NCBI GenBank assembly: GCA_031401035.1
Contig: JANNRA010000035.1
Coordinates: 1,322-65,321, forward strand
Reading direction: 5' to 3'
Length of the DNA: 64,000 nucleotides
Source: a bacterium
GTDB taxonomy: Bacteria; Desulfobacterota; Binatia; HRBIN30; CADEER01
The notes under the pieces were generated by a model. The model did no database searches, was not told where the DNA came from, and saw only the letters and a list, made by a program, of their open reading frames with translations. A program made the translations under genes and the position numbers. Each line of letters begins with the position of its first letter. Position 1 is the stretch's first letter. This document shows, one piece after another, positions 1 to 64,000 of the stretch.

Positions 1-178
1 GGATCTCGTTCTCGAACTTCAGCGACCAGGTGGTGGTGACCGGATTGGAGACCTGTTTGTTGATCTCGGTCGTCGACGGCCGCGCCGGCGGCTCTGCCGC
101 GTCCGCGACCGACGCGACCAGCAGCAGCCCGCAGAGCGCCGCGCCGACGCGCGACGTGTGGCGGCTACCGCGGCTCAC
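1..178 (-). CDS. Partial (5' end only) secreted outer-membrane beta-barrel protein, MetA-pathway/transporter-like; continues beyond the window start
   Basis: Reverse-complement of 1..178 reads GTG-SRGSRHTSRVGAALCGLLLVASVADAAEPPARPSTTEINKQVSNPVTTTWSLKFENEI. This is a signal peptide plus an N-terminus resembling the 2813..3613 OMP (ETQNPVANLISVPFQNNFNF). The GTG start overlaps the BON gene stop (GTGA). Confidence 0.35.
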   Translation of the reverse strand, partial: MSRGSRHTSRVGAALCGLLLVASVADAAEPPARPSTTEINKQVSNPVTTTWSLKFENEI

Positions 179-753
179 TGCACCAATTGGAGATAGGAGC
201 GAACCGAGAGGACGCCGGGAACACTGTGCGCCTCGGAAATGAATTGCTCCGCATGTGCCTGGCTGTCGACGACGCCGATGAGCGCAACATTGCCGCCGTA
301 TACGGCGATGTCGACGCGCTCAGCGAAGAGGTTGGGGTCTTCGATAAAGGCGGCCTTCACCGCCGCCTCGATCTCCAGATCGCCAGCCGGAGACGGCGCT
401 GACGGTACGAAGAAGGTTTCCACCTGCACCACGCCGGGCGTCTGTTGCGCCAGCTGCACCGCTGCCTGCCCCGCCGGCGACCCGGGCGGCACGACGCCGG
501 TCAGTACGACGATGCCCTGCCGGCAGTACGCCTTGAGGCCGCCCGTGCCGTCGACCGGCGAATCGAGCAGCGCGGCCTTGACCGCAGCCTCGATCTCGGT
601 GTCGGACGCCTGCACGCCCACCGGCCGCAGGTCGGTCGCGACGCCGTAGGTCGCCGAGATCGCGGCGACATACGGATTGCAGCCGCCGGCGGCCAGGTTC
701 AGTCCGAGCAACAACGCCGCGACGGCGGCGCGGTTACTGCCCAAACGCCCCAT
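175..753 (-). CDS. BON-domain (OsmY-like) periplasmic lipoprotein with three BON repeats
   Basis: Signal peptide with lipobox (LLLGLNLAAGGC). Repeated 'DxEIEAAVKAAL...V.V....G.V.L.GVV' BON-like segments. Start chosen at MGRLGSN (cat at 751-753); the ORF track's upstream M at 786 is possible. Confidence 0.7.
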   Translation of the reverse strand: MGRLGSNRAAVAALLLGLNLAAGGCNPYVAAISATYGVATDLRPVGVQASDTEIEAAVKAALLDSPVDGTGGLKAYCRQGIVVLTGVVPPGSPAGQAAVQLAQQTPGVVQVETFFVPSAPSPAGDLEIEAAVKAAFIEDPNLFAERVDIAVYGGNVALIGVVDSQAHAEQFISEAHSVPGVLSVRSYLQLVQ

Positions 754-1078
754 CGCGACGTCCGTTGGCGGCGAAGCAGGTCTCATTGCCGGCCTGGCAG
801 ATGACGACGTAGACGTCGCGCTGGCCGCAGCCCTCGACGCCGACGGTGTACTCGACGCGGCTCATGCCGGCGACCCACGGCCCCTGGATAGCGGGGTTGA
901 TGAAGTCGCTCGACAGCACCGTCGCCGTCGCTCCCGGACAGTTCATGTCGAAGCGCCCGCGCTGCAGCGCCGTCTGCACCGCCGTCGGCTGCTGCTCGGC
1001 GAGCTGCTGCTGCTGCGACATGCAGCCGCCGACCACGGCGGCCAGGACGATTCCATACGCGAGGTGTGTCTTGGTCAT
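734..1078 (-). CDS. Small Cys-containing lipoprotein (hypothetical)
   Basis: MTKTHLAYGIVLAAVVGGCMSQQQ... has a signal peptide plus lipobox. A GGAG RBS lies just upstream. It is the 3' part of the long spurious ORF 734..1849. Confidence 0.55.
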   Translation of the reverse strand: MTKTHLAYGIVLAAVVGGCMSQQQQLAEQQPTAVQTALQRGRFDMNCPGATATVLSSDFINPAIQGPWVAGMSRVEYTVGVEGCGQRDVYVVICQAGNETCFAANGRRDGAFGQ

Positions 1079-1128
1079 GATGGCTCCTCTCTGCTCGTGC
1101 GTGGACAATATCTTTCGTAGTTGCTGCG

Positions 1129-1210
1129 TGGAGGGCGCCGCCCCGTCGGCGCCTGTGGAATGAAGCGACACCGCCCCAGTGCAACAGGCGCCCACGGGGG
1201 GGCGCCCTCC
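1129..1210. repeat. REP doublet (BIME-like palindromic unit) of the GGAGGGCGCCGCYCCGTCGGCGCC family
   Basis: Left arm GGAGGGCGCCGCCCCGTCGGCGCCTGT (1129-1155) pairs with right arm ACAGGCGCCCACGGGGGGGCGCCCTCC (1184-1210) as an imperfect inverted repeat. It is intergenic. Confidence 0.8.
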
Positions 1211-1251
1211 AGGGGCCAGGCAGTCGCGGTTCCTCGGCGTAGCGGCGCCCG

Positions 1252-1965
1252 TCAGGGGGCCGGGACGACGCGGTAGTAGACGCCGTTGGCCCCGTACGAG
1301 GGGCTGAACCAGGCGCCGTTGCAGAGATAGTAGGTGGCGCCGGCGACCGGCGTGTACGTGCAACCGGCGGCGGGCAGCGTCGCATAGATCGAGTTCATCG
1401 CGTAGGCGCTGCCGGCGGCCACGCCTTCGTTGTACGCGTTGGCCGTGGCGGCGCTGCCGATGGCGGCGCCGGCGACGGCCCCGGCCGCGACGGCCCCGGC
1501 GGTATTCCAGCCGCCGCAGTCGTAGCAACCGGCGCCGTACTCGTTGACCACGGTCGGCGGGTGGTAGGTCGAGTAGGTGCCGCCGTAATAGTTGGTGTCG
1601 GTGCCGCCCGAGGCGCTGCCGCCGTATGCACCGTGCGCCTGCCAGGAGCCGTCGCCGCCCGAGGCGGTGCCGCCGGACGCCCCGGTGGCGTGCCACGACC
1701 CGTCGCCGCCGGAGGCCGAGCCGCCGCGGTCGCCGGTACCGCTCCACGACCCGTCGCCACCAGAGGCGCTGCTGCCGCGGAAGCCGGTGCCGCTCCACGA
1801 CCCACCGCCCCCCGAGGCCGAGCCGCCGCGATAGCCGCTGGCGCTCCACGAGCCGCCACCGCCGGACGCCGAACCGTAGGCTCCGGCGTGGGCCCAGCCC
1901 TGGGCGCGCCCGGCGCAGGCGGTCGTGAATGCGAGCGCGACGATACCGATGACGAGGGCTCTCAT
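1252..1965 (-). CDS. Secreted glycine-rich repeat protein (tandem SASGG[G/D]GSW repeats, Cys-containing C-terminal domain)
   Basis: MRALVIGIVALAFTTACAGRA signal peptide. AGGAGG RBS upstream of the ATG (cat 1963-1965). At least six tandem 'GG/RGSASGGxGSW' units. C-terminus has four Cys and an Ala/Gly zipper-like stretch. Confidence 0.65.
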   Translation of the reverse strand: MRALVIGIVALAFTTACAGRAQGWAHAGAYGSASGGGGSWSASGYRGGSASGGGGSWSGTGFRGSSASGGDGSWSGTGDRGGSASGGDGSWHATGASGGTASGGDGSWQAHGAYGGSASGGTDTNYYGGTYSTYHPPTVVNEYGAGCYDCGGWNTAGAVAAGAVAGAAIGSAATANAYNEGVAAGSAYAMNSIYATLPAAGCTYTPVAGATYYLCNGAWFSPSYGANGVYYRVVPAP

Positions 1966-1982
1966 GCGTACCTCCTGCTGTC

Positions 1983-2798
1983 TCATTTCGCCGGCGCCGG
2001 TGCGGCCGCCGCCGGCGCCTTCGGGGCTGGCGGTGCGAACGGAATGCGCCGCGCCGCGGCGGCGCGCGTCGAGGTGAAGCTGCCGGCCGGCACCGGGCCG
2101 TTCAGGCGCCACTCGGACAGATCGACCTGATGGCGCAGCCGCGCCGGGTCGTTGGCGAAGACCGCTTTGATGCGGCGCGGCAGATGGTCGGCGGCGCCGA
2201 TCCAGATCTGCGCGAAGACGCGCGCGTTGGCGATCGCGACCATGTTGGTGGTGGTGCCGCCGACGACCTTCGACTGGCCGATGACGTAGGCCAGCGTCAG
2301 GCCCTCGGCGAGGTCCTTGTATGGATCAGCGACGATGACGTCGGCGAAGGGAAAGTAGATGGCGGCATTGTCGTAGACCGCCTTCAGGGTCGCGTCGATG
2401 GTCGGCGGCGCGGTCGCCACGGCGACCAGGTTCTCACTCGGCGAGTACGCCATCATGGTACGCCCGTCGACGTAGAACTCGCTCGCCTTGCCGTCGCCGG
2501 GCGTCAGCACGCGCAGCATGTCCGGCCGCTGCAGCGTCACCTTGGAGATGCTCGTGTACGACAGCGGCGGCCCGAGGCGGCTGGGGCTCTCGTAGGTCGT
2601 CGTCGCCGTGAACGACATCGTCCGCGCCGCCGCCAGGCGGGCGCTCATCGCCTGCAACAGCTCGAGCGCCGCGGGCTGCAGGACCGGCTTCGGCGTCGCC
2701 CGAGCCGTGGGCGGCGGCGGGGCTGGCAGTGGAGGAGGCGGCTTGGCGCAGCCGGCCAGCAGCAGCGCCAGGACAGCACAGGCTCGGAGCATGGGCAT
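1983..2798 (-). CDS. Periplasmic lipoprotein, LolA-like/DUF2092-like (putative hydrophobic-ligand carrier)
   Basis: MPMLRACAVLALLLAGC lipobox. GAGGGAG RBS. Pro-rich linker then a globular domain. The upstream 'extension' in ORF 1983..4376 is a spurious read-through of the antisense of neighbouring genes. Confidence 0.6.
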   Translation of the reverse strand: MPMLRACAVLALLLAGCAKPPPPLPAPPPPTARATPKPVLQPAALELLQAMSARLAAARTMSFTATTTYESPSRLGPPLSYTSISKVTLQRPDMLRVLTPGDGKASEFYVDGRTMMAYSPSENLVAVATAPPTIDATLKAVYDNAAIYFPFADVIVADPYKDLAEGLTLAYVIGQSKVVGGTTTNMVAIANARVFAQIWIGAADHLPRRIKAVFANDPARLRHQVDLSEWRLNGPVPAGSFTSTRAAAARRIPFAPPAPKAPAAAAPAPAK

Positions 2799-2812
2799 TA
2801 CGTTCTCCCTCG

Positions 2813-3613
2813 TCAGCGCGGAAAGAGGAACTGGACCTGGAAGCGGAGCTGCCAGTCGGGGCCGAAGTCGGGCGTCACGGCGTTGTAGAACGGCACCAGC
2901 TGGGTGTTGAGCGGCAGGCCGATCTTGCCGAGTCGCCACAGTTTGCCGACGCCGCCGCCGACCGGCACGGTCCAGTCGTCGCCGCCGGCGGCGGAGAAGT
3001 TGCCGGTGATGACCGGCGCACTGGTCAGGTACCAGCCGTCCGGCAGGTTGTAGTTGACGAAGGGCTGGATGAGCAGCGCGTTGACCTTGGTGTCGCGCCA
3101 GCCGACCATCGACCACTGCTGGTTGGCCAATGCGCCGACGACCCACGGACCGTGCATGTACAGGGCGACTCCGGTCGGGCCCATGCTCCACTGGCCGCTG
3201 CCGATCGCCGAGACGGTCGCGGTCGGGATCGTGCTGGTGACACCGACGCCCCAGATGAAGCCCTTGTCCGACGCCGGCGAGAGGAACACCGACGGGTTGA
3301 TGTCGCCCATGCCGAAGGCGTCGTCCATACCGGGCGCCAGCCCGGGTTGGTTGATGATCGGCACGATGGTGCGCGTGATCAGGTTCCAGTCCTCGTTGAG
3401 CGGGATCGGGATCACCGGCTGCACGTTCATGATCCAGATCATCTCGTTGTCCGGCCCGGCGCCGAAGTTGAAGTTGTTCTGGAACGGCACACTGATCAGG
3501 TTGGCGACCGGGTTCTGCGTCTCCTTGGCGAGTTGTTCGGCGCTCTGCTCGGCGTGCGCGGCGGCGGCGAGCAGCAGGAAGAGTCCGACGAAAAGGGCGA
3601 GTGGCTGGCCCAT
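2813..3613 (-). CDS. Outer-membrane beta-barrel protein, MetA-pathway-of-phenol-degradation/transporter family-like
   Basis: Signal peptide MGQPLALFVGLFLLLAAAAHA. Conserved N-terminal 'QNPVANLISVPFQNNFNFG'. C-terminal aromatic residue (…FLFPR). Confidence 0.6.
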   Translation of the reverse strand: MGQPLALFVGLFLLLAAAAHAEQSAEQLAKETQNPVANLISVPFQNNFNFGAGPDNEMIWIMNVQPVIPIPLNEDWNLITRTIVPIINQPGLAPGMDDAFGMGDINPSVFLSPASDKGFIWGVGVTSTIPTATVSAIGSGQWSMGPTGVALYMHGPWVVGALANQQWSMVGWRDTKVNALLIQPFVNYNLPDGWYLTSAPVITGNFSAAGGDDWTVPVGGGVGKLWRLGKIGLPLNTQLVPFYNAVTPDFGPDWQLRFQVQFLFPR

Positions 3614-3622
3614 GCATCTGCC

Positions 3623-4921
3623 TCAGAAGTTGTGAGCGACCGTGAAGCCGATGACGTTGAGTGAATTGGCCGAATAGTCGCCCTGCACGGTGCCGGCCAG
3701 CGGGCCGCGGGTGGTCTTGATCGGGGCGCTGCCGAGGCTCGCGTACTCGTAGGCGAAGCTGAGTTGGTAGTCCTCGGTGATGTCGTAGAGCACGCCGACG
3801 CCGAAGCGCAGTTGCTGGTCGATCGGCAGGGCCGGACCGCGGTGCGGCTCGGTGAGGGCCGAGCTGTCGTAGGCGAAGCCGAGCTGCAGCAGCGTCGGCG
3901 CACCGAGTCGGTAGTGGGCGCCGATGGCGCCGTGGAAGGTGTCGTCGAAGCCGGCGTCGGCGGCCAGCGCACGCGGCGGCGCCGAGGCCAGCGACACACT
4001 GTACTCGCCGAACTGGCTCCAGTCCTGCCAGCCGACATTGCCCATCAGCGCCAGGTCGTCGGTGATCGCGCCGTAGGCGCTCAGCATCACCTCCTGCGGC
4101 ACGGTCATATCGAGGCCGAGGTTGTTGCCGATCACCCCGGAGCCGCGCAGCACCGCGTCCAGGCCGGGCCCGAGGTTGTTGAACGACGGCACGTCGTCGA
4201 AGCTCTGGTCGACCTGCGAGCGATAGGTGAGGCCGACGCGTACGCGTTCGTTGATCTCGTACAGCGCGCCAACGTTGCCGCCGAAGCCGACGTTGCTGTC
4301 CTCGTACTTGAGCTGGCCGTCGGGGAGCGCATCGAGCACGTTGTTGACCGCTGCCTGGGAGTTGAGCTTCGCCCACTGCACCGAGAAGCCGACGCCGAGC
4401 GACAGCTGCGGCAGCACGCGATAGGCGATGACGGGGTTGAAGTTCAACGTCAACAGCTCGGCTTTGGTGGTATAGTACCGACCGACCCAGTTGCTGTCGT
4501 AGCTGAGGGCGCCACCGAGGTACGAGTTGAAGCTGGCGCCGATTTTGAGCTCGGGCAGGATCGAATAGACGCCGTAGAAGCTACCGGCCGGCACGAAGCC
4601 GCCGGCGTTGCCACCGTTGGTGCCCGTCGCCGTGGTTTCCCCTCCACTGTCGAACTCGGTGGTGACGATCAGCGGCTGCAGCCCGAACAGGAGGTGCGTT
4701 CCATCGAGGCGCGCCATGCCGGCCGGATTGCCGAACGCCGTCGAGGCATCCTGGGCCAGCGCGGCGCGCCCGGCCGCCGCCGTGCCGAGGTCGGGCGTGC
4801 CGACCTCGTAGAGGCCGAGCCCGCCGGCCGAGGCGCGGCGCGCCGTCGCGCCGAGCAGCGCCAGCGCGGCAAGCGCCGTCAGCGCCGCGCGGCGCCACGG
4901 TCTGCGGATCTCCTTGCACAT
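3623..4921 (-). CDS. fadL: FadL/OmpP1/TodX-family outer-membrane transporter for hydrophobic compounds
   Basis: MCKEIRRPWRRAALTALAALALLGATARRASA signal peptide. Family-like N-terminus (GLGLYEVGTPDLGTAAAGRAA...AFGNPAGMARL). C-terminal F. Start chosen at cat 4919-4921. Confidence 0.8.
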   Translation of the reverse strand: MCKEIRRPWRRAALTALAALALLGATARRASAGGLGLYEVGTPDLGTAAAGRAALAQDASTAFGNPAGMARLDGTHLLFGLQPLIVTTEFDSGGETTATGTNGGNAGGFVPAGSFYGVYSILPELKIGASFNSYLGGALSYDSNWVGRYYTTKAELLTLNFNPVIAYRVLPQLSLGVGFSVQWAKLNSQAAVNNVLDALPDGQLKYEDSNVGFGGNVGALYEINERVRVGLTYRSQVDQSFDDVPSFNNLGPGLDAVLRGSGVIGNNLGLDMTVPQEVMLSAYGAITDDLALMGNVGWQDWSQFGEYSVSLASAPPRALAADAGFDDTFHGAIGAHYRLGAPTLLQLGFAYDSSALTEPHRGPALPIDQQLRFGVGVLYDITEDYQLSFAYEYASLGSAPIKTTRGPLAGTVQGDYSANSLNVIGFTVAHNF

Positions 4922-4925
4922 ACCT

Positions 4926-5228
4926 TCACCCCTCTCGTTCACCGAGCTCGTCGAGCAACCGGCCCAGCACTGCCAGCAGTTCCTCCCGCGACGCAAACGG
5001 TTCGCGCCGCCCGGAGCTGAGGTGCTCGACGCGGCCCGCGCAGCGCTCGCTGACGTGCGCCGTCTCGCGGCTGAACTGGACGACGAACGCCTTCCACGCC
5101 GGCAGCGCCGGGCGCGCGGACGCTTCCCCCGGATCATCCGGATTCATGCCGACAGCATGCGCCGATGCGGCGCCATAGGTCCGGAAGAAGGTCGGAAACT
5201 TCGCGGAAATCCCGCCCGCGGAGGGCAC
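4926..5228 (-). CDS. Small hypothetical protein upstream of fadL (possibly shorter, starting at MNPDDPG)
   Basis: High GC3 coding-like ORF ending 5 bp before fadL. No recognisable domain. Confidence 0.25.
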   Translation of the reverse strand: MPSAGGISAKFPTFFRTYGAASAHAVGMNPDDPGEASARPALPAWKAFVVQFSRETAHVSERCAGRVEHLSSGRREPFASREELLAVLGRLLDELGEREG

Positions 5229-5411
5229 CTCCTCAGGCGCGTCGCGAAGTGTGCAGGCCGACCAGGCGGGCGATGGTGAGGGTGACCGCGAGCATGCGCG
5301 CGACGAGGATCGACCGCACCAGCAGGACGACGCGCGGCGCCCGATCGAAGGTCAGGGGCGGTGGCGGCATCGGGCGTTGCCCACGCAGTCAGGTCGGCGG
5401 GACCCTGCGGC

Positions 5412-5519
5412 GATCCCCTCACCCTGACCCTCTCCCGGCGGGAGAGGGGACCCGGACAGGCAACGCGGTGCTTGCCAAAGTCCCCTCTCCCGCCGGGAGA
5501 GGGTCAGGGTGAGGGGATC
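5412..5519. repeat. Perfect 39-bp inverted repeat pair separated by a 30-bp spacer (MITE-like/large hairpin element)
   Basis: Left arm gatcccctcaccctgaccctctcccggcgggagagggga (5412-5450). Right arm 5481-5519 is its exact reverse complement. Each arm carries an internal near-palindrome ctctcccgGcgggagag. Confidence 0.85.
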
Positions 5520-5722
5520 CACATCGGAACAGTTGCGCGACTTCAAGGGCAAGAACGCGGCGGGCCGCGTCAGGCGCGGCGCACGACGCGCCGCGTCTCG
5601 ATCAGCGTCAGGCGGGAGGACGCCACCGCCGATGCGGCGGCGCGGGCGGCACGCAGCGCCTCGCCGCCGGGCTCGGCGAACAGCCAGCGCAGGACCGCGC
5701 TGGTCTCCGCGTAGAGCGTCAC
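5520..5722 (-). pseudogene. vapC: vapC-like PIN-domain toxin remnant (frameshifted, then truncated by the inverted-repeat element)
   Basis: GTG start overlaps the antitoxin stop (GTGA). It reads MTLYAETSAVLRWLFAEPGGEALRAARAAASAVASSRLTLIETRRVVRRA*, which is VapC N-terminus-like ('YLDTSALV...LVTSALTRVE..R'). After the TGA, the +1 frame continues DAARRVLALEVAQLF (PIN-like) and then runs into the 5412-5519 element. Confidence 0.5.
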
Positions 5723-6045
5723 CGCGCGCCGCGTTCGGCGTCGAGCAGGTCGCGGCTGGCGACGGCCTCCGCCAGCGCCGACGGTCGATACGCGCCGGCG
5801 TCCTGCGGCAGGCCCGCGACCAGCACCCCTTCGGCGTAGAGCCGCGCCAGCGCCTGCTCGTGCACGCTGCGCGGTGTCCCCGGCCCCGGCTGGCGCAACT
5901 CGGCCACCACCTGGCCGCGGTCGGTCACCAACACCACCTCGCCGTTGCGCACCTCGCGCAGGTAGCTACTGAGTCGGTTCTTCAACTCCTTGACGGCCAC
6001 AGCCTTCAGGTCGTCGAAGAAGCCCCGCGTAGCTACCGGTGTCAA
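5719..6045 (-). CDS. Phd/YefM-family type II antitoxin
   Basis: …FFDDLKAVAVKELKNRLSSYLREVRNGEVVLVTDRGQVVAELRQP is the canonical Phd/YefM N-terminal fold motif. The start codon is uncertain (TTG at 6045, or an internal CTG before KAVAVKEL). Confidence 0.7.
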   Translation of the reverse strand: MTPVATRGFFDDLKAVAVKELKNRLSSYLREVRNGEVVLVTDRGQVVAELRQPGPGTPRSVHEQALARLYAEGVLVAGLPQDAGAYRPSALAEAVASRDLLDAERGAR

Positions 6046-6138
6046 CCGGCGTTCCCGACTCGGTCGCGGCCCCGCCCTCAGGGTGGCGGTGGAACGGACG
6101 GAGTCGTCGGGAGGCGACAGGGTGGATCTCCCGTCTGG

Positions 6139-7374
6139 TCAGTCGAGGTGCTTGTAGATGCGCCCGTCGCGCATCACCAGGTGGATGCGGGCGGCGTCTT
6201 GCAGCGCGGTGATCTCGTCGAGCGGCTGGGCGTCAACCAGAATCAGGTCGGCGCGCTTGCCGGGTTCGATGCTGCCGATCTCGTCGGCGAGACCGAAGAG
6301 CTCGGCGTTGTTGCGTGTCGCCGACAGGATCGCCGCGTGCGCGCCGAGCACGGCGGCCTTCAGCGCCAGCTCCATCGCCTTGAACGGTTGCATCGACGCC
6401 AGCACGTCGGAGCCCGAGCAGATGCGCAGCCCAGCGGCGCGCGCGATGTGCAGCGAGCGCGCCCCGCCGGCGCGCGCCTGCTCGATCTTGGCCAGCATGC
6501 GCGCCGGGATGCCCTGCGCGGCGCCGAACTGGCTGATGAGCTCGTAGGTGGTCAGCGTCGGCACGAACCAGGCGCCGGCGGCGCGCATCGCCGCGGCCGA
6601 CTCCTCGTCGAGGAAGTTGCCGTGCTCGATGCTGCGGACGCCGGCGGCGAGGGCGTTGAGGATGCCCTGTGGCGTGTACACGTGCGCCATGGCGACACGC
6701 CCGACGGCGCGCGCCTCGTAGCAGGCGGCGGCCATCTCCTCGATGGTGAACTGGGTGTGCTCGAGCTCGTCGGTGGGCGACATGCAGCCGCCGCCGCCCA
6801 TGATCTTGATCGCATGCGCGCCGCTGCGCAGTTGCTCGCGCGCCGCCAGGCGCATGGCGTCGGGCGAGTCGCAGATACGCGGCGTCGCGACCAGCCCGGG
6901 GATGCCCTCGAGCGGCGCGTGCTGGTGGTGCGGCTCGCGCCAGTCGCCGTGCCCGCCGGTCTGCGACAGGCAGGCGCCGGTGAACAGCACGCGCGGGCCG
7001 CGCAACAGGCCGCGCGCGATCGCCTGCGGGAAGCCCCAGTCGAGGCCGAAGGCGTCGCGCACGGTGGTGAAGCCGGCGTCGAGCGTCTGCTCGAGGACGT
7101 CCTTGATGCGCAGCGCCAGGGTCGCGGGGGAATCGCGGCGCGCGGCGGCGGGGTCGGTCTCGACGATCGCGGCGTGGATGTGCGCGTCGGTCAGGCCGGG
7201 CATCAGCGTGCGACCGGCGCAGTCGACCAGCGTCGCGTCGCGCGGCAGCACCGGCTCGTCGCCGCGCGCCACCTGCGCGATGCGCCCGTTCGCGACGACC
7301 ACCGTCGAGCGGGCGACCGGCTCCGCACCGGTACAGTCGAGCAAGGTGCAGTTGCGGAAAACGGTGGTCGACAT
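6139..7374 (-). CDS. Amidohydrolase-family metal-dependent hydrolase
   Basis: MSTTVFRNCTLLD…PGLTDAHIHAA (HxH metal site) …HAIKIMGGGG… and SGSD motifs. Start chosen at cat 7372-7374; the ORF track extends upstream to 7482. Confidence 0.8.
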   Translation of the reverse strand: MSTTVFRNCTLLDCTGAEPVARSTVVVANGRIAQVARGDEPVLPRDATLVDCAGRTLMPGLTDAHIHAAIVETDPAAARRDSPATLALRIKDVLEQTLDAGFTTVRDAFGLDWGFPQAIARGLLRGPRVLFTGACLSQTGGHGDWREPHHQHAPLEGIPGLVATPRICDSPDAMRLAAREQLRSGAHAIKIMGGGGCMSPTDELEHTQFTIEEMAAACYEARAVGRVAMAHVYTPQGILNALAAGVRSIEHGNFLDEESAAAMRAAGAWFVPTLTTYELISQFGAAQGIPARMLAKIEQARAGGARSLHIARAAGLRICSGSDVLASMQPFKAMELALKAAVLGAHAAILSATRNNAELFGLADEIGSIEPGKRADLILVDAQPLDEITALQDAARIHLVMRDGRIYKHLD

Positions 7375-7483
7375 GTCGCGTTCTGACCACACCGGCAGGA
7401 GAAACGGAACCGCCCGTCTCACTTGGGCGCTGTGGGGCGGCCCTGTCGACGAGACCCGTGGTTCAGCATTGACAGCGGACAAC

Positions 7484-7568
7484 CTGGAGGGCGCCGCTCC
7501 GTCGGCGCCCGTGGCATCAGCCTGGCTTGAGATCCGAGCGAGAAGCGCGGACGGAGCGGCGCCCTCGG
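7484..7568. repeat. REP doublet, 5' of the RAYT gene
   Basis: GGAGGGCGCCGCTCCGTCGGCGCCCGTGG (7486-7514) pairs with GCGGACGGAGCGGCGCCCTC (7547-7566) as an inverted repeat. Confidence 0.8.
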
Positions 7569-7931
7569 GATCATCAAAATAGCGGGCGGTCCATTTTCAT
7601 GGCTTTCGTGACGACCTCCGCTCCATCGTCGTGGGGAGCTTGGCGGATGTTCTCTTTGCCTCCCGGATCGGTACTACGGAAAAGGCCAGGGGCAGGAGCG
7701 AAAAGTGGTTCTGCATTTCCTCTCCCGTGTAGACCGCTAGTCCGGGGCGCCTGAGCGCGCGTGTCACTACTGAGGGGGTGGCTCAGTCGATCCCTGACGT
7801 GGTGGCGCTCTTGTCGGTGCCGGAACGGGCCCCAAGGAACGTACGGTCGCGCGGCGTTCGGCATGCACGCGATGCTTCGTCGCGGCGCCGGTATTGCCGG
7901 TTGCGTGACACCCCACTAAGCGACTCGGCAT

Positions 7932-8390
7932 ATGGCCAGGCGGCGAGCACCCGTCCACATTCCACTCGTCGATCGGTTCAATCGCCGAACGATTGTTCTG
8001 CTGACCGTTTGCACGCACGGCCGGAAGCCAATTCTGGCGCGGGATGATGCGTTCGCGTCGCTGATGGCATCATGGCACGCAGCACGTGGTTGGCACATCG
8101 GGCGATTTGTTGTTCTGCCCGACCACGTTCATTTGTTCTGCGCGCCCGCACTATCTGGGCCGTCGCTGCCGCGCTGGGTCGCCTATTGGAAGTCGCTTGC
8201 TGCCCGCAAATGGCCACGGGTATCAGATCATCCGATCTGGCAGCGCGACTTCTGGGATCGGCAGCTGCGTGGGTTCGAACACTACGAAGAACGCTGGCAG
8301 TACGTTCGAATGAATCCCGTGCGGCACGGCCTTGTAGCGGTCGCGGACGCATGGCCCTATCAGGGAGAGCTCGCACCTCTGGAGTTGTAA
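7932..8390 (+). CDS. tnpA-REP: REP-associated tyrosine transposase (RAYT; IS200/IS605 TnpA-like HuH Y1 transposase)
   Basis: HuH motif 'VVLPDHVHLFCAP'. Conserved C-terminal Y region (RQLRGFEHYEERWQYVRMNPVRHGLV). About 150 aa. Flanked by REP elements. Confidence 0.85.
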   Translation: MARRRAPVHIPLVDRFNRRTIVLLTVCTHGRKPILARDDAFASLMASWHAARGWHIGRFVVLPDHVHLFCAPALSGPSLPRWVAYWKSLAARKWPRVSDHPIWQRDFWDRQLRGFEHYEERWQYVRMNPVRHGLVAVADAWPYQGELAPLEL

Positions 8391-8451
8391 CCTGCGGGCC
8401 GCCAGGGCCCGTCTTCGTACCTCCTGGCACCGTCGAGACGCGGCTCGTAGC

Positions 8452-8509
8452 GCGTCTGGATGCAGGGCGCTGCCTTGGCGCAACGGGCGCCGACGGAGCG
8501 GCGCCCTCC
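8452..8509. repeat. Degenerate REP doublet, 3' of RAYT
   Basis: The right half GGCGCCGACGGAGCGGCGCCCTCC (8486-8509) matches the family consensus. The left half CTGGATGCAGGGCGCTGCC is degenerate. Confidence 0.6.
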
Positions 8510-8760
8510 ACGACAGAGCAGCTCTTCGGTGACGACAATCGTCTCGCCCGCTGCGTACGGCACTTCTTGTGAGCAACGCCACGCAGCGCGCGGCGCGGCG
8601 GACGTCTCGCCCGCGCTCCCGGATGGTGGCCCCTATGGACCGGGGGTGGTTGCGATGAACCGCCGGGCGGCGCGCGGCGCGGGCATGGCGACCGCACCCG
8701 TCATCAGGCCCGCTTGGCACGAGGCTTGCCATACGTTCTCGCCAGGAGGCGCGACCAACG

Positions 8761-9768
8761 ATGGAACGGCAAATGGTGAACAGCAGCGGCGCGGGCGGCG
8801 CGGCGCAGCGCGGCGTCGAATGGGCGGCGCGCGTGCGCGGCGAGGTGCAACAGGCGGTGGTCGGTCAGGACGCGATCATCGAACGCGCGCTGGTGGCCCT
8901 GCTCGCCGATGGGCACGTGCTCATCGAGGGCATGCCGGGCCTGGCCAAGACTCTGTTGGTGAAGAGCCTGGCGACGGCCCTCGGTCTGCACTTCGAGCGC
9001 GTGCAGTTCACCCCCGACCTGCTCCCTTCCGACGTCGTCGGCACGATGGTCTTTCAGCCGCAGCGCGGCGAGTTCACGACCCATCTCGGGCCGATCTTCG
9101 CCAACCTGGTGCTCGCCGACGAGATCAACCGCGCCCCGGCCAAGGTGCAGAGTGCGCTGCTCGAGGCGATGCAGGAGCGCCAGGTGACCATCGGCGGCCA
9201 GTCGCATCCGCTGCCGAAGCCGTTTCTGGTCATGGCGACGCAGAATCCGGTCGAACAGGAGGGCACCTACCCGCTGCCCGAAGCGCAGACCGATCGCTTC
9301 CTCTTCAAGCTGGTCGTCGACTACCCGTCCGAGCACGAGGAGCACGGGATGCTGCGACGGTGGGGACAGGTGACGCAGCAGCCGCAGCTGCGCGCCGTCT
9401 CCTCGGCCGCCGAGTTGCTGGCGCTGCGCGTCGGCGTCGACGCGGTTTACCTGAGCGAGGATCTTCAGCGCTATATCCTGGCGCTGGTGCGCGCGACGCG
9501 CGCCCTGGTGCATGGCGCCGTGGTCGGCCCGGCGACGCTTGCCTTCGGCGCCTCGCCGCGCGCGACCCTGGCGCTGGCGCAGGCGGCGCGTGCCCTGGCC
9601 TTCGTGCGCGGCGAGGAATTCGCCACGCCGGCGCTGGTGCAGGAGATCTTCTGCGACGCCGTCCGCCATCGCATCGGCCTCACCTACGAGGCGGAAGCCG
9701 AGCGCATCACCCCCGACGCCATTCTGCTGCGCCTGCTGGCGACGACGCCGCTCCCGACGCACGCCTGA
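8761..9768 (+). CDS. moxR: MoxR-family AAA+ ATPase
   Basis: Walker A GMPGLAKT. Walker B LLADEINRA. 'VMATQNP' sensor region. First gene of a Bat-type operon. Confidence 0.9.
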   Translation: MERQMVNSSGAGGAAQRGVEWAARVRGEVQQAVVGQDAIIERALVALLADGHVLIEGMPGLAKTLLVKSLATALGLHFERVQFTPDLLPSDVVGTMVFQPQRGEFTTHLGPIFANLVLADEINRAPAKVQSALLEAMQERQVTIGGQSHPLPKPFLVMATQNPVEQEGTYPLPEAQTDRFLFKLVVDYPSEHEEHGMLRRWGQVTQQPQLRAVSSAAELLALRVGVDAVYLSEDLQRYILALVRATRALVHGAVVGPATLAFGASPRATLALAQAARALAFVRGEEFATPALVQEIFCDAVRHRIGLTYEAEAERITPDAILLRLLATTPLPTHA

Positions 9769-9893
9769 CCACCCTGCACCGCGGAGACACAGAGGCGCAG
9801 AGAAGACGCGTACCTCCCTCCCACGCGTTCTCCCTCCCACGCCCTCCCCCTCTGCGCCTCTGTGCCTCCGCGGTGCCCGCCCTGGACCTGACG

Positions 9894-10808
9894 ATGAACG
9901 CCCCGGCTCCCACCCCCGCTTCCCTGCTGCGCCGACTCGAGTGGCGCGTCCGCCATGCCGCCGACGCGCCCCTCGGCGGCGAGTACCGCTCCGCCTTCCG
10001 CGGCCGCGGCCGCGAGTTCGACCAGGTCGTGCGCTATTCGTTCGGCGACGATGTCCGCGACATCGATTGGAACGTCACCGCCCGCCGCGGCGAACCCTAC
10101 CGCAAGCAGTACGTCGAGGAGCGCGAGCTCACCATCGTGCTGCTGTTCGAGGACAGTCCCTCGCTGCAGTTCGGTTCCGGCGCGCGCAGCAAGCGCGAGG
10201 CGCTGCTCGAACTGGCCGGGCTGTGCGCTCTCTTGGCGGCCGGCAACCGCGACCGCGTCGGCTTCTGGCACGCCACGCCCGACGCGCACCTGGTGCGTCC
10301 AGCGGTGCGCGGCCGCACCGCCATTGTCGAAACCGCCGCGCGCCTGTTCGCACAGCCGCTGCCCGATCTCGCGGCCGGCGGCGCGGTGGCCATCGACTGG
10401 CCGCGCCTGCTGCGCACCTTCCCGCGCCACAGCGTCGTGCTCTGGCTCGGTGACTTCGCCCCGCGCCCGCTGCCGCCGGCGTGGGCCGCCCTGCGGGCGC
10501 GCTACCAGTGCATCGGCGTGCGCGTCGAGGATGCCTGGGAGCGCCTGCTGCCGGCGCGCGGCCGCCTCGCCGTCATCGACCCGCTGAGCGGCGAGCTGCT
10601 GCCGTTCGACCCGTCCTCGCGCGCCAGCCGGGCCCGGCACGCCCTGTGGGTGCGCGCCCGCGACGCATACTGGCAGCAGCTCTTTCCCGCCCCGCTGACG
10701 CGCCTGACGGTGAGCGCCGACGACGACCTGCTGGGCGCTCTGGTGCGCTTCTTCCGCGCCCGCATGCACGGCATGCGGGCGGGGGCGGCGCCGGGTCTGC
10801 CGAGATGA
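9894..10808 (+). CDS. DUF58 protein (vWA-like, MoxR partner)
   Basis: …VRYSFGDDVRDIDWNVTARRGEPYRKQYVEERELTIVLLFEDSPS… is the typical DUF58 core. Its stop overlaps the next start (ATGA). A GTG at 9873 is an alternative start. Confidence 0.8.
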   Translation: MNAPAPTPASLLRRLEWRVRHAADAPLGGEYRSAFRGRGREFDQVVRYSFGDDVRDIDWNVTARRGEPYRKQYVEERELTIVLLFEDSPSLQFGSGARSKREALLELAGLCALLAAGNRDRVGFWHATPDAHLVRPAVRGRTAIVETAARLFAQPLPDLAAGGAVAIDWPRLLRTFPRHSVVLWLGDFAPRPLPPAWAALRARYQCIGVRVEDAWERLLPARGRLAVIDPLSGELLPFDPSSRASRARHALWVRARDAYWQQLFPAPLTRLTVSADDDLLGALVRFFRARMHGMRAGAAPGLPR

Positions 10809-11947
10809 CCGGCGCCTCGTACACTCTCGCCGATCCGCTGTGGCTACTGGCGCTGCTCGCCCTGCCGGCGTTCGCCTGGTGGCGCGCACGGCGCGGCCGA
10901 GCGGTGCTGGTGGTGCCGTTCGTCAGCCAGTGGAACGGTCGCGCGCGCGTCCGGCGCACGCGGCTGCCACTGCTGCTCGCCTACGCCGGTCTCGCCCTGT
11001 TGGTGCTGGCGTTGGCGCGGCCGCAGCGCGTCGACAAGCAGCGGCCCGGACAACAGCAGGGCTACGACATCGTCCTCGCCATCGACCTCTCGGGTAGCAT
11101 GCTGGCCGAGGACTACGCGCGCGACGGCGAGCGCATCAACCGCCTGCAGGCGATCACGCCGATCATCGATGCCTTCATCGCTCGCCGCCCCAGCGACCGC
11201 ATCGGCATCGTCACCTTCGGCGGCCGCGCCTACACGCTGGCCCCGTTGACCGCCGACCACGATTGGCTGCACCGCCAGGTGGCGCGGCTGCGGGTCGGCC
11301 TGATCGAGGACGGTACCGCCGTTGGCGACGCCCTGTCGCTGGCGGTGTCCCGCCTCGGGCAGCCCGGGCGCGCCGCCGCCGGCACGCGCCTCGGCGGCTT
11401 CGTCATCCTCCTCACCGACGGGGCCAGCAACGCCGGCGCCGTCGCGCCGCGCGAGGCGGCCGCGCTCGCCGCCGCGCAGGGCATCCCGGTGTACACCGTC
11501 GCCGCCGGGCAGGCGGGCGTCGTGCCGATGCCGGTGCTCGACGACGCCGGCCGCACGCTGGGTTACCGCCAGGCGGTGTCCGATCTCGACGAGCCGAGCC
11601 TGCGCGCCATCGCCGATGCCACCGGCGGCCGCTACTTCCGCGCCGCCGATGCCGACACCGTCGACGCCGCCTTCGCGGCCATCGACCGCGAACGCACGAT
11701 CAGCTTCGACGCGACGGCGCTGCGCCGCACCGACGAGCTCTACCCCTGGGCGGCCTGGCCCGCCCTGGCGCTGCTGATGAGCGGGTTCGCCCTGTCGCGT
11801 GTCGGAGGGTTGCGCCGCGCGTCGTCCGCGCCCCTGGAGGGCGCCGCTCCGTCGGCGCCTGTTGAACGGGGCGGCGCCGGCACCACCCACCCGGCGCCGA
11901 CGGAGCGGCGCCCTCCAGGGAAGCTGTCGCCGGTGCGTGCGACATGA
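10805..11947 (+). CDS. batA: BatA-like membrane vWA-domain protein; C-terminal ~40 aa are encoded by an embedded REP element
   Basis: N-terminal TM (LWLLALLALPAFAWW). vWA MIDAS motif (DLSGSM). C-terminal TM. The ORF stays open through the REP at 11832-11920 to a TGA that overlaps the batB ATG. Confidence 0.75.
   Translation: MTGASYTLADPLWLLALLALPAFAWWRARRGRAVLVVPFVSQWNGRARVRRTRLPLLLAYAGLALLVLALARPQRVDKQRPGQQQGYDIVLAIDLSGSMLAEDYARDGERINRLQAITPIIDAFIARRPSDRIGIVTFGGRAYTLAPLTADHDWLHRQVARLRVGLIEDGTAVGDALSLAVSRLGQPGRAAAGTRLGGFVILLTDGASNAGAVAPREAAALAAAQGIPVYTVAAGQAGVVPMPVLDDAGRTLGYRQAVSDLDEPSLRAIADATGGRYFRAADADTVDAAFAAIDRERTISFDATALRRTDELYPWAAWPALALLMSGFALSRVGGLRRASSAPLEGAAPSAPVERGGAGTTHPAPTERRPPGKLSPVRAT
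11832..11920. repeat. REP doublet with perfect 28-bp terminal inverted repeats, located inside the batA ORF
   Basis: CCCTGGAGGGCGCCGCTCCGTCGGCGCC … GGCGCCGACGGAGCGGCGCCCTCCAGGG. Confidence 0.85.
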
Positions 11948-13836
11948 CCTTCGCGTATCCCACGCTACTGTTCCTCGCGCCGCTCGCCGGTGTCGGCACC
12001 TGGTTGCTGCTGCGTCGCGGCGGCGTCGAGGCCGATGCCGGCCGCTTCCCGCGCATCCATCGCCTGTGGGCCGACCGCGGCGGTCTGCGTGCCGTGTCCG
12101 GCGCCTACGCGTCGCGCGGACGCGGCCTGCTGCTCGGCGGCGCCGCCGCCCTGGCGCTGCTGGCGTTGGCGCGGCCGCAGTGGGGCGAAGTGGCGGAGCC
12201 GCGCGTCAGCCGCTCGCGCGACGTCATGCTCGCCCTCGACCTGTCGCGCAGCATGCTCGCTGACGACGTCGCCCCGAGCCGCCTGGCCCGCGCCCGCCTG
12301 TTGGTCGAGGCTCTCCTCGACGCGCTGCGCGGCGAACGCGTCGGCCTGACGGTGTTCGCCGGTACCGCTTTCGTGCAGAGCCCGCTCAGCGCCGACTATG
12401 AGGTCCTGCGCGAGCTGCTCGGCGGCCTCGAGCCGTCGTTTCTGCCGCAGGGCGGCACCGACTACGCCGCCATGCTGCGCGCCGCTACCGAGGCCTTCGC
12501 GGCAAGTGGCGACGGCGATCGCTACCTCGTCGTGCTGAGCGACGGCGAAGCGCACGACGACGCCTGGCGGGACCTGCTGCCGACCCTGCGCGAGCGCGGT
12601 ATCCGCGTCGTCGGCCTCGGCGTCGGTACCGCCAGCGGTGCGCCGGTGCCCGACGAGCGCGGCGGCGTGATGCACGACGCCGCCGGCGCGCCCGTGCTCT
12701 CACGGCTCGAGCCGCGCACGCTGCAGGCGCTGGCCGAGCAGACCGGCGGCACCTACCGCGACGCCGCCACCTGGGTGGACATCGTCGACCTGGTCGGCGC
12801 CACCGTCGCGCACGGCCGCGCCGCCGAGGCCGCCGCGCCGCCGCGGGTGCGCCGGCACGACCGCTTCCAATGGTTCCTGGCGCCGGCGCTGCTGTTGGCC
12901 CTGCTGAGCTTCTCGTTCGAGTTTCCCATCTTCCCGCTCGCCGGCGCGTTCTCCACGCGCCGCCGCCGTTCGCACCGGGCATCCGCCACGGCCATCGCGA
13001 CGGCGCTGGGGGGATTCATCGCCTGGCACGCCTCCCCGTGTCCGGCGCGAGCGGCGGCGACGGACGCACCCCCTCCTCAGTCCGTCGTCGCCGCGCACCC
13101 TGCCGTCGATCTCGCCGCCACCGTCGCGGAGCTGAGCGTTCGTCCGACCCTGACCGCGCCCGACTACAGCCGCCTGGCCGCCGACACCATCGGCTTCGTC
13201 GCACAGCCGCAGGCGCCGCGCGGTACCGCGCGCGAAGGCGTGGTCGACGACGCGCTGGCCGCCGTCGACCGCGGCGAGCGCGCCGATGCCCAGGCGGCGG
13301 ACTGGTCGGCGCTGCGCCGCGAGCTCGAGCGGCTGCGCACGGTCGCGGACCCACCGCCGCCGCCGCAACAGCAGGAAGAGCCGCAGCCACAAGCGGCGGC
13401 GCAACAGCCAGGCGAAGAGAAAGAGGATGCGGCCGACCAGGGCGCCGGCCGGGATGGCGCGCCGGAGGCGCAACAGCAGGCAGAGGGCGACGCGCCCGCG
13501 CCGACGAGCGGGCAGGGCGGCGGCGCCCAGTCGCCGCCGCGCCAGCCAGGCGACGCGGCGCCGGAGCACGCAAGCGACGCGGCGCCGTCGCCGCAACCGG
13601 AGGCGGCGCAGGCCGCGTCGGCGAGCGGCCGCGAGGACACGGCGGCCGATGAGGAGCCGACGCGCATGGTCGGCGGCGGCATGCCGCAGGGTGAGTCGCC
13701 GCACGAGGCGGGCGGCGACGCGCTGCAGGCGCGCGCTCGGCAGGTCGCCGAGGGCGACGCGCCGGCGGTGCTCTTCGACCGCATGAATCGCGCCGAGGGG
13801 CGGCCGCGCGCCGCTGCCGGCGGAAAGAACTGGTGA
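11944..13836 (+). CDS. batB: BatB-like vWA-domain membrane protein with a long low-complexity (Pro/Gln/Ala/acidic) C-terminal extension
   Basis: TM helices. DLSRSM MIDAS. A second TM after the vWA domain. ATGA overlap with batA. Stop overlaps the GTG of the next gene. Confidence 0.75.
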   Translation: MTFAYPTLLFLAPLAGVGTWLLLRRGGVEADAGRFPRIHRLWADRGGLRAVSGAYASRGRGLLLGGAAALALLALARPQWGEVAEPRVSRSRDVMLALDLSRSMLADDVAPSRLARARLLVEALLDALRGERVGLTVFAGTAFVQSPLSADYEVLRELLGGLEPSFLPQGGTDYAAMLRAATEAFAASGDGDRYLVVLSDGEAHDDAWRDLLPTLRERGIRVVGLGVGTASGAPVPDERGGVMHDAAGAPVLSRLEPRTLQALAEQTGGTYRDAATWVDIVDLVGATVAHGRAAEAAAPPRVRRHDRFQWFLAPALLLALLSFSFEFPIFPLAGAFSTRRRRSHRASATAIATALGGFIAWHASPCPARAAATDAPPPQSVVAAHPAVDLAATVAELSVRPTLTAPDYSRLAADTIGFVAQPQAPRGTAREGVVDDALAAVDRGERADAQAADWSALRRELERLRTVADPPPPPQQQEEPQPQAAAQQPGEEKEDAADQGAGRDGAPEAQQQAEGDAPAPTSGQGGGAQSPPRQPGDAAPEHASDAAPSPQPEAAQAASASGREDTAADEEPTRMVGGGMPQGESPHEAGGDALQARARQVAEGDAPAVLFDRMNRAEGRPRAAAGGKNW

Positions 13837-16004
13837 TCACGGTGACGGCTGTAATGGCAGACGATCTCACCCGTCGCAGGGTCGCGTTCTTCGTGCTGCT
13901 GACCGCCGTCCTTCTCGCCGCTCCGGGCGCGCGGGCGGACGACGCCGTCGTCGCGGCGCGCCTGACCCCGTCCAACATGACGCCGTACGCGGGCGAAGTG
14001 GTCGACCTCGAACTCGAGGTCAGCCTACGCGGCGTGCGCCGCGGTCAGGTGGTCGGCGGCCCGCGTTGGGACGCCGGCGCGCTGAGCGCCGAGGCATGGA
14101 GCGAGGGGCACGTCGTGCAGTCCGCCGACGGCGGCGCGGTGCAGTTCCACAGCCGCGTCCTGGCGCCAGCGCCCGGCCGCGTCGCCCTCGCCCCCGCCGT
14201 CCAGACGGTGCAGATCGAATCGGCGCGCGGCGGCGACGCAGCCGCGACGGTGCGCCGCTTCGGTGGCACCGACCCGCTCGACGCCTTCTTCGAGCGCTTC
14301 GCCGGCGGCGTGCCGATGCGCGCCGTCGAGGCGCGCAGCAATGCCGTGCAGCTCGACGTCCAACCACTGCCGCAGCCGGCACCGCCCGACTTCAGCGGCG
14401 CCGTCGGGCAGTTCGCGCTCGAGTCGCGCTTGACGCCCGCGCAGGCCAAGACCGGCGAGCCGGTGACCTGGACGCTCACCCTCTCCGGCACCGGCAACTG
14501 GCCGAACGGCGTCGCCCTGCCGGCGCGCGCCGTGCCGGTCGGGCTGCGCACGCTGCAGCCGAAACAGCACGCGTCGTTCGGCGCTGCCGGCCGCTTCAGC
14601 GGCGAGCGTAGCGAGGACCTGGTCCTGCTCCCCGAGCAGCCCGGCGATCTGCTCCTGGCGCCGGTGCGCTTTGTCTATTTCGATCCGCTGCTCGGCACCT
14701 ACCAGACCAGCGAAGCGCGCCCGCCGTCGTTGCACGTCAGCGGCGCGCCGCTCGCCGCCGCGCAGCCGGCGCCGGCGGCGGTCGCACCCGCACCGCAGGA
14801 CACGGCGAGCGCAGTCGCACTGCCGGCCGCACTGCCCGGCGTCGGCCATGGTCGCGCACCGCTGCCGCCGGAGACGCTGTGGCGGCTCGCCGTCGCACCG
14901 CTGGCGCTGACGCTGTGCGGATGGCTCGCTGTCGCCGCCTGGCGGGCCGCGGCCGGTTCTGCACGCCTTGCCACGCGACGCGCCCGGCGCAATCTGCGCG
15001 CCGCGGTCCTGGCCAGCCGCGACGCCGCCACGCCGGCGGCGCGCAGCGCGGCGCTGCTCGCCTGGCAGCGCGCCGCCGCCGCCTGGCTCGGCCTCGAGCA
15101 CGCCGCGCCGACGACGGCGCAGCTCATCGCCCTCCAGCACGCCGCGCCGACGACGGCGCAGCTCATGGCTTGCGGCGCCCCGGCCTGGGCGGCGGTGTGG
15201 GCGGCGAGCGAGCGGGCGCTGTTTGCGCGCAGCCACGCGCTGCCAGACGAGTGGGCCGCGCAGGCGCTGGTGCTGTGCGCGCCGCCGCCACGGCCGGCGC
15301 GGGCGCGGCGGCGCCGTCGTGCCCGCCTGATTCCACAGACGGTCGCGCTCTCACTCATGTGCGCCGGGCTGGCGACAACGGCGCGCGGTGCCGGTGTCGC
15401 GGCCGACCCGCTCGACTGGGTGGCGCGCCACAACGCCGGCGTCGCCGCCGCCGCCGGCGGCGATCTCGATCGCGCCATCGCCGAGGTTGGCGCGGCCTTC
15501 GTCCAAGCCCCGCGTGAGCCCCATCTGCGCGCGGCGCTGGCGGCCCTCGTCGCGCGGCGCCGCGACGGCGACGCAGCCGTCGCTCGCCTCGCCGAAGACG
15601 GCCGCCTGGCGCCGCTCGCCACCCCCTGGCAGTGGCAGATGGTGCTGCTCGGCAGCGCCGCACTGGTCGCCGCCGGCCTGGCGCTCGCCAGCCGGCGGCG
15701 CGCCGCGCTGCTGGTCGCCGCCGTCGGTCTGTCCGGTGCCGGCGTCGCGGCGCTGGCGCTGCACGAGTACGGGCCGCTCGCCGATCCGCGCGCCGCCCTG
15801 CTCGCCCGTGCCGTCGCGCTACGCTCGTTGCCCACCGAGGCGACGGCCAACGACGCCGCCGCGCCGGCGCCGCTGCCGGCCGGCGCGGTGGTTCTCGCCG
15901 AACGCGACTTCCTCGGCTGGACGCGGGTGCGGCGCGCCGACGGCACGGTCGGCTGGGTGCGCCAGGCCGACCTGGTGCAGGTGTTCAGCGCGGCCAGCCC
16001 ATGA
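13833..16004 (+). CDS. batD: BatD-like (oxygen-tolerance) protein fused to TPR-like (BatC-like) and C-terminal SH3 (BatE-like) modules
   Basis: Signal peptide. BatD-like N-terminal half. Internal TM segments. C-terminal 'VVLAERDFLGWTRVRRADGTVGWVRQADL' is bacterial-SH3-like. Contains a 39-nt in-frame tandem duplication. Confidence 0.6.
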   Translation: MITVTAVMADDLTRRRVAFFVLLTAVLLAAPGARADDAVVAARLTPSNMTPYAGEVVDLELEVSLRGVRRGQVVGGPRWDAGALSAEAWSEGHVVQSADGGAVQFHSRVLAPAPGRVALAPAVQTVQIESARGGDAAATVRRFGGTDPLDAFFERFAGGVPMRAVEARSNAVQLDVQPLPQPAPPDFSGAVGQFALESRLTPAQAKTGEPVTWTLTLSGTGNWPNGVALPARAVPVGLRTLQPKQHASFGAAGRFSGERSEDLVLLPEQPGDLLLAPVRFVYFDPLLGTYQTSEARPPSLHVSGAPLAAAQPAPAAVAPAPQDTASAVALPAALPGVGHGRAPLPPETLWRLAVAPLALTLCGWLAVAAWRAAAGSARLATRRARRNLRAAVLASRDAATPAARSAALLAWQRAAAAWLGLEHAAPTTAQLIALQHAAPTTAQLMACGAPAWAAVWAASERALFARSHALPDEWAAQALVLCAPPPRPARARRRRRARLIPQTVALSLMCAGLATTARGAGVAADPLDWVARHNAGVAAAAGGDLDRAIAEVGAAFVQAPREPHLRAALAALVARRRDGDAAVARLAEDGRLAPLATPWQWQMVLLGSAALVAAGLALASRRRAALLVAAVGLSGAGVAALALHEYGPLADPRAALLARAVALRSLPTEATANDAAAPAPLPAGAVVLAERDFLGWTRVRRADGTVGWVRQADLVQVFSAASP

Positions 16005-16197
16005 CCGATATCCCGTCCGTGCCTGGGACAGCGCGGGCGGGCCAGGCCGGGGGTGCCTCCGGGAATCGCCCGTTTCCTCGCGGCGGATTCGTCAGACAGA
16101 GAAGGAACGGAGGCACCCTCGTCCGACCCTCCGCGGCGCCGCGCTGGCGCGGCGCTTTTGGCCCCATGCGACGGGGCGTGCTTTGATCCATCCATCC

Positions 16198-17622
16198 ATG
16201 CCGCACTCCATCTTCCGCCAGGTCCGCCTCGCCACCTTCGCCTTCCTGGCGCTGCTGTCGATCGGGCTCATCGTGTCGGCCGTGCTCAGCGTCCGCGAGC
16301 AGCGGCGCCTGCAGCTGGCGCAGGTGCAGATCGGCCGCATGCACGAGTTCCAGCGCGTCTACGTCGTCGTCTCGCATCGCCTCAACGACCTCGGCGAGGA
16401 CCCGGCCCCCGACCCGGCCGGACGCCAGGCGGCCGGACAGCAGATCGACATCCTGATCGGTCTCGCGCTGGCGCCGCAGACGGTCGAGAAGCTCTCGGCC
16501 GTGCGCGTCCACCTCGAGTTGATCGACACCGGCGGCGCCTCGCACTTCGCCGACGGCGTGACGCTCTTCAACGAAGCCGATGCGGCCGAGTCGACGCACA
16601 AGGCGGCGCTGCTGGCGCGCCTGCAGCGCGACAACGAAGCGCAGCGCTGGCTCGAGGCGGCGGCGCCGGTCGCCATCCTCGCCGTCGGCGTGCTGCTGCT
16701 GCCGCTGGCGCGACGGCGCATCATCAAGCCGCTCGACGCCTTTGCCGCGCAGCTGTCGCGCCTGGCCGACGGCGACTTCTCGCCGACGCCGGTCAGCGGT
16801 GTCGATCCGTTCCTGCTGCCACTGCACCACCAGCTCAATCAGGTGGTGGGGCGCCTGCGCGAGCTCGAGGCCGAGCACGCCGCGCGCGCCGCGTCGCTCG
16901 AGGACGCCGTGCGCGCGGCGACGCAGAAGGTCCTCGCCCAGCAACGCGCCCTGGCGCGCGCCGAGCGGCTCGCCGCCACCGGCGAGCTTGCCGCCTCGCT
17001 GGCGCACGAGCTGCGCAACCCGCTCGCCGGCATCCAGATCACCCTCGCCAACCTGCGCACCGAGATCGGCGATGCCGAGCTCGGCGAGCGTCTGACGCTG
17101 GTCTCGAACGAGGTCGAGCGTCTCACCCGCCTGCTCAACTCCCTCCTCGACGCCGCCCGCACCACCCCCGAGGCGGCGCGGCCGGTGGCATTGGCGGCGC
17201 TGGTCGACGACGTCGTCGCGCTGATCGGCGTGCAGTTGCCGGCGACGGCGCGGGTGGAGAACCGCATCGACCCGGCGCTCATCTGCCACCTGCCCGCCGA
17301 TCAGGTCCGCCAGGCACTGCTCAACCTGTTGCTCAACGCCGGCGCCGCGCTCGCCGAGCAGGGCGGCGCCGTCGTCTTCAGCGCCGAGCCGGTCGGCGCC
17401 CGCATCCAACTGAGCGTCTGCGACGATGGACCCGGCTTTCCCGCCGAGCTGCTCGAGGGCGGCATCCGCCCCTTCTTCAGCACCCGCGAACGCGGCACCG
17501 GCCTCGGCCTGGCGATGGTGCGCCGCTTCGCGCGCGAGGTCGGCGGCGAGCTGATGCTCGAGAACCGCCAGCCCACCGGCGCCTGCGTGCGCCTGGTCCT
17601 GCCGCGCGCGCTGGCGAGCTGA
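16198..17622 (+). CDS. Sensor histidine kinase (TM, HAMP, HisKA, HATPase_c)
   Basis: H-box 'LAASLAHELRNPL'. N-box 'LLNLLLNA'. G-boxes 'DDGPGF' and 'GTGLGLAMV'. Confidence 0.85.
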   Translation: MPHSIFRQVRLATFAFLALLSIGLIVSAVLSVREQRRLQLAQVQIGRMHEFQRVYVVVSHRLNDLGEDPAPDPAGRQAAGQQIDILIGLALAPQTVEKLSAVRVHLELIDTGGASHFADGVTLFNEADAAESTHKAALLARLQRDNEAQRWLEAAAPVAILAVGVLLLPLARRRIIKPLDAFAAQLSRLADGDFSPTPVSGVDPFLLPLHHQLNQVVGRLRELEAEHAARAASLEDAVRAATQKVLAQQRALARAERLAATGELAASLAHELRNPLAGIQITLANLRTEIGDAELGERLTLVSNEVERLTRLLNSLLDAARTTPEAARPVALAALVDDVVALIGVQLPATARVENRIDPALICHLPADQVRQALLNLLLNAGAALAEQGGAVVFSAEPVGARIQLSVCDDGPGFPAELLEGGIRPFFSTRERGTGLGLAMVRRFAREVGGELMLENRQPTGACVRLVLPRALAS

Positions 17623-17677
17623 AGGGCCGCAGCCAGCCGTTGGTTCGCCGCCGCGGCCCTGCTAGCAATCGCGCGGG

Positions 17678-19078
<1,401 letters not shown>

Positions 19079-19096
19079 GGCGCGGCGCGCGGCGGC

Positions 19097-20239
19097 TCAG
19101 TGCCCGGGCTGGCCGGCGACGCCGGGCCTGAAGCGAAAGATCTGGTAGGGCGCGTGCGCGCGCATCTCGGCGGCGGGGACGAAGAGGACGTTCTGCAGCG
19201 AGCTGGCGGTGACGTACAGCCAGCCGTCCGGGCCGAAACTGAAGCCGTCCGGCCACCGCAGGCGCGGGTCCTTGATCAGCGTCGTCAACTGGCGGTCCTG
19301 GCCCAGCCGCAGCACCGCCGAGTGTTCCATGTCGCTCAGGTAGATGTTGTCCTGCGCGTCCATGGTCAGCCCATCGCTGAGCGTCTTGGCGGCGAAATCC
19401 TCGACGCGCGCCGCCAGCGCCTCGGGCGTCAGTGAGGGGTCAGTGAGATCGCGGGCGCGGATGCGAAACAGCCGGTCGCCGGTGACGGGTCCGTAGTAGA
19501 GCCACTCGCCGCGCTGATCGAGGGCGATCGAGTCCACGGCGATGCGCAGCGTCGCCAGGCCGTAGATGACCATGTCGCGGCCCGGGGCCTGAATGACGTA
19601 GTCGCCGGTCGCCACCGACGCATGGCCGTCGAGCAGCCGCCGGCTGCGGCGCTGCGCGACATCGTAGACGATCAGCGCCGGCCGCTGCAGGATCGGGCTG
19701 GTCTCGGCGATGAAGATCGTGTTGCCGTCAGGGGCGACCTGGAAGTCGTTGAGCATCGACGGGAAGCCGGCGACGTCGGACGGAAAGTCATACTGGTGCA
19801 CGAGTGCGTTGGTGGCCAGATCGAACGCCACCAGGCGCGGCTGGCCGCGGCCGTAGTCGGCGTAGTCGAGCACCCACAGGCGGTTCTGCCGGTCGATGCG
19901 CAGCGCCAACGGGCTCTGGAAATGCGGCGTGCCGTCGGCCGGCTGCTGGAACGCCGCGTCGGGGTAGGGCGTCGGGCGGCCGTCGACCAGCTCGAGCACC
20001 TTCAGCGGCGGCGCCCCGTCCGGATGCAACGTGAAGAAGACGCGGCCATCGGCCGAGACCGCGACGTTGCCGGGCGGGTGGTCGAGGTCGACCACCACCT
20101 CGAGCGCCGCCGCCGGCAGCAGCGGCGCCGTGCTGCGATCCTCGAGCCGGGCGCCGCCACCCATCAGCAGGCGCACGCTCCCCGCCACCAGGACCAGCAG
20201 CGCGAAGACAAGGCCGACCGCCGTCGCGACACGTTTCAT
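19097..20239 (-). CDS. Secreted beta-propeller protein, SMP-30/gluconolactonase/LRE-like or MRJP/yellow-like family
   Basis: Signal peptide MKRVATAVGLVFALLVLVAG. Repeated propeller-blade-like segments. Family assignment is by overall pattern only. Confidence 0.55.
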   Translation of the reverse strand: MKRVATAVGLVFALLVLVAGSVRLLMGGGARLEDRSTAPLLPAAALEVVVDLDHPPGNVAVSADGRVFFTLHPDGAPPLKVLELVDGRPTPYPDAAFQQPADGTPHFQSPLALRIDRQNRLWVLDYADYGRGQPRLVAFDLATNALVHQYDFPSDVAGFPSMLNDFQVAPDGNTIFIAETSPILQRPALIVYDVAQRRSRRLLDGHASVATGDYVIQAPGRDMVIYGLATLRIAVDSIALDQRGEWLYYGPVTGDRLFRIRARDLTDPSLTPEALAARVEDFAAKTLSDGLTMDAQDNIYLSDMEHSAVLRLGQDRQLTTLIKDPRLRWPDGFSFGPDGWLYVTASSLQNVLFVPAAEMRAHAPYQIFRFRPGVAGQPGH

Positions 20240-20386
20240 GTGCCGCACCAGACCCGCCGCCTGCTCCGCGTGTCAAGCGCCGCCGCCGCGGGCGCGCCCC
20301 GGCTGCAGCACGCCCGTGTCGACTGAGGTGCCGCTCTCTTTCTGGACGGTTTCCCGATGCAACCGTAGTGGTATAGGCGCCCCTGC

Positions 20387-23101
20387 ATGTCTCTGCACCC
20401 CGCGTTCCCGGCGTCGCCGTACGCCGAGCTCATCCCGGAACAGCGGTGGTTTCCGGCCGACGAAACGCTGCGCAGTACGGCCTACGAGAAACTGCTGCCG
20501 CCGCTGGTGGCGAGAATTCGGCAAGAGGTCTACGCGTGGCGCAGCAAGGGATACCTGGGCGCCTCTGCGACCTCGGCGGCCTTGTTGCGCTGGTGGTTCG
20601 AGACGGACCACTGGATCGAAGGTGCCGATGGTTCGCGCTCTCTGTTCCGCTACTATTTCGCCCAGCGTGAAGCGGTCGAGACGCTCATCTGGTTGCACGA
20701 GGTCCGACGCGCGCGGGACAAATTCGATCTGCTTCGCTTCGATGCATCGGGCGCGGTGTCCTCGGGCATGTTCGATGAGGACTGGCCGCGCTACGTCCTG
20801 AAGATGGCGACCGGTGCGGGGAAGACGAAAGTCCTCTCCCTGCTGATTGCGTGGAGCTTCTTCCACAAGCGCTACGAGGATGACTCCGCGCTGGCCCGCA
20901 ACTTCCTCGTCATCGCCCCCAACATCATCGTGCTTGAGCGACTGCGGGCGGACTTCGACGGCCTGCGCATCTTCTTCAACGACCCCGTCCTGCCTACCAA
21001 TGGGCACGCAGGGCGGAACTGGCACGACGACTTCCAACTGACCCTTCACATCCAGGACGACGTGCGCGTGGTCCGCGACACCGGCAATCTCTTCTTGACC
21101 AACATCCACCGCGTCTTCCTCGGCGACGTTGCCGATCCCTCGCTGGAGGACGACGACCTGCGCGACTACTTCCTCGACCCGTTTGGCCCGAAGCCTGCGG
21201 GAAAGACCACCGACAGCAAGACCGACCTCGGCGAGATCATCCGCGACGTCGAGGAGCTGGCCGTCTTCAACGACGAGGCGCATCACATTCACAACCCAAA
21301 GATGGCGTGGTTCAAATCCATCCAGGATATCCACCACGGGATGCTGCAAAAGGATCGCCGCCTGGCGCTGCAAGTGGACGTAACGGCGACGCCGCGCCAC
21401 GACAACGGGGCGATCTTCGTCCAGACGGTTTCCGACTACCCCCTGGTCGAGGCCATCCACCAGAACGTCGTCAAGCATCCCGTCCTGCCCGACGCCGTCA
21501 GCCGGGCCAAGCTGCACGAGCACACCAGCGCCATCTTCACGGAGAAATACGCCGACTACCTCGCGCTCGGCATCGAGGAGTGGCGCAAGAGCTACGCCGA
21601 ACACGAACCGCTGGGCAAGAAAACCGTCCTCTTCGTCATGGTGGACGACACCCGCAACTGCGACGACGTCGGCGCGTACCTCGAAACCATCTGCCCCGAG
21701 CTGCAAGGGGCGGTGCTCGTCATCCACACCAAGAACAACGGCGACATTTCCGAGGCCGCCTCAGGCAAGAACAAGGAAGAACTGGAACTCCTCCGCAAGC
21801 AGTCCAACGAGATCGATTCCTGGAAATCGCCGTTCAAGGCCATCGTCTCGGTCCTCGTGCTCAAGGAAGGATGGGACCTGCGCAACGTCACGACCATCGT
21901 CGGCCTCCGCGCTTACGTTGCGAAGAGCAACATCTTGCCTGAGCAAACGCTTGGGCGTGGGCTGCGCCGGATGTACTTCGGCACCGACACGCAGGAAACC
22001 GTGTCCGTCATGGGGACGCCGGCGTTCATGGACTTCGTCGAGTCCATCCAGAGCGAGGGCGTCAGCTTCGAACACGTCCCGATGGGCGCCGGCACGACAC
22101 GCCAGGATTCGCTCATCGTCGAAGTGGACACCGATAACCCCGACAAGGACCTCGACGGGCTCGACATTGCGCTCCCGAAACTCACGCGCCGCTTTCACCG
22201 CGACTTCAAGGACCTCGACGCGCTCGACCCGGCGGCCCTGGGGAACACGCGGCTGCCCCTGAAACCGTTCACGCCGGAAGAGACGCGGCAGATCGTGTTC
22301 AAGACCATCCTCGACGCCGAGGTCCATCACACCATCCAGCTCGACGGCGCCGGGCCGGCCGACTACCGCTCCGTCGTGGCGTTCTTCGCCCGCCAGCTCC
22401 TCAAAGATCTGCGCCTCGTCGGCGGCTACGACGTGCTCTATGGGAAGGTGAAGACCTTCATGCGCGAGCATCTGTTCGCCCCATCGCCGGTGCAGCTCGA
22501 GGACCCGGTCGTGCTGCGCAACCTCTCGGAGGCCGATGTCGGCAAAGTGCTGTACGATGCCTTCAAGACCGCCATCAACGCGCTTACCATTCAGGTAACC
22601 GGCACGACGCGCATCGAAGATCGCATTCGCCTGCGCGAGACGCGTCCCTTTCGCACCGAGCCCCGGCCCTATCTCGCGGCGCGCAAGTCGATCTTCACCA
22701 AGATCGTCGGCGAGCCCCACTCCGGCGGCTTCGAGCTCTCCTTTGCGGCCTTCCTCGACGCCGCGCCGGACGTCGCCGCGTTCGCCAAGAACTACCTCGC
22801 GGTCGGCTTCAAACTCGACTACGTCAAGGCCGATGGCGACCTCTCCAACTACACGCCCGACTTCATCGTCCGCACCACCGACGGTGCGGTCTGGATCGTC
22901 GAAACCAAGGGTCGTCAGGAGATCGATCTGCCGCAGAAGATGACGCGGCTGCGGCAGTGGTGCGCGGACGCGACCGCCGCCGAGGAGAATGGCCAGCGGT
23001 ACGATTTCGTTTTCGTCGATCAACCCAGCTTCGAGAAGCACGTCCCGCAGACATTCGCCGCGGTCGCCGCCAGCTTCACCGAGCACAAAGGGTGCCCATG
23101 A
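20387..23101 (+). CDS. res: Type III restriction enzyme Res subunit (SF2 helicase with C-terminal PD-(D/E)xK nuclease)
   Basis: Walker A 'ATGAGKT'. DEAH box 'VFNDEAHH'. Helicase C motifs. C-terminal 'YTPDFIV…VWIVETKG' nuclease motif. Confidence 0.85.
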   Translation: MSLHPAFPASPYAELIPEQRWFPADETLRSTAYEKLLPPLVARIRQEVYAWRSKGYLGASATSAALLRWWFETDHWIEGADGSRSLFRYYFAQREAVETLIWLHEVRRARDKFDLLRFDASGAVSSGMFDEDWPRYVLKMATGAGKTKVLSLLIAWSFFHKRYEDDSALARNFLVIAPNIIVLERLRADFDGLRIFFNDPVLPTNGHAGRNWHDDFQLTLHIQDDVRVVRDTGNLFLTNIHRVFLGDVADPSLEDDDLRDYFLDPFGPKPAGKTTDSKTDLGEIIRDVEELAVFNDEAHHIHNPKMAWFKSIQDIHHGMLQKDRRLALQVDVTATPRHDNGAIFVQTVSDYPLVEAIHQNVVKHPVLPDAVSRAKLHEHTSAIFTEKYADYLALGIEEWRKSYAEHEPLGKKTVLFVMVDDTRNCDDVGAYLETICPELQGAVLVIHTKNNGDISEAASGKNKEELELLRKQSNEIDSWKSPFKAIVSVLVLKEGWDLRNVTTIVGLRAYVAKSNILPEQTLGRGLRRMYFGTDTQETVSVMGTPAFMDFVESIQSEGVSFEHVPMGAGTTRQDSLIVEVDTDNPDKDLDGLDIALPKLTRRFHRDFKDLDALDPAALGNTRLPLKPFTPEETRQIVFKTILDAEVHHTIQLDGAGPADYRSVVAFFARQLLKDLRLVGGYDVLYGKVKTFMREHLFAPSPVQLEDPVVLRNLSEADVGKVLYDAFKTAINALTIQVTGTTRIEDRIRLRETRPFRTEPRPYLAARKSIFTKIVGEPHSGGFELSFAAFLDAAPDVAAFAKNYLAVGFKLDYVKADGDLSNYTPDFIVRTTDGAVWIVETKGRQEIDLPQKMTRLRQWCADATAAEENGQRYDFVFVDQPSFEKHVPQTFAAVAASFTEHKGCP

Positions 23102-23997
23102 GCGACTCCCATCCCAATCCCGAGACCCGCATCGCGCTGTTCCAGCGCAAGGAAGTTCGCCGAACCATCCACGACAACGAATGGTGGTTCGTCATCACGG
23201 ACGTGATCACGGCCCTGACCGATTCGGTCGATCCGTCGCAGTACCTCAAGCGCATCCGCCAGCGTGATCCGCACCTGGATGCGGTCTTCAAAGGGGGGGT
23301 ACAAGTTGTACCCCCCCTTGCCCTGGAGTTTGCGACTGGCGGCGGTCCTCAGAAGATTCTCTGCTGGAACACCGAGGGGCTGTTCCGCCTCATCCAATCC
23401 ATTCCAAGCCGCAAGGCCGAGCCGTTCAAGCGTTGGCTCGCCAAGGTCGGCTACGAACGCATCCGAGAGATCGAAGACCCCGAGCTCGCAACGAAACGCA
23501 GCCGCGCCCTGTACACGGCCAAGGGCTACTCGGACGCCTGGATCGAGAAGCGGATGCGCTCCATCGCCATCCGCGACGAGCTCACCGGCGAATGGAAGAA
23601 GCGCGGCGTGAAAGAAGGGCGCGAGTACGGCATCCTCACGGCGGAGATCTCCCAGGCCACCTTCGGTCTGACGCCCAGCCACTATGCCGCGCTCAAGCAA
23701 CTCAAGGGCGAGAACCTGCGCGACCACATGGACGACCTCGAGCTGATCTTCTCCATGTTGGGCGAAGCCGCCACTACCGAGATCGCCCGCACCCGCGATG
23801 CCCAGGGGTTTCCGCAGAACAAGCAGGTCGCCCACGCCGGCGGCACGGTCGCCGGCAATGCCCGCCGTGAGCTCGAACAAAAGAGCGGCCGCAAGGTCGT
23901 CAGCGGCGAGAACTACCTGGCGCTGACGCAAGCGGCGAAGAAAGCGCAGCGGCTGGCAGGCAAGGCCCCCACCAAACCGCGCGGCCGAGAATCCTGA
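23098..23997 (+). CDS. dinD: DinD-family (DNA-damage-inducible protein D-like) protein with N-terminal Bro-N domain, embedded in the R-M operon
   Basis: Bro-N-like 'NEWWFVITDVITAL…ILCWNTEGLFRLIQSIPSRKAEPFKRWLAKV'. C-terminal half aligns with E. coli DinD as recalled from memory. The ATG overlaps the res stop (ATGA). It ends 2 nt before the mod ATG. Confidence 0.7.
   Translation: MSDSHPNPETRIALFQRKEVRRTIHDNEWWFVITDVITALTDSVDPSQYLKRIRQRDPHLDAVFKGGVQVVPPLALEFATGGGPQKILCWNTEGLFRLIQSIPSRKAEPFKRWLAKVGYERIREIEDPELATKRSRALYTAKGYSDAWIEKRMRSIAIRDELTGEWKKRGVKEGREYGILTAEISQATFGLTPSHYAALKQLKGENLRDHMDDLELIFSMLGEAATTEIARTRDAQGFPQNKQVAHAGGTVAGNARRELEQKSGRKVVSGENYLALTQAAKKAQRLAGKAPTKPRGRES
23293..23317. repeat. 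Perfect 25-bp palindrome GGGGGGGTACAAGTTGTACCCCCCC (G7/C7 tracts) inside the dinD-like CDS
   Basis: Read directly. It encodes KGGVQVVPPL and has a lower-GC local context. Confidence 0.9.
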
Positions 23998-23999
23998 CG

Positions 24000-26327
24000 A
24001 TGGCCCGCGCGCCCGCCGACGCCTAGGAGCTCTCCGACGCCGAGAAGCGCGACCTCATCAAGCTCATCACCGAGGGCAAGCCGCTGCCGGAGAGGTACCG
24101 CTTCCTCCTCTTCGCCGATAAGCGCGAGGTCGAGCTCGTCTGGAACGGCAAGTCGCGCGACGTCTGCACGACCATCCTTCCCTTCCAGACCCTCGAACAC
24201 ATCGACGAGCCGCGGCAAGAGGCGGCAGACGAGCAAGCCGCCCTCTTCGATCAACGCGGCCGCCAGCTCAAAGGTTGGACCAACAAGCTCATCTGGGGCG
24301 ACAACAAACTCATCCTCGCCTCGCTCAAGAGCGGCGCGCTGCGGCGCCAGATCGAGGACGCCGGCGGGCTGAAGCTCATCTACATCGACCCGCCCTTCGA
24401 CGTCGGCGCCGACTTCAGCATGGACATCGAAATCGGCGGCGAAACCTTCCACAAAGAACCGAACCTCCTCGAACAGATTGCCTACCGCGACACCTGGGGC
24501 CGCGGCGCGGATTCGTTCATCGCCATGATCTACGAACGCCTCATTCTCATGCGCGATTTGATGCACAGCGAGGGCAGCATCTATGTGCATTGCGATTGGC
24601 GGGTGACGGCGTTTATTCGCTTGGCAATGGGAGAGGTCTTCAATGAATCAAACTTTCGAAACGAGATTATTTGGAAGAGGACGAGTGCCCACAGTAGTGC
24701 GAAGCGTTTTGGCCCGGTCCACGACACAGTTCTGCTTTACGCAAAGACAGATGCGCAGATTTGGAACGAAGTGCTGCAAGATTATGAGGCAGCGTACATT
24801 GAGCAAAGGTTCGCCCGAACTGACCCGGACGGCAGGCCATGGAAGGATGCTGACCTCACCGGCTCGGGCATTCGACAAGGCAACACCGGACTGCCGTGGC
24901 GTGGCTTTAATCCCACCGAGAAAGGCCGGCATTGGGCCTATCCACCAAGGGAACTCGATGTGATGGATAGCAGGGGTTTGATCCATTGGCCGAAGAAGAA
25001 GAGCGGCTGGCCGAGGCACAAGCAGCATCAGGAGAGGATGGCTGGGATTCCGGTTCAGGATGTCATCACCGACATTTTTCCAATCAACGCCATGGCTCAG
25101 GAACGTCTTGCGTACCCCACCCAAAAGCCCGAAGCCTTGCTTGAGCGCATCCTCAGGGCCAGCAGCAACGAAGGCGATCTCGTCGCTGACTTCTTCTGCG
25201 GCAGCGGCACAACCGCCGCCGTAGCCGAGAAGCTCGGGCGCAAGTGGATCGCTACTGACCTCGGGAAGTTCGGCATCCACACCACTCGCAAGCGGCTGAT
25301 TCAGGTGCAGCGCGAACTCAAGGCAGGTGGCAAGCCGTTCCGTGCCTTCGAGGTGCTGAACCTCGGCCGCTACGAGCGCCAAGCGTATCTGAACGTCAGC
25401 GGTCGGCTCACGGGCAAGAAGAAGGAGCAGGCGTTGGCGCGCAAGGAACAGGAGTTCCGCGATCTGATCCTCAAGGCCTACCGCGCTGAGCCGTTGCCGG
25501 ATGCGGGATTCTTCCACGGTAAGAGCGGGGGGCGGCTGGTGGTCGTTGGCCCGATCAACCTGCCGGTGGGCCGGCTGTTCGTGGAGGAGGTCATCACGGA
25601 GTGCCGCAAGCGCGGCGCGACGCGCGCCGATGTGCTGGCGTTCGAGTTCGAGATGGGCCTTTTCCCCGCCGTGCTGGACGAGGCGAAGCAGAAGGGTATC
25701 GATCTGGCGCCCAAGGCGATTCCGCCGGAAGTGTTCGACAAGCGCGCCGTCGAGAAGGGCCAGGTTCGCTTCCACGATGTGGCCTACATCGAAGTCACGC
25801 CGCGTGTCGCCCAGCCGGACTCGCTGACCCTCGCAGTCGAGCTGACCGATTTCTCGGTCTACTACTCGCAGGGCCTGGTGGACGCCATCGCCGCCGATCT
25901 GAAGGAAGGCAAGAGCGAGGTCGTCTGCGAGCAGGGCCAGCTGCTCAAGGTGAGCAAGGACAAGAACGGCATCGTCACACGCGACGTCCTGACCAAGCTG
26001 TGGACGGATTGGGTCGATTACTGGGCGGTCGATTTCGACTACGAGAGTCGGAAGGAAATCATCAAGGTGGCGAAGAATCTCGGCGTCGAAGGGCAGCTCC
26101 CCGGCACGGCCGACACCAGTGAGTTCATCGAGTTCGAGGAGCGTTGGACGGGCGCCTACGTCTTCGAGAACGAGTGGCAGAGCTTCCGCACCCGGCAGAA
26201 CCGCGCGCTGGAACTGACCTCCGCCACGCACACCTATGCGACGCCCGGTCGCTACGTCGTAGCCGTGAAGGTGATCGACATCTTCGGCAACGACACGATG
26301 ACGCTCGTCCCTCTCACCGTGGGTTGA
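24000..26327 (+). pseudogene. mod: Type III Mod (beta-class N6-adenine DNA methyltransferase) interrupted by an in-frame TAG at codon 9; carries a C-terminal PKD-like domain
   Basis: ATG 24000, MARAPADA, then TAG at 24024-24026. The same frame continues ELSDAEKRDLIKLITEGKPLPERYRFLLF … IYIDPPFDVGADF (motif IV) … ADFFCGSGTTAAV (motif I). The next in-frame ATG (24418) lies after motif IV. The C-terminus HTYATPGRYVVAVKVIDIFGNDTMTLVPLTV is PKD-like. Confidence 0.7.
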
Positions 26328-26358
26328 CGGTTCTGCCGGGTCCGGACTGGCGTTTGCG

Positions 26359-28764
26359 CTACTCCGCCATGACGCCGCGGCCGCGGACGATGTCGAATTC
26401 GCGCTGCTCCGGCGCCGTCAGCTTCTCGTCCCCCAGACGCACCGCGACACGGTCGATTTGGCCGGTGAAGCGGAAGGGTACCTGGTACTCCTCGCTGACT
26501 GGCGTGCCGGTGTCCTCACCGCAGTCGAGCGTCTCGTCGAGCGACATGCGGAAGCCGAGCGTGCGCGCGAGCTTGCCCTCGCCGGCCGGCTTGCCGTCGA
26601 CCGTCAACGTCGCGGTGCCGCCCTTGCCGAGTCCGGGACCGTCGTAGGCGAAGGCGAGCTCGACGGTGTGCTTGCCGGGTGCCAGGGCCGCCTTGCCGGT
26701 GACGCAGTAGCGCTCGACGCCGGCGAGGTTGTAACAGAAGACCGGCTTGCCCTTGAGCACAAACAGCCCCCAACCGGCGAAGCGGCCGCCCTGGGTGAGC
26801 AGCATGCCCTCGGCGCCGCCCTTCGGGACCTCGAGGCCGGCGGCGATGGTGAAAGACTTGTTCTTCATGTCCGGCGCGGCGCCTTCGGGAATGCGCACCT
26901 GGCCCGGAAAGTAGGTGAACACCGAGCGGCCGCGCGTCAGGCTCGGGCGGTTGGTGGTGTCGAGGCGCTCGACCTTGCTGTTATCGAGCGGCAGCACGCC
27001 GTTGCGGGCCGCCTCGACCCAGAACAGGTCCTGCATCTGGCGCAGCCGCGCCGGCTCCTGCGCCGCCAGGTTGTTCGCCTGACTGAAATCGTCGGTGATC
27101 CGATACAGTTCCCAGTTGTAGTCCAGCACGCCGACCGTCCCGGCAACCGACGCCCACGGGGGACTCGGCGGCGTCGTCGCCGCGACCCAGCCGTCGTTGT
27201 AGATGGCGCGGTTGCCGAGCATTTCGAAGTACTGCGTGCGGCGGCGCGACGGCGCCTTGGCGTCGTCGAAGGTGTAGAGCATGCTGACGCCCTCGACCGG
27301 CTGTTGCGGCACGCCGTTGAGCACCGACGGCGAGGCGACGCCGACAGCGTCGAGGATGGTCGGATAGAGGTCGACGACGTGGTGGAACTGGGTGCGGACA
27401 CCGCCCGGTTGCTTGATGCGCGCCGGCCACGAGATGACCATGCCGTTGCGCGTGCCGCCGAAATGCGAGGCGATCTGCTTGGTCCACTGGAAGGGCGTGT
27501 CCATCGCGTGCGCCCAGCCGATCGGGTAGTGGTTGAAGGTGTTCGGCCCGCCGAGTTCGTCCATGCGGCGCAGCACTTCCGAGAACTGCTCGGGGATGTT
27601 GTTGAAGAACGTCATCTCGTTGAGCAGGCCGTTGGCGCCGCCCTCGGCGCTGGCGCCGTTGTCGCCCTGGATGTAGATGACCAGCGTGTCGTCGAGCTCA
27701 CCGAGTTCGGCGACCGCGTCGAGGACGCGCCCCATCTGGAAGTCGCAGTGCGCCAGCGCCGCCGCGTACACTTCCATCATGTGCGCCGCGACCTTCTGGT
27801 GATCGGCGTCGAGCGAATCCCACGCCGGGATGCCGGGTGAGCGTTCGGTCAGCTTGGTATCGGCGGGCACGATGCCGAGCTGCTTCTGCCGCGCCAGCGT
27901 CTCCTCGCGCACCTTATCCCAGCCCTGATCGAACTGGCCCTTGAACTTGGCGATCCACTCCTGCGGCGCGTGATGCGGCGCATGCGCGGTGCCGGGGGCG
28001 TAGTAGGTCACCCACGGCTTCTCCGGCGCCACCGCGTGCAGCATGCGGATGCGCGCGATGGCATGATCGGCCATGTCGCGGTCGAAGAAATACTCCGCAT
28101 CGTCGTGCGGCGGCTCGACCGGCTTGATCCCCTCGACCAGCGCCGGCGTCCACTGGCTCGTGTCGCCGCCGATGAAGCCGTAGAAATACTCGAAGCCGAG
28201 TCCGGTCGGCCACAGATCGAACGGCCCCGCCTGGCTGCCCTGCCAGTCGGGCACGTTGTGGTTCTTGCCGTACCAGGCGGTGTTGTAGCCGTTCTGCCTG
28301 AGCACCTCCGCGAAAGTGCCGGCGCTCTTCGGCATCAGCGTGTTGTAGCCGGGGAAGCCGGTGCCGGCCTCCATGATGACGCCCGTCGCCGCCGCGTGGT
28401 GGTTGCGTCCGGAGAGCAGCGCGGCGCGCGTCGGCGAACACAGCGCCGTGGTGTGGAACTGCGTGTAGCGCAGGCCGTTCTTCGCCAGCCGGTCGAGCGT
28501 CGCCGTCGGGATCGGCCCGCCGAAGGGGCTCGAGGCGCCGAAGCCGACGTCGTCGGTGAGGATGACCAGGATGTTCGGCGCCCGTTCGGGCGCGGCGACC
28601 TCCGCCGGGAAGTCCTTCACCGAATCCGCGGCGGTGAGGCCGATGTGGCCGCCGAACGGTTGCGCGGGTCGCGGCAACACGTCCTGCGCCGACGCCGGCG
28701 CGATGAAGAGGGTGGCGGCCAGCAGGGCGTGGGCGAGGGTTCGCGGTGCGGGACGTGGCGTCAT
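26359..28764 (-). CDS. Arylsulfatase (formylglycine-dependent sulfatase family)
   Basis: Signal peptide. 'LCSPTRAALLSGR' C-x-P-x-R FGly motif. 'GKNH' present. About 800 aa. Confidence 0.85.
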   Translation of the reverse strand: MTPRPAPRTLAHALLAATLFIAPASAQDVLPRPAQPFGGHIGLTAADSVKDFPAEVAAPERAPNILVILTDDVGFGASSPFGGPIPTATLDRLAKNGLRYTQFHTTALCSPTRAALLSGRNHHAAATGVIMEAGTGFPGYNTLMPKSAGTFAEVLRQNGYNTAWYGKNHNVPDWQGSQAGPFDLWPTGLGFEYFYGFIGGDTSQWTPALVEGIKPVEPPHDDAEYFFDRDMADHAIARIRMLHAVAPEKPWVTYYAPGTAHAPHHAPQEWIAKFKGQFDQGWDKVREETLARQKQLGIVPADTKLTERSPGIPAWDSLDADHQKVAAHMMEVYAAALAHCDFQMGRVLDAVAELGELDDTLVIYIQGDNGASAEGGANGLLNEMTFFNNIPEQFSEVLRRMDELGGPNTFNHYPIGWAHAMDTPFQWTKQIASHFGGTRNGMVISWPARIKQPGGVRTQFHHVVDLYPTILDAVGVASPSVLNGVPQQPVEGVSMLYTFDDAKAPSRRRTQYFEMLGNRAIYNDGWVAATTPPSPPWASVAGTVGVLDYNWELYRITDDFSQANNLAAQEPARLRQMQDLFWVEAARNGVLPLDNSKVERLDTTNRPSLTRGRSVFTYFPGQVRIPEGAAPDMKNKSFTIAAGLEVPKGGAEGMLLTQGGRFAGWGLFVLKGKPVFCYNLAGVERYCVTGKAALAPGKHTVELAFAYDGPGLGKGGTATLTVDGKPAGEGKLARTLGFRMSLDETLDCGEDTGTPVSEEYQVPFRFTGQIDRVAVRLGDEKLTAPEQREFDIVRGRGVMAE

Positions 28765-28833
28765 GATCCCCCTCTAGCGCAGCGGCGCCCCGGCAGACCA
28801 ACCCCGCAGCCCCGCACCCGGAGCGCGGGAGGC

Positions 28834-30045
28834 TCAGGCTGACAGGGTGCCGCGTTCGGCGTCGAAGGCGGCGCGCATGGCCTGCAGCAGCGGCGGGTTG
28901 CACAGAATGTCGACGCCGGTGAGGGCCAGCGCCTTGGCGCCGTCGAGGACGCCGCGGTCGCCGTCTGGCGAGGCGGCCCAGCGCGCGAACTCCTCGGTGT
29001 GCAGGGCGACGCGCGACGGGGCGATGCCGATCATCGGATGGATCGAGGGCACCAGCTTACTGACGTTGCCCATGTCGGTGCTGCCGCTGATCAGCGCCGC
29101 CGGCGCCGTCGTGATGGTGCGGCCGAGGCCCTCGAGATTGGCCTGGTAGGCCGCGGCCATGGCCGGATTGGTCCACATGTCGGAGTAGTCCTCGCCGACC
29201 ACGCGGCTGGACATCTCGGCGCCGCTGGCCAGGGCGCCGGCGTGAAAGCAGGCGTCGACGCGTTGCTTGAGCTTGCCGAGGTGCCGTTCGTTGGCGGCGC
29301 GGACGTAGAACAGCCCGGCGGCGCGCTCGGGGACGATGTTCGGCTTCTGGCCGCCGTCGGTGATGACGCCGTGGATGCGCTCGCTCGGCCGGATGTGCTG
29401 CCGCAGCTGCGCGATCGTCTGGTAGGCGGTGACCAGCGCGTCGAGCGCGTTGATGCCGGCGTGCGGCGAGGCGGCGGCGTGCGCGGCGCGGCCGCGGTAC
29501 TCGACCTCGACGGCGCTGATCGCCAGGACGTTCATGCCGATCAGCTCGAGGCTGGCGGGGTGAATCATCATCGCCGCGTCGACGTCGGCGAAGGCGCCTT
29601 CGCGCGCCATCATCACCTTGCCGCCGCCGCCCTCCTCGGCGGGCGTGCCGAGCACGACGACGCTGCCGCCGGTCTCCGCCACCACCGCCGCCAGCGCGGC
29701 GCCGGCGCCGGCGCCGGCCGCGGCGATGATGTTGTGGCCGCAGGCGTGACCGATGCCGGGCAGCGCGTCGTACTCGCACAGCACGGCGAGGCGCGGCCGG
29801 CCGCTGCCGGCGCGGGCGGCAAAGGCGGTCGGCAGGCCGTAAGCGCCGCGCTCGACCGTCAGGCCGCGGCTGTCGAGGTACTCGCACAGCCACTCGGCGG
29901 CGCGGCGTTCGTCGAAACAGAGTTCGGGGTGGGCGTGGATGCGGGCGCTCAGCGCCAGCAGCGCGTCGCGCTCGGCGTCGACGCGGGCCGCGACGCGCGC
30001 CTTCAGCGCGGTGGTCTCACATGCGGGGCTTGGTTGGCTGGGCAT
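28834..30045 (-). CDS. M20-family amidohydrolase/peptidase (AbgB/hippuricase-like)
   Basis: HACGHN metal-binding motif. M20 dimerisation region. About 400 aa. Confidence 0.8.
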
Positions 30046-30784
30046 GGGTCGGCTCGTCGTCGTCGGAGAAGTCCAGGATTCCCTCGGCCAGGGCGCGCAC
30101 GTCCTCGTCGGGGTCGTTCAGCGCTCCCTTGACGTGCTCCTGCGCCTCCGGATCCTCGAGATCGCCGAGGATGCTGACGGCCTCGAAGCGCACTTCCGGA
30201 TCGGGATCGTTGAGCGCCCCGCTGAGCGTCCCGGGGCTGATCTCCTCGGAGCGGTCGCCGAGCGCCTCGACGACCGCCAGGCGTACTTCTGGGTCGGGAT
30301 CGCCCATCGCCTCGACCAGCATGGCCATCGAGGTGGGACCCTCCTCGCCGGTGAGCATCAGGACGGCGCCGATACGTTCCTCCGGGTCGGGGTCGTTGAA
30401 GAGCGTCTCGCGCAGCTCCGTCAGCTCTTCCTGATCTTCTTCCTCGTCGCCCGCTTCCATGGCGCGCTCCTGGCGCTCCGCCATCTGCCGCGTGCGGCCG
30501 GCGGCGGTCGGCACCTCGCGCTTGCTGGCGCCCGGACTGGTCACATCGACCTGGCGGCGCTCGTACTCGGCGCGCAACTGGCCGAGGCGGTCCTCGACGC
30601 GCGCACTGGGCGCGTCGCCGCTGTCGGGGCCACGCGCGACGCCGCCGCCCGGGCGCGGCGCACCAGGCGCGGCCCGGCTGGGCTCCGGCGCCGCCGCGGG
30701 GGCGTCGCCGCCGCGCATGAAGAAGGCGATGGCGACGAGGACCAGGACGGCGCCGCCGACGACGGCGGCGGTTACGCCACGCAT
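30017..30784 (-). CDS. Membrane-anchored HEAT/PBS-lyase-repeat protein
   Basis: N-terminal TM. Three 'DPDPEVRxxAVxALG' HEAT-like repeats. Its 3' end overlaps the M20 gene start by 29 nt. Confidence 0.65.
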
Positions 30785-30961
30785 CGCGGGCTCTCGAAAC
30801 GGGGGTCGGTCGCTGACTGCACTAGGGGTGGTCTCCTGCCCGCAGCTAAGGCTGATGGCACCGCGCCGGTCAAGGCTTGGCGACCCCGGGCACAGAGCGC
30901 GCCGGGGGGTCGCCTGCGCCCGCGCCGCGCGCTACATCTCTGGATTGCCGGAGGATTCACG

Positions 30962-32374
30962 ATGCCGAAAACCCTGTTGGACAAGGTGTGGGAAGCGCAC
31001 ACCGTCGCCGACCTGCCGAGCGGCCAGACGCAGCTCTTCGTCGGCCTGCACCTGGTGCACGAGGTGACCAGCCCGCAGGCCTTCCAGATGCTGCGCGAGT
31101 TGGGCCTGCCGGTGCTGTTCGCGGAGCGCACCGTGGCGACCGTCGACCACATCATCCCGACGCACAGCGAGGCGCGCCCCTTCGCCGACGCCCAGGCCGA
31201 GACGATGATGTCGGAGATCGAACGCAACTGTCGCGAGTTCGGCATCACGCTCTACGACCGCGCCTCCGGCCACCAGGGCATCGTGCACGTCATCGGCCCT
31301 GAAATGGGGCTGACGCAGCCCGGCATGACCATCGCCTGCGGCGACAGCCACACCAGCACGCACGGCGCCTTCGGCAGCATCGCCTTCGGCATTGGCACCA
31401 GTCAGGTGCGCGACGTGCTCGCCTCGCAGTGCCTGGCGATCGAGAAGCCGCGCATCCGCCGCATCGAGGTGAACGGCGCCCTGCCGGCGGGCGTCTACGC
31501 CAAGGACGTCATCCTGCACATCATCCGCACCCTCGGCGTCAAGGGCGGCGTCGGCTACGCCTACGAGTACGCCGGCTCGACCATCGACGCGATGACGATG
31601 GAAGAGCGCATGACCGTCTGCAACATGAGCATCGAGGGCGGCGCCCGCTGCGGTTACGTCAATCCCGACCAGAGCACCGTCGACTACCTGCGCGGCCGCG
31701 CCCTGGCGCCGCCGGGCGACGCCTTCGCGCGCGCCGCGGGGTGGTGGCTGGGCATGGCCTCCGACGCCGGCGCGGCGTACGACGCGGTGACCCGCCTCGA
31801 CGGCGCGGCGCTGACGCCGGTGGTGACCTGGGGCATCAATCCCGGTCAGGCGATCGGCATCGGTGAGCGCATTCCCGACGTCGGCGCCTTCGCCGCCGAC
31901 GAACGCGACGTGGTCGAGGACGCCTACGCCTACATGGACTGGAAGGCCGGCGCGCCGATCGCTGGGACGAAGATCGACGTCGCCTTCATCGGCTCGTGCA
32001 CCAACGGACGCATCTCCGACCTGCGCGAGGCGGCGCGCGTCGCCAAGCTCGGCCGGGTGCGCTCGCACGTCAAGGCGATCGTCGTGCCGGGTTCGCAGGA
32101 CGTCGCCCGCCAGGCCGAGGCCGAGGGCCTGCCGGAGGTCTTCCGCGCCGCCGGCTTCGAGTGGCGGCTGCCCGGCTGCTCGATGTGCCTGGCGATGAAC
32201 CCCGACAAGCTGAGCGGCCGTCAGATCTGCGCCTCGTCGAGCAATCGCAATTTCAAGGGCCGCCAGGGCAGCCCGTCGGGCCGCACACTGCTGATGAGCC
32301 CGGCCATGGTCGCCGCGGCGGCGATCGAGGGCGCCGTCACCGATGTGCGCGCCCTGCTGGGAGGTGCGCGATGA
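30962..32374 (+). CDS. leuC: 3-isopropylmalate dehydratase large subunit
   Basis: Aconitase-family motifs ([25 protein letters not shown]). GGAGGA RBS. Confidence 0.95.
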
Positions 32375-32991
32375 GCCAGCTCGTGAAGATCACCCGCGTC
32401 GCCGGCCGGCCGATCCCGCTGCGCGGCAACGACATCGACACCGACCGCATCATCCCCGCCCGCTACCTGGTGGCGGTGACCTTCGACGGCCTCGGCGAGG
32501 CGTCGTTCCGCGACGAGCGCTTCGACGCGCAGGGCAACCTGAAGGGGCACGTCATGGACGACCCACGCTACCGCGCCAAGGGCACGCGCATCGCGGTGGT
32601 GAACAAGAACTTCGGCTGCGGCTCGTCGCGCGAACATGCGCCGCAGGCGCTGCTGCGCTGGGGCATCAAGGCGCTGGTCGGCGAGTCGTTCGCCGACATT
32701 TTCTTCGGCAACTGCGTCGCCCTCGGCATGCCGTGCGTCACCGCCGGCAGCGACGAGATCGCCCGCCTGCTGGCGGCCGTCGAGGCCGAGCCGACGCACG
32801 AGCTGGTGGTCGACCTGACAGCGCAGACCGCCGCCTACGGCCCGCTGACGATCGCCGTCGCCCTGCCGACCGGCATCCGCAACCAGTTCCTCGCCGGCAC
32901 CTGGGACGCGACGCGCGTGCTGCTCGCGGCGGCGCCGCAGATCAGGGCAACGGCGGCGCGCCTGCCCTACGTGACGCGCTTCGCCGGTTGA
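32371..32991 (+). CDS. leuD: 3-isopropylmalate dehydratase small subunit
   Basis: ATGA overlap with leuC. '[12 protein letters not shown]' motif. Confidence 0.95.
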
Positions 32992-33021
32992 CCGCAGCTG
33001 CCGATTCTCCCGAGGGATGCC

Positions 33022-33627
33022 GTGACGGAAGCAAACTCGTCCTCCAAGGTCCGGAAGGTGGCTGGCTGCGCGCTCCTCGCCCTCGGCATCGGCGTGTTCG
33101 CGGTACGCGTCCTGCACGAGGGTCCCTACGCGATGCCGCGCGGCGCGAACCTATTCGGTGGGCTGGGTGCGCTGCTGCTCGGCGGTGTGCTGGTGTGGCC
33201 CGCCGCGCCACGCCGTCTCGGCTGGCTGGCGCTGGCGGCCAGCCCCGTGGTGCTCTTCTTCGGGCTCTACGCGACGATGGCGGAGCTCGAAGAGGTGGTG
33301 TCGCTCTACGCCACCGACAGCGCCGGCAAGCAGGCGGATCTACGCCTCTGGATCGTCGACCGCAGCGACGGCGAGTGGGTGGGAATGCCGCGTTCCAAGG
33401 CGGTCGAGCACTCCCTGGATGGAGCGCGCCTCGAGCTGCTCCGACATGGGGAGATCCGGTGCGTCGTGCCGGTGCTTCACGAGGACCGCGCGACCGTCAA
33501 AGCGATCCACGCCCTCAAGGTCGAGAAGTACGCGGTAGCCCGTGGCGCCGCCGCGATCGGTCTCTACCCCCGCGAGGCCAGGGAAACCGCCGTCTCCCTG
33601 CGCCTCGATCCGTGTCCGGGCGGCTGA
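33022..33627 (+). CDS. Hypothetical membrane protein (three TM helices in the N-terminal half)
   Basis: Hydrophobic segments. No recognisable domain. Confidence 0.45.
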   Translation: MTEANSSSKVRKVAGCALLALGIGVFAVRVLHEGPYAMPRGANLFGGLGALLLGGVLVWPAAPRRLGWLALAASPVVLFFGLYATMAELEEVVSLYATDSAGKQADLRLWIVDRSDGEWVGMPRSKAVEHSLDGARLELLRHGEIRCVVPVLHEDRATVKAIHALKVEKYAVARGAAAIGLYPREARETAVSLRLDPCPGG

Positions 33628-33748
33628 GCCGAGCCCGGAATTGCCGTCCAGCGACCCACCACGGGGCTCAAGACACGAGACGGCGATGACGCCGTCGGCG
33701 AGCTTGTGCCACGGTTCCCACTCGAGCGCTCAAGCGATCCGCGAAACG

Positions 33749-34372
33749 TCAGAGCTCCGAGCGGTAGTCCTCATCGACCATCTCATCGATCGCCGCGACC
33801 ATCTGCTCATCGCCGCCAACTTTCGCCGCGAACATCTTGCCAAACGAGACGCGCTGCGGCGCCCAGGTTTCGGGCTTCCACAGCTGAGCCCGCAGGAAGG
33901 CCTTGCCGCAGTGGAAGAAGCACTCGTCGACGTGTACGCGGATGGCGAGCAGCGCCGGCGCGCCGCGCGCCGCCAGGCGCTCGAGGACGGCGGGGTCGCT
34001 GGTCAGCTCGGCGCGGCCGTTGACGCGCACGGTCTCGTTCGTGCCGGGCAGCAGGAAGAGCACGCCGACGTGCGGGTTCTCGAGGATGTTCTGCAGGCCG
34101 AAGATGAGCTTGTTGCCCTTGCGATCCGGGATCAGCAGCGTCGCCTCGTCCTCGATGGCGACGAAGCCGGGGTGGTCGCCCTTCGGCGACACGTCGAGCC
34201 GGCCAGCGCGGTCGGCGGTCGACAGCACGACGAACGGCGAGCGCTCGATGAAGGCGCGCGAGAAGGGATCGATGGTGGAGTTTATCTTCATCTCTAAGGC
34301 GGGGTTCGACTCGCCGATGATGGCGCGCAGCGCCTCGCCCGTCTCGATCCGGTGCCCGTTCTGATCAGCCAT
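33749..34372 (-). CDS. Pyridoxamine 5'-phosphate oxidase-like FMN-binding split-barrel protein
   Basis: 'SPFVVLSTADRAGRLDVSPKGD…LLIPDRKGNKL…GNETVRVNGRAEL' is the typical PPOX-class signature. AGGAGG RBS. Confidence 0.7.
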   Translation of the reverse strand: MADQNGHRIETGEALRAIIGESNPALEMKINSTIDPFSRAFIERSPFVVLSTADRAGRLDVSPKGDHPGFVAIEDEATLLIPDRKGNKLIFGLQNILENPHVGVLFLLPGTNETVRVNGRAELTSDPAVLERLAARGAPALLAIRVHVDECFFHCGKAFLRAQLWKPETWAPQRVSFGKMFAAKVGGDEQMVAAIDEMVDEDYRSEL

Positions 34373-34864
34373 GCTGCCTCCTGGTGCGCTATGAGATGGC
34401 AGACAATAGACCGCAGGCGCGACAGACGGATACCAGAAAGCGCTGCGCCTGCGCGGCTGGCCGTGACCCGGTCCGCCCCCGCCGGAGCAACCGCGAGTTT
34501 GTCGCCCAGCGCGTAGCGATCGAGGAAACGCCCCCGTAGCATGGATCCCCGCGTCGACGCGGTGCGGTGAGCCAATGCCACGGTTCGAGCAGCAGCTTGG
34601 CCGCATTGATCTCGGCCGGCGTCGGGGTGTGCCCGACCGACCCGTTCGGGGCTCAACGGTCTTTCGAAGCGGGCCGCGGCATGGCGGGCTTCTGCACCAC
34701 AATGATCTCCCGGTTTGTACCGTCGCGATCTCCCGGCCAGGCGGCTGGCCCACATGACCAAAGCCACGGGAAGTCCAGCCTTCCCAGAAACGGGAATGGG
34801 TCAGCCGGCGTTCCGCCCTGCTGGCTGCCCAGGCCGAAGGGCGCAGCTATCGCAACGGGCGAGC

Positions 34865-34939
34865 GCGGCGGAACCCGAGGCCGGTGCCCTGGGCGATCGG
34901 TTCAGTCAATCCCTAGATACCGGTGACCGAGAACGGGCG
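34865..34939. repeat. Direct repeat copy A (~85% identical to 36100..36173)
   Basis: gcggcggaacccgaggccggtgccctgggcgatcggttcagtcaatccctagataccggtgaccgagaacgggcg. Confidence 0.8.
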
Positions 34940-35043
34940 TAGCTCCCGCGCATGAAAGCGCCGCGCAGCAGCGCGCCGCAGCCGGCCTGACCCGCTGCAC
35001 TGCTCACGGCGGGCAATCACGCCAGGAACGGCAGGCAAGATGA

Positions 35044-35957
35044 CTAGAAACCAAGCCGAACAGCACGAACACTACTCAGAGCGCCATCGGTCTTGTTGGT
35101 CGCCGACGCCGACAGCCTGCCTCCCGAGAGTACCCACGCGCTCGGGTCATCCGCTCGGCTGGTTGAGCTCCAGGCTGAGAAACCGCCGCAGCTGCACGTG
35201 AGGACCGTGCACCCCAGCGTGCAATTCGACAAGAAGACGGGATCGATTCCCTCGAGGACGTACCGGCTCAGGCTGTGGAGCTCGTTGATGTTCGGCATCC
35301 GCCAGTCGGTGTGGCCGGCGAAGCTGGCGGTATTCAACACGGTGATCTTCGCAAAGCCGGAAGACCACGTGTAGACCGGTTGGAAGTCGTGGACGGAGCC
35401 GTCGTAGGATAGCTTCTCCCACATCAGACCGGTCTGATTGTCGGTGATCGTCCCGTCGCCATTGTCCGCCAAGCTGGGGGCGATGCCCCTCTGGAAATCT
35501 CCGTCCTGTCCAAGCGGCGAGCCGGGACATGGGCCGAGCGTGCCGCCACCCTGATCGCATTCGGTGTTTCCCGTCTTCAGAAACAGCACTGGTGGTCGCA
35601 GTGCCGCCCCGCCCAAGGCCCCGGCGATGTTGTCTGTCTGGGCGTCGAGTGCGCTCTGAATCTGCGCCAGAGACAACGGCGCATCCGGACACGCGGCGGC
35701 CGCGTCGGCTGCCTTCTGGTCCGCCTTCTGCCATGCCTCCGACAGTCCTGTCGCGCACGCCCCGAGGGCGGTGGTGTACTTCACCGCGTCGGCGTTCAGA
35801 ATCAGCGTCTTCACCGCATTCTGACGACACAGCGAATACTTACCGGCCGCGAGATTCTTCCTCGCCTGGCACTTCTGTTCGGGGGTGGGCGCCGCGTGCG
35901 CGGCCGAGGCCGCGATCAGCAGTACCAGCGCCACTCTGCCAACACTTCTTCCGCTCA
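35044..35957 (-). CDS. Secreted DUF1566 (Lcl C-terminal domain) protein
   Basis: Signal peptide MSGRSVGRVALVLLIAASAAHA. 'DNGDGTITDNQTGLMWEK…HTDWRMPNINELHSL' DUF1566 signature. GGAGG RBS. Local GC is lower than its surroundings. Confidence 0.75.
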
Positions 35958-36099
35958 TCTCGGCCTCCGTTCGACCAGGCGCGCCCGGATTTGCTGCCGC
36001 GCAGAATCTGCAGGGCACCGACTGGGTGCGAGGTCAGGTGCCACGCTCGCACAGGCTTTTGAGCGTTGTCCATGAATTTCCTCGCGCACCGCTGTCCTC

Positions 36100-36173
36100 G
36101 CAGCGGAACCCGAGCCCAGTAGTCTGGGCGATCGGTTCAGTCACTCTCACGACACCGGTGACCGAGAACGGGC
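36100..36173. repeat. Direct repeat copy B (upstream of the DUF1566 gene)
   Basis: gcagcggaacccgagcccagtagtctgggcgatcggttcagtcactctcacgacaccggtgaccgagaacgggcc. Confidence 0.8.
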
Positions 36174-36326
36174 CGGCGAATGCTCCGTCGGGTCGCCGCA
36201 GCGCCTCTGCACGAAGCTCGGAAGTCGAATCTTTGCCGGCGAGAGGATCGACACGTGGGAGAATCTTTCAAACAAGAGGGGGGGATCCGCTCATGCGGAG
36301 CCCGTTGAAGCACGGCGCGGGGCTTC

Positions 36327-36509
36327 TCAGCAGGTTGTCAGTCCCCGATGATGGTGGACAGCACCTGCCGCTATCAAGTCCGATCGCTCGCGGTGGTAGG
36401 CCGCTGAGCTGATCACGATGGCAGGACGTTGCTTGGTGGTCGTCTGGTCAGTGAAGGGAAAGGGGACGAGTACGACGTCGCCGAACTCATATCCCGTCGT
36501 AGTCGGCAT
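36327..36509 (-). pseudogene. MazF/PemK-family toxin, truncated to 60 aa
   Basis: MPTTTGYEFGDVVLVPFPFTDQTTTKQRPAIVISSAAYHRERSDLIAA… is the canonical MazF/PemK N-terminus. It stops after ~60 aa where ~110 are expected. It overlaps the antitoxin 3' end by 23 nt. Confidence 0.55.
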
Positions 36510-36696
36510 CGTCCGGATTGTCCCGGATGCGGCGGAACGCCTCGATGGATAGCTCTGCCGCAGCCGCCGTCAGTTTGCTGTCCAAGGCGCGCTGACGCAG
36601 GAAGTCGACGAAGTCCTCGACCTCCGCGACTTTGTCTTCCGGCAGCTCACGGATTTTCTTGAGCAGGGCGTGTTCCTCGTCGGCCGCATGCTTCAT
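36487..36696 (-). CDS. DUF2281-like antitoxin
   Basis: MKHAADEEHALLKKIRELPEDKVAEVEDFVDFLRQRA matches the 'LPxxxxxEVxDFxxFL' DUF2281 motif. GGAG RBS. Confidence 0.6.
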   Translation of the reverse strand: MKHAADEEHALLKKIRELPEDKVAEVEDFVDFLRQRALDSKLTAAAAELSIEAFRRIRDNPDDADYDGI

Positions 36697-36976
36697 CGTG
36701 GCACTCCGTTCATCTCGTATTCGTTTAGCATGCCGCGACGGGATTCGGCACATGGACAACGAACCGGCACTCCGCACGGTGGGCAGGCTCCGAGCTGACT
36801 TCGGCGAGCGCAACTATTTGCCATCGCGGCGTCTATCTCGCACCCGATCAATCGTCATTGGGGTAGGACTCACCACCCCAACGCATCCGCGCGCTGCTCA
36901 CAGCGACGCCGCAGATCCAGGCGACCGCGGCGGGCCTGCCCCACACCACGCGCTTCTCGAGCTGACCGTCGTCGCT

Positions 36977-37291
36977 TCAGGCGCGGCGGCACTGATCGCA
37001 GGGGCACAGCTGGCGCAGGTAGGGATAGGCGTAGATGCCGGTTTCGTGGCCGTCGCCCCAGACGAACGAAAAGGCGTAGCGGCCGACCGGGGCAATGCGC
37101 TCGAGGTCGGTGTTCTCGGCGTGGATGTAGCGCTTGTCCCCGGAGTGGCCCTGGCAGCTCGCGCACGGGCACCAGCCGCGCAGATAGGTCCACGCGTAAG
37201 CGCTGGCGTGGCCGTCGCTCCAGGCGATCTGCACCTCGCGCGCCGCCGCGTCGCGGCGCACTTCGAGCGGCTGCGGCGGGCGCGGCGACAT
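36977..37291 (-). CDS. DUF971 (gamma-butyrobetaine hydroxylase-like N-terminal domain) protein
   Basis: Two 'W.DGH.S.Y....LR..CPCA.C' half-repeats: IAWSDGHASAYAWTYLRGWCPCASC and FVWGDGHETGIYAYPYLRQLCPCDQC. Confidence 0.7.
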   Translation of the reverse strand: MSPRPPQPLEVRRDAAAREVQIAWSDGHASAYAWTYLRGWCPCASCQGHSGDKRYIHAENTDLERIAPVGRYAFSFVWGDGHETGIYAYPYLRQLCPCDQCRRA

Positions 37292-37369
37292 GCGGCGACC
37301 ATCGACCTGGGCGGCCGTCTTTGCAAGGCGGGGCCGGCTGCGCCAGAGGGGCGCCGAGAGGGGGGCTAG

Positions 37370-38371
37370 ATGACCGAGCCGCGGCTGCGCGCGATCGCAG
37401 CGGAGGAGCGCGCCGCGGTGCTCGATCTGCTCGGCGGCTGGTTCGACGACAGCGAGGCGCCCGAGCGAGCGCGGGCGCGAGCCTTCTTTGCTCGCTACAT
37501 CGAGCACGACCCGACCTTCCGTGACGCACTGTGCTTCGTCGCCGAGCGCGACGGCCGCCTGCTGTCGACGCTACAGGTGTTTCGCAAGCGGGTCGGACTC
37601 GGCGCCGGCGTGACGCTGGAGGTGGCGGCGGTCGGCAATGTCTATACCGCCCCCGCCGAGCGCGGTGCAGGCATCGCCTCGCGTCTGCTCGACCACGCCC
37701 TCGCGCAGTTGCCCGCGCACGGCTTCGACGCCTCGCTGCTCTTCGCCAGCCGCCTCGACTTCTACGCTCGCCTCGGCTGGGTGAGCCATCCACGCCAGCT
37801 CGACTTCATCAGCGCCGGCACGGCGCCGCCCGTGCCGGCGGACGTGGAGTGGTTCGACAGCGAACGGCATCTGGACGGGGTGATCGCCGTGTACGACGCA
37901 TACAGCGGCGGGGTCCCGGGTGCGACGCTGCGCGACCGCGCCTACTGGACGGGGCAGCTGCGCTACGCCGGCAATCCCGCCGAGCGCGCCGTCGTCGCTC
38001 GCGAGGCCGGGCGCGTCGTCGCCTACGCGCGCGCGACGACCCTCTACGACGTGCAGGTGGTGATCGAACACGGCGCCCTGCCCGGACAGACCGAACGCCT
38101 CGCCGACTGCATCGCGCACCTGCACGCCGGTGCCGCGCCAGCGCCCGGCACGTTGCTGCAGCTGGCGCCGGACACGCGGCTTGCGGTGGTCCTGGCGACG
38201 CGCGGCCTGGTCCCGGCCCCGATCATGGATTCGGCCTGGATGTGGCGCATCCTCGACCCACGGCGACTGGCTGACCGGCTCGGCGTGGCGCCGGCGGCGC
38301 TGTCGCCGGCGGTATTTGCCGAGCGGCTGCCGCCCGGTCGCAGCCGGTACTGGATCGCCGATCGCTTCTGA
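37370..38371 (+). CDS. GNAT-family N-acetyltransferase with C-terminal Eis-like/SCP2-like extension
   Basis: 'VGNVYTAPAERGAGIASRLL' acetyl-CoA-binding motif A. Confidence 0.7.
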   Translation: MTEPRLRAIAAEERAAVLDLLGGWFDDSEAPERARARAFFARYIEHDPTFRDALCFVAERDGRLLSTLQVFRKRVGLGAGVTLEVAAVGNVYTAPAERGAGIASRLLDHALAQLPAHGFDASLLFASRLDFYARLGWVSHPRQLDFISAGTAPPVPADVEWFDSERHLDGVIAVYDAYSGGVPGATLRDRAYWTGQLRYAGNPAERAVVAREAGRVVAYARATTLYDVQVVIEHGALPGQTERLADCIAHLHAGAAPAPGTLLQLAPDTRLAVVLATRGLVPAPIMDSAWMWRILDPRRLADRLGVAPAALSPAVFAERLPPGRSRYWIADRF

Positions 38372-38417
38372 ACCGCGGCGATTGACATCGCCGGCGGCGG
38401 GCCGGAATGTCGGCGCC

Positions 38418-39389
38418 ATGCGGGCACCGGCGCCAACGACGCGCTTCTCGCACTGGTTCGGCGAGCAGGTCTTCCTGCTCCGCCAGCGGCGGCGGCTGCG
38501 CCGCATCGAGGCGCTGCGCGCCGGCGCGGCGGATCCCGCCGCCCTGCTCGACGCCGTGCGGCGCATGCAACTCACCTTCACCATCACCGCCGGACGCACC
38601 GGCACGACCTACCTGACGCGGCTCGGAGAGTTGTTTCCTGGAACCGTCAGCCTGCACGAACCGGATCCGTCGTACGTGTACTTTCTCCGCCAGGTGCAGC
38701 GACGCCCCGCCCTCGCTCGGCGGTTCTGGCTGGAGTACAAGCTGCCGTTCATCGCGGCCCTGGCAGGGCCGCGCTACATCGAGACCAGCCACCTGTTCTG
38801 CAAGGGCTTCCTCGACGCGCTGCTCGAACTCGGCGTGCGTCCGGGCATCATTCTACTGCGGCGGCATCCACGCCCGATCGCCACCAGCCTCTTGACGCGC
38901 CACACCGTCCCGGGGCGCGGCCGGCTGGGGCGGAAGTATCTCGTCCATCCGGGCGACCCCGGCGTGTTGGCGTTGCCCGGTTGGCAGGCGCTGACCAGCT
39001 ACCAGCTCTGTTTCTGGTACGCCCTCGAGATCGAACGACGGCAGCGCCTGTACGGCGAGCGCCTGGCGGCGCTCGGCACGCCGCTGGTGGATATCACCGC
39101 CGAGGAGTTGCACGACCCGGCGCGCTTCCTCGCCGCCGGCGAGCGGCTCGGACTGCTCGCGGCGGTCGCCGATCGCGAGACGCTGCTGCGCCGGCACGCG
39201 GAGGTCTCGGCGCGCGGGCACAACATCAACCCGACCGAGGCGCGCGCGGTCGCCGACCCCGAGGCGGAGGAGCGCGAGGTGTGGCGGCGCGTCGAGCCGG
39301 CCGCGCCCTGGCTGCGCGAGGCGGTCGCGCGCCGCTACGCAACGCCGGCCGCGGCCGCGCTCACGCCCCAGGCGGTTTCCCGTCCTTGA
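38418..39389 (+). CDS. Sulfotransferase-family protein
   Basis: 'TITAGRTGTTYL' PAPS 5'-phosphosulfate-binding loop. About 320 aa. Confidence 0.6.
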   Translation: MRAPAPTTRFSHWFGEQVFLLRQRRRLRRIEALRAGAADPAALLDAVRRMQLTFTITAGRTGTTYLTRLGELFPGTVSLHEPDPSYVYFLRQVQRRPALARRFWLEYKLPFIAALAGPRYIETSHLFCKGFLDALLELGVRPGIILLRRHPRPIATSLLTRHTVPGRGRLGRKYLVHPGDPGVLALPGWQALTSYQLCFWYALEIERRQRLYGERLAALGTPLVDITAEELHDPARFLAAGERLGLLAAVADRETLLRRHAEVSARGHNINPTEARAVADPEAEEREVWRRVEPAAPWLREAVARRYATPAAAALTPQAVSRP

Positions 39390-39708
39390 GCTGCTGCTTC
39401 CAGTCGAGCAGACGGCCCTTGGCCGCCCACTCCTCCGCCCTCGGCACGTCGCCGGCGCGCTGGTAGATGCGCGAGACGTTGGTGTACGAGAGGATCTCCT
39501 CCGGCATCAACGCCGCGGCGCGCTCGGCGGCGGCGATCGCCTCGTCGAAGCGGCCGAGGTCGGCAAGCGCCATCGACAGGCCTTCCAGTGCGTCGGCGTA
39601 GTCCGCGTCGATCGCCAGCGCCTCGCGGTAGGCCGCCACGGCGCCGTCGAGGTCGCCCTCGGCGATGCAGTCGACGGCGCGGTCATAGTGCACTTCACGG
39701 GTCGCCAT
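39361..39708 (-). CDS. Small TPR-repeat protein
   Basis: AAYREALAIDADYADALEGLSMALADLGRFDEAIAAAERAAALMPEE are TPR-like helices. It overlaps the sulfotransferase 3' end. Confidence 0.55.
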   Translation of the reverse strand: MATREVHYDRAVDCIAEGDLDGAVAAYREALAIDADYADALEGLSMALADLGRFDEAIAAAERAAALMPEEILSYTNVSRIYQRAGDVPRAEEWAAKGRLLDWKQQLKDGKPPGA

Positions 39709-39802
39709 GCGTTGGACGCTAGCATGCAGGTGGCGGCGGTGGATGGGGGGCGCGGGATTGCGGGCGCGTCGGATCGGGCCGTCCGTCTGCTACACCCCCT
39801 GT

Positions 39803-40732
39803 ATGCGCCTCGCCGTCTTTCTCCTCGCCGGTCTGCTCGCCGCCTGCGCGCGCGAAGCGACGCCGGTGAACCTGGCCACGGACATCGCGGAGTCGGTCGC
39901 CCGGCCGCTGTTGCGCGACGGCCTGGTTGCGCAGCAGGCGACCATCGTCCGCACCAAGGTCGCGGACGCCGATCTGCTGTGGGACAGCGATCCGCAGCGC
40001 GTGCTCGCCCTGGCGGCGGCGGGCGAACTGGCGCCGCTGCCGGAAACGGAGGCGGCCGACCGGCCGGCGTCTCTCGTTGACACGCGGCGCCGTTGGGCAG
40101 CCACCGACGCCGTCGCGCGGGTCCTCGTCTACGACCCCGAGCGCATCGCCGAGGCGAGCGCGCCGACGCGCGTCGCCGCCCTCGCCGATGCCGCTCAGGC
40201 GCGCCAGTTGGTCCTCGCCGACCCCGCTCGCGGCGCCGCCGCCTGGCATGCCGCGGCGCTGTTCGACCGGCTCGGTGACGAAGCGGGGGCGGCGTTCTTC
40301 GCGCAGCTGCGCACCGGCGGCGCCCTGCTCGTCGCCGACGACGACGCGGTCGTCACGGCGCTCGTCGCCGGCCAGCGGCCCCTGGCGTTGCTCGACAGCG
40401 ACCGCGCCGCGGCGGCGCAGGCGCAGGCGGCGCGCCTGGTCATCGTCGTACCGGATCAGGACGCGGAGGGCAGCGGCGCCTTCGTTCTGCCGTCGGTGGC
40501 GGCCGTGACGCGGCGCGGCGCCGCGAACCCCAGCGCGCTGGCGTTGGCGCAGCACCTGCTGGCACCGCCGCAGGCGTTTCGCATGGCGCTGGCGCGCAAC
40601 ACGTTGGTGGTCGCCCCCGACGCGGCCGCCCCGCCGGGGTTGCTCAACGTCTCGGCGCTGCGCCTGATGCCGGTCGACTACGCCGCGCTGGCGGTTCGTC
40701 TGCCGGCGGTGCGCACGGCGTTGGCGCACTGA
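39803..40732 (+). CDS. Periplasmic substrate-binding lipoprotein (ABC-transporter SBP-like)
   Basis: Lipobox LLAGLLAAC. Two-lobe SBP-like composition. Confidence 0.5.
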   Translation: MRLAVFLLAGLLAACAREATPVNLATDIAESVARPLLRDGLVAQQATIVRTKVADADLLWDSDPQRVLALAAAGELAPLPETEAADRPASLVDTRRRWAATDAVARVLVYDPERIAEASAPTRVAALADAAQARQLVLADPARGAAAWHAAALFDRLGDEAGAAFFAQLRTGGALLVADDDAVVTALVAGQRPLALLDSDRAAAAQAQAARLVIVVPDQDAEGSGAFVLPSVAAVTRRGAANPSALALAQHLLAPPQAFRMALARNTLVVAPDAAAPPGLLNVSALRLMPVDYAALAVRLPAVRTALAH

Positions 40733-40745
40733 CCGCGCGGCGGAC

Positions 40746-41534
40746 TCAGACGCTGGCCAGCGTCTTGACGATGCGCCCCTGGGCGCGGCGCAGCAGGCGG
40801 CCGAGCTGCAGGCGCTCCGGCTCGGCCAGCGTCGCCGTGTCGAGCGCGCGCAGCTTGCGACCGAGGCGTCGCACGAGACGCGCCAGGTCGGCGATCTCGT
40901 CGCGCGCCACCGGCTCGCCGGCCTGCTCGGAGCGGAAGCGCTGCACCGACAGCTTGCGCGCCCGCGTCAGGCGCCACAGCGTCTCCTGCTTCTCGGGCGA
41001 CTCGGCGCGCGCCAGGGAGATGAGGATTTCGCGCGAGACGTCCGGCTCGGCGTGCACGGCCTGCTTGATCGCCGCCGGCAGGCGCCGCAGCACCAGCGTG
41101 TTGCTCACATAGGGTCGGCTCTTGCCGATCAGCTCGGCGAGCACCTCGTGCGTATAGCCGTACTGATCGATCAGCGCGCCCAGCCCCTCGGCCTCCTCGA
41201 GCGGCGTCAGGTTCTCGCGCTGCAGGTTCTCGATGATCGCGATCTCCATCGGATCGTCGTCGCGCACCAGGGCCGGCAGGGTCGTCAGCCCGGCCAGCTG
41301 CGCGGCGCGGAAGCGCCGTTCGCCGGCCATGATCATGAAGCCGTCGGCGGCGCGCTTGATGATGATCGGCTGCAGGATGCCGTGCTGCGCGATCGAGGCG
41401 GCGAGCTCGGCCAGCGCCTCGGCATCGAAGTACCGCCGCGGTTGCTCCGGGTTGGCGCGCAGCTTGTCGACCGGCACCGCCGTGAGCGTCGTGCGTGTGC
41501 CACGCAGAATGGTGCCGGCGACGACGGGGGACAT
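40746..41534 (-). CDS. parB: ParB/Spo0J-family partition protein (no adjacent parA)
   Basis: ParB box 'LRANPEQPRRYFD…LAASIAQHGILQPIIIK'. HTH 'GKSRPYVSNTLVLRRLP'. Confidence 0.85.
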   Translation of the reverse strand: MSPVVAGTILRGTRTTLTAVPVDKLRANPEQPRRYFDAEALAELAASIAQHGILQPIIIKRAADGFMIMAGERRFRAAQLAGLTTLPALVRDDDPMEIAIIENLQRENLTPLEEAEGLGALIDQYGYTHEVLAELIGKSRPYVSNTLVLRRLPAAIKQAVHAEPDVSREILISLARAESPEKQETLWRLTRARKLSVQRFRSEQAGEPVARDEIADLARLVRRLGRKLRALDTATLAEPERLQLGRLLRRAQGRIVKTLASV

Positions 41535-41561
41535 GGCGCGGCTTTACTCGCGCCAGAGCCG

Positions 41562-41596
41562 AAAAAAAAGGGGCGGGGACCTGCGTCCCCGCCCCC
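41562..41596 (-). terminator. Rho-independent terminator after atpE
   Basis: The minus strand reads GGGGGCGGGGACGCAGGTCCCCGCCCC followed by TTTTTTTT (A8 at 41562-41569 on the plus strand). Confidence 0.85.
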
Positions 41597-41622
41597 ATGG
41601 GTGCTGCGTCGGACGAATCGGC

Positions 41623-41943
41623 TCAGCCGACCTTGCCCTGCAGGAAGAAGGCGATCACCAGGGCGTAGATCGCCAGGGCCTCCATGAAAGCAAGACCGAT
41701 GATCAGCGGCGTCTGGATGCGATCCGCCGCGTTCGGGTTGCGGCCGATCGACTCCATCGCCGAGGCGACGGCCTTGCCCTGGCCCAGCCCGGAGCCGACG
41801 GCGGCGATGCCGATGCCGAGGCCGGCGCCGACGGCGATCAGGCCGTCACCGACGCCGGCGCCCGCCGCCTCCTGGGCCGCCGCCAGGCTCGGGACGATGA
41901 CGCCCAGCAGGAGCGTGCTCGCTTTGATCAGAGTGTTGCGCAT
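41623..41943 (-). CDS. atpE: F0F1 ATP synthase subunit c
   Basis: '[60 protein letters not shown]' is a canonical c-subunit hairpin. It has an N-terminal extension. Confidence 0.9.
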
Positions 41944-42048
41944 CGTGTGTATCCTCCTTCGTACGGTATGCGGGTTCGCGTAAGGCCACGCCTCTCTGAC
42001 CTCCTCGCCACCACCTCGGCCGCGCGAGTCCCGCTGGGTTGATGTCGA

Positions 42049-42786
42049 TCAGTGTTGCGCGTCGCCGTGCGCGTCGTCGTGGCCGTGCCCGGCCGTCGCG
42101 AGCGCGACATACACCAGGCTCAGCAGGGTGAAGACGAACGCCTGAATGACGGAGACGAAGGTCCCGAGCATGTAGAAGAGCACCGGGACGATCACCTTGG
42201 TAAGATCGGTGAAGATGTCGAGCACCAGGTGATCGGCGAACATGTTCATCAACAGACGCAGGTTGAGCGTCAGCGGTCGCAGGACGTTGTCGATGATCTC
42301 CAGCGGCAGCATCAGGAACACCAGCCACCAGATCGGCCCGAGAAAGTGCTTCAGGTAGCCGAGGCCGAGTTTCTGGATGCCGTAGACGTTGTACATCACG
42401 AACGACAGCAGGCCGAGGCCGAGCGTGGTGTTGACGTTGCTGGTCGGCGGCAACACGCCCGGAATCAGGCCGATCAGGTTGTTGGCCAGGATGAAGAGGA
42501 AGATGGCGCCGTAGAGCGGCACGTACTGGCGCGCGTCACGGCCGACGATGCCGTCGACCAGGCCGGTGAACTGCTCGACGAAGACCTCGTAGAAGTTGCG
42601 CGCGGTGAGCGTCCCATCGGGCACCACCGCCGCCTCGCCGGCGTGCGCCAGTTGGCGGCGCGCGAGAAGCGCGGTGCCGATCAGCGCCGCGGTCACGACG
42701 CCGGCGGTCGCCACGTGGTCGGGCAGGTAATTGAGCCCCGGAATGATCTGCATCCAGGTGAAGCCGTGTTCGGTGCCTGCTGCCAT
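42049..42786 (-). CDS. atpB: F0F1 ATP synthase subunit a
   Basis: Conserved 'LRLLMNMFADHLVL' region (Arg stator motif). Start chosen at MAAGTEHGF (cat 42784-42786). Confidence 0.85.
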   Translation of the reverse strand: MAAGTEHGFTWMQIIPGLNYLPDHVATAGVVTAALIGTALLARRQLAHAGEAAVVPDGTLTARNFYEVFVEQFTGLVDGIVGRDARQYVPLYGAIFLFILANNLIGLIPGVLPPTSNVNTTLGLGLLSFVMYNVYGIQKLGLGYLKHFLGPIWWLVFLMLPLEIIDNVLRPLTLNLRLLMNMFADHLVLDIFTDLTKVIVPVLFYMLGTFVSVIQAFVFTLLSLVYVALATAGHGHDDAHGDAQH

Positions 42787-42802
42787 GTGCGGGTGCCTCG
42801 AA

Positions 42803-43165
42803 TCAGGAAAGGGCCGGCTGCGGCGCCCGCAGTGTCGCGACGACACAGGCGACGAGCAGCAGCGTTGCGCCGACGGCGAAACCGAGCGGCTCGATCGGGG
42901 CGCGCCAGAAGAGCAGCGCCAGCAGACCGATCAGCACGGCGAACTTGGCCAGCATCAGGAGCATCACCAGCGCCGGCCGTTGGGCGCGCACCGGCGTCAG
43001 CAGGCGGGCGCCGAGTTGCCGCATGAGCCAGAAGTTGAGGCCCATGACGGCGCCGCCGAGCAGCAGGCTCGGCGCCGCGCTCCACCCGGACAGCCAGGCG
43101 GCGACGACAACCACCGCCAGCATGCCCACGTGGAGCCGCTCGATCTCGCGCAGCCGGGAATTCAT
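42803..43165 (-). CDS. atpI: ATP synthase protein I-like small membrane protein
   Basis: About 120-aa polytopic membrane protein immediately upstream of atpB. Confidence 0.55.
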   Translation of the reverse strand: MNSRLREIERLHVGMLAVVVVAAWLSGWSAAPSLLLGGAVMGLNFWLMRQLGARLLTPVRAQRPALVMLLMLAKFAVLIGLLALLFWRAPIEPLGFAVGATLLLVACVVATLRAPQPALS

Positions 43166-43172
43166 GGAACCG

Positions 43173-43385
43173 TCAACGGGTAGGTTTTTTGAGCGACCAA
43201 AGCAAGAGACGCATGGCGCCGAACAGGCCGCCGAGGGCGAACGACAGGGTCAGGAGCGGCGCCGACCCGAGCCAGCCGTCGAGGTAGTACCCGGCGATCA
43301 ATCCGCCGACGATCGAGCCGGCGATCTGGAAGCCGAGGGCGAGATAGCGGCCGGAGGTGAGCAGGCTGTCGCGGTCGAGGTTCAT
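43173..43385 (-). CDS. atpZ: AtpZ/ATPase_gene1-family small membrane protein
   Basis: MNLDRDSLLTSGRYLALGFQIAGSIVGGLIAGYYLDGWLGSAPLLTLSFALGGLFGAMRLLLWSLKK is the typical ~70-aa AtpZ. Confidence 0.65.
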   Translation of the reverse strand: MNLDRDSLLTSGRYLALGFQIAGSIVGGLIAGYYLDGWLGSAPLLTLSFALGGLFGAMRLLLWSLKKPTR

Positions 43386-43446
43386 GCGGCGGCGGCCGTT
43401 GCACCGCGCCGGGTCGTCGCGCGCGGTGTGCTCGTGCTCGCGATCC

Positions 43447-44730
43447 TCACACCTCCCCCAGGGCCGCCTCGGCGGCGGCGATCGTCGCGTCGATGTCGGC
43501 CTCGCTATGGGCAAGGGAGATGAACGCCGCCTCGAATTGCGACGGTGGCAGGTAGATGCCGCGCGCGAGCATGGCGGAGAAGAACCGTCCGAAGGCCGCC
43601 GTGTCGGCGCGGCGGGCCTGGTCGGCGTCGTGCACCGCGTCGACGCCGAAGAAGATTGTCCACATCGACCCGGCGCGGTTGACGCAGCCGCGCACGCCGC
43701 GCCGACGCAACGCGGCGTCGAGACCGGCCGCGAGTTGCGCGCCGCGTCGCTCGAGCGTTTCGTAGATGCCCGGGCGGTCGAGCAGGTCCAGCGTCGCCAA
43801 TCCGGCGCTGACGGCCAAGGGATTCCCCGACAGCGTTCCAGCCTGGTAGACGGCGCCGATCGGCGCCAACAACTGCATCACCTCGCGCCGGCCCCCGACC
43901 GCCGCCAGCGGCAGACCGCCGCCGATGATCTTGCCCAGACAGGTGAGGTCGGGGGTGAGTCCCATCGGCACCTGCGCCCCTCCCCAGGCAAGGCGGAAGC
44001 CGGTCATCACCTCGTCGACGATCAGCAGGGCGCCGTGCCGCGCGGTCACCGCGCGCAGGCCGTCGAGGAAGCCCGGCTGGGGCTGCACCAGGCCCATGTT
44101 GCCGACCACCGGCTCGACGATCACCGCGGCGATCGCGTCGCCCTCGGCGGCGAACCGCGCCTCGATCTCGGCCAGGTCGTTGAACCGCGCCACCAGCGTC
44201 AGACTGGCGATCGCCTCGGGCACGCCGGCGCTGTCGGGCACCCCGAGCGTCATCGCGCCGGATCCGGCGCGGACCAGCAACGCATCGGCGTGGCCGTGAT
44301 AGCAGCCGTCGAACTTGACGATCTTCGGCCGCCCGGTGGCGGCGCGGGCGAGGCGAATAGCGGTCATCGTCGCCTCGGTGCCCGACGACACCAGGCGCAC
44401 CTGCTCGAGCGACGGCAGAGCCCCGATCAGCCGCCGCGCCATCTCGATCTCGCGCGGCGTCGGGGCGCCGAAACTGGTCCCGAGCTTCATCGTCTCGTGG
44501 ATGGCGCGCAGCACCTGGTGGTGGGCGTGCCCGACGATCATCGGTCCCCACGAGCCGACGTAGTCCAGGTAGGTGTTGCCGTCGGCGTCGGTGATCGTCG
44601 CGCCGGCGGCGCGTAGGATGAAAGCGGGATCGCCTCCCACCGCCTTCCACGCCCGCACCGGGCTGTTGACGCCGCCCGGAATGTGCGCCGCCGCTTGCGC
44701 GAAGAGTTTCTGCGATATCGAGCGCTGCAT
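43447..44730 (-). CDS. hemL: Glutamate-1-semialdehyde 2,1-aminomutase
   Basis: N-terminus 'FAQAAAHIPGGVNSPVRAW'. PLP lysine region 'DLTCLGKIIGGGLPL'. Confidence 0.95.
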   Translation of the reverse strand: MQRSISQKLFAQAAAHIPGGVNSPVRAWKAVGGDPAFILRAAGATITDADGNTYLDYVGSWGPMIVGHAHHQVLRAIHETMKLGTSFGAPTPREIEMARRLIGALPSLEQVRLVSSGTEATMTAIRLARAATGRPKIVKFDGCYHGHADALLVRAGSGAMTLGVPDSAGVPEAIASLTLVARFNDLAEIEARFAAEGDAIAAVIVEPVVGNMGLVQPQPGFLDGLRAVTARHGALLIVDEVMTGFRLAWGGAQVPMGLTPDLTCLGKIIGGGLPLAAVGGRREVMQLLAPIGAVYQAGTLSGNPLAVSAGLATLDLLDRPGIYETLERRGAQLAAGLDAALRRRGVRGCVNRAGSMWTIFFGVDAVHDADQARRADTAAFGRFFSAMLARGIYLPPSQFEAAFISLAHSEADIDATIAAAEAALGEV

Positions 44731-44987
44731 ACATCGCGGCTATATCGACCCCGACAAGGGGGTCAATCCGCCGGCGAGATTCTTCTTGCTCCCATTACAC
44801 GAACGCGTTAGACCAAGCCCCCCCGTCGCCACCGGCGCCCGGGATTCACCAGATACCGCAACTCGATTCCGCCCCCTGGAAGCCTGTGGACTGCGCTGTG
44901 GAGAGACAGCCGGGCCAGTGGCTTCATTGGTTGATATTCTTGGGTTTTTCGTCCAGTACACCCTGTTGATAATCCCTTCGGCTTCCT

Positions 44988-46328
44988 ATGGACAAGACCT
45001 GGCGGGCGACGGTGGACGCGGTGACCGAGGAGCTCGTCGATGCGAACTTACGCGCCGTCGTGCGGCAGCTCCGGCCGGTGGCGCTGAGCGGCGACGCCAT
45101 CGTCGTCGAGGCGCCCAACAAGCTGGCCGCCGACGTCGTCCGGGACGGCTGCCTCGACTCCCTCGAACGCGCCCTGGAGCGTTTGAGCGGCGGTGAGGTG
45201 CGCAGCCTGACTCTGACCGTTCCCTCTGGCGCCCAGCAGGAGCTCTTTCCGGTGGCACCGGCCCCGGCGCCGCCGCGCCCTGACCCGACCGGGTTGAGGC
45301 GCTCGGCGTTACTGCCCAAATACACCTTCGACAACTTCGTCGTCGGCGGCAGCAATCAGTTCGCGCACGCGGCGTCGAAGGCGGTCGCCAACCAGCCGGG
45401 CGACCACTACAACCCGTTGTTCATCTACGGCGGCGTTGGGCTCGGAAAGACTCATCTCGTCAACGCCATCGGCCACCAGGTACTCGATCGCCGGGAGGAT
45501 GCGCGGGTCGTCTACCTCTCCTCCGAGTCGTTCATGAATGAGCTCATCGCCGCCTTGCGGCGCGACCGCATGGACGAGTTCAAGTCGCGCTTTCGCCGTG
45601 TCGATGTGCTGATTGTCGACGACGTCCAGTTCCTCGCCGGCCGTGAGCGCACCCAGGAGGAGTTCTTCCATACCTTCAATTCGCTCTACGACGCCCACCA
45701 CCAGATCGTCCTCACCTCGGACAAGTTTCCGAAGGAGATCCCCGATCTCGAGGAGCGGCTACGCAATCGTTTCGAGTGGGGCCTGATCGCCGACATCCAG
45801 CCGCCCGACATCGAGACCCGCGTCGCGATCCTGGAGAAGAAGGCCGAATTCGAGGGCATCGAGATCCCGCAGGAAGTGGCGCTCTACCTCGCCACCAACA
45901 TCGACTCGAACGTGCGTGAACTCGAGGGTTCCCTGACCCGGTTGGGAGCGTTCGCCTCGCTCAACAAGTGCCCGATCACGGTCGACTTCGCCCGCGAGGT
46001 TCTGCAGAGCGTCCTGCGCGACCGCGCCGACCGGGTGGTAACGATCGAATCGATCCAGAAGGTGGTCTGCGAATTCTTCCGCATCCGTCCGACCGACCTG
46101 CGCTCGAAACGGCGTACGCGCACCATCGCCGTGCCGCGCCAGGTGGCGATGTACCTGTGCCGCCGCCACACCAACGCATCGTTCCCGGTCATCGGCGACC
46201 GCTTCGGCGGCCGCGACCATTCGACCGTCATCCACGCCGTCCAGGTCATCGAGAGAAAGGTCCGCGAGGACCCGACGTTCCAGGCCTCCATCGAGCGCCT
46301 CGAGCGGCTCTTGGAACGCCCGAGCTGA
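44988..46328 (+). CDS. dnaA: Chromosomal replication initiator DnaA
   Basis: Walker A 'GGVGLGKTHL'. 'VDVLIVDDVQFL'. C-terminal DNA-binding 'VAMYLCRRHTNASFPVIGDRFGGRDHSTVIHA'. Confidence 0.97.
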   Translation: MDKTWRATVDAVTEELVDANLRAVVRQLRPVALSGDAIVVEAPNKLAADVVRDGCLDSLERALERLSGGEVRSLTLTVPSGAQQELFPVAPAPAPPRPDPTGLRRSALLPKYTFDNFVVGGSNQFAHAASKAVANQPGDHYNPLFIYGGVGLGKTHLVNAIGHQVLDRREDARVVYLSSESFMNELIAALRRDRMDEFKSRFRRVDVLIVDDVQFLAGRERTQEEFFHTFNSLYDAHHQIVLTSDKFPKEIPDLEERLRNRFEWGLIADIQPPDIETRVAILEKKAEFEGIEIPQEVALYLATNIDSNVRELEGSLTRLGAFASLNKCPITVDFAREVLQSVLRDRADRVVTIESIQKVVCEFFRIRPTDLRSKRRTRTIAVPRQVAMYLCRRHTNASFPVIGDRFGGRDHSTVIHAVQVIERKVREDPTFQASIERLERLLERPS

Positions 46329-46567
46329 AGTGCAATGACTCGTCAGCCGCTGTGGATTACGTGCGGAGAAGTAGTGGAGGGGATGTGAGCAAGCAGGGAG
46401 TGCTCCGACAGACGGACGGGCCTGCGCGGTGTCTCTCCGCACCCTGGGTGGCGTCGACCACTTGTCGCGCAACGCTTTCCACAGATCCACAGGCCCTACT
46501 ACGTACTAGTTCTTTAATTTCCTTAACCAAGAAGAGAAGAAGCGCCTCGGCGCAGGGACGGTGACAC
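46329..46567. other. Candidate oriC segment (DnaA-box-like sites plus an AT-rich DUE-like stretch) between dnaA and dnaN
   Basis: TGTGGATTA at 46351-46359 (1 mismatch to TGTGGATAA). AGATCCACA at 46483-46491. AT-rich 46496-46545. Additional TGTGGA-type half boxes lie upstream of dnaA (44885-44905). Confidence 0.55.
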
Positions 46568-47674
46568 ATGGAATTCACCATCCAGCGAAGCGAGTTTCTC
46601 GCCGGTCTGTATCTCACTCAGGGCATCGTCGAACGCCGCACGACGATCCCGATTCTCGGCAACGTCCTGATCCAGAGCGAAGCCGACGGCGTCGTCCTTG
46701 CCGCCACGGATCAGGAGATTTCCGTGCGCCGGCTCTGTGCGGCGACGGTGAAGAAGAAAGGCGCGCTGACTGCCGGTGCGCGCAAGCTCTTCGAGATGAT
46801 TCGCGAGCTGCCCGAGGGCGAGATCAAAGTCCGCCAGCAGGACAACCACTGGATCGAGGTGTCGACTGGCAAGTCGCGCTTTCGTCTCGTCGGGCTCGAC
46901 GCGCGCGAGTTTCCCGCCATGCCTGAACCGCCGGTGGAGGATGCGGGCGTGCGGGTGAGCGCCGAAACGTTCATCGAGATGATCGAGTACACCCTCTTCG
47001 CGGTCTCGGCCGACGAGACGCGGGTCAACCTGAACGGCATCCACGTCGAGCGCAGCGACGACGGGCGCCTGCGCATGGTGGCGACCGACGGCCATCGCCT
47101 GGCGATGATCACCCGCGCGGTGGAGCGCGTCTCGCTCGCGCAGGCGTTGACGATTCCGCGCAAGGCGGTGCTCGAATTGCGCAAGGTGCTCGAGCACGGC
47201 GCGGAGCCCATCGAGCTCAGCGTCCAGGGCGGTGTCGCGCATGCCAGCCGTGGCGGCGTGCGCATGTCGATGCGGCTCATCGAGGGCGAGTTCCCGGATT
47301 ACACCCAGGTCGTGCCGTCGAAATCCGAGCGCCACGCCCTGGTCGACGCCGGCGCCCTGCACGCCGCCCTGCGGCGTGTGTCGATCGTCTCGAGCGAGCG
47401 CACGCGCGGCGTCAAGCTGCACATCGACGGGCCCAAGCTCGAGCTGACGACGATCAATCCGGACGTCGGCGAAGCGGCCGAGGAAATTGAAATCGATTAC
47501 GACGGCGGCCCCGTCGGCATCGGCTTCAACGCCCGCTATCTGCTCGATGTTCTGGCCGTTCTCCCGACCGACAAACGCGTCGAGATCGGCCTCAACGACG
47601 AGGTCAGCCCGGCCGTCGTGCGCACCGGCGGAGACGCAGATTACTGTTATATCGTCATGCCCATGCGGCTCTGA
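46568..47674 (+). CDS. dnaN: DNA polymerase III beta sliding clamp
   Basis: 'MEFTIQRSEFLAGLYLTQGIVERRTTIPILGNVLI' is a canonical DnaN N-terminus. 368 aa. Confidence 0.95.
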   Translation: MEFTIQRSEFLAGLYLTQGIVERRTTIPILGNVLIQSEADGVVLAATDQEISVRRLCAATVKKKGALTAGARKLFEMIRELPEGEIKVRQQDNHWIEVSTGKSRFRLVGLDAREFPAMPEPPVEDAGVRVSAETFIEMIEYTLFAVSADETRVNLNGIHVERSDDGRLRMVATDGHRLAMITRAVERVSLAQALTIPRKAVLELRKVLEHGAEPIELSVQGGVAHASRGGVRMSMRLIEGEFPDYTQVVPSKSERHALVDAGALHAALRRVSIVSSERTRGVKLHIDGPKLELTTINPDVGEAAEEIEIDYDGGPVGIGFNARYLLDVLAVLPTDKRVEIGLNDEVSPAVVRTGGDADYCYIVMPMRL

Positions 47675-47811
47675 CGACACCCCCGCCACGGGGTGCCCTG
47701 GCGGGCCCGTGACGAGGCCCGAAACACGCGTCGGAGAGTGGTGGTAAGCTGTTGATTTAGAACGGATATCTTTTACCCGTTCACCTTTATTCAGAGCCCT
47801 GCCTGTGCTAG

Positions 47812-52807
<4,996 letters not shown>

Positions 52808-52827
52808 GCCGGAACCCGGCAGCGAGC

Positions 52828-53913
52828 ATGCGGCGCTGGGTCCTGCTCCTTACCGCGCTGCTCGTCGGCGCGCCGTTGCCGAGCCGCGGCGCCGAGGCGG
52901 GCGAGGGCGCCACCGGGCCGCCGCAGCGGGTGTTGGTCGTCGCCGAGCCCCCCTTCGTGGTGCGCGACGGGGAACGCTGGTCCGGCTGGGCGATCGACCT
53001 GTGGACCGAGGTCGCGCGCCAGGCGGGCATCGACTGGCAGATCAGCGGCACCGCCGATCAAGACGACATCGTCGCGGCGCTGGCGGCCGGGCGGGCGGAT
53101 GTCGGGGTCGGTGACATTACGGTCACGCGCGAACGCGCCGGCCGCATCGACTTCAGCCACCCATTCTTCCGCACGGGTCTGCGCCTGCTGGTCAGCGAGG
53201 GCCGTGCCTCATCCTTGTGGGACACCCTCGGCGAGCTGGCGACCCCGACGCACGTCCGGCTCGGGCTCGGGCTCCTGGTGCTGCTCGCCGGCATGAGCGT
53301 GCTGATCTACGCGCTGGCGCGCCGCCACGACACGGACAATTTTCCCGAGAACCGCGCCGAGGGAGTGGTTGAAGCGGTCTACGTCGCCGCCGGCGCGCTC
53401 CTGAAGGGCCAGCTCGACCGCCGCCTGCTGCCCGGGGTCTTCAACCGCGTGCTGACCATCGTCTGGATGTTCCTCGGGACGGCGGTGGTGGCGTACTTCA
53501 CGGCCGCCGTCGCGGCGGTGGTGACGGTACGGCGGCTCGACACGGGTATCCAGGGTCTCGACGACCTGCGCGGGAGCCCGGTGGCGGCCGTCGTCGGGAC
53601 GTTCGAGGTCGACTGGTTGCGCCGCCGCGGCTTCGAGGTGATCACGGTGAACGACGTCGATGCCGGGGCGGCCTCCGTCACCAGCGGCCAGAGCCGCGCA
53701 TTGGTACACAGCGCGCCGGCCCTGGCGTGGTGGGTGGCCCGGCACCCGACTGCCGAAGTCGACGTCATCGACAACAGCTTCGAGCGCGCCTATTTCGCCT
53801 TCGCGCTGCAGCACCAGAGTCCGCTGCGGCTGCGCATCAACGTCGCCCTGCTGGCGCTCGAGGAATCGGGGTTCCTGGAAGAGCTCGATCGCCGCTGGCT
53901 CGGGGCGCGGTGA
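52828..53913 (+). CDS. Ionotropic-glutamate-receptor-like ligand-gated channel (periplasmic SBP_bac_3 halves split by TM segments)
   Basis: Signal peptide. SBP-like 'DWQISGTADQDDIVAALAAGRADVGVGDITVTRER…IDFSHPFF'. TM helices. A second SBP lobe. Confidence 0.6.
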   Translation: MRRWVLLLTALLVGAPLPSRGAEAGEGATGPPQRVLVVAEPPFVVRDGERWSGWAIDLWTEVARQAGIDWQISGTADQDDIVAALAAGRADVGVGDITVTRERAGRIDFSHPFFRTGLRLLVSEGRASSLWDTLGELATPTHVRLGLGLLVLLAGMSVLIYALARRHDTDNFPENRAEGVVEAVYVAAGALLKGQLDRRLLPGVFNRVLTIVWMFLGTAVVAYFTAAVAAVVTVRRLDTGIQGLDDLRGSPVAAVVGTFEVDWLRRRGFEVITVNDVDAGAASVTSGQSRALVHSAPALAWWVARHPTAEVDVIDNSFERAYFAFALQHQSPLRLRINVALLALEESGFLEELDRRWLGAR

Positions 53914-54005
53914 GTCGCGGGCGCGGCACCCGCGGGCCGCGCTGCGCGTGGACACGTCCACGCGGCGCGGGCTAGGGTTCCCCGCAACGCACGGGAGGAA
54001 CCCCC

Positions 54006-55607
54006 ATGAGCTGTCCGCACTGTGGCGCCGCACAACGCCCCGGAGTGATCCGCGTCCGTCGCCCGATCGTCGCGATCCTCTTCGCGCTCGGTCTGCTGCT
54101 CGCCTATACGCTGGGCGGCCAACTTCTCCACGACCTGGCCGAGGGCATGGACCGCAGCCGGCTGGATCTGTGGAAGCTCCTGCCGCCGCTCGCGACCCTG
54201 GGACTGGCCGTCGTCGCCGCCTTCGTCCGGCGCCAGCAGCCGGTCTGCGAGCCCTGCCCGCCGCGCGGCCTGTGGGAAGCGCTGCCGGCCGACAGGTCCG
54301 CGAGAATCCTCTCGAGCGAGGGGGCCAGCCGCCGCGTCGCCCTGCGGACTCTTGGTGCCACCGGTGCCACGGTCGCCGCCGCCGCGGGCGGACTCGGCGC
54401 CGCGGTGCTGTCGAACCGCAAGTGGGTGCCGGTCGGGCGCGACTTCTTCCGCTCCGACGTCGAGTTCACCGCGCAGACGCCGCGGGATGAGTGGGCGGGC
54501 GCCCGCATCCGCAACTACCGCCGCCTCGGCCGCACCAACGCCATGGTCTCCGACATCTCGCTCGGCGCCGGGCGGATCGGCGCCGACGGTCTGGAGGGCG
54601 ACAGCGCCGCCCGCGCCGTCGACCTGGCGCGCGCCGCCATCGAGCGCGGCGTCAACTACTTCGACACCTCGCCCGATTACTCTGGCAACAACTCCGAGCA
54701 TATCCTCGGCAAGGCGATCCAGGGTCAGCGCGACAAGATGTTCCTCGCCACCAAGTTCTGCCTCGCCGATGGTCACCTGAAGAACGAGACGCCGGTGCCG
54801 GAGATCATCGCCGCCATCGACGCGAGCCTGCAGCGCCTGCAGACCGACCATGTCGACCTGATCCACATCCACTCCTGCGACCGCGTCGCGCGCCTCATGG
54901 CGCCGAACATCCACGAAGCCTTCGACCGTTTGAAGGAGCAGGGGAAGGCGCGCTTTCTCGGCGTCAGCACGCACACGCCGAACCTCGAAGCGGTGGCGAA
55001 CGCGGCCATCGACTCCGGCCGCTTCGACGTCATGATGCTCGCCTACCATTTCGGCATGTGGCCGAGCTTCGGCCACATCCTGGAGAAGGCGAAGAAAGCA
55101 GACGTCGGCATCGTCGCGATGAAGACCCTCAAGGGGGCTATGCACACCAACCTCGCCGACTTCCGCGACGAGCGCACCGCCTATTCGCAGGCCGCCTTTC
55201 GCTGGGTGCTGTCGAATCCGGACGTGTCCGCCCTGGTCGTATCGTTCTGGCAACCGGAGCAGCTCGACGAGTACCTCGCCGCGTCGGGAACGCTGCCGAA
55301 GACGACCGACGTCGCGCTCCTTGATCGCTACGACCACCTGACGCGCGGCGACTACTGCCAGCCGCACTGCGGCAAGTGCCTGTCGTCGTGCCCAGAGCAG
55401 CTCGCCATCAACGACGTCCTGCGGCATCGCATGTACTTCCGCGACTACGGTTGGGAGAAGGAAGGCATGCGTCTCTACGCCAAGCTCGACCCTAACGCGA
55501 TGCTGTGCGCCGCCTGTCCGGCCCCGTGCACCGGCTCCTGCCCGATCGGCGTGCCCATTCGCGCCAAGATGATGGACGCGCACCGGCTGCTCAGTTTCCC
55601 GGCCTGA
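54006..55607 (+). CDS. Membrane-anchored aldo/keto reductase fused to a C-terminal Cys-rich (Fe-S-like) domain
   Basis: AKR core (…GVNYFDTSPDYSGNNSEHILGKAI…). C-terminal CxxHCGKCxxSCP … CAACPAPCTGSCP cysteine motifs. Confidence 0.7.
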   Translation: MSCPHCGAAQRPGVIRVRRPIVAILFALGLLLAYTLGGQLLHDLAEGMDRSRLDLWKLLPPLATLGLAVVAAFVRRQQPVCEPCPPRGLWEALPADRSARILSSEGASRRVALRTLGATGATVAAAAGGLGAAVLSNRKWVPVGRDFFRSDVEFTAQTPRDEWAGARIRNYRRLGRTNAMVSDISLGAGRIGADGLEGDSAARAVDLARAAIERGVNYFDTSPDYSGNNSEHILGKAIQGQRDKMFLATKFCLADGHLKNETPVPEIIAAIDASLQRLQTDHVDLIHIHSCDRVARLMAPNIHEAFDRLKEQGKARFLGVSTHTPNLEAVANAAIDSGRFDVMMLAYHFGMWPSFGHILEKAKKADVGIVAMKTLKGAMHTNLADFRDERTAYSQAAFRWVLSNPDVSALVVSFWQPEQLDEYLAASGTLPKTTDVALLDRYDHLTRGDYCQPHCGKCLSSCPEQLAINDVLRHRMYFRDYGWEKEGMRLYAKLDPNAMLCAACPAPCTGSCPIGVPIRAKMMDAHRLLSFPA

Positions 55608-56038
55608 GTGACGCGTTCCGTCACCGGCGCGTGACACGGCGTGGCGTCGAACGCCGCGCCGTGTCACTGCGCACGGCGCCCGACAGCGAGTTTTCCGTGC
55701 GGCGCCCCGTGGCACAACCTGTGCGTTCCGCTTGCCGCCCATGGGGGGAGCGAGCCTGCGGTCGGGGACGACGCCGAGCCCGTCGCTGCGCACAGCGTCG
55801 CGCGGCGGGGCGCCTCGGCGTCCGCGCGCAGCGATGACAACGCAGGCGACCACCCAGGTGGTGCGGCGTACGCCTGCGCGTATCGCGCGCCGCCGCCCGG
55901 CGCGGCGGCGGACGACGGTACCGCTTTCGCCGAGCGCCGTCCTCGCCCGCGCCGTGGCGCTGACGGGGATCGTTGCGGGCGCGGTGTGGCTGCTGTTCGG
56001 CACGCCCCCGTCGTAGTTCGTCGGTGTAGGATTCCCCT

Positions 56039-56129
56039 CTGGAGGGCGCCCCCCCCCCCGTGGGCGGCTGTTTTGGATGGGGCTGTGCAGCGGCCCCCGC
56101 CAACCGGCGCCGACGGGGCGTCGCCCTCC
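56039..56129. repeat. Degenerate REP doublet
   Basis: CTGGAGGGCGCC(C10)GTGGGCGG … CCGGCGCCGACGGGGCGTCGCCCTCC. Confidence 0.6.
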
Positions 56130-56190
56130 ACGGCCGAGCGGAGGCGGTTCCTCGGGAGCGGTGCCCTCCGACTCCCGAAAGGCCCCACGG

Positions 56191-57174
56191 CTAGACGCCG
56201 TTGAGTCGATTGATCAACTGCCGCAGGCACCCGTAGCTGCGGCGGTCGAAGTGCAGGGCGAGGCGGGGGAGGTCGAGCGTGGCGGGGTCGTCGCGCTCGA
56301 CGCCGAACGGCGGGCAGGGTTCGACCGCGTGGCCGCCGAGGATGTCGGCGAAGTCGCGCGACAGGTCGGCGCGCAGCGCCGGCGGCACCGGCAGATTGGT
56401 GCGCAGGACCAGCAGGTCGTCGACGAAGCGCAGGGAGTGGAAGACGCGGTAGAAGCGGGCGATCTCCAGGACCGCCGTCTCGACGCTGTCGGTGACGAGG
56501 TACAGATCGAGGTCCTCTGGCGAGATCATACCGGGGCGCAGCAGGTGCTCCTCGATGTAGCGGTGCCAGGTCTTCCAGTAGGTGCCACGCGGCTGGTCGA
56601 GAAGCACCAGCGGCATCAGCTGGCACTTGCCGGTCTGGATCAGGGTCAGCGTCTCGAAGCCCTCGTCGTGCGTGCCGAAGCCGCCGGGAAAGAGCACCAC
56701 GGCGTGCGCCTCTTTGATGAAGAACAGCTTGCGGGTGAAGAAGTAGTTGAACGACATCAGCTTGGCGTCGCCTTCGAGCACCGGGTTGGCGCCCTGCTCG
56801 AAGGGCAGGCGGATGTTGATCCCGAAGCTGCGAGCCCGGCCGGCGCCGCGATTGCACGCCTCCATGATGCCGCCGCCGGCACCGGTGATGACCATGAAGC
56901 CGGCATCGGCAATGGCGCGGCAGAACTGCTCGGCGGTGCGGAAGTACGGATCATCCTCCTGCGTGCGCGCCGAGCCGAAAGTGGCCACCTTGCGGACACC
57001 GCGGTAGGGCGCGAACATGGCGATCGCGGCGCGCATTTCTTCGAGCGCGCGGGAGACGAGCTTGAGTTCGCCGATCGAGGCGCCGCTCGTCGACAGGGAG
57101 CGGCCGGTGGCGACGATGTCGTCGATCAGCTTATCGGCGCGCTGCAGACGGCGCTTCTCGTCGCGCTCGCTCAC
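56191..57174 (-). CDS. LOG-family (TIGR00730) protein with N- and C-terminal extensions
   Basis: 'VVLFPGGFGTHDEGFE' PGGxGTxxE motif. 'TGAGGGIMEA' Rossmann motif. Confidence 0.75.
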   Translation of the reverse strand: MSERDEKRRLQRADKLIDDIVATGRSLSTSGASIGELKLVSRALEEMRAAIAMFAPYRGVRKVATFGSARTQEDDPYFRTAEQFCRAIADAGFMVITGAGGGIMEACNRGAGRARSFGINIRLPFEQGANPVLEGDAKLMSFNYFFTRKLFFIKEAHAVVLFPGGFGTHDEGFETLTLIQTGKCQLMPLVLLDQPRGTYWKTWHRYIEEHLLRPGMISPEDLDLYLVTDSVETAVLEIARFYRVFHSLRFVDDLLVLRTNLPVPPALRADLSRDFADILGGHAVEPCPPFGVERDDPATLDLPRLALHFDRRSYGCLRQLINRLNGV

Positions 57175-58706
57175 GCGGCCCCCGCGGCGGTCTCGGCCAT
57201 GCGCTTGAGGCGGGCGCGGTCGACCTTGCCGGTGGCGTTGAGGGGCAACTCGGCCAGGAAGACGAGCTCCTCGGGCGCTTTGTACGCCGCGATACGGGCG
57301 CGGACAAAGTCGATCAGCGCCTGGGGCGTCGGGCGCGCGGCCGGATCGCGCGCCTCGACGTAGGCGCGCACGGTCTCGCCATGCAGTGGGTTGTGGATGC
57401 CGATGACGCCGGCGGCGGCCACCGCGGGATGCCCCAGCAGCGCCTCTTCGACCTCCTGTGGCGCGATGTTCGAGCCGTCATGGATGATCAGCTGCTTCAG
57501 TCGGCCGCGGAACCAGAAATACCCCTCGGTATCGACACGCATCAGGTCGCCGGTGTCGATCCAACCGTCGCGCAACACCTCGGCGGTCGCCGCGGGTGCG
57601 TTCCAGTACCGGACCATGAGGCTCGGGGCGCGCAGCCACAGGCGGCCGTCGGCGCCGCGCGGGACCTCGCGTCCCTCGGCGTCGCGCAGCTCGGCCGTGA
57701 ATCCCGGGGCCAGGGGGCCGACCGACCCCTCCCGCACCGGACCGGTAGTGGGGGTGCACATGGCCGTACCGGTCTCGGTCATGCCGTAGCCTTCGTCGAT
57801 CATGCGTCCGGTGAGGGCGGCGTACTCGCGGGCCAGCTCGCCGGAGACCTTGTCACCGCCGCAGATGGAGCATCGCACCGAGGCGAAATCGGCGGGCGTC
57901 GCGGCGTGGTCGCGGATCAACGAGAGCAACGCCGCTGGCAGAGTGATCAGGACGGCGGGGCGCTCGGCGCGCAGCAGCGGCAGCACCTCGGCCGCGTCGC
58001 AGCGGCGGGCGACGACGACGCGGCCGCCGACCGAGAGTGCGGCGAGGGAGAACGAGATCGCCGCGACGTGCGACGCCGAGGACGCCGGCAGCAGCACCTC
58101 GCCGGCGACGAGCCCCGCGGCAGCGGCGGCACTGGCGACCAGGGCGGCGAAGCTGGCGTGCGAGTGCGTGACGCCCTTGGGTAGACCGGTGCTGCCGGAG
58201 GTGAAGAAGATGAAGGCCTCGTGCTGCGGCGGCGGAACGGTCAGCGAGCGCGGCGCAGCCGCCGACCACAGCGCCCGCAGGCCGTCGCCGTCGCCGTGCC
58301 AGATGACGCCGTGCGGGAGGCGCGCCGCGGCGGAGCCCTCGACCTCGTCGCGGCGCTCCGCCGCGGCGACGAGCATCGACGCCCCGGCGGTGTCGAGGGC
58401 GTGATCGATCTCGGGCACCGCGTAGCGGTAGTTGAGCGGCGTTGCGACCAGTCCAGCGCGCAGGCAGGCGAGGTAGTGGATGAGCAGCTCGGGCGAGTTG
58501 GGCAGGAAGGAGGCGACACGATCGCCGGCGGCGAGGCCGCGCGCGAGGTAGGCGGTGGCGAGGCGCGCCGCCGCGTCGTCGAGCTCGCGGTAGGTCCAGC
58601 GCGCGCTGGCGGAGACCAGGGCGACGGCGTTGGCATCGGCGGCGAGCGCGGCGCCCAGCAGCGCGGAGAGTGGAACGATGGGCCCGAGTGGTGGACCGGG
58701 GATCAT
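57171..58706 (-). CDS. AMP-dependent synthetase/ligase (acyl-CoA synthetase family)
   Basis: AMP-binding 'IFFTSGSTGLPKGV'. 'GYGMTETG'. 'YKAPEELVFLAELPLNATGKV'. Confidence 0.85.
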   Translation of the reverse strand: MIPGPPLGPIVPLSALLGAALAADANAVALVSASARWTYRELDDAAARLATAYLARGLAAGDRVASFLPNSPELLIHYLACLRAGLVATPLNYRYAVPEIDHALDTAGASMLVAAAERRDEVEGSAAARLPHGVIWHGDGDGLRALWSAAAPRSLTVPPPQHEAFIFFTSGSTGLPKGVTHSHASFAALVASAAAAAGLVAGEVLLPASSASHVAAISFSLAALSVGGRVVVARRCDAAEVLPLLRAERPAVLITLPAALLSLIRDHAATPADFASVRCSICGGDKVSGELAREYAALTGRMIDEGYGMTETGTAMCTPTTGPVREGSVGPLAPGFTAELRDAEGREVPRGADGRLWLRAPSLMVRYWNAPAATAEVLRDGWIDTGDLMRVDTEGYFWFRGRLKQLIIHDGSNIAPQEVEEALLGHPAVAAAGVIGIHNPLHGETVRAYVEARDPAARPTPQALIDFVRARIAAYKAPEELVFLAELPLNATGKVDRARLKRMAETAAGAA

Positions 58707-58716
58707 GGGAGTACCC

Positions 58717-60750
58717 TCATGTCAGCAGCGCCGCGACGGCGTCCCACTCCGTCGCCGGCGCCGAGCAGGTCATGCGGTGGCAGACGTACACCGTCGGCTT
58801 TCCATCGATGGCGCGCTTGCCCTCGAGCAGGGCGGGGCGCGGCGCGGATGAGGTGGGATCGAGGACCAGCAACGTGCGGTTGGGCAGGTAGGTGTGGCGG
58901 ATGCGGGCGAGCAGCGCGGCCGTGGCGGGATCGGCGGGATCACCGACGACGGCGATCTCGCGCGGACCCGTGCCGAGGAAGTCCACCGCTGCCCACATGG
59001 CGGCGAAGCCGAACGGCTGCGCCTGCATCGGTTCGGCGAAGAGGCGGAGAATCGCCTCGGCGCGGCTGCGATAATCGGCGCGGTCGAGGAGGTGCGACAG
59101 GCGCAGCAGGGTCAGCGCCGCGACCGAGTTGCCGGACGGAATCGAGCCGTCGAAGGCGGGCTTGCTGCGCACGATGAGCTGCTCGTGGTCGTCGCTGGTG
59201 AAGAAGAAGCCGCCCCCGTCCTGGTCCCAGAAATGCGCCACGGCGCTGTCCATCAGCCGCGCCGCCTTCTCGAGATAGGTGCGGTCCTGGACGGCTTCGA
59301 AGACGTCGAGCAGGCCGGCGGCGAGAAAGACGTAGTCGTCGAGGTAGCCGTTCAGTTTGGCGACGCCGCCCTTCCAGGTGCTGAGCAGGCGGTCGCCGCG
59401 CTGCACCTCGCGTTCGATGAACACCACCGCGTCGAGAGCGGTCTGCCGATAGGCATCGTCGCCGAACACTTCCGCCGCGCGCGCGAAAGCGCTGATCATC
59501 AGTCCGTTCCACGCCGTCAGTACCTTGGTGTCGAGAGCGGGCTTGGGGCGCTGCTCCCGCGCCGCGAACAGGGTCGCGCGCACCGTGTCGAGGACCTGCT
59601 GCACCTCGGCCGCGTCGCGGTGGCAGAGGCTCGCGAGCTGCGCGACGGAGAGGGTGACGTGCAGGATGTTGTGGCCCTCGAAGTTGCCGGCGGCGGTGAC
59701 GTCCCAGTAGCGGCAGGCGAGTTCGCCGGCCTCGGCGCCGAGGCGCTGCATGATCTCGTCGGCGCTCCAGACGAAGAAGCGGCCCTCTTCGCCCTCGCTG
59801 TCGGCGTCCTGCGTCGACCAGAAGCCGCCGCCGGGATCGCGCATCTCGCGGCGGACATAGTCGAGCGTCTGGCGCGCGACGCGGGCGAACAGCGCCTCGC
59901 CCGATGCCTGATACGCGGCGAGCAACAGCGGCACGAGTTGGGCGTTGTCGTAGAGCATTTTCTCGAAGTGCGGCACCAGCCAGCGCTGGTCGACGGAGTA
60001 GCGGTGGAAGCCGCCGCCGAGCTGGTCGTAGACGCCGCCCTCGGCCATGCGGCGTAGGGTCAGGAGCGCCAGCTCCGCCTGCCGCGGCTCACCGCGCAGG
60101 AGCAGATCGAAGGCACCGCTGTTCGGAAACTTCGGCGCCGTGCCGATGCCGCCGTACTCGCTGTCGACAGCGCCGGCGAGCTGGGCGGCGGCGGCGCGCA
60201 CCGCATCGATGCCCGGCAGGTCGCCGCCGCTGGCGTGTGTCTCGAGCGCGGCGAGACGGGCGTGCGTCTCGCCGACCGAGGTGCGGATCTCGTCGGGTCG
60301 GTTGCGATAGGCGTCGGCGATGGCGGTCAGCAGGCGCGGAAAGCCCGGCATACCGTGGCGGTCCTCGGGCGGGAAGTATGTGCCACCGTAAAACGGCTTG
60401 CCGTCGGGCGTCAGAAAGACGGTCATCGGCCAGCCGCCGCGGCCGGTGAGGAGCTGCACGGCGTTCATGTAGATGTGATCGAGGTCTGGGCGCTCCTCGC
60501 GGTCGACCTTGACGTTGACGAAGTGCTCGTTCATCAGCGCCGCGATGGCGGGGTTCTCGAACGACTCGCGCTCCATGACGTGGCACCAGTGGCAGGCGGA
60601 GTAGCCGACGCTGAGCAGAATCGCTCGGTTCTCGGCGCGGGCGCGGTCGAAGGCCTCGGCGCCCCACGGGTACCAGTCGACGGGGTTGTGGGCGTGCTGC
60701 CGGAGATAGGGACTCGACTCATCGATCAGTCGATTGGTGTGCGCGGGCAT
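58717..60750 (-). CDS. Thioredoxin-domain protein YyaL/DUF255 (N-acylglucosamine 2-epimerase-like)
   Basis: '[38 protein letters not shown]' is the DUF255 CxxC-like motif. Start chosen at MPAHTNRL (cat 60748-60750). Confidence 0.8.
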
Positions 60751-60814
60751 GACCCGCCATCCGTACCCCGGCGCGGGGTGGTCAACAACGGGCGTGCTGT
60801 GCTCCGCTGTCGGC

Positions 60815-61474
60815 ATGGAACTCTACGCGGCGATGGCGACGACACGGGCGGTGCGGCGGCTGAAAGCGGATCCGCTCCCGGATGCGGTCCTGCGGCGCGT
60901 GCTGGAAGCGGCGACCTGGGCGCCGTCGGGCGGCAACCGGCAGCCGTGGCGGGTGCTCGTGGTACGCGACGCGGGCATCAAGCGGGCGCTGCGCGATCTC
61001 TACCAGGGAGCATGGAGGCCCTACGCGGCGCGGCAGCGGACGGCGCTGCGGGCGCTGCCGGTGGAGCAGCGCGCCAAGGGGGAGCGCGCGCTGGCGGCCG
61101 GCGATCATCTGGCGGCGCACCTCGATACCGCACCGGTGATCCTGGTGTTCTGCTTCAACCCCGAGGCGATGACGATCACCGATCTGAACCTGCCACGCCC
61201 CTCGGTCGTCGGCGGCGCGAGCGTCTACCCGGCGGTGCAGAACGCCCTGCTGGCATGCCGCGCCGAGGGACTCGGTTGCGTGCTGACGACGCTGCTGTGT
61301 GTCTGCGAGGCGCAGGTTCGGCCGCTGCTGCAGATCCCCGAGCCGTGGGGGACGGCCGCCTTCGTGCCGATCGGATACCCGGTCGGCCGCGGCCATGGGC
61401 CGCTGGCGCGCAAGGCGGTCGAGCAGATGACGTTCGTCGACCGCTGGGGGCAGGTGGACGCGCCGACTGGCTGA
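60815..61474 (+). CDS. Nitroreductase-family protein
   Basis: '[41 protein letters not shown]' is a nitroreductase N-terminus. Confidence 0.75.
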
Positions 61475-61487
61475 CCTCCGGATCCCT

Positions 61488-61523
61488 CAATCCGTCGGGC
61501 AATCCGTCGGGCAATCCGTCGGG
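61488..61523. repeat. Perfect tandem repeat (CAATCCGTCGGG) x3
   Basis: Read directly. It sits between the nitroreductase stop and the transporter start. Confidence 0.9.
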
Positions 61524-61590
61524 ATGGAGGGGCGCAGAAACTCGCCTCGTGCCGCCGGAGCTGCTAGAGGTTCGCCGTCCGACGCTCGGC

Positions 61591-62844
61591 ATGGATATCC
61601 TGCACGTCCTCCCCTTCGCGGCGATGCTCCTCGGCATCGCGATCCTGCCGATCGTTGTCCCACATGCATGGGAGCATCCGCTGGCGCCGGCCGTGCTGGC
61701 ATTCGTCTGCGCCGTGCCGGCGCTGATCAACGCGGCGGCGACCGGCACGTTGGGCGAGATCGGTCATGGGCTGGAGGAATACGCGGCATTCATCGCGCTG
61801 ATCGCGGCGCTGTACGTCGTCGCCGGCGGTGTGCACATCTCCGGCAACCCGCGTGGCACGCCGCTGGTCAACGCCGCGTTCCTTGCCATCGGCGCGGTGC
61901 TGGCAAGCCTGATCGGCACCACCGGCGCATCGATGCTGCTCATCCGGCCGGTGCTCGACGCGAATCGCGAGCGCAAGCACAAGACGCACATCGTCGTCTT
62001 CTTCATCCTCATGGTGTCGAACACCGGCGGCCTGCTGACGCCGCTCGGCGACCCGCCGCTCTACCTCGGCTACCTGAACGGCGTGCCGTTCTTCTTCACG
62101 CTGCGACTCTGGCCGGCATGGCTGCTGGCGCAGGGGATTCTGCTGTCGATGTTCTTCTGGTGGGACCGGCGCGCCTATCAGCGCGAGTCGGGCGCCGCCC
62201 TGCTGCGCGATCAGATGGCCCGTCGCGATCTGCACGTCGATGGGGCGGTGAACTTCCTCTTCGCGCTCGGCATTATCGTCGTCTCCGCCAGCGGCGTGCC
62301 GTCGCCCTGGCGCGAGCTCGCCTTCGCCGCGCTCATCGGGCTGTCGCTGTGGGCGACCCCCGCGGCGGTGCGGCAGGCCAACACGTTCCACTACGGCCCG
62401 CTGCGCGAGGTGGCGATCTTGTTCCTCGGCATTTTCATCACCATGGTGCCGGCGCTCGAGGCGCTGAAGGCGGTGGCGCCGCGCTTACCGGTCGACACGA
62501 CGGCCGGTCTGTTCCTGCTCAGCGGTGCGCTGTCGAGCTTACTCGACAACGCGCCGACGTACCTGATCTTCGCCACGCTGGCGGCGGATCGGGCGGGCCT
62601 GGGCGGCGATCTCGGCGCGCTGGCGGCACAGGCGCCGCATCTGCTGGCGGCGGTGAGCATCGGTGCGGTGTTCATGGGCGCCAACACCTACATCGGCAAC
62701 GGCCCGAATCTCCTCGTCAAGGCCGTCGCCGAATCAGCGGGCGAGGCGCGCGTGGCGATGCCGAATTTTCTCGCCTACGCGGCGCTGGCGACGGCGCTGC
62801 TGACGCCGGTCTATCTCGCCGTGCTGCTCTTCGTCCTCGAGTAG
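61591..62844 (+). CDS. ArsB/NhaD-superfamily ion transporter (Na+/H+ antiporter or citrate-transporter-like permease)
   Basis: About 12 hydrophobic helices. 'GDPPLYLGYL' and 'GNGPNLLV' permease-like motifs. Confidence 0.6.
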   Translation: MDILHVLPFAAMLLGIAILPIVVPHAWEHPLAPAVLAFVCAVPALINAAATGTLGEIGHGLEEYAAFIALIAALYVVAGGVHISGNPRGTPLVNAAFLAIGAVLASLIGTTGASMLLIRPVLDANRERKHKTHIVVFFILMVSNTGGLLTPLGDPPLYLGYLNGVPFFFTLRLWPAWLLAQGILLSMFFWWDRRAYQRESGAALLRDQMARRDLHVDGAVNFLFALGIIVVSASGVPSPWRELAFAALIGLSLWATPAAVRQANTFHYGPLREVAILFLGIFITMVPALEALKAVAPRLPVDTTAGLFLLSGALSSLLDNAPTYLIFATLAADRAGLGGDLGALAAQAPHLLAAVSIGAVFMGANTYIGNGPNLLVKAVAESAGEARVAMPNFLAYAALATALLTPVYLAVLLFVLE

Positions 62845-62906
62845 GCAGCGGGCGGTGCCCACTCCATTAGCGGCTCTGTACCGACCGTTGTGGACGACCC
62901 CTGCCG

Positions 62907-63569
62907 CTACTCCCCCGGCGCCTTCTTGCGGACGATGGTCAGGCCGTCGGAGACGGAGATCATCACCGCCTGGACGCGCGTATCGGTGGTCAGGTGGTCG
63001 TTGAGCGCCTGCAGCGCGCGCGTGTCTTCCGACGGCGACTGGGTGTCGAGCACCTGGCCCATCCACAACACATTGTCGAACACCAACAGGCCATTCGGAC
63101 GCAGGCGGGGCAGCAGCGCGTCGTAGTAGGCGCGGTACGAGACCTTGTCGGCGTCGACGAAGGCGAAGTCGAAGGTCCGCGCGGCGGGCAGGGCGGCGAG
63201 TGTCTCGATCGCCGGCGCGACGCGCAGTTCGATGCGATCGGCGACGCCGGCCTGCTGCCAGTAGCGGCGCGCGATCGCCGTCCATTCCTCGCTGACATCG
63301 CAACACAACAGGCGCCCGTTGGCGCCGAGTCCGCGGGCGACGCAGAGGGCGCTGTAGCCGGTGAAGGTGCCGATCTCCACCGCCGAGGTGGCGCCGATCG
63401 CGCGCACCAGCAGCGACATCAGCGTGCCCTGCTCGGGGGCGATCTGCATCATGGCGATCGGGCCGAGCGCCGCGGTCTCGGTCGCCAACGCGACCAGTAC
63501 CGGATCGTCATTCTGCCCGTGCGCGACCAGGTACTCGTACAGGGGCTCGGTCATGGGGACGTACTTCAT
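62907..63569 (-). CDS. Class I SAM-dependent O-methyltransferase (family 3, caffeoyl-CoA OMT-like)
   Basis: 'AVEIGTFTGYSAL' SAM motif I. 'FDFAFVDADK' motif. 220 aa. Confidence 0.8.
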   Translation of the reverse strand: MKYVPMTEPLYEYLVAHGQNDDPVLVALATETAALGPIAMMQIAPEQGTLMSLLVRAIGATSAVEIGTFTGYSALCVARGLGANGRLLCCDVSEEWTAIARRYWQQAGVADRIELRVAPAIETLAALPAARTFDFAFVDADKVSYRAYYDALLPRLRPNGLLVFDNVLWMGQVLDTQSPSEDTRALQALNDHLTTDTRVQAVMISVSDGLTIVRKKAPGE

Positions 63570-63639
63570 GTCGCCGGCGTAGCATGGCCACCGGCGGGCG
63601 CGAAGGGTCACGGGCGGCGCCCGTGTGCTGCGGCCCCGA

Positions 63640-64000
63640 TCAGGGGACGGCGCGGGTGGCGGAGCGCTCGCGCAGCCAGGCGTGCAGGACCTGGGCGCGG
63701 ACGCCTTCGAAGGGCGTCGCCGTGGCGGGCAGGGGCGCCTCGACCCACACCAGGTGCAGGCCGTACGCTGAGGCGAGGGGACCGGCCCACTGCTCTGTCG
63801 GGAGCGTCCGCAACTGGGACGCGAAGGTGGGGCCGAACAGCGCGGCCACGGCGGCATCGTCGAGCGGCCCGACCCGCGCTCCGCGCGCGAAGGGATCGCC
63901 GCGCCCCGCGGCGTCGGCAGCGGACACGCCGCGTGCGCGCAGACCCGCCAGTGCTTCCGCGGCGTCGCGCTGAACGGCCGCGCCGCGTTGGCCGCGGCTG
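63640..64000 (-). CDS. Partial (3' end) gene, possibly a parvulin-type peptidyl-prolyl isomerase C-terminus; continues beyond the window end
   Basis: '…WAGPLASAYGLHLVWVE…' resembles a PpiC-domain end. The ORF runs off the window. Confidence 0.3.
   Translation of the reverse strand, partial: SRGQRGAAVQRDAAEALAGLRARGVSAADAAGRGDPFARGARVGPLDDAAVAALFGPTFASQLRTLPTEQWAGPLASAYGLHLVWVEAPLPATATPFEGVRAQVLHAWLRERSATRAVP

Follow-up and report, generated by a model that had tools for sequence, protein, structure and literature searches.

A Bro-N gene of the PDC-S13 type embedded at a variable res–mod junction of a Type III-like restriction–modification locus with a nonsense codon in mod

Introduction

In classical Type III restriction–modification (R-M) operons, mod precedes res. 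The hallmark of these systems is ATP-dependent cleavage that requires Mod and two inversely oriented unmethylated sites, and Type III Res requires Mod for DNA recognition. E. coli DinD (b3645) is reported to be induced in the SOS response and to inhibit RecA filaments (Uranga et al. 2011).

Payne et al. 2024 (bioRxiv 10.1101/2024.01.29.577857) described genes that lie "embedded" in defence operons; there, BREX, DISARM and Type I R-M systems served to define the PDCs, and Hma the HECs. PDC-S13, like PDCs generally, is a phage-defence candidate. dinD-like genes have been found within Type I R-M loci (PMC4996451, PMC9881135). The protein DdrC of Deinococcus radiodurans binds DNA breaks (PMC11347143). 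BstA is prophage-borne and has a cognate DNA element, aba; BstA variants have cognate elements (PMC8585504).

Here, a res–mod locus with a gene between res and mod was analyzed in a 64,000-nt stretch of contig JANNRA010000035.1 (assembly GCA_031401035.1, Binatia), referred to below as the window. The favoured reading, to which a probability of roughly 0.7 is given, is that an acquired member of a res→mod family with a slot at its junction carries an autonomous Bro-N/DinD-like PDC-S13 gene, and that its mod is broken. The original prediction, made from the letters of the DNA alone, was aware of no characterization of this architecture; however, the class of embedded genes was already described by Payne et al. 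2024, and the gene family is already included in PADLOC as PDC-S13.

Organization and Composition of the Locus

The block consists of three ORFs on the plus strand, namely res (20387–23101, 904 aa), the embedded cargo gene (23098–23997, 299 aa) and mod (24000–26327), a beta-class N6/N4 DNA methyltransferase gene with a conceptual product of 775 aa and a nonsense codon inside. The res stop and the cargo start share an ATGA overlap (23098–23101), and the cargo stop codon TGA (23995–23997) is followed by a 2-nt spacer (CG) and the mod ATG. Both junctions were thus as predicted, and the view that the Bro-N gene is embedded and tightly, that is translationally, coupled to res was supported. As the gene starts within res, it lacks a separate promoter region. 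Consensus scans revealed neither a sigma-70-like promoter upstream of res nor internal promoters in the block, and terminator-like sites were at chance level. Judging by the gene spacing, the cargo gene would be transcribed with the operon.

The GC content was 63.5% for res, 64.0% for the cargo gene and 61.5% for mod versus 68.7–74.7% in the flanking genes, so that the block lies ~8–10 points lower; GC3 was 81–87% and 88–94%, respectively. The block is flanked by two minus-strand genes, one for a sulfatase and one for an MRJP/SGL beta-propeller protein. DNA homology with the loci L001–L004 starts at position 20346 and that with all other relatives at the res ATG (20386/20387); the upstream leader of res (20346–20386, plus strand) is therefore the sole non-coding stretch common to the closest relatives. 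Otherwise, the homology of the block to its relatives extends from the start codon of res to the stop codon of mod and no further. The island borders were scanned for repeats in direct or inverted orientation and for boundaries of the tRNA or integrase type; only repeats at chance level were found, and an Rfam search of the island gave no match at E ≤ 1. The computed composition bore out the lower-GC block, and its proposed horizontal acquisition gained support. The block of 5.9 kb evidently arrived by horizontal transfer and represents a two-gene Type III-like R-M family that is widespread and strongly conserved.

The res and mod Genes

The Res sequence contains the motifs GAGKT (aa 143; 20813–20827), DEAH (aa 296; 21272–21283) and D...ETK (aa 839; ETK at 22901–22909). 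It was attributed to Pfam ResIII (E = 3.9e-12) and partially matched PADLOC REase_III (E = 2.1e-17), while the TnsA-like PD-(D/E)xK match at aa 794–872 was weak and under the cut-off (E = 8e-4). The scores against the NCBIfam models PRK15483 (15 bits; cut-off 564) and BPTD_3080 (259 bits; cut-off 800) were below the thresholds, and a PDB sequence search gave no match, including the solved Type III Res. By its motifs and domain matches, the 904-aa product of res is assigned as a helicase-like ATPase of the SF2 type that has a PD-(D/E)xK nuclease at its C-terminus, and the predicted Res with DEAH and a C-terminal PD-(D/E)xK ahead of mod was confirmed by ORFs, motifs and Pfam. Full-length identity of 75–89% was found with 80+ relatives. 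Res relatives at 75–87% identity are spread over many phyla, with members in Nitrospirota, Verrucomicrobiota, Acidobacteriota, Kiritimatiellia, Planctomycetota, Saccharimonadales and Proteobacteria. The res ORF is intact, with a dN/dS of ~0.12 versus L001.

Mod matched Pfam N6_N4_Mtase (E = 5.8e-41) and PADLOC MTase_III (E = 6.8e-115) and showed homology to the Mod proteins of EcoP15I (4zcf_A, E = 1.5e-13) and H. pylori (6k0w, E = 4.9e-13). Its motif IV DPPF (aa 130; 24387–24398) precedes motif I FCGSG (aa 399; 25194–25208), and a C-terminal extension of ~340 aa has a weak PKD-like end. The order res→mod was observed in the window and in every relative in which both genes were found. The predicted Type III-like pair in res→mod order thus stands for this locus, but not as an exception: the comparison of sequences indicates that res→mod is the fixed arrangement throughout this R-M family and no peculiarity of the window locus.

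The mod frame is open to 26327 apart from an in-frame TAG at codon 9 (24024–24026), where all of ~70 homologs have Tyr (TAC/TAT) within "..YELSDAEKRDLIKLI". The next in-frame ATG/GTG/TTG is located at 24420, 3' of the catalytic DPPF. The mod gene had been expected to need repair, and the defect is this one nonsense codon at an invariant Tyr. Since it precedes the catalytic motif and Type III Res needs Mod, the R-M system in this genome is probably inactive; the TAG could also be a sequencing or assembly error. Loss of mod would leave res orphaned and the cargo gene intact.

The Protein Encoded by the Cargo Gene

A Pfam Bro-N domain was found at aa 19–116 (E = 3e-11), and the protein is a full-length match to PADLOC PDC-S13 (PDLC04920; E = 1.6e-106, aa 9–284 versus profile positions 4–277 of 286). 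Similarity to E. coli DinD was marginal by BLASTP (E = 0.007, 27% over 111 aa) and by hhalign (E = 0.015, probability 3%), and NCBIfam DinD (PRK11525) gave no match at E ≤ 0.01. Of the label "DinD-family/Bro-N" given originally, the Bro-N part therefore holds by Pfam, whereas the sequence link to DinD is weak. In some JGI records, homologs of the cargo gene are named DinD.

No enzymatic domain was detected using Pfam and NCBIfam, including nuclease or toxin, recombinase and transposase domains, and there was no Ant/KilA-C match. Phage antirepressors match the protein only at aa 4–115 with 32–35% identity, and the family in its full length is hardly represented in 50,697 phage records. A phage Bro/antirepressor (Ant) was rejected as an identity because a phage-type C-terminal domain and flanking phage genes were absent. 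Membership in the BstA family was rejected as well; no BstA family was present among the PADLOC matches, and the likeness is architectural only.

Modeling led to a structure of moderate confidence (pLDDT 73, pTM 0.47) with a Bro-N/APSES-like DNA-binding domain and a helical C-terminal domain. The nearest fold was DdrC (PDB 7qvb, 8u0g), with low TM-scores of 0.30–0.41 and an identity of 13–14%; a PDB search with the Bro-N family profile returned only spurious flavivirus NS5 matches. Homologs of the gene are found across phyla at 75–85% identity, and the whole protein is under strong purifying selection (dN/dS ~0.1–0.15). The product is most likely a non-enzymatic DNA-binding protein with a Bro-N/KilA-N/APSES-type N-domain and a helical C-domain, DdrC-like overall. 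Such a protein would act directly on DNA, either invading phage DNA or broken or recombining DNA. It may block phage replication in the manner of BstA or interfere with RecA-type recombination in the manner of DinD, and the gene would represent an extra defence layer that moves and is expressed together with the R-M module.

The res–mod Junction as a Cargo Slot

The junction was resolved in 64 homologous loci found through Res, and the gap between res and mod varied from 0 to 3.6 kb in the Res relatives. The slot was empty in 6/64 loci, and in these res and mod were intact. Elsewhere it was occupied by a Schlafen gene (AlbA_2+HATPase_c_4; 23/64), a Fic gene (SoFic-like; 9/64), DUF3800 (9/64), an AAA_21/OLD-like ATPase (5/64), a STAND ATPase (1/64) or the Bro-N gene (~6/64). 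Cargo types are mixed inside Res clusters of at least 88% identity, and the window's own Res cluster includes an empty-slot locus (L012). The 4-nt overlap of the cargo start with the res stop was observed in 24/51 relatives and a 2-nt spacer in 11 more; tight res–cargo coupling is thus present in 35/51 loci irrespective of the cargo type, which points to coupling as a property of the slot. L016 still has remnants of a Fic cargo gene upstream of its Bro-N gene, namely the first ~28 nt (the end of res with the beginning of Fic) and the final ~73 nt, and cargo turnover is therefore indicated. By this comparison of loci, the res–mod junction can be described as a slot for interchangeable defence-type genes.

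The middle gene had been taken for a component of the operon. The neighbourhoods of homologous res/mod pairs revealed a sporadic occupant of a variable slot rather than a conserved member, an outcome that the original prediction had itself named as contrary to it. This extends embedding to a Type III-like family in which ~90% of loci have exchangeable cargo at one exact junction, and the natural pairs of alleles with and without cargo offer a means to ask if embedded genes cooperate with the host system.

The same survey bears on the proposal that the gene is a dedicated regulator of the R-M system, either a controller similar to C proteins or a DNA-damage-linked factor that alleviates or counteracts restriction. 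The gene does sit between res and mod and encodes a DNA-binding domain, and its C-terminal region is remotely DinD-like in a predicted fold resembling a protein that binds DNA breaks. However, it is missing from ~90% of the homologous res/mod loci, including many whose genes are intact, it is exchangeable with Fic, Schlafen, DUF3800 and OLD-like genes, and it is mostly located outside this R-M family. An R-M controller (C) protein is a small (~80–100 aa) HTH protein conserved with its R-M system. The cargo product is much larger, and no HTH_3-type domain was found in it using Pfam; together with the absence of the gene from most of the loci, this led to the rejection of a C protein. A dedicated regulator is thus highly improbable. 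The controller, anti-restriction and addiction-factor roles proposed originally found no support, either in the variable slot with its mixed cargo or in the metagenomic loci found with the Bro-N gene, of which only 3/80 have this res/mod pair.

Genomic Contexts of the Bro-N Gene

Homologs of the cargo gene with 75–81% identity were located between cysD and cysN and 3' of an ABC permease gene. Others have a PLD-SNF2 nuclease-helicase on one side and an Eco57I/MmeI-type methylase on the other, with gaps of 2 nt, and still others were found between casE or cas4 and cas1. The window copy is 80% identical to a solo copy (L085) versus 75–78% to the copies in other res/mod loci. Because the gene also occurs in other R-M types, CRISPR-Cas loci and housekeeping operons, it is regarded as an autonomous embedded gene. 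On this distribution, it appears to be an independent passenger and not a subunit or a dedicated regulator of the R-M enzyme, and the R-M, CRISPR-Cas and housekeeping settings of PDC-S13/DinD-like genes argue against a system-specific role. Defence genes account for ~1/3 of its neighbours. In ~2/3 of the contexts, the immediate neighbours have no recognized defence domain, the nameable ones being housekeeping genes and the others unassigned, which weakens a purely defence reading.

In two unrelated R-M families, the Bro-N gene lies precisely between the nuclease/helicase and the methylase genes, with 2–4-nt junctions. This repeated placement could reflect a functional link to restriction complexes instead of hitch-hiking. 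The gene might then be a guard or back-up partner, comparable to PrrC in EcoprrI: the Bro-N protein would be held inactive by, or would sense, the Res/Mod complex and would be freed once the R-M system is disabled by an anti-restriction protein of a phage. The tight translational coupling to res and the PrrC precedent (summarised in Payne 2024) agree with this explanation. Nevertheless, it is considered improbable, as close homologs occur in R-M-free contexts (cysDN, ABC transporter and CRISPR-Cas loci), unrelated cargo occupies the same slot, res and mod remain intact at empty-slot loci and no effector (nuclease or toxin) domain was found. In addition, the R-M system is broken and the cargo gene intact both in the window locus and in L001–L004.

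The Hairpin inside the Cargo ORF

A perfect 29-nt palindrome (AAGGGGGGGTACAA-G-TTGTACCCCCCCTT) is located in the cargo ORF at 23291–23319 on the plus strand (codons 65–74). It forms a hairpin with a 13-bp stem, which is beyond chance expectation and is the most stable local fold of the island. It is the only copy in the window, where no second one was found with up to 3 mismatches. The hairpin is kept in 92 homologs, with 89% of cells paired; double-sided change was found at 10/13 pairs, and there were 110 compensatory cells versus 38 ± 4 in shuffles. GGG and CCC codons are enriched solely at the hairpin, and one subfamily reads it in another frame. The E. coli dinD gene contains an analogous palindrome at the same codon offset, 36–47 codons past the conserved Trp of the N-domain.

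Several identities of this element were rejected. A frameshift site at the G-run was ruled out, because the G-run belongs to the stem and all homologs are in frame. A LexA box was rejected on inspection: the palindrome core GTAC-N5-GTAC differs from such a box in spacing, and CTGT..ACAG is missing from the palindrome of E. coli dinD. A phage target was considered as well: exact G6-KACAA-N-TTGTM-C6 sequences were found in 6 viral contigs, none of them in a DinD-like gene. Five of the six viral palindromes, which form one recurring sequence family, are followed by a T-run and so resemble an intrinsic terminator.

The conserved intragenic palindrome could also serve as the cis site of a mobility mechanism, in line with a purely selfish gene that inserts co-directionally into any expressed operon without benefit to the host, R-M and CRISPR loci being tolerant "sinks". 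The neighbourhoods of the Bro-N gene are highly heterogeneous and include housekeeping operons, homology does not reach beyond the ORF, conserved flanks and mobility genes being absent, and identity is high across phyla, all of which fits such an element. On the other hand, a palindrome in the middle of a gene is unable to mark element ends, the protein lacks a recombinase, nuclease or transposase domain and is under purifying selection along its whole length, and defence genes make up ~1/3 of the neighbours. A purely selfish gene is therefore unlikely.

A further proposal, which is tentative and rather doubtful, is that DinD-family genes, from E. coli dinD to the PDC-S13 type, carry an in-ORF structured element as the cognate cis partner of the encoded DNA-binding protein, in combination with a res-[slot]-mod carrier. 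By analogy, the element could be a "self" tag or decoy similar to BstA-aba, or an autoregulatory hairpin or cruciform. If so, a cognate element would explain the restraint of a potentially harmful DNA-binding defence or SOS protein wherever it is inserted. Suggested separately from the hairpin, single-gene modules of this kind would be shuffled between phyla by the res-[slot]-mod family as their dedicated carrier. The covarying hairpin, whose position is common with E. coli dinD, provides a testable handle on the poorly understood function of the DinD family.

Comparison with Known Systems

Like EcoP1I and EcoP15I, the locus encodes a beta-class Mod (DPPF before FxGxG) homologous to EcoP15I Mod and a Res with SF2 helicase motifs and a C-terminal PD-(D/E)xK. 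It differs from them in the res→mod order, the cargo slot at the junction, a Res for which sequence searches detect no solved Type III counterpart, and the Mod C-terminal extension of ~340 aa.

The cargo protein shares its length with E. coli DinD, together with a weak similarity in the C-terminal half around "..LRDHM.DLEL.." and a strong palindrome at the same offset in both genes; however, sequence similarity is marginal (E ~0.01), without an NCBIfam dinD match. As in BstA, an N-terminal DNA-binding domain of the KilA-N/Bro-N superfamily is combined with a non-enzymatic second domain of ~150 aa, and the short cis DNA element in the bstA locus parallels the conserved covarying palindrome. Nevertheless, BstA is prophage-borne, whereas the cargo family is almost absent from phage genomes, and aba overlaps the gene start and consists of direct rather than inverted repeats. 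DdrC is the closest fold, but at the low identity and TM-scores given above and for a predicted model of moderate confidence. The gene for PrrC in EcoprrI, a Type I R-M system, likewise lies within an R-M operon and shares its expression. Unlike the Bro-N gene, which has no effector domain and is mostly located outside R-M loci, PrrC is an ABC-ATPase anticodon nuclease that is almost only embedded.

The closest correspondence is with the embedded PDC genes, with which the Bro-N gene shares a co-directional position between the genes of a multi-gene defence system and a full-length PDC-S13 match; the other slot cargo (Fic, ABC/OLD-like ATPases and DUF3800) also consists of typical embedded genes. 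The difference is the host, which here is a Type III-like res→mod pair. The locus is not a novel type of R-M system; it probably adds another example to the defence-candidate genes known to be embedded in defence operons, here with a host R-M system that has probably been inactivated already.

Organization of the res/mod Locus

The island at 20387-26327 of the window consists of three genes on the forward strand, and the ORFs, motifs and Pfam and PADLOC matches agreed with their placement in the original prediction. The first gene, res (20387-23101), is an intact ORF of 904 aa with a Walker A motif GAGKT at aa 143, a DEAH motif at aa 296 and a C-terminal D...ETK motif at aa 839; its product showed a ResIII match and a weak TnsA-like PD-(D/E)xK match in Pfam. 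The second gene (23098-23997, forward strand; 299 aa) encodes a protein whose aa 19-116 match the Bro-N domain, and its ATG at position 23098 shares the sequence ATGA with the res stop codon. The third gene, mod (24000-26327, forward strand), starts 2 nt past the end of the Bro-N gene, and its product matched N6_N4_Mtase, the PADLOC model MTase_III (E = 6.8e-115) and the EcoP15I Mod (E = 1.5e-13). A Type III-like operon in the res-mod order with a coupled Bro-N gene is real. Membership in Type III proper is partial: the domain features of Mod and Res are those of Type III, the gene order is not the classical one, and Res has diverged too far to be recognized by the curated Type III models or matched to PDB sequences, hence the term Type III-like.

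On the opposite strand, genes for a beta-propeller protein (MRJP/SGL) and a sulfatase flank the block. It was predicted to be less GC-rich than its flanks, and this was found for both GC (61.5-64.0% vs. 68.7-74.7% in the neighboring genes) and GC3 (81-87%, below the 88-94% of the neighbors). Note that a 19-nt inverted repeat (95% complementary) is formed by the 3' end of mod (26185-26203) and the sequence directly after its stop codon (26328-26346).

The res-mod Junction

Scanning a single genome from each species revealed 192 relatives of Res. The best 80 of the 192 were 75-87% identical over the whole protein and belonged to Nitrospirota, Verrucomicrobiota, Acidobacteriota, Kiritimatiellia, Planctomycetota, Lentisphaerae, Saccharimonadales and Proteobacteria. 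Since res preceded mod on the same strand in every relative locus with both genes, the unusual order is a trait of this restriction–modification (R-M) family. In nearly all relatives, DNA similarity to the window extended from the res ATG through the mod stop codon, with 73-86% nucleotide similarity between window positions 20386-26327 and the homologous loci L005-L084 from many phyla. No flanking repeats, mobility genes or conserved flanks were found around the res/mod module.

Among the relatives, the res stop and the mod start lie 0 to 3.6 kb apart. The contents of this slot were determined by clustering the inserted ORFs and assigning them with Pfam and PADLOC. The slot was empty in six loci (L012, L022, L026, L030, L049 and L082); elsewhere it carried Schlafen AlbA_2+HATPase_c_4 (23 loci), Fic/SoFic-like (9 loci), DUF3800 (9 loci), AAA_21/OLD/AriA-like ATPase (5 loci) or STAND ATPase (1 locus) genes, and two or three cargo genes were present in L043, L059, L074 and L097. 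A conserved intervening dinD-like gene was therefore not confirmed by the neighborhood comparison: of the 64 Res-based loci with a resolved junction, about 6 (L016, L033, L038, L056, L058 and L063) had the Bro-N gene in the slot, with unrelated cargo or an empty slot in the others. Cargo types were interleaved within clusters of Res proteins at least 88% identical, and the window's own cluster at this threshold included an empty-slot locus.

In the locus L016, positions 10713-10905 between res and the Bro-N gene contain a remnant of Fic cargo, the footprint of a cargo replacement: the first ~28 nt (res end and Fic start) remain together with the final ~73 nt of a Fic gene that has an intact counterpart in L006. 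In 24 of 51 loci, the first cargo ORF shared 4 nt with the res stop; in 11 more it followed after a 2-nt gap, irrespective of the cargo. As the junctions are tight whatever the cargo, translational coupling comes with the slot and does not indicate that the Bro-N protein belongs to the enzyme. In addition, the last codons of the cargo gene and the spacer in the window (23975-24002; GAATCCTGAC-G-ATG) resemble the res end and mod start at the empty-slot junction of L022 and L082 (AAATCCTGACC-ATG), which suggests that the cargo entered immediately upstream of the original res stop.

State of the R-M System

Codon 9 of mod in the window (24024-24026, forward strand) is TAG. About 70 homologous mod genes invariably have a Tyr codon (TAC/TAT) at this position, inside the conserved N-terminus '..YELSDAEKRDLIKLI', and the next in-frame start (24420) lies past the catalytic DPPF motif at 24387-24398. 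Mod would thus not be made, unless the TAG is a sequencing error. Res of Type III enzymes cannot recognize DNA without Mod, so the R-M system of the window is most likely silent without causing harm. The closest relatives, the metagenomic loci L001-L004, have the same res-BroN-mod layout and the same cargo; they contain an internal stop in res, mod in two to three pieces and an intact Bro-N gene, i.e., the cargo outlasts the decaying R-M system. Among all relatives, mod was interrupted in about one third.

Distribution of the Bro-N Gene

The HMM search of the middle protein found the Bro-N domain and a full-length match to the PADLOC phage-defence candidate family PDC-S13 (E = 1.6e-106). Such candidates are embedded in BREX, DISARM or Type I R-M loci and were proposed to act in defence (Payne et al. 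2024, bioRxiv 10.1101/2024.01.29.577857), and dinD-like genes within Type I loci are on record (PMC4996451, PMC9881135). The original prediction knew of no characterization of this architecture; the kind of gene it carries is already catalogued.

The family comprises more than 8000 matches, and nearly all of the best 120 were at least 75% identical, across phyla. The gene is under purifying selection (dN/dS ~0.1-0.15, dS 0.7-1.6). Its homologs were located between a PLD-SNF2 nuclease-helicase and an Eco57I/MmeI-type methylase with gaps of 2 nt, next to MmeI-type enzymes, RhuM and AAA_21 genes, downstream of an ABC permease, and near sugar-nucleotide, SOD, RtcB and further housekeeping genes. 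In three CRISPR-Cas loci (L164, 4001-4828; L166, 4001-4819; L179, 4001-4810), casE (or cas4) is on one side of the homolog and cas1 on the other, at the boundary of the interference and adaptation modules. A homolog with 77% identity lies between cysD and cysN in L089-L092 (~6001-6864); these genes, encoding sulfate adenylyltransferase subunits, form a housekeeping operon. One 430-aa homolog (P0063) has a tandemly duplicated N-terminal Bro-N region.

Of 80 metagenomic loci retrieved with the Bro-N gene, only 3 contained the res/mod family of the window, and the window copy resembled a solo copy in L085 (80%) more than the copies in other res/mod loci (75-78%). Hardly any members of the gene family occurred in 50,697 phage records, and the Bro-N domain is all that phage antirepressors have in common with it. 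From these contexts, the Bro-N gene is considered autonomous. The operon and the coupling of the original interpretation stand, and the Bro-N gene, which had been proposed as an operon component, is instead a sporadic passenger, exchangeable for other cargo, in an R-M system probably inactive in this genome.

Intragenic Hairpin

A perfect 29-nt palindrome, AAGGGGGGGTACAA-G-TTGTACCCCCCCTT, is located inside the Bro-N ORF (23291-23319). It occurs once in the window and forms the most stable local fold of the island. Among 92 non-identical homologs (58-84% amino-acid identity), a hairpin was present at the same place in all 92, and as a rule no other window of the gene was more stable. Paired alignment cells amounted to 89%, vs. 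79.1±0.6% in shuffles and 46-61% for slid partners; both sides changed in 10 of 13 pairs, and 110 cells were compensatory (38±4 shuffled, 8-34 slid). Glycine was encoded by GGG in 142/188 cases inside the hairpin vs. 199/1461 outside, and proline by CCC in 93/113 vs. 262/840. One subfamily reads the core GGGGTACAATTTGTACCCC as G-V-Q-F-V-P and another, with a one-base shift, as W-G-T-I-C-T-P, and distant members (42-58% identity; L033, L198 and L199) have different stems at the same place; the two reading frames and the differing stems provide evidence for selection on the nucleic acid. The hairpin may act as RNA or as DNA, and the excess of G-T over A-C pairs (24 vs. 9) only weakly favors the sense strand. 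The hairpin had no match in Rfam, and nothing on it was found in the searchable literature.

Phage antirepressor Bro-N genes lack a counterpart. The dinD gene of E. coli K-12 (L093) has its own palindrome of the TGACCATTTCGAGGA-GATC type with 15-nt arms (~3934-3965, codons 58-69), at a codon offset identical to that in the window gene and with a folding energy of -20.5 kcal/mol vs. a gene mean of -7.5±3.7. The inner stem CGAGGA/TCCTCG is swapped for TGCTGA/TCAGCA in relatives; the palindrome was also found in L191, L195 and L197, and in the relatives L188-L190 and L193 the outer 7 bp alone were kept. The added interest of the locus lies in the R-M family with a cargo slot and in a hairpin common to the window gene and E. 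coli dinD.

Predicted Fold and Comparison with Known Proteins

No enzymatic domain was detected in the Bro-N protein using domain-model searches, including Pfam. Its sequence similarity to E. coli DinD, which inhibits RecA filaments, is marginal. The AlphaFold model (m4c2cae512695; pLDDT 73) consists of a beta/alpha N-domain and an all-helical C-domain, and the sole Foldseek match was DdrC (PDB 7qvb / 8u0g; full-length, E = 1.3e-4). DdrC binds and stabilizes DNA breaks and has been reported to lack homologs outside Deinococcus (PMC11347143); being the only significant full-length structural match, it hints at a distant relationship with the Bro-N/DinD-like family. A further likeness is to BstA, a KilA-N-domain abortive-infection protein found at replicating phage DNA (PMC8585504). 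Because of the missing enzymatic domain, the fold match to DdrC and the examples of BstA and DinD, we favor the inference that the Bro-N protein binds DNA without catalytic activity and targets phage or damaged DNA with no involvement of Res and Mod.
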